This document shows positions 1 to 29,225 of a DNA stretch of 29,225 nt, piece by piece. The DNA lies in the IMG/VR virus record IMGVR_UViG_3300030207_004816, positions 1-29,225 of that record; one strand, given 5' to 3'. The stretch's first letter is position 1, and each line of letters begins with the position of its first letter. This DNA comes from a virus. Its lineage: Duplodnaviria > Caudoviricetes. Position numbers and translations under genes: made by a program. The notes under the pieces were generated by a model. It was not told where the DNA came from. It did not search any database and saw only the letters and a program-made list of their open reading frames with translations.

Positions 1-1
1 G

Positions 2-466
2 ATTGAGCAACTGGTGAAACGGTTCGTAACAGAGGGTCGGCAGGTGCTTGTGTTGAGTGATAGGGTCAAGCATTGCCAAGAGCTGGCGGAACGGATGGCA
101 AACCAAGGAGTGAGTTCAGCGACCTTGGTTGGTGCCATGTCAAAGAAGCAACGACGGGAAGTGCTTGAGCTTGCTGATGCTCGAGAGATCAAAGCAGTGT
201 TCGCCACCACTGTGGCGGATGAAGGACTGGACCTTCCAGGTCTGGACACGTTGATACTGACGACACCGACAAAGTCGATGGGTCGGATTCAACAACGGAT
301 TGGGCGCATCATGCGACGTGCAGACAACAAGAAGACCCCGTTGGTCATCGACTGCGTCGATACCTTTGGTCCGTTGTTCGGTATGCACAGGAAGCGTGAT
401 CGATTCTACAAGGGCCTTGGGTGCGACGTGCGTAAAGTATCGAGGGTCGTGCCCAATGGTTTGTAG
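2..466 (+). CDS. Superfamily 2 (DEAD/DEAH-like) helicase, C-terminal part (5' truncated by the window edge)
   Basis: The frame is open from position 2. Helicase C-terminal motifs: VLVLSDRVKH (IV), TTVADEGLDLPGLD (V), QQRIGRIMR (VI). Confidence 0.9.
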   Translation: MEQLVKRFVTEGRQVLVLSDRVKHCQELAERMANQGVSSATLVGAMSKKQRREVLELADAREIKAVFATTVADEGLDLPGLDTLILTTPTKSMGRIQQRIGRIMRRADNKKTPLVIDCVDTFGPLFGMHRKRDRFYKGLGCDVRKVSRVVPNGL

Positions 467-704
467 CAAGTGCGGAGGCAAGACGAGCGTGGTTGCGACA
501 CGGACGGTGAACAAGCCCGGACGCGGAGCTGAGGTCAACAGAGTGGCCAAAGTAGTTGACTGGTACACCTGCGATTTCGTGGCTCGAAAGCGCAAGTGCG
601 TGGACTGTGGGTACATGATGATGACTGCTGAGCTGTTGCTCCCAGACGTATCCGCGATGATTCAAGAGGCAGTCAATGGTCATGCACCAGAGGATGTTTC
701 TTGA
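456..704 (+). CDS. NrdR-like N-terminal zinc-ribbon protein without an ATP-cone
   Basis: ATG at 456 gives MVCSKCGGKTSVVATR...RKRKCVDCGYMMMTAE, matching the CxxCG..T.V..SR...RRRxCxxCG..F.T.E pattern of NrdR zinc ribbons. Confidence 0.7.
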   Translation: MVCSKCGGKTSVVATRTVNKPGRGAEVNRVAKVVDWYTCDFVARKRKCVDCGYMMMTAELLLPDVSAMIQEAVNGHAPEDVS

Positions 705-1345
705 AGATGTACGCAAGCTGGACTGGGACAAAGAAAAACTTGAGGGCACTCAGGGCTCATGGTTGGGGTCTGCTGATGAGTCCAGACACGCTGATCCGTT
801 GCCGTGGCAAGAGTGCTCCCTTGTGGCCTGACGGCACCAATGCTCCATATGTACTGGACAACGGTGCTTGGGGTTGTCACCAAAGAGGAGAACCATTCAA
901 TGACGAAGCATTTATGTGGGCATATGAAACAATAGGTGCTGGTGCTGAGTGGGTGGTCGCACCAGACATAGTTGCTGGTGGGATGGAATCACTTGAGCTG
1001 ACGCGCAGTTGGCTGCCACGTATCGACCACAACAAAGTACTGATTGCTGTTCAAGATGGAATGGTTCCACAACATGTTGACTCTATGGTGTCTGAAAACA
1101 ACGGCATATTTCTTGGTGGCAGTACAGAATACAAGCTCGAATCAATGCAGATGTGGGGTTCTTACTGCCGCAAAAAGGAAGTTCATTTCCACGTTGCGAG
1201 GGTCAACACCATCAGGAGATTGAGAGCATGTCAGAGCGCAGGCGTGGATTCTATAGACGGTTCTAGCGCATCAAGATTTTCGGTTTCAGCAAGCTTGTTG
1301 CCATCAGCAGCAAGACAACGACAACTGTTTGGGAGGAAAAAATGA
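701..1345 (+). CDS. TGT-fold (DpdA-like) deazaguanine transglycosylase candidate
   Basis: Motifs LDNGAW, APDIVAG, AVQDG, IFLGGS, HFHVARVN and DSIDGSS parallel the TGT/DpdA TIM-barrel motifs (DSGG, D, vQG, GG, HxLG, DsxD). Directly upstream of queC with an ATGA overlap. Confidence 0.65.
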   Translation: MKMYASWTGTKKNLRALRAHGWGLLMSPDTLIRCRGKSAPLWPDGTNAPYVLDNGAWGCHQRGEPFNDEAFMWAYETIGAGAEWVVAPDIVAGGMESLELTRSWLPRIDHNKVLIAVQDGMVPQHVDSMVSENNGIFLGGSTEYKLESMQMWGSYCRKKEVHFHVARVNTIRRLRACQSAGVDSIDGSSASRFSVSASLLPSAARQRQLFGRKK

Positions 1346-1941
1346 CGGACACCAAGGAAAGGATTGCACTGCTGTTCTCTGGCGGTATCGACTCAATGCT
1401 GTTGGCCGAGCGAGCTCACAGAAAAGGCACGCTCAAGGCCCTGATATTTATCAACTATGGACAACCATCGTACTTCGAAGAAATGAAAGCGGTTTCGGAA
1501 TGGTCACAAGCTCGAGGCTACACGGTCGATGTAGTCGACGCTGATATTGAAGGCGTCGAAGAATGCATGGCCATTGGTCCCACTGAAGACGGGCTCCGCA
1601 TACTCCCTGGTCGCAACATGGTCATGTGCTCTCATGCTGCAAATGTCGCTGTGGCCAAAGGCTGTAGCACAGTATGGTACGGGGCCAACAAAGACGACAA
1701 AGACTACCCAGATTGCAACCCGCACTTCATATCTGCGATGAATCACTGTTTGCGTGCTTGCATGATTTCTGTGGAAATCGAGGCACCACTCGTTCAAATG
1801 AACAAGAAGCAGATCATTAAGGAGGCCGTCAGTTTAAACATGGAGCTCGACAAGGCTTGGTCTTGCTATGAGTCGGTGAAGTTGAACGAGCCCTGTGGAC
1901 TGTGTCATTCGTGCAAGGAAAGGATTGACGCGGGTGGATAG
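1342..1941 (+). CDS. queC: 7-cyano-7-deazaguanine synthase (QueC family)
   Basis: LFSGGIDS PP-loop, INYGQ, PGRN, YPDC and WSCY..PCGLCHSCKER zinc motif. Confidence 0.92.
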   Translation: MTDTKERIALLFSGGIDSMLLAERAHRKGTLKALIFINYGQPSYFEEMKAVSEWSQARGYTVDVVDADIEGVEECMAIGPTEDGLRILPGRNMVMCSHAANVAVAKGCSTVWYGANKDDKDYPDCNPHFISAMNHCLRACMISVEIEAPLVQMNKKQIIKEAVSLNMELDKAWSCYESVKLNEPCGLCHSCKERIDAGG

Positions 1942-2110
1942 AAAAAGACAACTCAAAACGTATACCCTCCCCTCCGAGGGCGGGTCTTCTTTGCGGGGAG
2001 CGGGTTGGACGCTCATCGCAGAGACACAAGGGGGCTCGTGGAGCTGCAAAAGCAGACCTCGAGTCGATTTACATCCAACACAACAGAAGTTCCGATGGGA
2101 AAAACAATGA
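1934..2110 (+). pseudogene. C-terminal remnant of an XF1762-family (Mom/GNAT-like) protein
   Basis: The peptide LKTYTLPSEGGSSLRGAGWTLIAETQGGSWSCKSRPRVDLHPTQQKFRWEK resembles the XF1762 C-terminus (TY.L..E.G.SLRA.GW...GG.W....RP..D..P.Q.K.RWE). The N-terminal half is missing. The stop overlaps the ssb ATG (ATGA). Confidence 0.65.
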
Positions 2111-2502
2111 ACAAAGTGATTATCAGCGGCAATCTGGGGCAAAAACCTGAGATTCGAGAAGCAAAGAGCGGCATGAAGGTAGGAAACTTCAGTGTGGCCA
2201 CCAACGAGCGCGTCAAGCGTGGAGATGAGTGGACCGATCACACTGAGTGGCACCGTGTTGTCGTATTTGGCAAGGAAGCAGAGAACTGCGAGCGATTTTT
2301 GGACAAAGGGTCCAAGGTCTTGGTCGAAGGCAAGCTTCGTGTCCGTGATTACGAGGACAAGGAAGGAAACAAGCGCAAAAGCATCGAGATTTTGTCCGAT
2401 CGCGTCGAGTTTCTGACCAAACCAGAGAACGGAATGGCTTCTCGACCCGCAGCTCAGCCAGCTGGGGGCTCAAGCTACAACGATGACGAGATTCCGTTCT
2501 AA
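2107..2502 (+). CDS. ssb: Single-stranded DNA-binding protein
   Basis: MNKVIISGNLGQKPE, TEWHRVVVFGK, KGSKVLVEGKL and the acidic C-terminus DDEIPF. Confidence 0.97.
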   Translation: MNKVIISGNLGQKPEIREAKSGMKVGNFSVATNERVKRGDEWTDHTEWHRVVVFGKEAENCERFLDKGSKVLVEGKLRVRDYEDKEGNKRKSIEILSDRVEFLTKPENGMASRPAAQPAGGSSYNDDEIPF

Positions 2503-3482
2503 TGATCGAACGTCACGACATCGACGAGCTCAAACAGAGAATCGGTGACCGAGTTCTTGTCGTCAGCGTGTCTGGCGGCAAGGACAGCACCGCTACTTGT
2601 CTTTACCTGCAGGAGCTTGGACTGTCGTATGAAGCGACATTCTTCGATACTGGTTGGGAGCACGCCGATACTTACAAGTACTTGGAAGAGTACTTGCCCT
2701 CGAAGATTGGTCCCGTCAAAAGGCTGGTTCGACGACAAGAGATGCGGTCTGCAGAACTCGAAGAGCTGGCACAGAAGTATGAAAAACGTTTGGGTTGGTA
2801 CTCACCGATGGTCAGGCTCTGCATCCACAAGGGCGTGTTCCCAGCTCGGCAAAGTCGATGGTGTACCGAACAACTCAAGGTCTTCACTGCTAAAGAATAC
2901 CTACGTGGTCATGACGATGAGCCGATCAGTGTGGTCGGCATCAGAGGTCAAGAGAGCGCCTCTCGCGCCAAGATGAGCGAGTGGGAGTGGTTCGATGCAG
3001 GAGACTGCGAGGTCTGGAGACCGCTCATCAACTGGACCTTCGAGGATGTAATCGACATTCATCAAAGGCATGATTGCTCTCCGAACCCTATGTACTTGGG
3101 AACCAATCCATCGGAGAGGGTTGGATGCTATCCATGCATCTACGCACGAAAAAACGAGATACGTCGAATCGCAGCCAATGACCCAAACCGAATCGAACTG
3201 TTGGCCGATTTGGAGCGAGACATTCACAAGATACGAGTCGCGAAGGCCGAGGCTAAAGGTGAGCAGTTGCGAACCCCGACTGGTTGGTTTCAGTCACCTG
3301 GAGGGGAAATCAACCCCGATACAGGTCGCCGATCTGGTCTGTGCTGGCCAATCGATCGTGTTGTCGACTGGTCTCGCACTAAACATGGCGGGCGTCAGTT
3401 CGAACTTTTTGATGCGCTGCCGAGTGAGCGGGGATGTGTGCGTTGGGGGATGTGTGACACTGGCGCATCCGTGGAGGAATGA
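2502..3482 (+). CDS. PAPS-reductase-family (PP-loop) protein
   Basis: SVSGGKDS, FDTGWEH, RWCTEQLK, GIRGQESASR, WRPLINW and NPMY...RVGCYPC. Confidence 0.88.
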   Translation: MIERHDIDELKQRIGDRVLVVSVSGGKDSTATCLYLQELGLSYEATFFDTGWEHADTYKYLEEYLPSKIGPVKRLVRRQEMRSAELEELAQKYEKRLGWYSPMVRLCIHKGVFPARQSRWCTEQLKVFTAKEYLRGHDDEPISVVGIRGQESASRAKMSEWEWFDAGDCEVWRPLINWTFEDVIDIHQRHDCSPNPMYLGTNPSERVGCYPCIYARKNEIRRIAANDPNRIELLADLERDIHKIRVAKAEAKGEQLRTPTGWFQSPGGEINPDTGRRSGLCWPIDRVVDWSRTKHGGRQFELFDALPSERGCVRWGMCDTGASVEE

Positions 3483-4213
3483 TGGAACAAATGTCGTTGA
3501 TATCTGTCCGTGAACCAGATCAACCAGAGGGGGTCGACCTTCGTAACTGTGGGATCGACGAACTGTTCGACGAGGTTCGAGGAGCTCGTATGGTCTTCGT
3601 GGACCCACCGTGGACCTACAGCAACAGTGGCGACAAGACTCGCAGTGCAGCGAGTCACTACCCATGCCTGACCATGAGTGACATCGTAAGGCACGTTCGC
3701 AGCTCATACGATTGTGCTGCGGACGATGCCTACATGGTCGTGTGGGCCACGTTCCCTTTACTGGCGGAGTGGATGTCGGTATCGACACCGGAAGACATCA
3801 AGTGGACCTACGTGACAGGTGGTGCATGGGCCAAGACTGGAGCACCCGGCAGTGGGTTCCATTGGAGGGGCAACGCAGAGCCGATTCTCATTTATCGAAA
3901 AGGCAAGCCTAAACCCTGCACGACCAAGCTTCTGCGATCGACTCATGTCAGTGAACAGCATCGAGGCAAACACTCGAAGAGTGGAGAGGCACTCGCACAC
4001 AGTGAGAAGCCGATTGCGTACCAAGCCAACATGATTGAGGTGTGGTCCAATCCCGGTGACCTCGTGCTCGACGTTTACGCAGGCCTCTGCAGCGTTGGTC
4101 GTGCTTGTAAGCGGACTGGTCGCAGATACATCGGAGCTGAGATTGATCCAGTTCGATACCGCTCAGCTGTAGACCGCCTTGCACTGGACGGGTCAAGAAA
4201 TCATGGGGTGTAG
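3479..4213 (+). CDS. Amino (N6-A/N4-C) DNA methyltransferase, beta class, MT-A70-like
   Basis: Catalytic DPPW precedes HY..T..DI, WATFP and HSEKP. SAM-binding GDLVLDVYAG...GRRYIGAEID is C-terminal. Confidence 0.88.
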   Translation: MMEQMSLISVREPDQPEGVDLRNCGIDELFDEVRGARMVFVDPPWTYSNSGDKTRSAASHYPCLTMSDIVRHVRSSYDCAADDAYMVVWATFPLLAEWMSVSTPEDIKWTYVTGGAWAKTGAPGSGFHWRGNAEPILIYRKGKPKPCTTKLLRSTHVSEQHRGKHSKSGEALAHSEKPIAYQANMIEVWSNPGDLVLDVYAGLCSVGRACKRTGRRYIGAEIDPVRYRSAVDRLALDGSRNHGV

Positions 4214-4276
4214 TTCAATCGGCAGAACGCTTGGTTGTTACCCAGGAAGTTGGTGGTTCGAGTCCATCCGCCCCAG
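4204..4276 (+). tRNA. tRNA-Asn (anticodon GTT), CCA not encoded
   Basis: Acceptor TGGGGTG/CGCCCCA with G discriminator; D arm GTTC/GAAC; anticodon stem CTTGG/CCAGG with loop TT-GTT-AC; T arm GGTGG-TTCGAGT-CCATC. Confidence 0.93.
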
Positions 4277-4298
4277 TTTTAAATCAAAGGAGAACAAC

Positions 4299-4562
4299 AT
4301 GTTCAATACCACCACCGTCAAACGGAGCTCAATGCGAGGCACCGTTCTTACCTATGTCCTTTCGGAGCCTGGAGAGGAGACCGTCAACAGCATTGTTGAT
4401 GACCTGTACCATGGCGTCGGAACGAAGAAAAAAATCTTCAACGCTGTGTATGATGCTGTGACCAATCTGCGTCAACGAGGCTTGCTGTACTACGGAGATG
4501 GACCCAACAGAACAAACAGGAAGCTGCACGCTGTTGATGGCGCAGCTCAATGCTTGGTCTGA
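4299..4562 (+). CDS. Hypothetical protein, possibly winged-helix DNA-binding
   Basis: AAGGAG RBS before ATG 4299. The segment VYDAVTNLRQRGLL resembles a wHTH recognition helix followed by a wing. Confidence 0.6.
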   Translation: MFNTTTVKRSSMRGTVLTYVLSEPGEETVNSIVDDLYHGVGTKKKIFNAVYDAVTNLRQRGLLYYGDGPNRTNRKLHAVDGAAQCLV

Positions 4563-4931
4563 TTAGTTTGGTGTCGCACCCAACTTTACGATGACGTTGT
4601 CGGTAGGGTTGGTCTGACTGTTAACGGTCCCTGCGTTGACGCTAGTGTAGAACTGCAGTCCACTCGCAATCACGACTGATGTAGGCATGTAAATGTAGCA
4701 AGTCGTGTTTGCGGGACAATACAGTTGAATGTAGTGCTGCGTTTGATTGTTGTTGCTCCCATTGCTGGCAATAATCTTCGTGTATACGGCACTTCCGTTG
4801 GGGTTGGTAACCTCCACGAAGTAGAGCTTCTGAGCTGCAGAGAAAGGTGTCTCGATTGTTGTGTCTGAATCCGTGTCAGTCACAATCTTTGTGACTAAGG
4901 GATCCGAAGCAGTCGTCGTTTGTACAGCCAT
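4563..4931 (-). CDS. Small beta-rich putative virion protein, paralog of 16155..16553
   Basis: Clean ORF. Shares SAVYxKI, CY..P, S/TGL and SQ...T..VIV with 16155..16553. Confidence 0.7.
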   Translation of the reverse strand: MAVQTTTASDPLVTKIVTDTDSDTTIETPFSAAQKLYFVEVTNPNGSAVYTKIIASNGSNNNQTQHYIQLYCPANTTCYIYMPTSVVIASGLQFYTSVNAGTVNSQTNPTDNVIVKLGATPN

Positions 4932-4938
4932 GAGAACC

Positions 4939-5310
4939 TCAAGAGCAGAGAATGGTAACGGTTGTTGAGTTTGGAGCAGTGGTGTCTGACGTAGCGGGTT
5001 GCTGCGTTGTCCAGAAGCTCAACTGAACAAAATCCAATCCAGTTGGAAACAGATATTCTTCTGTGGCATTCGGACCCGCAGCCAACATCATGTCCGGCTC
5101 TGTTGTCCCCGCAGCGACTGTTCCAGAGGTCAGCTTGAACTTGGTGTACGAAGTGTTGGTGCCTGCACCGTTTACGATCTCGATTGAGTAGATCTTACCC
5201 GCTCCACCCGTCACATCGGTTTCAGGGTTTTCATCCGAGTCAGTATCGCTGACAAGTTTGTATTGTGCAGTCGAAGAAGAAAAGCCTGAGACCTTAAGAC
5301 CAGTTGACAT
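4939..5310 (-). CDS. Small beta-rich putative virion protein, paralog of 16553..16909
   Basis: GGAG RBS before ATG 5310. Shares T.G.G.I.SI..VN, DM, P.GL and D.TAP with 16553..16909. Confidence 0.7.
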   Translation of the reverse strand: MSTGLKVSGFSSSTAQYKLVSDTDSDENPETDVTGGAGKIYSIEIVNGAGTNTSYTKFKLTSGTVAAGTTEPDMMLAAGPNATEEYLFPTGLDFVQLSFWTTQQPATSDTTAPNSTTVTILCS

Positions 5311-5336
5311 GCCGACTCCAAGAGGTGTGTGAGCGT

Positions 5337-5366
5337 ATTGTACCAAAGCTTAGTACGTCTGACCAA
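5337..5366 (-). promoter_or_regulatory. Putative sigma70 promoter (extended -10) for the 5310/4931 gene pair
   Basis: The minus strand reads TTGGTC-N18-TACAAT, with TG one base upstream of the -10 (TGgTACAAT). Confidence 0.5.
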
Positions 5367-5397
5367 TCGTCACAATCACTAAATGTAGTGACTCGTT

Positions 5398-5426
5398 TTG
5401 ACAGAACCTGCGCCGTTCACTATTGT
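5398..5426 (+). promoter_or_regulatory. Putative sigma70 promoter for the HTH-primase-helicase operon
   Basis: TTGACA-N17-TATTGT, followed by AGGAG RBS and ATG 5450. Confidence 0.7.
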
Positions 5427-5449
5427 TGCTACACCATAGGAGACAGCAC

Positions 5450-5731
5450 ATGTCAGCACAACATCAACACATCGAGCCGAAGTTTCGAATCGATACCAAG
5501 CCTGCGCTTCAAGCGTTGTTCAATGAGCTGGGTGATTCGTACCGCGAAGTTGGACGCATCCTTGGAGTGTCGCACACACATCTGTGGCATGCGCTCAAGG
5601 GTGATCGCAAATCGATTTCGGTCAATCTGTTGGCCAGGTATGCATCCGAAGCGTACCACCGGGCCGGTGTGAAGATGACCTTGTTGATCGAGTGTGACGG
5701 CAAGCTCAAGTGGAAAATCGAACGCACCTGA
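5450..5731 (+). CDS. XRE/Cro-like helix-turn-helix regulator
   Basis: AGGAG RBS. HTH pattern SYREVGRILGVSHTHLWHALKG. Confidence 0.8.
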   Translation: MSAQHQHIEPKFRIDTKPALQALFNELGDSYREVGRILGVSHTHLWHALKGDRKSISVNLLARYASEAYHRAGVKMTLLIECDGKLKWKIERT

Positions 5732-5762
5732 TTGTGTTCTAATCAACCTTCCCCCCCGATAG

Positions 5763-6779
5763 ATGGAGCTTGCCGTGTGGATACACGATGCTGAACGTAT
5801 TGCAGTAGTTGAAGTAGCAACAAGATTAAATCTCAAACTCATGAAGTCCAACTCGATTGGACCGTGTCCGAACTGCGCTGCCACGGAACGTGGATCAAAA
5901 GACAAGCGTGGACCGATTGGTATTCGAACCGACAATAAAGGCTGGCAGTGCCATCGATGTGGCGCGAAAGGTTCAGGGATCGACTTGGTTTCCTTTTGTC
6001 TTGGTGGCTCAAAGTTTGCTGAGCTGACGCCTGAGATGAAAACCAAGGTTCGAGTTTGGTTTGAAGGAGAGATAAACGATGGCGCCAACATCACCAGTGA
6101 GCCAAAAAAGCTCAGGGGCGAACGACCACCGCATCATCAGATCAAGCATCTTTGGTCTACTTCGATGCAGTTGCACCAGCTGCCACCGAATGATGAGTGC
6201 GTGGCATTCCTCAAACAAAGGAACCTCAACCTGAAGGCGTTGGCAAAGTCCGGCGTTGTCCGCATCACACCGGATCGAGGAGGGTATCATTGGCCGAGCT
6301 GGTGGCCTGCAGGCAGAACCAACATGTGGAGGCTGATTGTTCCCGCGTTTGATGAGTTGGGCAATTTCGTCAGCCTTCATGGTCGAGCAATCAAACCGTG
6401 TGAACCGGCGCCAAAAACGCTGTGGCCGAAAGGGTTTGAAGCAAAAGGGCTTTTCATGCCCAATCGATACGCTGTGAAAATGATGAAGGGATTAGCCGTC
6501 GACTTGGACGGAGTATTGTTCGTCGAAGGCCTGACGGATTTCATGAAGTGCTCTGCAGAAGTTGAGGACTTGGACATCAAGCTTGCGGTGTTGGGTGGCA
6601 CATCGGGTTCCTTTGGCGCGATTTCCAATCTTAAGATTCCAAAAAATCTAAAAGTCTACATCGGAACCGATCCTGATGAGCAAGGTCGGGAGTACGCCAA
6701 GACGATTCAATTGCAACTCGGGGACAGGACCTCTTACAGGATACCGCTTGAAAACTTGGTCGGAGGCACGGATGCTTGA
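5763..6779 (+). CDS. DNA primase (zinc finger plus TOPRIM)
   Basis: CPNC...WQCHRCGAKGSGIDLV zinc finger; FVEGLTDF and TDPDEQG TOPRIM motifs. The true start may be GTG 5775, which follows GGAG. Confidence 0.8.
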   Translation: MELAVWIHDAERIAVVEVATRLNLKLMKSNSIGPCPNCAATERGSKDKRGPIGIRTDNKGWQCHRCGAKGSGIDLVSFCLGGSKFAELTPEMKTKVRVWFEGEINDGANITSEPKKLRGERPPHHQIKHLWSTSMQLHQLPPNDECVAFLKQRNLNLKALAKSGVVRITPDRGGYHWPSWWPAGRTNMWRLIVPAFDELGNFVSLHGRAIKPCEPAPKTLWPKGFEAKGLFMPNRYAVKMMKGLAVDLDGVLFVEGLTDFMKCSAEVEDLDIKLAVLGGTSGSFGAISNLKIPKNLKVYIGTDPDEQGREYAKTIQLQLGDRTSYRIPLENLVGGTDA

Positions 6780-8112
6780 TTTAGACGCGGTGATTGATGG
6801 TAAACCTGGCTCTCCACGTCTGACCGATCTTCTGCAAATGGCCGAGGAAGCTCACACGAAAACAGGTCAAGATGGCGTCGATGGTCGTGTACTCAACTTG
6901 CTCGAGATGCAGACCAACAAAGATGGGACGCAGAAAGTCGCCCCGACGGTGTCAAATCTGCTGACGATACTCGAGAAAGACAAGCGTTGGAAAAAGAAGG
7001 TGTGGCTTAATGAGTTCAGCAATACCAACTACTACAAGGAAAGCCCGCTAAAGGACACGGACTACACTCGAATCAAGATTTGGATGAAGGAACACTACAA
7101 CGCGAAGTTCACGACTCAAGCAATCATTGAGTCCGTCAACTACATCGCCGAGATCAACGGTAAAAACCCATTGATCGACTGGCTTGGAGAGACCACTTGG
7201 GATGGAGTCTCACGAATGGATGAGTGGTTGGTTCGTGCGTGTGGAGCTGAAGATACGAAGCTTCATCGCGAGATCGGTCGTAGGTGGTTGGTTCAATGCA
7301 TCGCAAGAGCCATGGAACCAGGCTGTAAGGCCGATTGCGTGCTCATCCTTGTTGGACCTCAAGGCGCCCGCAAAAGCACCACCTTTCGCATCCTCGCATC
7401 TCCTGAGTACTTCTGTGACACGCCGATGGATATTGGTTCGACCAACGCATACATGCAGATCCACAGGGCTTGGATTTACGAAGTCGCCGAACTGGACTCA
7501 ATCCGACGTGCTCGCAACTCCAGCACGAAGGCATTCCTCTCAGCTCAGGAGGATACGTTTCGTCCGCCGTATGGACACAATGCTGTGACTTGGAAGCGAC
7601 ACACAGTGTTCTGCGGAACAACAAATAAGGCCGAGTTCATCACCGACGAAACAGGGTCACGTCGATACTGGCCCATTCAGGTGGGAACTATTGATCCCAA
7701 GTGGACCGAACAAAATCGCGCTCAGTTGTGGGCTGAGGCAGTTGTCGCCTACAAGAATGGTGAGCGCTGGTATCTTGAAGACGAAACACAGGCCGAACTC
7801 AACGAACAGTCTGCAGAGTTCCGTCAGTTCGACCCATGGCAAGAGGTCATTGAACGATACGTTCGCGCGAATGGTGCCAACTCATCCACGGTCGACCTGA
7901 TGGAAAACGCATTGAAGCTTGATCGACACCAGATGAGCCGAGCATCCGAGATGCGGGTCGGTGACATCATGCGTCAACTTGGGTACGAGAGAGTCAGGCG
8001 CAGAGTGTATGGCGACCGCAAGTATGTCTGGATCTTAGCAGAGCCTGAGAATGTCGTTCCAATGAACAAACCTGAAGTAGTTGTAGACAATCAAAACACC
8101 AAAGAGAAGTAG
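6772..8112 (+). CDS. VirE/VapE-family P-loop helicase (primase partner)
   Basis: GGAGG RBS. Walker A GPQGARKST, WIYEVAELDS, RPPYG, FCGTTN and TGSRRYWP. Confidence 0.9.
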   Translation: MLDLDAVIDGKPGSPRLTDLLQMAEEAHTKTGQDGVDGRVLNLLEMQTNKDGTQKVAPTVSNLLTILEKDKRWKKKVWLNEFSNTNYYKESPLKDTDYTRIKIWMKEHYNAKFTTQAIIESVNYIAEINGKNPLIDWLGETTWDGVSRMDEWLVRACGAEDTKLHREIGRRWLVQCIARAMEPGCKADCVLILVGPQGARKSTTFRILASPEYFCDTPMDIGSTNAYMQIHRAWIYEVAELDSIRRARNSSTKAFLSAQEDTFRPPYGHNAVTWKRHTVFCGTTNKAEFITDETGSRRYWPIQVGTIDPKWTEQNRAQLWAEAVVAYKNGERWYLEDETQAELNEQSAEFRQFDPWQEVIERYVRANGANSSTVDLMENALKLDRHQMSRASEMRVGDIMRQLGYERVRRRVYGDRKYVWILAEPENVVPMNKPEVVVDNQNTKEK

Positions 8113-8113
8113 C

Positions 8114-8695
8114 ATGAACCGATTAGCAGTTGAGATGACCAACCGACACATTGATCGATACCTGACCGAAGAAGACAAGGATGCAATCCGGCGTCGAAAA
8201 GGCACGTCGCAAGTGAGGGCCTACCCCGGAGCCGTGGACTTCCAGATGGCGTCCGAAGCAAACCGAGTCAAAGAGTTTATTGAATCTGGGTCGTATTCTG
8301 CAGTGCTTGGTTTTGGGATTGACTACTTTATCAATCGTGGTTTTACGGTCGAGTGGGAACTGTGTGAAGAGCCCATCATTATGAGACAAAAAGTCCAAGA
8401 CATCTTGGCAGATTTGATTGATGACGGCCATACGTTTGATGAGTCTCAGCTCGACAAACTTTACGCCTGGATTCACATCACTCCGTACAAGGCGATGCTG
8501 ATGACGGATTCTATACGTCGACAGTTGTACCGAGTGGTGGATTTGATGTGGCCCACCTGTGTATTGAAAGAAAAGTCATTTGGAGTTCATTGCAATGACT
8601 CGGCCAACATCGCGATGATCGACATCCTCAATGATTGGGCACATTCGGTTCTGATTCCACACAAAGGCATCGGTTCACGTAAACTGCTTACATGA
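8114..8695 (+). CDS. Hypothetical protein
   Basis: 193-aa ORF packed directly after the helicase gene. Confidence 0.7.
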   Translation: MNRLAVEMTNRHIDRYLTEEDKDAIRRRKGTSQVRAYPGAVDFQMASEANRVKEFIESGSYSAVLGFGIDYFINRGFTVEWELCEEPIIMRQKVQDILADLIDDGHTFDESQLDKLYAWIHITPYKAMLMTDSIRRQLYRVVDLMWPTCVLKEKSFGVHCNDSANIAMIDILNDWAHSVLIPHKGIGSRKLLT

Positions 8696-8922
8696 TGAAA
8701 TCAGAACTCCAAAGCATTCAAGATCAGTGGCAGCAGCCACAACCTTGGCATGTCGAAACAGACGACAAATCCATCCAAGTCATCGACGAGGACGGAGAGT
8801 GTGTCGTGAGCTCGATACTGCACAGCCATGTCGAAGAGGCGGTCGAAGACCACATAACGAAGGCCCAGACAGAGCTGGCCCTTCAGTTACTGGTCTCGAC
8901 GTCAGACGACACAGAGATGTGA
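8692..8922 (+). CDS. Hypothetical acidic protein
   Basis: ATGA overlap with the upstream gene. Confidence 0.6.
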   Translation: MMKSELQSIQDQWQQPQPWHVETDDKSIQVIDEDGECVVSSILHSHVEEAVEDHITKAQTELALQLLVSTSDDTEM

Positions 8923-8925
8923 CTG

Positions 8926-9243
8926 CTACTTCTTAGCGGCAGTCTTCTTCTTTGCAGGCGCCTTCTTGGCAGCTGGTTTGCGCTTTGCAGGGGCTTTCTT
9001 TGCTTTAGTTAAAGTCACTTTGTCGTCCGCGGTTCCATACTTGCCATCTGGACCGGCCTCAATCTTGGCTTCAAGGATGCCGACCTTGACCTTCAAGGAT
9101 TCGACTTCCGATACACCTGATTCCAACTCGTCCACATACGCGAACAATGTTGTCAACACGTCATTTGTGTCGAATCCGGGGATGATGAAGCGACCTGGTT
9201 TACGGGCAGATCGCATTGCTTGCACTTTATCTTTCAAACTCAT
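8926..9243 (-). CDS. Small protein with coiled coil and histone H1-like Lys/Ala/Pro tail
   Basis: GGAG RBS before ATG 9243. C-terminus KAKKAPAKRKPAAKKAPAKKKTAAKK. Confidence 0.75.
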   Translation of the reverse strand: MSLKDKVQAMRSARKPGRFIIPGFDTNDVLTTLFAYVDELESGVSEVESLKVKVGILEAKIEAGPDGKYGTADDKVTLTKAKKAPAKRKPAAKKAPAKKKTAAKK

Positions 9244-9254
9244 GTTTGCTCCAA

Positions 9255-9494
9255 TCATAAACGTAGGCGAGGATTCAGCCCTGGCCATTCTCTCACAGAG
9301 ACGATTCCACCAGTTGCTCGTTCAATCCCGATTGCAAGAGGCAGAGATGGTGTTTTGCGCCCATACTCAAGGTCCCTGAGGTACCCAATACTGATCTTCA
9401 TATCGAACTTCACCAGCTCACCGTTCAGCCACGTCACAAAACTGACGCGCGTGCTGCGGCCGGGTAAGCTTTTTCTGTAGTCGGATATGACCAT
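9255..9494 (-). CDS. Cro/YdaS-like HTH transcriptional regulator
   Basis: YLRDLEYGRKTPSLPLAIGIERATGGIVS is a typical Cro-like C-terminal motif. AGGTG precedes ATG 9494. Confidence 0.75.
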   Translation of the reverse strand: MVISDYRKSLPGRSTRVSFVTWLNGELVKFDMKISIGYLRDLEYGRKTPSLPLAIGIERATGGIVSVREWPGLNPRLRL

Positions 9495-9560
9495 GCGACA
9501 CACCTTTCGAAAGCAGAGTATCGGAATGGTTGTGTTTTGTCTACATGTGGGTGTGGCCGG

Positions 9561-9589
9561 TTGACACACATTGTGATACTCAGTACTCT
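9561..9589 (+). promoter_or_regulatory. Putative sigma70 promoter for the YqaJ-RecT operon
   Basis: TTGACA-N17-TACTCT, then GAGAGGA RBS and ATG 9609. Confidence 0.7.
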
Positions 9590-9608
9590 CACCAAAAGAG
9601 AGGAACAT

Positions 9609-10565
9609 ATGGATCAAGCAGAACGCGAAGCGTGGCTCGCAGAGCGCCGGAAAGGCCTCGGTGGCACAGACATCGCCGCTATTATGATGGCAGGGGCTGA
9701 GGAGTCCGAAAAGGTTGGCTCATTTGAAAACAGCCTATTCAAGCTTTGGTCCGAAAAAACGGGTCTGTATTCGACTGACGACATTGACAACGCGATTTTG
9801 TTGCGTGGCCGAGTGATGGAAAAGTATGTCTGTGAATTTTACGAGCTCCATCTTGGGGAAGGTTGCAAGCTCTGGGAAGAGGGACTGACATGGCATCCCA
9901 CTCGGCCACGCATTTTCGGGACGCCCGATCGATTGGTCGAAAAGGACGGTGTGCGTTTTGGAATGGACGCCAAGACACGTAGATATCGACACGGATGGGG
10001 AGAGTCCCACACCACCGATATACCACTGGACGTAGAGATTCAAATGCGCGTGTACATGGAAATCTTCGATGCGCCATTCTGGGATATCGCAACGCTGTTT
10101 AGTCTGGACGATTTTCGTGTCTATCGGATTGAACGAGACAAGCAGTTGGGGGAGGCCATTCTTGATGTCGCGGGGGCGTGGTGGAACAAACACGTAGAGG
10201 GACAGTTGCCGCCTGACGTTGATGCCACGGACGCCTGCAAAGCGGTGTTGACGGCTATGAATCCAAGAGTGAAGGATGAACCTCCTCGAGTGGCAACTGT
10301 GGCTGAAAAAGACCTGCACGAAAAGCTCGTGGCGCTGAAGAAGAAGATCAAGTCACTCGATGTTGAGCGACGTGAAATGGAAAATCTGCTGAGAGCCAAG
10401 ATAGGTGATGATAGTGGCATTCAAGGGGTGGCAACTTGGAAGCAGAGCAAGCCACGAAAGGTGTTCGACAAGGATGCCTTCAGAGAAAAACATCCCAAGC
10501 TTTACGACAAGTTCGTCGTTGAAAAACCAGGTAATCGCATATTGCGAGTAAAAGAGGCAACATGA
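9609..10565 (+). CDS. YqaJ / lambda-exonuclease-like recombination nuclease
   Basis: WLAERRKGLGGTDIAAI, RGRVME, GTPDRL, MDAKT and Q..VYM. Lies upstream of RecT. Confidence 0.9.
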   Translation: MDQAEREAWLAERRKGLGGTDIAAIMMAGAEESEKVGSFENSLFKLWSEKTGLYSTDDIDNAILLRGRVMEKYVCEFYELHLGEGCKLWEEGLTWHPTRPRIFGTPDRLVEKDGVRFGMDAKTRRYRHGWGESHTTDIPLDVEIQMRVYMEIFDAPFWDIATLFSLDDFRVYRIERDKQLGEAILDVAGAWWNKHVEGQLPPDVDATDACKAVLTAMNPRVKDEPPRVATVAEKDLHEKLVALKKKIKSLDVERREMENLLRAKIGDDSGIQGVATWKQSKPRKVFDKDAFREKHPKLYDKFVVEKPGNRILRVKEAT

Positions 10566-11446
10566 GCACAGCATTGACCACCAGAGACAAACTTGTACAC
10601 TTGAATGACTTCCTTGAAAAGAAGCGAGGAAGCTTGGTCAGTGTCGCACCAGAGGGTGCTGACGTAGATCGAATCATCCGTACCGCAATGTTCGAGGCAT
10701 CGAAGAACGAACGGTTGGTTCAGTGCAGCCCAACGTCAGTGTACATGGCACTGGCCAAAGCTTGTGAGCTGGACCTCGTTGCCGGTGGGGCTCTCCATCG
10801 AGCTTCATTGGTTCCGATGTGGAACAAGTCCAAGAAGACTTACGATGCAGAGCTGTGGATTGAGTATACAGGTTTGATGGAACTCGTTCTTCGTTCCGGC
10901 GACGTGTCTCACTTCACAGCTGAGGTTGTGTATGAAAAGGACGAGTTCGAATGCTCGTTCGATCTTGATGGCGGAAAGAAGCTGCACCACAAGCAGTTTT
11001 TTGATGGAGACCCTGGTCCTCTTCGACTGGCATACGCGGTAGCGCACTTCAAGAATGGTGGTCATCAGGTAGAGGTCATGAGACGTGATCAAATCAACAA
11101 GATTCGAAAGTCCTCTCGCAACCCGGACTCGGGTCCTTGGGCTCAACACACAGAAGAGATGTGGCGTAAGACTGTCGTGCGTCGCATCTGTAAGTACCTC
11201 CCACTGTCGCCCAAGACTAAGGCAGTGGTGGAGCACGACATCGCCAGTGATTTCACAGAACCAAACGTGATCGATGCAACGTTCGAATCCGATGTTATCG
11301 AACCGGACAACACAGTAGCATCAGAAAATGTTATTGAAGTTCAGCAACCCAAGCGTAAATCCAAGAGGACGACGAAAGTCAAAGACTTGGTTGAACGAGC
11401 TCAAGCGAACGATTTGCCAGAGCCCGAAGAAGATTTCACCTCATAA
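10562..11446 (+). CDS. recT: RecT-family single-strand annealing protein
   Basis: LVQCSPTS, LVP, IEYTGLMELVLRSG, VYEKDEF, AYAVA and GPW..H.EEMWRKTVVRRICKYLPLS. Confidence 0.92.
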   Translation: MSTALTTRDKLVHLNDFLEKKRGSLVSVAPEGADVDRIIRTAMFEASKNERLVQCSPTSVYMALAKACELDLVAGGALHRASLVPMWNKSKKTYDAELWIEYTGLMELVLRSGDVSHFTAEVVYEKDEFECSFDLDGGKKLHHKQFFDGDPGPLRLAYAVAHFKNGGHQVEVMRRDQINKIRKSSRNPDSGPWAQHTEEMWRKTVVRRICKYLPLSPKTKAVVEHDIASDFTEPNVIDATFESDVIEPDNTVASENVIEVQQPKRKSKRTTKVKDLVERAQANDLPEPEEDFTS

Positions 11447-11455
11447 GGAGCACCC

Positions 11456-12118
11456 ATGTCGCTACTCGACGAAGCCGCAAGCAGCCTATCCCCATACAAG
11501 CTCATGATGTCTGAGAAGGCAGGGAAGGAAGTAGATCGCAAGTTCATCATTCAACCCAACATTCTCATGGACATTCTCGAATCCGAGATGGCGAGTCGTG
11601 TCATTGACAAAAAGGCCAAGAAAGAGTTCGCCAAGTATCGGAGCAAAATCAAGAAGGCAGAGTGGACCCTCAAAGGCATGCTGAACTACGTCGACGAGCC
11701 TTTGTATCGGGAACAAATCGGGAAGACAATTGAGGGAATGACTAAGCACATTCGCTTGGTGCAGCCTAACGGTGAGTGGTGCGTGATGGATTACGAGTGT
11801 GCCATCCGACCCAACAAACAAGGTGACGACACCATTATGCTTGCTGTGAAGTTCGTCGATGCAAAGAACGAGCGTGATCTGCAGTACCAGAACGGCGTGC
11901 CGCTGGTCGACGTCAAGGTTGATGTCAGTGGTTCCAACAAGGAACTCATCGAGGCAATCCAAGCTCAGAACGCAGCATCTAATGGTGGCGACCCCGAAAT
12001 GAAAGCCCTACTGAAGCAGCTCGCTGCACTGATGATTCAGAAGGAATCTGAATCTGTTGAAGTCAAGCCTGAGGAACCAGCAGAAGAGCTGGAGATTCCT
12101 ACTGACTTCGAAGGCTGA
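11456..12118 (+). CDS. Hypothetical protein
   Basis: AAGGAG RBS. 220-aa ORF with an acidic tail. Confidence 0.75.
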   Translation: MSLLDEAASSLSPYKLMMSEKAGKEVDRKFIIQPNILMDILESEMASRVIDKKAKKEFAKYRSKIKKAEWTLKGMLNYVDEPLYREQIGKTIEGMTKHIRLVQPNGEWCVMDYECAIRPNKQGDDTIMLAVKFVDAKNERDLQYQNGVPLVDVKVDVSGSNKELIEAIQAQNAASNGGDPEMKALLKQLAALMIQKESESVEVKPEEPAEELEIPTDFEG

Positions 12119-12303
12119 TGCCACTTTACGTATTCAAATGCGAGGACTGCGATGTGAAAGTCGAAGTCCTCCAAGCATTTGGTGATCCCAAGCCCAGCTG
12201 CAAAAAGTGCTCAAAGGACATGAAGAAGGAGATTGCACTGACTAGCTTCGTCTTGAAGGGCGGTGGCTGGGCCAAGGATGGCTACGGTTCAACCAATGGC
12301 TGA
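12118..12303 (+). CDS. FmdB-family zinc-ribbon protein
   Basis: MPLYVFKCEDC...CKKC...SFVLKGGGWAKDGY. Confidence 0.85.
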   Translation: MPLYVFKCEDCDVKVEVLQAFGDPKPSCKKCSKDMKKEIALTSFVLKGGGWAKDGYGSTNG

Positions 12304-12790
12304 TCATTCTTTAGACGACATTGTCCATTCCATTCAGTCCGCTGTTATAGCGGCGACCGACATCGCGGAACGTCATGAACTGGATTCAATCACGAACCAG
12401 GAGTTCTGGGAGCTGAAGGTTGATGAGAATGGAGAACCGATCACTGATGACGACGGAAGACACGTATATGCACCTCGCATGGTCGTCATGGAACTCCCAA
12501 CATGGGAAGATGGAGTACTGGTACACAAAAGAGTTCCGGTCCCGCTCCAATCCCTCACGACTGGCCAGAGCCTTCGAGTGGATACTCTTGAAGTGGAAAT
12601 GTCTGTGGAAATATGCGGTCTTGCTGCGGATAAAAAGAAAGGCAAGTTGATGGTCCGACCATGTGCAAAAACCCCGTCGTGGTTTCAAAAAGAAAGCAAC
12701 GCTGCTAAACTGAAGTTGATCTTCAAGGGCAGTGAGCCCCCAGAGGGTTATGCAAGAATCGATGACCAGCTCATCAAACTGCTTCCGTAG
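12296..12790 (+). CDS. DUF2589-like protein (short paralog)
   Basis: LDDIVHSIQSAVIAA, VPLQSL...SLRVDTLEVEMSV and KLKLIFKGSEPPEG.ARI match the neighbouring gene and the recalled DUF2589 pattern. Confidence 0.75.
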   Translation: MADHSLDDIVHSIQSAVIAATDIAERHELDSITNQEFWELKVDENGEPITDDDGRHVYAPRMVVMELPTWEDGVLVHKRVPVPLQSLTTGQSLRVDTLEVEMSVEICGLAADKKKGKLMVRPCAKTPSWFQKESNAAKLKLIFKGSEPPEGYARIDDQLIKLLP

Positions 12791-12799
12791 GAGTCACTC

Positions 12800-13405
12800 A
12801 TGGCAGATCAACTCGTAAAGATGTCAGACCAGTTTGGTGGTCTTCCCATGGAGCAGCTCATTGGTGGCCCACTGAAGGCCGCTTGTAATGCTCAGACACT
12901 GCTTGCAAAGGCATCCAGCGACTTCATCAAGGACGTCGGTCTCAACGACGATGGAAAGGGCAACCTGTCAGCTCGCACCGTCGACTTTGGCTTTACCAAG
13001 CCAGTGCAAGACGCTGCAGGCAACACGACGATGGAGAAGGTGGACCTGCAAGTTCCACTGCTCGCCATCATCAACACGCCCTCGCTTTCTGTGAAGGAAG
13101 CCGAGGTCCGGTTCACGATGGAGGTCAAGTCCTCCACCTCGAGCAAGACAACTTCGGACAGCAAGGCCGATCTGACTGCTAAGGCCAAGTACAACGCTGG
13201 TCTGTTCTCTTGCGAGGTCACTGTTCATGGCTCTGTGGCTAACCACAGCGAGAACAGCCGTAGCAGCGACAACAGCGCCAAGTACGACGTCAAGGTAGTG
13301 GCTCGAGACGACGGGCCTCCAGAGGGATTGTCGCGCGTTTTGGATATGCTGAACGATGCCATCGCGCCTACTCAAGGTGTGGCACCAGCACCTGCTACCA
13401 AGTAA
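12800..13405 (+). CDS. DUF2589 domain protein
   Basis: AGGAG RBS. GLPMEQLIGGPLKAA..AQ..LA, VPLLAIINTPSL.V....V.FTMEV and PPEGLSRVLDML. Confidence 0.85.
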   Translation: MADQLVKMSDQFGGLPMEQLIGGPLKAACNAQTLLAKASSDFIKDVGLNDDGKGNLSARTVDFGFTKPVQDAAGNTTMEKVDLQVPLLAIINTPSLSVKEAEVRFTMEVKSSTSSKTTSDSKADLTAKAKYNAGLFSCEVTVHGSVANHSENSRSSDNSAKYDVKVVARDDGPPEGLSRVLDMLNDAIAPTQGVAPAPATK

Positions 13406-13410
13406 CGGCC

Positions 13411-13490
13411 CGCCTGGCCCCCCACCCACATCGTCTGTTCCCATCTCGGGACGTGAGCATGGGCGATTCCTACCGGGTGGGGGGTTGGGT
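13411..13490 (+). other. Structured intergenic element (nested stems) between convergent operons
   Basis: CCCCCCACCC (13418-13427) pairs with GGGTGGGGGG (13475-13484). It encloses ATCGTCTGT/ATGGGCGAT and a TCCC/GGGA hairpin. Confidence 0.55.
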
Positions 13491-13886
13491 TTATCGTTTT
13501 TCGACCTCTACGATTTCAATGTCCACCATGCCTTCTTCGGTGCAGTCAGTGACATTGAAAGACACGTCGGGTGGTAAGTCGCTGACTTGTGACAAGAACT
13601 TAAAAGTCGCAGATCGCAATCGACCCACCGACTCGTCATCATCACACTTGGGCGTGATTGTCACTACGGTTGTGGGGACAAGTTCAAGTTCCGGCTCAGG
13701 CGGTGGTAACGGCTCGGGATCAGGCTCGGGCTCGGGCTCGGGCTCAGGCTCAGGCTTGACCTCGACTTCAAGAGTGACTGGTTCAAGTTCGCGTTTTTTG
13801 GTTCGACCATCACCATCGACGGCAAAGCTCAACCCTGCCGGTAAGATGACTAACGTTCCAAAAAAAATCAGAGCCGTGACAATCAT
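13491..13886 (-). CDS. Membrane-anchored protein with (Glu-Pro)n linker
   Basis: Hydrophobic N-terminus followed by KPEPEPEPEPEPDPEPLPPPEPE. Confidence 0.7.
   Translation of the reverse strand: MIVTALIFFGTLVILPAGLSFAVDGDGRTKKRELEPVTLEVEVKPEPEPEPEPEPDPEPLPPPEPELELVPTTVVTITPKCDDDESVGRLRSATFKFLSQVSDLPPDVSFNVTDCTEEGMVDIEIVEVEKR
13711..13755. repeat. Imperfect GGCTCR hexamer tandem repeat encoding (EP)n
   Basis: ggctcg/ggctca units are visible in the sequence. Confidence 0.8.
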
Positions 13887-14521
13887 TTTTGCTCGGTGAT
13901 TTCAAAGAGCTCATCGATGCGCTTTTTCATGCGCTTGATTTGACGCTCCACGTCTTCGCCATCGAAGTCTGCAGAAATCATCGACGTTTTCTTTTGCACT
14001 GCACTCAGCTTCGATTTCACTTCATCCAGCTCAGCTTGCATCTTTGCACTGGCAGCTTTGCAAGGTGGGGGTTGTTCTCCCTCCATTCCTTGTGACTGCG
14101 CTTCCATCTTCAGCTTTTGCATCTCTTGTTCGTGCTTCTGCTCGGCACGGTCACGGTAGTAGCTCCAAGCTTTTGAGCCACCAGCAACAGCCATGCCCGC
14201 AAGAGCAAGAGCCACCATAGGTGCGTAGTCTCCACCCAGTGACTTTGCTGCGTCTGCTGCTGCTGTGATGTCTTGTGATACGCCCACCGACTCTACGAGT
14301 TCTGGTACAACCGGTGCAGCAACAGTCTCGACAGGTGCAGGCGCTGGTTCAGGCGCTGGCGTAGGTGCGGGTGCTGGATCTGGCGCAGGGGCAGCGTCTT
14401 CTACTTTTGTTTCTTGTGCCACGGGCTTTGTCTCCTTTTTGACTGGCTGTTCATCGTAAATACGAATTGGTGCTCCAATATCGAGCTTGCAATCCGAACC
14501 TTCTTTTACGACGCATTTCAT
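13883..14521 (-). CDS. Membrane protein with Pro/Ala linker, one TM helix and coiled coils
   Basis: APAPDPAPAPTPAPEPAPAP linker; hydrophobic PMVALALAGMAVAGG; heptad-rich C-terminus. Confidence 0.75.
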   Translation of the reverse strand: MKCVVKEGSDCKLDIGAPIRIYDEQPVKKETKPVAQETKVEDAAPAPDPAPAPTPAPEPAPAPVETVAAPVVPELVESVGVSQDITAAADAAKSLGGDYAPMVALALAGMAVAGGSKAWSYYRDRAEQKHEQEMQKLKMEAQSQGMEGEQPPPCKAASAKMQAELDEVKSKLSAVQKKTSMISADFDGEDVERQIKRMKKRIDELFEITEQK

Positions 14522-14527
14522 GAAAAC

Positions 14528-14836
14528 CTACTTGTCTCGATCTAAAATGCGGTCAAGCTTAGACACGATGTCGTTGTGGACCTTAGTCCTAGTAATCAGG
14601 AAATCTTTCGATTGGTCATCTTCACGATCTCGGTACTCTTGAATAACCTTGTCGTACCGATCTCTCATTTTTTCCGACCGATCAGTGTACTCTTTACGAA
14701 TCGTATCAAGCTGCTCTTGGAATCCAGCGACCAGTTTGTCGAGACGCTTTTGCATCGTCACAAACTGAAATACCAAGAAAGCTGCGAAGACTCCAAGGTG
14801 ACCGTCGGCCAATAATGAATCGACCAACGCCTCCAC
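14528..14836 (-). CDS. Single-TM coiled-coil protein (holin-like or lysis accessory)
   Basis: GHLGVFAAFLVFQFV TM segment followed by a charged coiled coil. Adjacent to the putative lysin. Confidence 0.65.
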   Translation of the reverse strand: MEALVDSLLADGHLGVFAAFLVFQFVTMQKRLDKLVAGFQEQLDTIRKEYTDRSEKMRDRYDKVIQEYRDREDDQSKDFLITRTKVHNDIVSKLDRILDRDK

Positions 14837-15423
14837 TACGTCACCGGTTTATCGTCTTCAAGAATCAAAGTGTAAGAAAAGGCGTTGCCCCACTTGTCTC
14901 GAGCCTTGCGGCAAATCACCATGAACTCATCGAAGTCGGACTCGTTCGCAAAAACTTGGCAGCCTGCAGACCATCGATCAATCTGCGTTGAGTGAGCTCC
15001 AGCTTTGTGAATGTTGATTCCGAAGTACCCCTCGCTGATGGAGTCTGGGTCACAGTCAATGATGTCGTCTTTGTTGTCGTCTCGATAGACCTTCACCTGA
15101 CCGTTGCGCTGACACAGCGCTTCGTACTTGCCTTGATGCAGGTCAATCTTCCAGACGCTGCGATACTGCCCTGGGACAAGCACGGCAGTCCCATTCACGT
15201 TGGTTGGATTTTCGAGCCAATACTTTCCGGGCTCTGTAGTGCATGGCCAAGACTTTTGAATCCAATCACCGTCTTCGTCTTTGTATACGCAGTGAATCGT
15301 GTCATCAAATCGATTCGGCTGGTGGTGAGCACTGCGAATGCCGATGATGTTGATGTTGTACTCGCCGTTCAAGAAGACGGTATGACCTAACGATTGAGCG
15401 TAGTCGAGAATCTCAGGTTGCAT
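14836..15423 (-). CDS. Putative peptidoglycan-active enzyme / endolysin with an L,D-transpeptidase-like His-Cys motif
   Basis: NIIGIR, NRFDD, TTEPG, GTAVLVPGQY and GINIHKAG...WSAGCQV (H-x(n)-SxGC as in YkuD-like domains). Lysis-gene context. Confidence 0.65.
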   Translation of the reverse strand: MQPEILDYAQSLGHTVFLNGEYNINIIGIRSAHHQPNRFDDTIHCVYKDEDGDWIQKSWPCTTEPGKYWLENPTNVNGTAVLVPGQYRSVWKIDLHQGKYEALCQRNGQVKVYRDDNKDDIIDCDPDSISEGYFGINIHKAGAHSTQIDRWSAGCQVFANESDFDEFMVICRKARDKWGNAFSYTLILEDDKPVT

Positions 15424-15424
15424 G

Positions 15425-15733
15425 TCAGTTTCCGCTACTGCAGTTGGCGTTGGTTGCTTGGCAGATCTGAGCGATATTGACCGCTTGGTGCTGCTGATTC
15501 TCAAGCATTTTAGAAACAATGTCTTCCATCTTATCCAGACGCTTCTCAACACCTTCAATCTTGACATCGACCACCTCTTGGTGAGTCATGCTCGTTGCCT
15601 TCTTGCTTTCAAGAACGGTCACGCGCTTATCGAGTTCTTCTACATCTTGAGCGGATGACTCAAGAGAAGCAAATGAGATGCCAGCAGCGAACACTATTGT
15701 GATGCCCGGAACCGCCAAATCTTTCATATCCAT
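15425..15733 (-). CDS. Single-TM coiled-coil protein
   Basis: Hydrophobic N-terminus; heptad repeats; C-terminal Cys pair. Confidence 0.7.
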   Translation of the reverse strand: MDMKDLAVPGITIVFAAGISFASLESSAQDVEELDKRVTVLESKKATSMTHQEVVDVKIEGVEKRLDKMEDIVSKMLENQQHQAVNIAQICQATNANCSSGN

Positions 15734-15748
15734 GGGAGCTCCTTTGGC

Positions 15749-16144
15749 CTACTGAGGCTCAGTACAACTATAAGACCCGAGTAGTTGGTCGGTCAACTTG
15801 GACGGCTCGCATCGTTGCTTATCTGTTTCGCCAGTCCGAATGCACAGAGCCCACATGCATTGGAGTGACATCGGGTCACCACCGAGTTCACTGATGCATG
15901 GTGGAGGAACATCGGTCAACTTATTTGCAATCGCGGTTTCGCGTTGAGCTTCTTCAACTGCAACTGCCTGTACTTTTGCCACCAGCTCTTGATTACCACT
16001 GTTGAGTTCAGCGATAGCCTCAGTTTGCGCCTCAATCGCCTTTGCGCCCGCATCAGGCTTCAGACCCCAGCCCGCTCCGAATCCGACGCCCAGAGACGCT
16101 ACAACCGCTATTACAGTCAATGTCACAGGTTCCATGTTCAACAT
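15749..16144 (-). CDS. Single-TM, coiled-coil, Cys-rich protein (spanin-like candidate)
   Basis: TM segment VTLTVIAVVASLGVGFGAGW, then a coiled coil and five Cys in the C-terminal part. Confidence 0.65.
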   Translation of the reverse strand: MLNMEPVTLTVIAVVASLGVGFGAGWGLKPDAGAKAIEAQTEAIAELNSGNQELVAKVQAVAVEEAQRETAIANKLTDVPPPCISELGGDPMSLQCMWALCIRTGETDKQRCEPSKLTDQLLGSYSCTEPQ

Positions 16145-16154
16145 TCCTCACTCT

Positions 16155-16553
16155 CTACGCACAAAGTATTCGGACGATAACATCGCTGGTGGCATCCGCT
16201 TGACTACCCACTGCTGCGGATGTTGTGACCCAGTATGACAAGCCAGTCGACAAAGCCAAACCTGCAGGAAATGCGTAGCACATCTTTTCAAACGCCGGAG
16301 CACGGAAGGAGAAATCGGGTGTTCCAGCTCCATTCGCTGTGGATGTTGACGGAGTGGCCGTTGTCCCATCAACAATCTTCAAATACACAGCAGATGAGTT
16401 TGCCTCATTGTCAATTTCAATCATGTAAATGGTGCCACTTCCGGTCAACGCATTTCTTTGATCCACACTGTCTTGATCATTGCCCTTCGCAGCGCGATTC
16501 AAGACGTACTTACCTCCCAGCTCAGTCAACGCAGATGTTGTTACAGAAGCCAT
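16155..16553 (-). CDS. Small beta-rich putative virion protein
   Basis: GTIYMIEIDN, SAVYLKI and FPAGL..STGLSYW. Paralog of 4563..4931. Confidence 0.75.
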   Translation of the reverse strand: MASVTTSALTELGGKYVLNRAAKGNDQDSVDQRNALTGSGTIYMIEIDNEANSSAVYLKIVDGTTATPSTSTANGAGTPDFSFRAPAFEKMCYAFPAGLALSTGLSYWVTTSAAVGSQADATSDVIVRILCA

Positions 16554-16909
16554 CAGCCCACCAAAAATCGGACATTTACACCAGCTGCGGGAGCAGTGTT
16601 GTCCTGAGGGTTAGGGTTCGCAGTTACAGCAAAGGTCAAGTAAGTGTACGGCAGTCCCTGTGGAATCTCGATCATGGTGGTTGCGTTTGCAGGGATGCGG
16701 AACACCATGTCTGCCACGGTGACGCCCATGGTCACCACCTCTGAATCGAACAGTTTGAGCGATGCTGCGTTGTTACTGTTCACAAAATGAATCGAAAAGA
16801 TGGACCCAGGACCAGAGGTTGTGTTGACGATTGCACTTTCATCGCACGCGGTCTCTTGCACAACCTCGTACTTAAATGCGTCTTCAAACTTGGTCTTGGA
16901 CAGCGCCAT
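16553..16909 (-). CDS. Small beta-rich putative virion protein
   Basis: GSIFSIHFVN and IPQGL. Paralog of 4939..5310. Confidence 0.75.
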   Translation of the reverse strand: MALSKTKFEDAFKYEVVQETACDESAIVNTTSGPGSIFSIHFVNSNNAASLKLFDSEVVTMGVTVADMVFRIPANATTMIEIPQGLPYTYLTFAVTANPNPQDNTAPAAGVNVRFLVG

Positions 16910-16912
16910 CTA

Positions 16913-17140
16913 CTACTCTCTATCCTTCGCCGTTACAGGCATTGGTTTGGGATCAAACGCAGAAGAACCGCCTCCAGATTTTTCCAGTGGCGGAATGGTC
17001 ATATCTTGAGGAGGCTTTTTACCCTTGATGTCGATCGTAGCGAACTTCACCATGACAGCCTTCTGGGCAGGCGTAAGGTTCTTGCCTCCGCTATCTTCAA
17101 TCTGGGCAAGCTTCTTTGAATCGTCTTCGTTCATGGCCAT
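16913..17140 (-). CDS. Hypothetical protein
   Basis: AGGAG RBS. Fills the gap in the late operon. Confidence 0.6.
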   Translation of the reverse strand: MAMNEDDSKKLAQIEDSGGKNLTPAQKAVMVKFATIDIKGKKPPQDMTIPPLEKSGGGSSAFDPKPMPVTAKDRE

Positions 17141-17151
17141 GATGAGCTCCT

Positions 17152-17361
17152 TTACTCTGCGTTTGAAACGACGGCTTTCTTCTCAGCTGCGTCTACGTAA
17201 CCTTGACCCAAGATGTAAGAAACGCAAACTCCAGCAGTAAGCTTGAGTGCCTCTCCCAGAGCAATGTCTTCACTGACGAACGCCAAGATTGGTGGGAGCA
17301 GAGCCCCGATAAATGCTGCCCAGAATTTCCTGGACGAGATCTTGGTTTTGAGGGTTTCCAT
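17152..17361 (-). CDS. Holin
   Basis: KISSRKFWAA..., two TM segments and YILGQGYVDA, the pattern of small two-TM phage holins. AGGAG RBS. Confidence 0.75.
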   Translation of the reverse strand: METLKTKISSRKFWAAFIGALLPPILAFVSEDIALGEALKLTAGVCVSYILGQGYVDAAEKKAVVSNAE

Positions 17362-17370
17362 GATTTCTCC

Positions 17371-18558
17371 TTAGAGGGGTAAAAAAACGTTTCCGGTGAC
17401 GGCTTCAAAATCCAAGGTATTGCTCCCGTCTGCTTGAAAAGCGTCGAGACGTTGAGTCCAATTAGCACCGTTGTCAGTGCTTTCATGCAAGTCGCCGTCC
17501 TCGCATGCAAGAATCCACTTTGTGCCATCAGTTGCGATACCACGCGCGCTTCCAGTGCCAGTTAGTGTAACGTTGGAAACAGTTCCAATCGTTTTTCCAT
17601 TGACCGTAAAACGATTGATGTTCAAATTGAACTCACCCACAGCACATACATTGCCATTTGCAGCAGCCATCTTGACTAATCGAGCATCTGTTGTGCTATG
17701 CGGAATATTTACTGCGTTGACCTCGCTCCCCCAGTCAGTGATGTCTGAAGCAGCGCATGACCTAAATCGAACTGCTGATGACCGAGAGTAGCAAAGAACC
17801 CAAGAGTTGTTCGTGAATACGACATTATGGGCATAGCCGGGAGAGTCACTACTGAACGGTGTGCTTACGGACCAAGAGGCAGCATCGTCAGTGCTGTAGT
17901 AAATGCGATTGTCCTGTGCGAACATCCACTTCCCAGCTCCGTCGCTCGCAACACCATTGATAAAGTCAGCGTTTACGTTACCGCTCGAATGGCCAGAGAG
18001 ACCACTGATGTCTACTGCTGACCAGTTTGCCCCACCGTCGGTGCTTCGGAAAATGTTTCCTGTACCTTGCTTACCTACGGCAACCCAAGTGCCTGCGGCA
18101 GTGCCATCAGAACGAGCTCCCCATTGCACTTCCATGATGGCTTCTTTGCTGCCCGATCCTTCCAAGTCGATATTCGTCCATTCACTGTTCGCTGTGACAT
18201 CGGTTCCAGAGATGGTCAATTCTCTGATTTGAGTACCGCCATTTTGTTGGGATCTCGTTGCAACGTAAATTGGCGAACCACTGTTGTTTTTTCCATAAGA
18301 CACAGATTCTGAATCACCGGAGTTTTGGCTAGCACCATCGCTACCTGATTCGTCGTAAGCGTCATACGAAGTCCATGATGTCAAATCGCTGCTTGCCGCA
18401 TAAGCCAAATATCCATTTTGCGTAGCAACAACCCAACGTGTGGCTCCCGAAGCTGCCACCCCTTGATCATTTACTTCGTTGACGTTCGCTGTAGCTACAT
18501 CATTGATTTGGCTGATGTTAGCGTAATCGACATCATTTATTTGGTTTATGTCACCCAT
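17371..18558 (-). CDS. Asp-box (BNR) beta-propeller protein, probable virion adhesin / receptor-binding protein
   Basis: Asp boxes STDGGANW, STDDAASW and STDNGANW; xDGxxWV blade motifs; N-terminal I.QINDV repeats. Confidence 0.75.
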   Translation of the reverse strand: MGDINQINDVDYANISQINDVATANVNEVNDQGVAASGATRWVVATQNGYLAYAASSDLTSWTSYDAYDESGSDGASQNSGDSESVSYGKNNSGSPIYVATRSQQNGGTQIRELTISGTDVTANSEWTNIDLEGSGSKEAIMEVQWGARSDGTAAGTWVAVGKQGTGNIFRSTDGGANWSAVDISGLSGHSSGNVNADFINGVASDGAGKWMFAQDNRIYYSTDDAASWSVSTPFSSDSPGYAHNVVFTNNSWVLCYSRSSAVRFRSCAASDITDWGSEVNAVNIPHSTTDARLVKMAAANGNVCAVGEFNLNINRFTVNGKTIGTVSNVTLTGTGSARGIATDGTKWILACEDGDLHESTDNGANWTQRLDAFQADGSNTLDFEAVTGNVFLPL

Positions 18559-21005
18559 TAGGCAGTGATCTCCACCAGGGTCATGTCAGGGCTGAAGTAA
18601 ATAACGTCATCGCTCAGGGCTACGCCGATTGCTTGAGCGACATCATTGTTTCCGCTTGGGGCAGTCGCTGTTACCGTCCCATCTGTGTGGACGAACAATC
18701 GGTTTCCTGCGGTGAAGTTGTACGAATCATCTCGGAACATGCCTCGAAGTAAAACAACTCCGGCGTTTGATGCACTAATTGCGGCGACAGCAAGCCCAAT
18801 CGCAGGCATCTTAGCAACAGCATCTGCATCGGCCTTACCGATCGTTCCGTTCCCTGACACGTAGACCAAATCACCCTGAGCAATGTTTTCGCTGGCGGTC
18901 AGAAGAGTCGTGATACCCGTTGCCGTGTGGTCTGCAGTTGCAAGCATCGGCGTTTCGATGTGTAGAGACTTTTGCTCTGGAATCAAGACACCATTTGCGC
19001 CCTTGACGTATCCGGCAGCAGTGGTGACGGAGTTGATTCCACTACCGATTTCGACGTCCAGCTCGTCCTCGGCATCGCCGTCCATAATCTTCAGACCGAA
19101 CTGCAGCTCGCCATCGTGAGTGGCGACCTCGATGCCGAACTCCCCGCCTTCGGCGCCGTTGCTTGCATCTTTTACCAGAGTCGACATCATTGCAAACGTT
19201 GTCGCATTTTGAGCGTCGTCGTGGCCCTTGAACTCAACGATTCCACAAATGTCGTTGTCTGCTCCGTTGTTGGAGCCTCGATCGTTCTGAAGGACCAACA
19301 CCGGGCCGTTAGCATCGTTTGTTGTGTTCTTGATGAACACTTGCGGGTCGTTTGCGTTTGTCGAAGTGAACGTCACCGTGTCTTGGGTGATGGTGCCCAA
19401 CGATGTGATGACACCACCAGTCAGTAGGTTGGTTCCGCCAACAGTGATTGCATCGGCCTCGAGCGTGCCATCGAAGTCGCCGTCGACGGCATCGACATTG
19501 CCTTTGAAGATGGTTGCGCTGAGAGTACCGGTGCTGGGGTTGTAGGTCAGGTCCCCATCGGATTCAAGACCGATGTTGCCACCATCGACATCGCCGCCAG
19601 CGGTAAACACAACGGCGTTTTCTTCATTAGTGCTCTCATTGTCACTGATGGTTACCGTTGTAGCTACCGCAGCCGTGGTGGCGTTTGCTACCGTTACACC
19701 TGCGATGACTGTGTTCAGAGCGGTTCCGCCGACCGTAATCGCATCAGCTTCAAGTGTACCGTCGATGTCAGCATCACCGCTGATGTCAAGGGAAGTAGCC
19801 TCAAGCTCACCACTTGCCTTCATCACTACGCCATCGTTGCCAGACACTCGGAACGTAATCTCGTTGTCCGTACCAAACTTGAGTTGATTGTCGGCATCGC
19901 GACCCACAACCAAACTTGTGTTGAGCACCGATTCAATAGCGGTCTGAGCAGCGGCCATACGGGCAGCGTTGACTGTGCCAGAGCCGATGTTGGACGCATC
20001 AGTCGTATCGGTCGTGGCTGATGCAGCCAAAGCAGAGCCGTTGACGGTAATCGCATCGGCTTCCAGTGTTCCATCTACATCTACATCACCACTGATGTCC
20101 AGCGATGCAGCTTCGATTTCACCTCCGGTCTTAAAGATGACGTTGTCACCGCCATCAACCTCGAAGATGATCTGGTTGTCTGTGCCAAACTTGATGCGGT
20201 TGTCTGCGTCCCGACCAATCTCCAGGCTTGCGTTTACGACTGAGGTGATGCCGGTCTGTGCCGCATCAACGGTAAACGTGAGGTCAAATGGGTCAGCGTC
20301 AGTACCATCAGACACATCTGTGAAGTTGGTTGTGAGACCAGAGCCAATGAACTTGACTTCCTTGCCGTTGGATACGGTGACTTCCGTGCCGTCGTCGTCC
20401 TCCAGAATCCAGTTGTCCATGTTACCGGCACCGGACGTTTGAGAATCGACATACGCCTTGATGCTCTGCTGAGTAGCCAGTGCAGTCGCACTGTTGCTGG
20501 TCATGTTGTCTTCGTCGTTGATTGCCGTGACTGTGGCACCGCTCGCGAGAGTCAGACTGGTGTTGGCTGTGATGCCGCCACCGTCGGCGATTGTGATTGC
20601 GTCGTCGCCATCGGTGAAAGCCACCTTGGCCGTTTTGATTTCACCGGTCGTTGAAATATCGCCAGATGCAGTGATTGCGCCAGTCTTGAGCGCAGCGTCA
20701 GTGAGTGAAAGGTCCCCCGTGCTGGCACCCGTAAAGGTTCCTGTAGCGACCGTGACCTTGTCTTCGCTCTCATCCCAGCCGATGAAGACATTGTTCGACG
20801 AGCCCCTCTCAATGACAACCCCTGCATCTCCAGAAGGCGTACCAGTGGTCCCGTTTGCGAGCTCAAGCAGCTTGTCGGACACAACGGTGTTGGTAGTAGA
20901 AACAGTAGTGGTGTCTCCAGTCACGGTCAGGTCACCGTTGATGGCCACGTCTCCGTTCGTGTTCAGGGTATCAATGACCAAATCGCTTTTGAAGAAACTA
21001 GACAC
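18558..21005 (-). CDS. Tail/head fibre-like structural protein with internal repeats
   Basis: Rich in G/T/A/D. Repeated LDISGD.D.DGTLEADAITV. C-terminal A.ENI..GD.VY...KADA...PAIGLA cement-like domain. Confidence 0.75.
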   Translation of the reverse strand: MSSFFKSDLVIDTLNTNGDVAINGDLTVTGDTTTVSTTNTVVSDKLLELANGTTGTPSGDAGVVIERGSSNNVFIGWDESEDKVTVATGTFTGASTGDLSLTDAALKTGAITASGDISTTGEIKTAKVAFTDGDDAITIADGGGITANTSLTLASGATVTAINDEDNMTSNSATALATQQSIKAYVDSQTSGAGNMDNWILEDDDGTEVTVSNGKEVKFIGSGLTTNFTDVSDGTDADPFDLTFTVDAAQTGITSVVNASLEIGRDADNRIKFGTDNQIIFEVDGGDNVIFKTGGEIEAASLDISGDVDVDGTLEADAITVNGSALAASATTDTTDASNIGSGTVNAARMAAAQTAIESVLNTSLVVGRDADNQLKFGTDNEITFRVSGNDGVVMKASGELEATSLDISGDADIDGTLEADAITVGGTALNTVIAGVTVANATTAAVATTVTISDNESTNEENAVVFTAGGDVDGGNIGLESDGDLTYNPSTGTLSATIFKGNVDAVDGDFDGTLEADAITVGGTNLLTGGVITSLGTITQDTVTFTSTNANDPQVFIKNTTNDANGPVLVLQNDRGSNNGADNDICGIVEFKGHDDAQNATTFAMMSTLVKDASNGAEGGEFGIEVATHDGELQFGLKIMDGDAEDELDVEIGSGINSVTTAAGYVKGANGVLIPEQKSLHIETPMLATADHTATGITTLLTASENIAQGDLVYVSGNGTIGKADADAVAKMPAIGLAVAAISASNAGVVLLRGMFRDDSYNFTAGNRLFVHTDGTVTATAPSGNNDVAQAIGVALSDDVIYFSPDMTLVEITA
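19731..20264 (-). repeat. Two diverged 222-bp (74-aa) intragenic repeats (20043-20264 and 19731-19952)
   Basis: AAQT.I.SV.N.SL..GRDADN..KFGTDN.I.F...G..EA.SLDISGD.D.DGTLEADAITV occurs twice, with a partial third copy near 19440-19487. Confidence 0.85.
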
Positions 21006-21016
21006 TGAGCAACTCC

Positions 21017-21460
21017 TTAGACCTTGTCATGCCAATGGATACGCAATGTATCGAGCACGATATTACTGCTTGGTTTTAGGTGAGCGTACAAAGAACCATC
21101 CGTAGTTTGAGTGGACGGCGCGTTGAAGAAAAACCGAACTCCCATGTCCACGACTGCGACCTTTGCAACTGGGGAAAGCGTGTTGAGGGTGTTCGTCGTT
21201 GTCGATGTCGTCAATGGAGGGAGAACGGGGTCCTTACCAGCAGAATCGTATGTGATGTTTAGATCAAACGTCACAGCCGTGCCTTCAGATACTCCCGTAA
21301 AAATTAAGTCGACGTGAGACAAAGAGCCAGCGTTCGGTAAAGATCTAGACCGTGCGTCATGACCGTCATCAGTAGCTACCGTTTTACCAATTTCGACTGT
21401 CGCCACGCCGGCACTACTAAGAGTAGGCTGAGTCCGATTTTTGATAAATCCTTGAGCCAT
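21017..21460 (-). CDS. Hypothetical, probably structural beta-rich protein
   Basis: GGAGG RBS before ATG 21460. Confidence 0.7.
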   Translation of the reverse strand: MAQGFIKNRTQPTLSSAGVATVEIGKTVATDDGHDARSRSLPNAGSLSHVDLIFTGVSEGTAVTFDLNITYDSAGKDPVLPPLTTSTTTNTLNTLSPVAKVAVVDMGVRFFFNAPSTQTTDGSLYAHLKPSSNIVLDTLRIHWHDKV

Positions 21461-21480
21461 ACAAGCCTCCAAAGGGAAGA

Positions 21481-21510
21481 GATTGAGGGGGCCTTGAAGC
21501 CCCCCCGAAT
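21481..21510 (-). terminator. GC-rich hairpin, possible terminator or attenuator
   Basis: GGGGGC-cttgaa-GCCCCC just after the 21524 stop. On the minus strand it is followed by a pyrimidine-rich tract that is not a clean U run. Confidence 0.5.
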
Positions 21511-21523
21511 CAGTGGTTCAGGA

Positions 21524-21907
21524 TCAAGTTGTTGCCTTGAGCACGGATGCGTACCATTCGACACCGTCGCAGACACAATATGCCATTTCGTTTTGATCGA
21601 TAGCGATTGACCCGGCAATAGACAGCGTGTTTCCACCGTCCGCCTTGAGCGTAATGGTCTCTGCGCCATCTGCGGCGTTCAAAATGTTCAACGTCATACC
21701 CTTGGCTGACGCCTCTGGTGGGAGATGCAGTTCGCGATTTCCTGTTGGGTCCACAACTAAAATCTCACCTTGCACCTGAAACTCGTTGGATTCGGTTGTG
21801 TAGTGATTACGAAGTTGAGTCGTTGCGCCCATGGTGATGTTTTGAACACCGTGGTTCGCGGGTGGCACCAGAGAACGACCACCGGAAAGTGCAGGGATTT
21901 GAGCCAT
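21524..21907 (-). CDS. Small structural protein (decoration or fibre-tip-like)
   Basis: GGAG RBS. The pattern LP......G....I.N ... C..DG..W is common in phage fibre and decoration domains. Confidence 0.65.
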   Translation of the reverse strand: MAQIPALSGGRSLVPPANHGVQNITMGATTQLRNHYTTESNEFQVQGEILVVDPTGNRELHLPPEASAKGMTLNILNAADGAETITLKADGGNTLSIAGSIAIDQNEMAYCVCDGVEWYASVLKATT

Positions 21908-21976
21908 TGTTTACTCCATATAGGGCAAGGGGAAGGGTTGCGGAAAAATGGTATCACGATTTGCGAGATATTCGTA

Positions 21977-24900
21977 CTAAAACTCGCCTGGGTCAAACTG
22001 GAACTGTTGAGTACGCTGTTCAAATGGGTCTTGATCAATACGGAATCGTTTCCGGTATTCTCGTTTTAGGTCTTTGAGAGCACGTTGTCGTGCAAATTTA
22101 ACGTTCGGCACGAGCTGAGTTCGAATACCAGCAACACCCAAGAGATGATCAATCGGCGTCATGCCCACCTTAGGGCTCAACGTATCTCCCTCAAGGAACT
22201 CAAACTGCCTGTCTTTTTCGTCGGCGAGGCCAAGATCCTCAGCTTCTAAGCGCGCAGCTCGGAGCATCTCCGTGACGCCTTCTACAATACCCAAGTTCGC
22301 TTGGTCGACTTGAGTGATGATGCCCATAGAGCGACCGGTACCAGGGACCTGAAGCAGGTTTCGATATGCCCACCACAGCTTTCCATTTTTGGCATTGAAG
22401 ATTTGTCGACCTTCATCGCCCTCCACTTGCCTCAAGCGGGGGTTGCGGTTGCTTTCACGCTGCACATCGAGGAGCAACCGTAGTTGACCACCGGTAACGG
22501 CCAAGTCCCACTCCATCAGCCATGGAGGCACATTGTTGTACCGATCAACCTCGCCACCGTAGAACGGGTCTACACCCAAGGTGAATACTGCAGGTGCTTG
22601 CCACCAAGGCGTAAGTTTCGTGAACAACATACGCGCAGCATCACCGTCTCCACGAACTGTATCGTACATATCAATCAACAAATTCATCGAATCCATGATT
22701 GGAGTCGGAGGCAACACGTACATGCGAGCATCGTTCACATGCTTGTTGATGATCGGCTTGGCCGTTCCGATGCCCATGCGAGCTTGAATGTATTCGGGCA
22801 AAACGATTTCAGGATCTTCATCCAAGTTTGCCTTGTGCAACCCGTTGGTCAGTCGGAGCTGATTGGTCACCCGCGATGGATCGGTCAGCAACGTGTCGAA
22901 GAACAAATCCAAGTTCTTTCGCATGTAACTGTAGAACATGATGGCATTACGAGCAGTCCTTTGCTCCCACTCAGTCAATGCGCTGTAGTCAAACGCAGCT
23001 CGTCTTGCGAGTCCAGCTGCTTGACCTGGAGACACGCCATCGTTCAAACCATCCACAAAGATCGATACTCGATAGAAGTTGTCGATGGCGGTTGCAACTT
23101 CTGCCAAGTGGTCGTTCCAAGCAGTGGCGAAACGACCTGCTCTTTCACCCAACGTTGGGTTCTCTTTGAGGTACAGCTTAATGTCGTCAGCCATTGTTCG
23201 CTGAGTTTCAGCCTGAATGAAACTGGAGTTCAACCGATAGGCCAGAGCCATGTCTGCAATCTGGTCGGCATTGTAAATCATGCCATTCTTGGCGACCAAA
23301 ATCTTGTTCCCGAAGGGTCGATACGTACCCTCTCCGAACATCCGCGATACCACCGCGCCGACCATCTTTGGGTTCTTGGTCAGCATGGAGAATCCCTTCA
23401 CGGGATTCACAGCAGTGAAGAGCTGCAACGCTCCACCCAAAAAGTTGGCTGTGTAGTACGCAGGGTTGGGGATGAATAGTCCCGTCGTCACACCCCGCTT
23501 GATGTTCGTGGCTGTGATTGGAAAGATTCGTAGAAGGCTCTCAACGGCTTTCGAAACTTTGTTGAACGCTATGACCTTCGGTATTTTTGCGACGTCAATG
23601 AATGGAGCTCCAACATCTTCGACACGCAGTGCTCGAGCCGCATCAGAGCCGTAAGCTTTACCGACTGCTGAAGCTCGAATCAGCGCTTTGTCGATTTCGT
23701 CTTTGATGCCTTGCGGCCCGTAGGTTCGACTGCCATCAGGAAACACGATTTCGGCGAGTGATTCACCTCGCGTCAATGTCCGAACACCGAATCGTACCAG
23801 AGCTTCCTCTGCTGCCAACTGTGCATCCAAATCATGAAAAGTGTCATGAACCTTTGGCCCACGCTCTTCAAACGCAGCAAACCGATACTCAGGACCGGTG
23901 GGAGCTTCTGCTTTTCTTTCAAAAGCCAGCGAACCGTCATCCTTCAAAGCGTATGTCGAGATGTCATCCGACTTGAATATCTGGTCCATGTACTGCGTCA
24001 CACGACCGTAGAACGCATCTTTCCTGTTGATTGCAATATCGGCGCCGGTCGGTGAACTTACTCGACGAGGAATGCGATAGTTGACGCCTGCACCAGGCAT
24101 GCCGTTTTGAATCATGACGTCGTACAGATTCAGCAGTTTATCTTCTGCCATCAATCGTACTGTCATTTCCAAGAACGCTTGAGCTGGACTGAACCGACCA
24201 ATCTTGTCTGGGTCAAAACCAAGACCCGACCCTTTACTTTGACTCAAATCATAAAGCTTCTTCCAACCCGGACCGCCCTGATGAAAGTACCGATACACCG
24301 AAGCAAGTCGATTTGGCTTCACTTTGGCGGGATCGTTCAATTGAGCGGTTTCACCACCAAGTGCAACCAAGATTGTCCGAGCTCGATTTTCAACGTACCG
24401 AGCCTGATGCTCCAGTTGATTTTGAATCGTAAACAGCGACTCTGCAATGTAGTGCCGGTCAACATCACTCAACTTCGATATTGCAGCAGGACTGAGGCCC
24501 TCATCCGTCGTATATCGTTCCAATATGGTCAACGCCGTGTTGACCTCTTCCGATATTCCGTAAAATGTGCCAGTTGAGCACAAGTCTTGCAAAAGTGAAC
24601 GAGTCGACGATTTTGTCAAATACTGGAGTCGACTGTCACCTTCTACAATCGGGGCAGGAGGATTGTCACCTGAACTCAACTTCGGGGTAACATCGTCTGG
24701 ACTGAGCACGTCCTGCCCGCCAAGAATCTCTGTCTGCTTTTCACTGAGTGGTTTTGCTTCAATGTTGAGCGCCAGACCTTCTTTGGATGCAGCAAACTCT
24801 GCATCGATACGAGCGATTTCGGCCTCAGAGAACTGCCTGAATATAGAAAGGATGCCTTCTTTACCCTTCTCCGGTTGCAAGGGATCGATGTTCCCAAGTA

Positions 24901-27900
24901 GAAGCTCAACCTTATCTGGCGTCATCATCATGTCGTCTTCGAGCTGAAGACGAAGCTGATCAAAAATCTGCTCAATCGTTGCGTCTGGGTTGGCTCGACG
25001 AGCATCCCTTGCAATCTTCAGCACATCGTCTCGCACGTTCTGCAGCTGAGATAGCTCTCGCCTCAACGTTTCTTTGAGTTCAGGACGAACATTAGACAAA
25101 GGGTCGTCAAGCTTGAACAACGTCTCAACTTTCGTGATGAAGTTGTCCAAAGGTTTGAATGCGTTGGCAAGACTTGCAACTGGCCCATGCCGAAAAGCAC
25201 CCAGTAGAGAATACGCAAGAGACTTGGAGATGGCCTCGGTGTAAACAGTCCGTCGAGCAAAGGCGCCCGCCTCTACGTCCTGCATCAGCTCAACTACACG
25301 GTTGTAGTTGGTGAATGAAATGGTATCGAGCTTAGCCCCCGGACCAACCAACTCTTGCGGCATTCTGGTCGCGACAAACGGCTCTGATGCAAGTCTTTGA
25401 ATGAACACCTTGAAGTTGGCTTGCTGGCTTTCGTCGAGCTTGATGGTGTTGTTTTTTGCGTCCGCCATGCCTTCAAGCTTCTGAGCACTGAGGTAGGTGC
25501 GGCCGGAGATCTTGCCTCTTGCTTCGATACCCAACACCGACGCCATACGAGCGTTGACGGTTTTGCGGATGCTCTTGGCCTTCTCTCGGGTGACGAAGGA
25601 AGCAGAAGTCAAGTTGACCAAGTCCATGCCACGAAGTGCCTTGGAGGCCTCTTCTTTTTTCATGGTCTCCGCTACGACGTAGCCGATGGCTCTGGCATAC
25701 ACGTCAACAGCATCGACCTCTTGCATGTCGTCAGTGATGCCAAGAGCTTGCTTTACATACTCGGGCTGAGTGTCAATATCCGCAAAAATACGCTTACGGC
25801 CTGTTTTTGCTCGACGACCCTCAGTAATCCGTATGTCTTCATCTACATTGACTCGCACTCGAGTGCCTGGTCGATTGGGTCGATTGATATTGCGAGTGAT
25901 GTTGTCTGGACGGAAAAACCGGTCGGGCCTCAGTATCTCGTTGAGATTGGCTCGCTTCGCAGGTGAAGGGATGATGACTGATTTTGCTTCATCACCCATG
26001 CGTGCGTACACCGATGTCAGGTTTGCCATCAGCTCTCTGATGCCTTGAGCCTCTTGACCAAGTCGTCCGTTTGCTTCGACAACAGTTCGCAACGTCGCTT
26101 CAAACGTCGTCACACCATCTTGAGTAAGACGCTTGTTTGGCATCTTTATGGATGGAGATGGCGAGGTCTCGGTATCAAACTTGGACTTCGATAAAAAATC
26201 AGAGACCCATTTTTTACCCATCAAATCCACGAGCAACGCTTGGTCATTTGCCAAAAGCCGAGTGATTGACAGTGTGTCCTCATCTGCGAAGATGTCCATG
26301 AGCTGCCGGACACTATCCATGCTGATGTTGTCACTTACGGTCTTTTTGGTGCCAATCTTGGTCTGGATTTCGAATGTGGCCGGACCCTCAGTGCCGTCAT
26401 CAAGCTTGGTGGCGACTTTCTTCAGCTTAGTTGCTGCAAAGTAGTCCTCCGGCTCCTTGATTCCTTTGTACAGTTTTTCTGTGCCAGACACGTTGTGAGC
26501 TCGCGTCTCCATCATGGCGAGTAACGTGACCTTCTCTTCTGGGGTCATATCACCGTCTTTGACGAACTGATCGAGCTGCTCTCGTACTTTGATGTACGGC
26601 GCCGAGTTCCGAAGGTCCAAGGTGTCTTCGTCAGCTCCCATGGCAGAGAACGCACGCAGGTTCTTGGTGTACTGATCAGCGTTCTCAACTGAGAGCTTTT
26701 TCAACTGCTCAATGACGTCTTCATATTTGATGCCTGCAGCTGCGAGAACACGCTTGGTTTGTTGGTCAATCTCAAACGGAATTGCGCCTTCCCGAAAATC
26801 AGGTGTGCCTCGACGACCACTCGAAAACAGGTTTGGACCCTCCTCGGTCTCGATGACATGACGTACAGCAGCCTCTGTGACGTCGGCAGCGGTTTCGAAC
26901 ACGTCAGGTACATATCCGTTCTTCAAGCCCTCAGAGGCCTCGTCAAACGTCTTCCCCGCCTGCATCTGATCAAAAATCTGATCGGCGAACTTACGTTCCG
27001 TGTAAGTCAGTGGTTTGAAGTCTGTAGGTACATCCGCCGCTGCAGCACCAGGCTCTGCGTCTTGAGCTGCACGAAACGCATCGTCTTGGTCTAAAAGGCC
27101 CTTAAGGGTTTGCGCGTCGACTTCCTCGGGTAGCCTACGCCTTACGTTGTCTGCAGCAAGTGAGGCGCGCTCATACGTCTTGTAGATGCGGTTGTAGGCT
27201 GCAGGAGAGAACCCTGCCAAGAACGCACGCCCACGGTACCCACTGACATTCAGCTTACGAGTCAGCGAAGATCCCCGTGCTGCAGCTTTTGTGGTGTGAG
27301 CGATGGGGCCGATATGCAGCTTTTCCCAAGGAACCAGAAAGTCCAAAGCGCCGCCGATGAACAACTTGGTGTGAAACTCCGGCGTTCCTCGTTCGAAACC
27401 CTGCTGACGAGCTTCGTTGGTCAGGTGTGTCGTGAATCCAACATTTCCGGTCTCGATGTTGGCGAGTGCTCGAGACAACCACGTAGAATCGAGGTCTCGC
27501 ATGCCATAGTTGAAGTAGAAGTCTCGAGACGCTGGAGTAATCGCCTGTATAATCGTGCCTGGAAAACCGGGCAGAATCGATAACTCTTCCGGCAAACCGT
27601 TTTCTCTGAGCTTTCTTTTGACGACCTCTTCGGTAAGACCAAATGTAGTGTCAATCTCTGCGATGCCTTCGGTAAAGACGCCCAACATGCGGAGAGCCTT
27701 GCCCAAGGTAGTCTCCATCACCTTAATTTCATCTCCAACCTTTTCGGCGCTGAACAAGGTCGACTCAATCCCTTTTTCAAGAACCCGTGCAGCTCTACCA
27801 GCATCACCCTTTGCTTCAATGACTCGGTTGGCGCTCTCAACCGCTTGGTCCAACACGTTTACCGTCGAAGGCACGGAGCCTGCCCACACCTCTTCGGGTA

Positions 27901-29098
27901 ACGCGCCAAATGAAACGTCATTCAACGCCCCTTGAATATCTTTGTCGGACGCACCCTCTTTCACCAATCGTGCAGCGTTCCTGAGCTGATTGTTGTTCGA
28001 AAGCGTGAACCTCTCATCGTTTGCGCTTACGGACTTTTTGAACAAGTCCACCGATGGTTTTTTGATTTGAAATCCGAGTGGCAGATCATCGAATGATTGC
28101 TGCATCAAAATGGCGCCGAGTTCATCCTTGAGCTCAGACTTTATTTGCTGATCACTCATACCCTTTTCGTGAGCAAGCTCGACGGTCTCGACAAGACGCT
28201 CAAAGTTTTCAGTAGGCAGAGTAAGTCGAGTAGATTTTAGGTATGCCTCTCGTTCATCTTCTTCCAAAAACAAGTTGGCAAACATAGCAGGCATGTTGAT
28301 CTTGACTGCAGCTCTTTCGACCAACTCAGGAATGTTCTTGATACCAAAAGGAATGTACGGGTCATCGAAGAACGAAACCTCATCATCGACGCCTTCTTGT
28401 CGATCTCGTCCCCAAAAAGACTGACGGTCGATACCAATGCCTGCATCTTTGGCTTCGTCGACGGTCATGGGGTCACTGCCTTGCCACACTTTAGCAAGTA
28501 CAGACATCGTTCCTTCTTCATCGAGCATGGCGCGAATCTCACGCTCTGCCTTTCGGTTCTCCTCCATACGCATTTCGAATGCCTGCTGAGGAGTCTCCGA
28601 ATCCCGAAACGGCTTGAGCCTGCGAGTGCCGAATACTCGACCACCAGCTGCCAAGATGCCCTTGGCATCCGGGTCGGTTGGCTCATCAAGGTCACCAACC
28701 ATCTTGTAGATCAAGGCTGTTTTGATTTTTTCATCCGCTACCGCTTCGCCTTGCTCCCGTGTTTTTCCCTTGTTTAGTTCTCCTTGAAGGATGTGGTCAT
28801 AAACTTCGAGTCGGAAATCCCGAATATCGCTCGGCTGAGCAGGATCCAGCCTTAGTTCGGTACCAGGCAGTGGCGTCAGAGGATCCCTCAAATCCCTTTG
28901 CCTTTCCTCCTCTTCTATTTGCTCATCAGTCAACGGCGGAAGCGGACTGCGGTAGAACTCCGCCAGCTCTTTATCAATCTGATCGTCTTGTGCAGGCACA
29001 GTTTTGGACAACTCGGCAGAGTAGTCCGCCATGAAGTCGTCAAAGTCATAGACACTATCTTCGTTCGACAGTGTCAATGGTTCGTTCTGTTCTGCCAC
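21977..29098 (-). CDS. Giant (2373-aa) probable internal virion / DNA-ejection protein
   Basis: Uninterrupted 7.1-kb ORF in the late region. The C-terminal IDNFYR..F..GL..G.S..QAA..ARRAAFDYS.LT..E motif resembles large phage internal (polyvalent-type) proteins. Confidence 0.7.
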   Translation of the reverse strand: MAEQNEPLTLSNEDSVYDFDDFMADYSAELSKTVPAQDDQIDKELAEFYRSPLPPLTDEQIEEEERQRDLRDPLTPLPGTELRLDPAQPSDIRDFRLEVYDHILQGELNKGKTREQGEAVADEKIKTALIYKMVGDLDEPTDPDAKGILAAGGRVFGTRRLKPFRDSETPQQAFEMRMEENRKAEREIRAMLDEEGTMSVLAKVWQGSDPMTVDEAKDAGIGIDRQSFWGRDRQEGVDDEVSFFDDPYIPFGIKNIPELVERAAVKINMPAMFANLFLEEDEREAYLKSTRLTLPTENFERLVETVELAHEKGMSDQQIKSELKDELGAILMQQSFDDLPLGFQIKKPSVDLFKKSVSANDERFTLSNNNQLRNAARLVKEGASDKDIQGALNDVSFGALPEEVWAGSVPSTVNVLDQAVESANRVIEAKGDAGRAARVLEKGIESTLFSAEKVGDEIKVMETTLGKALRMLGVFTEGIAEIDTTFGLTEEVVKRKLRENGLPEELSILPGFPGTIIQAITPASRDFYFNYGMRDLDSTWLSRALANIETGNVGFTTHLTNEARQQGFERGTPEFHTKLFIGGALDFLVPWEKLHIGPIAHTTKAAARGSSLTRKLNVSGYRGRAFLAGFSPAAYNRIYKTYERASLAADNVRRRLPEEVDAQTLKGLLDQDDAFRAAQDAEPGAAAADVPTDFKPLTYTERKFADQIFDQMQAGKTFDEASEGLKNGYVPDVFETAADVTEAAVRHVIETEEGPNLFSSGRRGTPDFREGAIPFEIDQQTKRVLAAAGIKYEDVIEQLKKLSVENADQYTKNLRAFSAMGADEDTLDLRNSAPYIKVREQLDQFVKDGDMTPEEKVTLLAMMETRAHNVSGTEKLYKGIKEPEDYFAATKLKKVATKLDDGTEGPATFEIQTKIGTKKTVSDNISMDSVRQLMDIFADEDTLSITRLLANDQALLVDLMGKKWVSDFLSKSKFDTETSPSPSIKMPNKRLTQDGVTTFEATLRTVVEANGRLGQEAQGIRELMANLTSVYARMGDEAKSVIIPSPAKRANLNEILRPDRFFRPDNITRNINRPNRPGTRVRVNVDEDIRITEGRRAKTGRKRIFADIDTQPEYVKQALGITDDMQEVDAVDVYARAIGYVVAETMKKEEASKALRGMDLVNLTSASFVTREKAKSIRKTVNARMASVLGIEARGKISGRTYLSAQKLEGMADAKNNTIKLDESQQANFKVFIQRLASEPFVATRMPQELVGPGAKLDTISFTNYNRVVELMQDVEAGAFARRTVYTEAISKSLAYSLLGAFRHGPVASLANAFKPLDNFITKVETLFKLDDPLSNVRPELKETLRRELSQLQNVRDDVLKIARDARRANPDATIEQIFDQLRLQLEDDMMMTPDKVELLLGNIDPLQPEKGKEGILSIFRQFSEAEIARIDAEFAASKEGLALNIEAKPLSEKQTEILGGQDVLSPDDVTPKLSSGDNPPAPIVEGDSRLQYLTKSSTRSLLQDLCSTGTFYGISEEVNTALTILERYTTDEGLSPAAISKLSDVDRHYIAESLFTIQNQLEHQARYVENRARTILVALGGETAQLNDPAKVKPNRLASVYRYFHQGGPGWKKLYDLSQSKGSGLGFDPDKIGRFSPAQAFLEMTVRLMAEDKLLNLYDVMIQNGMPGAGVNYRIPRRVSSPTGADIAINRKDAFYGRVTQYMDQIFKSDDISTYALKDDGSLAFERKAEAPTGPEYRFAAFEERGPKVHDTFHDLDAQLAAEEALVRFGVRTLTRGESLAEIVFPDGSRTYGPQGIKDEIDKALIRASAVGKAYGSDAARALRVEDVGAPFIDVAKIPKVIAFNKVSKAVESLLRIFPITATNIKRGVTTGLFIPNPAYYTANFLGGALQLFTAVNPVKGFSMLTKNPKMVGAVVSRMFGEGTYRPFGNKILVAKNGMIYNADQIADMALAYRLNSSFIQAETQRTMADDIKLYLKENPTLGERAGRFATAWNDHLAEVATAIDNFYRVSIFVDGLNDGVSPGQAAGLARRAAFDYSALTEWEQRTARNAIMFYSYMRKNLDLFFDTLLTDPSRVTNQLRLTNGLHKANLDEDPEIVLPEYIQARMGIGTAKPIINKHVNDARMYVLPPTPIMDSMNLLIDMYDTVRGDGDAARMLFTKLTPWWQAPAVFTLGVDPFYGGEVDRYNNVPPWLMEWDLAVTGGQLRLLLDVQRESNRNPRLRQVEGDEGRQIFNAKNGKLWWAYRNLLQVPGTGRSMGIITQVDQANLGIVEGVTEMLRAARLEAEDLGLADEKDRQFEFLEGDTLSPKVGMTPIDHLLGVAGIRTQLVPNVKFARQRALKDLKREYRKRFRIDQDPFEQRTQQFQFDPGEF

Positions 29099-29110
29099 GT
29101 TCCCGCCCTA

Positions 29111-29224
29111 TCAGCGACCAGTGTCCGCTGCTGCTACCGCCCGATTACCAGTGTCGCCCTTGCGAAGTTCTCGTTCCATAGCTTTGACCATCTGAGGATC
29201 GATTTCATTAGTGACCACATTTGG
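29111..29224 (-). CDS. 3' end of an upstream late gene (truncated by the window edge)
   Basis: Open frame PNVVTNEIDPQMVKAMERELRKGDTGNRAVAAADTGR ending in TGA TAG. Confidence 0.6.
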   Translation of the reverse strand, partial: PNVVTNEIDPQMVKAMERELRKGDTGNRAVAAADTGR

Positions 29225-29225
29225 G

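Follow-up and report, generated by a model that had tools for sequence, protein, structure and literature searches.

Pore formers of the aerolysin/ETX-MTX2 class carry Ser/Thr-rich stalks beside an amphipathic hairpin with an aromatic tip. According to a preprint on Pepco (Trypco1/Trypco2), these are single-component proteins of ~117 aa that form homo-oligomeric beta-barrels of 9-10 subunits and are activated through C-terminal cleavage by an adjacent trypsin- or caspase-like protease fused to a sensor (bioRxiv 10.1101/2025.11.14.688446). The CDCL toxins of Bacteroidota are described as a CDC/MAC-like class in which a platform paralog recruits a pore-building paralog, with activation by proteolysis on the target surface and a lipoprotein immunity factor (PMC11169675). 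In type 10 secretion and holin-endolysin cassettes, a membrane-active gene is reported to be paired with a peptidoglycan hydrolase that lacks a signal and can be exchanged for others (PMC10109510, PMC13284979). In the literature that was searched (subscription journals and bioRxiv supplements lie outside it), DUF2589 received two passing mentions only, with no function given, and its accession PF11655 appeared in no text, in keeping with the initial annotation of the phage DNA considered here, which knew of no assigned function for the family.

The window, i.e., the entire virus record of 29,225 bases that we analyzed, is 43% complete (relatives are about 66-75 kb long) and is divided between a plus-strand left arm, with genes for a helicase, SSB, primase, a VapE-like helicase, YqaJ and RecT, and a minus-strand right arm of lysis-like genes and large structural-like genes. 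From recT, the plus-strand run proceeds through a 220-aa unknown and an FmdB-family zinc ribbon and is closed by two DUF2589 genes, both on the plus strand and separated by 9 nt: gene A (12296..12790, 164 aa), which lacks an amphipathic hairpin and is predicted to encode a partner subunit, and gene B (12800..13405, 201 aa), which has a long hairpin and is predicted to encode the barrel-forming subunit. The start of A is the ATG at 12296; the ORF finder also offers a longer alternative from a GTG at 12263, and A homologs are mostly 163-164 aa. Between B and the convergent lysis/structural block lies a G+C-rich inverted repeat (13411..13492; -47.8 kcal/mol, z -2.94, with 1 of 200 shuffles as stable) with terminator-like matches at 13464-13487, and this is probably the terminator that closes the plus-strand operon. 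A promoter scan stayed at chance level (4 found vs. 3.1 expected). Elsewhere in the window, a 2373-aa ORF on the minus strand (21977-29098) has no Pfam or PHROG match, and QueC-like, PAPS-reductase-like and DNA methylase genes are clustered on the plus strand at 1342-4213, possibly as a DNA-modification set. Several close homologs come from Tara, and runs from the same study are labeled marine metagenome.

The stop of the zinc-ribbon gene (12118..12303, plus strand; TIGR02605, PF09723) overlaps the start of A by 8 nt, and a zinc ribbon is present in 54 of the 80 best B-anchored viral loci. We nevertheless rejected it as an obligate third part of the module because it exists without the pair (downstream of the lysin, with no A or B match, in L261, L271, L283, L287, L288, L291, L298 and L307) and is often apart from A, with other genes in between. 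It is a frequent neighbor and no fixed part of the module.

Both proteins exceed the gathering cut-off of 23 bits for Pfam DUF2589 (PF11655), A with 54 bits (E 3.2e-14) and B with 150.7 bits (E 5.3e-44), so the family assignment proposed at the outset is confirmed. A direct BLASTP of A against B gave no significant match (E 2.7); by HHalign, profiles of the two families match over their full length (probability 98.8, E 1e-16, 17% identity), and this match takes in the three elements that the initial annotation had listed as common to both: the helix at the N-terminus, the VPL..SL.V strand and the PPEG..R helix. Judged by these profiles, the two adjacent genes are distant DUF2589 paralogs, as had been claimed. 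Their AlphaFold models (pLDDT 78.7 and pTM 0.53 for A, pLDDT 70 and pTM 0.53 for B) share the order of elements: each starts with a long helix, continues with a hairpin at ~56-86 and then a long and a return strand, and closes with a helix at the C-terminus. Neither protein has a 19-residue window with hydropathy above 1.0, and hence neither has a hydrophobic segment or transmembrane helix; by hydropathy alone, the supposed lack of a signal peptide also holds. Where B has its hairpin, A was said to have a short loop. The segment is indeed shorter in A (33 residues at 107-139, positions 12614..12712 on the plus strand, vs. 52 in B) and is without the Ser/Thr-rich alternating pattern (median S/T 14%), but it consists of a loop, a short strand at 118-122 and a second loop, and its median length in bacterial A proteins is 50 residues.

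Searches of the PDB by sequence, PHROGs, NCBIfam and PADLOC returned no match for A or B, and Foldseek with the B monomer model matched no solved structure (best E 0.58). Outside DUF2589, the ESM Atlas returned unnamed clusters only (0.77 and 0.76 for B, 0.85 for A). Some B homologs carry an insertion of 110-190 residues in the head hairpin (P0250, P0262, P0372) and others have long helical C-terminal extensions (P0273, P0276, P0287, P0304); Pfam matched none of these added parts, and among 30 long B homologs it revealed no informative fusion and a single weak dCache match.

What distinguishes B is an insert at residues 110-161 (13127..13282, plus strand) in which Ser/Thr-rich stalks flank alternating strands: a stalk at 111-120, an alternating strand at 121-131, an aromatic/Gly turn, a second alternating strand at 136-146, and a second stalk at 147-159. 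The median Ser/Thr content is 33% in the insert vs. 11% in the remaining domain, and both strands alternate at p<0.05 in 87 of 103 B-family rows (105 rows minus two with gaps; the segments were picked after the column profile had been viewed), which upholds the observation that B alone carries a Ser/Thr-rich amphipathic hairpin. Across the 105 sequences, hydrophobic residues occupy odd positions at 101-109 and 123-131 and even positions at 136-146 and 160-168, with the aromatic/Gly turn at 132-136. These describe two 35-residue strands (97-131 and 136-169) whose hydrophobic parity is unbroken across the polar stalks, with the turn midway. Of the 105 rows, 92 have an insert of even length, 97 a stalk of 13 residues and 99 a stalk of 15, a constancy that the aligner can favor by its placement of gaps.

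In an MI-APC analysis of 249 rows (effective 137), covariation is strongest along the registers i+j = 267 and 269, for the head strands as well as for the insert, with mean z at these registers of 1.8 and 2.7 in the head strands and 1.56 and 1.12 in the insert, and at most 0.9 at other registers (top pairs 130-137, 120-149 and 116-151); such a signal can rise from kinship or from the alternation itself, and is the same for pairing within and between subunits. The peaks at 267 and 269 suggest that the insert is a single continuous antiparallel hairpin centered on the conserved turn. In the AlphaFold2 model of the B monomer, the head is folded confidently and the insert is disordered (pLDDT <50 at 112-156), as the hairpins of pore formers commonly are in monomers. 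About 11 alternating residues per strand suffice to span a bilayer, and the alternating, aromatic-tipped stretch of B is limited to ~11 residues at the end of the hairpin. The putative membrane-facing residues are small, mostly Ala, Val and Leu, with a mean hydropathy of 1.2-2.2 on strand 1, and would also suit a soluble tube. Because a two-stranded hairpin of 35 residues is unlikely to be stable by itself, the natural interpretation is that several pack side by side to form a barrel; that the tip crosses a membrane is a further step, to which the 11-residue alternating belt and the aromatic turn point. The anatomy of the insert is compatible with a barrel-forming hairpin, for which the evidence from sequence is good and the bacterial context suggestive.

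With the aerolysin/ETX-MTX2 class, B shares the amphipathic hairpin between Ser/Thr-rich stalks and the aromatic tip, but the pair differs from that class in its helix-first topology, in having no signal-like N-terminus, and in its obligate hairpin-less partner. The link to aerolysin that had been drawn for this locus gained no backing: profiles, PDB sequences and Foldseek with the B model gave no match of A or B to aerolysin sequences or to the aerolysin core fold, and neither profiles nor Foldseek with the B model detected MACPF/CDC/CDCL or gasdermin domains. The likeness to the CDCLs lies in the two-paralog logic, with no detectable homology to A or B. Like Pepco, A and B are small cytoplasmic proteins in which a helix comes first and each subunit has one long hairpin; unlike Pepco, they are larger, are paired, and have a second hairpin and a C-terminal helix added. 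A 25-sequence Trypco2 profile aligned in register over the hairpin, if weakly (probability 9.2 with the B family and 17.2 with the A family; E 0.0036 and 0.0014), and no Trypco/Pepco Pfam family matched A or B at E 0.01. No trypsin or caspase family occurs among the 37 window ORFs or among the 86 of 273 non-redundant bacterial neighbors scanned, where the peptidases near DUF2589 cassettes were sporadic M20, reprolysin and MA only. Since the partner protease was not found in the window or these 86 neighbors and the profile match is weak, we do not assign the pair to Pepco; by analogy, the pair may act like Pepco, which is its nearest mechanistic analogue.

Close homologs number 1110 for B and 134 for A, and the two genes are rarely seen apart. 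A accompanies B in 78 of the 80 best B-anchored viral loci, the other two of which start within 65 nt of B, and B accompanies A in 75 of 79 A-anchored viral loci, the other four of which end within 249 nt. The gap between A and B is 6-9 nt in 61 of the 75 phage loci measured, and the remaining 14 have an inserted gene. B is 80-98% identical across the 80 best viral loci, vs. a median of 29% for RecT, a contrast that is biased because the loci were ranked by B. For A, the median pS is 0.55 and the median pN 0.039 (25 phage loci). Deposited phage records yielded one match in 50,697, an unannotated 4-kb record.

The genes found between A and B (in L001, L003, L005, L006, L011, L014, L018, L019, L020, L022, L042, L044, L065 and L078) are unrelated, mostly of low complexity, and 83-363 aa long. 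Six of them have similar C-termini, with the motif D..LMENMR[KQ]K or ..MRRKA, a possible tag for packaging or export, and one (L019:5592-5978) may, by its motif, be S-adenosylmethionine decarboxylase-like. A gene inserted upstream of A (L009:5258-5491, L012:5219-5491) begins with nine residues identical to those of A, which suggests that newcomer genes recombine in at the start of A and use its ribosome-binding site.

Despite this pairing, the two genes are accessory in the phage group. Among records chosen by their lysin, the pair is present in 8 of 29 that are at least 45 kb long (some of the 29 are distant phages) and in 5 of 19 that are at least 90% complete. It is missing from the syntenic relatives L265, L266, L270, L286, L289 and L307 and from the complete G166, all of which keep the same lysin, and a distance of ~30 kb or more, in record coordinates, separates it from the lysin in G157, G161, G162 and G172. 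We therefore rejected a core lysis gene as an explanation, the pair being accessory and untied from the lysin. Neither a tyrosine integrase nor a large serine recombinase was found in five near-complete carriers, in a search that detected its controls, and for this reason the carrier phages are probably lytic. The suggestion that the pair provides abortive defense from a prophage is weakened by the same result, with no integrase match in any of the five relatives for the two families searched.

DUF2589 extends well beyond phages, with 1697 clusters at 50% identity and 477 matching stretches among species genomes, and all bacterial counts that follow refer to the best 80 of these 477. A was found in 77 of the 80 bacterial loci (the three misses are near contig ends) and 78 contain a further gene, C. 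The C protein is ~88 aa long and strongly conserved, with invariant R, G, N, C, P, G, F, Y, F and P (e.g., L173:3936-4205), and as it has no Pfam, NCBIfam or PADLOC match, it appears to represent a family, associated with DUF2589, that has not been described before. Many of these cassettes also contain a third paralog, DUF2589-like but highly diverged (L198:7036-7680, L199:5154-5693), and L193 and L231 have two B-type genes each. An exported protein, E, occurs in 33 of the 80 loci, with a hydrolase alongside in 27. A cell-wall enzyme or peptidoglycan-binding protein is encoded on the same strand within 3.6 kb in 50 of the 80 (GH108 in 16, GH19 in 13, PG_binding_1 with an unassigned catalytic part in 9, CHAP in 7, muramidase or PG-binding in 3, and a VgrG3-like C-terminal domain in 2; we take the bacterial GH19 and VgrG3-C proteins to act on peptidoglycan), a raw count in that the 50 loci fall in about six lineages. 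No cell-wall enzyme was detected in the other 30, and many marine Gammaproteobacteria carry A-B-C alone. Patatin accompanies the cassette in 3 of the 80 loci and a colicin-like DNase in 2.

Two observations concern the flanks of bacterial cassettes. In Lachnospiraceae and Eubacteriaceae (L166-L178), genes for DUF6765 (phospholipase C-like), DUF4231 (a two-TM protein), a CHAP amidase and an integrase flank the cassette, which suggests a mobile element. An ORF near the cassette of Telluria antibiotica (L209:7378-8010) has a Pfam match to ribosome-inactivating proteins (E 2e-8).

The phage form is without C, the third paralog, E and the hydrolases. C was sought in the window, in 159 viral loci and in 8 near-complete phage records (0 of 8), and was not found, with the positive control detected; the bacterial hydrolase families are likewise missing from the phage loci. 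In a tree of 35 rows, the phage B proteins group in a single clade (100/98) whose sister is a 7-kb MAG contig, in which C is likewise missing. On present sequences, what the phages carry is a reduced version of the A-B-C cassette that in bacteria is linked to cell-wall enzymes.

Our tentative reading, with a confidence that falls a little short of even, is that A and B form a beta-barrel pore of two components that acts on the infected cell's membrane. B would oligomerize, which we consider probable, and its Ser/Thr-rich hairpin would extend into a long barrel whose amphipathic tip crosses the host inner membrane from the cytoplasm; insertion of the hairpin into the membrane is favored by a narrow degree. 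A, whose binding to B is rather likely, would join the assembly by way of the shared head and, without inserting itself, serve as nucleator or brake. Both proteins would be made with the recT operon before lysis, and a probably lytic phage would use the pore to modify the membrane of its host cell, e.g., to exclude competing phages, which is the best single guess for a role and, as the weakest step, a doubtful one.

The pore reading draws support from the anatomy of the hairpin, its covariation, the disordered insert and the near-obligate pairing of A and B; from the bacterial cassette, which often adjoins envelope-acting enzymes; from the in-register, if weak, Trypco2/Pepco profile match; and from the position of the pair at the end of the plus-strand recT operon, opposite to the lysis genes. 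Against it count the lack of a structure match, a Pepco probability of only 9-17%, the small size of the membrane-facing residues, and the 30 of 80 bacterial loci in which no cell-wall enzyme was detected, the other 50 being spread over just about six lineages. The earlier proposal of a pore subunit with a hairpin-less partner keeps its footing in hairpin anatomy, covariation and pairing, but no known fold was matched. Because C is kept in 78 of the best 80 bacterial loci and is missing from phages, the way the phage pair works may differ from that of the bacterial set, and a pore formed before lysis could damage the phage's own replication unless tightly restrained.

An alternative, which we regard as unlikely, is that the barrel is an export conduit: in bacteria it would replace a holin and let cell-wall enzymes that lack a signal pass the inner membrane, and in the phage it would give accessory help with lysis or with exporting small phage proteins. 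None of 46 neighboring hydrolase ORFs in bacteria has a hydrophobic N-terminal stretch, vs. 24 of 34 for the control protein E, and only 7 of 45 hydrolase loci contain a small membrane ORF, a possible holin. These loci resemble type 10 secretion in setting a membrane-active candidate beside an interchangeable signal-less hydrolase, and differ from it in that the membrane part is a predicted beta-barrel, with no helical holin, and that the phage pair is untied from lysis genes. The putative endolysin situated 1.4 kb from the pair in the window and the unrelated genes between A and B, six with a similar C-terminal motif, also speak for export; however, the lysis block of the window is on the opposite strand and has its own holin-like and spanin-like genes (weak PHROG matches), syntenic relatives keep the same lysin without the pair, other genomes carry the pair far from it, and the phage loci have none of the bacterial hydrolase families. 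Nor does the pair conform to a helical holin co-oriented with its hydrolase, since neither A nor B has a transmembrane helix and the pair, encoded on the strand opposite to the lysin, is dispensable where that lysin is kept. It is similarly improbable, if conceivable, that A-B-C is an undescribed, cytoplasm-assembled, hetero-oligomeric beta-barrel translocon that would move swappable signal-less enzymes (six cell-wall enzyme families, phospholipases and DNases) across membranes without a holin or a known secretion system, and that marine phages captured its C-less two-gene core to control the infected-cell membrane.

A and B might instead polymerize as a soluble cytoplasmic tube, filament or cage, i.e., a scaffold or a conduit for DNA or protein that never enters a membrane. 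Stacked barrels, too, could be built from long Ser/Thr-rich strands with small residues facing outward, neither protein has a transmembrane helix, and replication and recombination genes surround the pair. Yet the stretch that alternates and has an aromatic tip spans no more than ~11 residues at the end of the hairpin, the neighbors in bacteria are mostly envelope-acting, and Foldseek with the B model retrieved no tube or filament protein, so that we consider such a polymer distinctly unlikely.

With lower expectation still, the phage pair could be a decoy that, being C-less, mixes into and jams a host A-B-C cassette that would otherwise kill the infected cell. C is missing from all eight near-complete phage records, no integrase was found in the five relatives searched, and the pair, like many counter-defense genes, is accessory and under purifying selection (pN/pS from 25 loci for A and only 2 for B). 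A decoy would have no need of the full hairpin that B has kept, however, and the phage B clade has no close bacterial partner except the C-less MAG contig; moreover, A, B, C and the third paralog match no defense model in PADLOC or NCBIfam.

That the pair is an outward weapon, freed at lysis and perforating neighboring cells in the manner of the two-component CDCL toxins, is very unlikely, because, although the bacterial neighbors (cell-wall enzymes, a phospholipase, a DNase) are typical antibacterial effector classes, E could be an immunity protein in the 33 loci that have it, and the large head-hairpin insertions of some B homologs (P0250, P0262) could serve targeting, the phage has neither E nor an effector beside the pair, its B has no added domain, one E family accompanies unrelated hydrolases, unlike a cognate inhibitor, and the benefit to a phage of killing neighboring hosts is unclear.

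A and B are a real, conserved, accessory two-gene module of an uncharacterized family, and the phage pair, as the smallest form of the cassette, is also the simplest form to test. If the tentative pore reading is correct, DUF2589, a widespread family for which we found no function in print, would contain a new family of two-component beta-barrel pores. Such pores would explain by what route many cell-wall enzymes that have neither a signal nor a holin could get to their target, and probably lytic marine phages would be employing a bacterial pore module inside their hosts.
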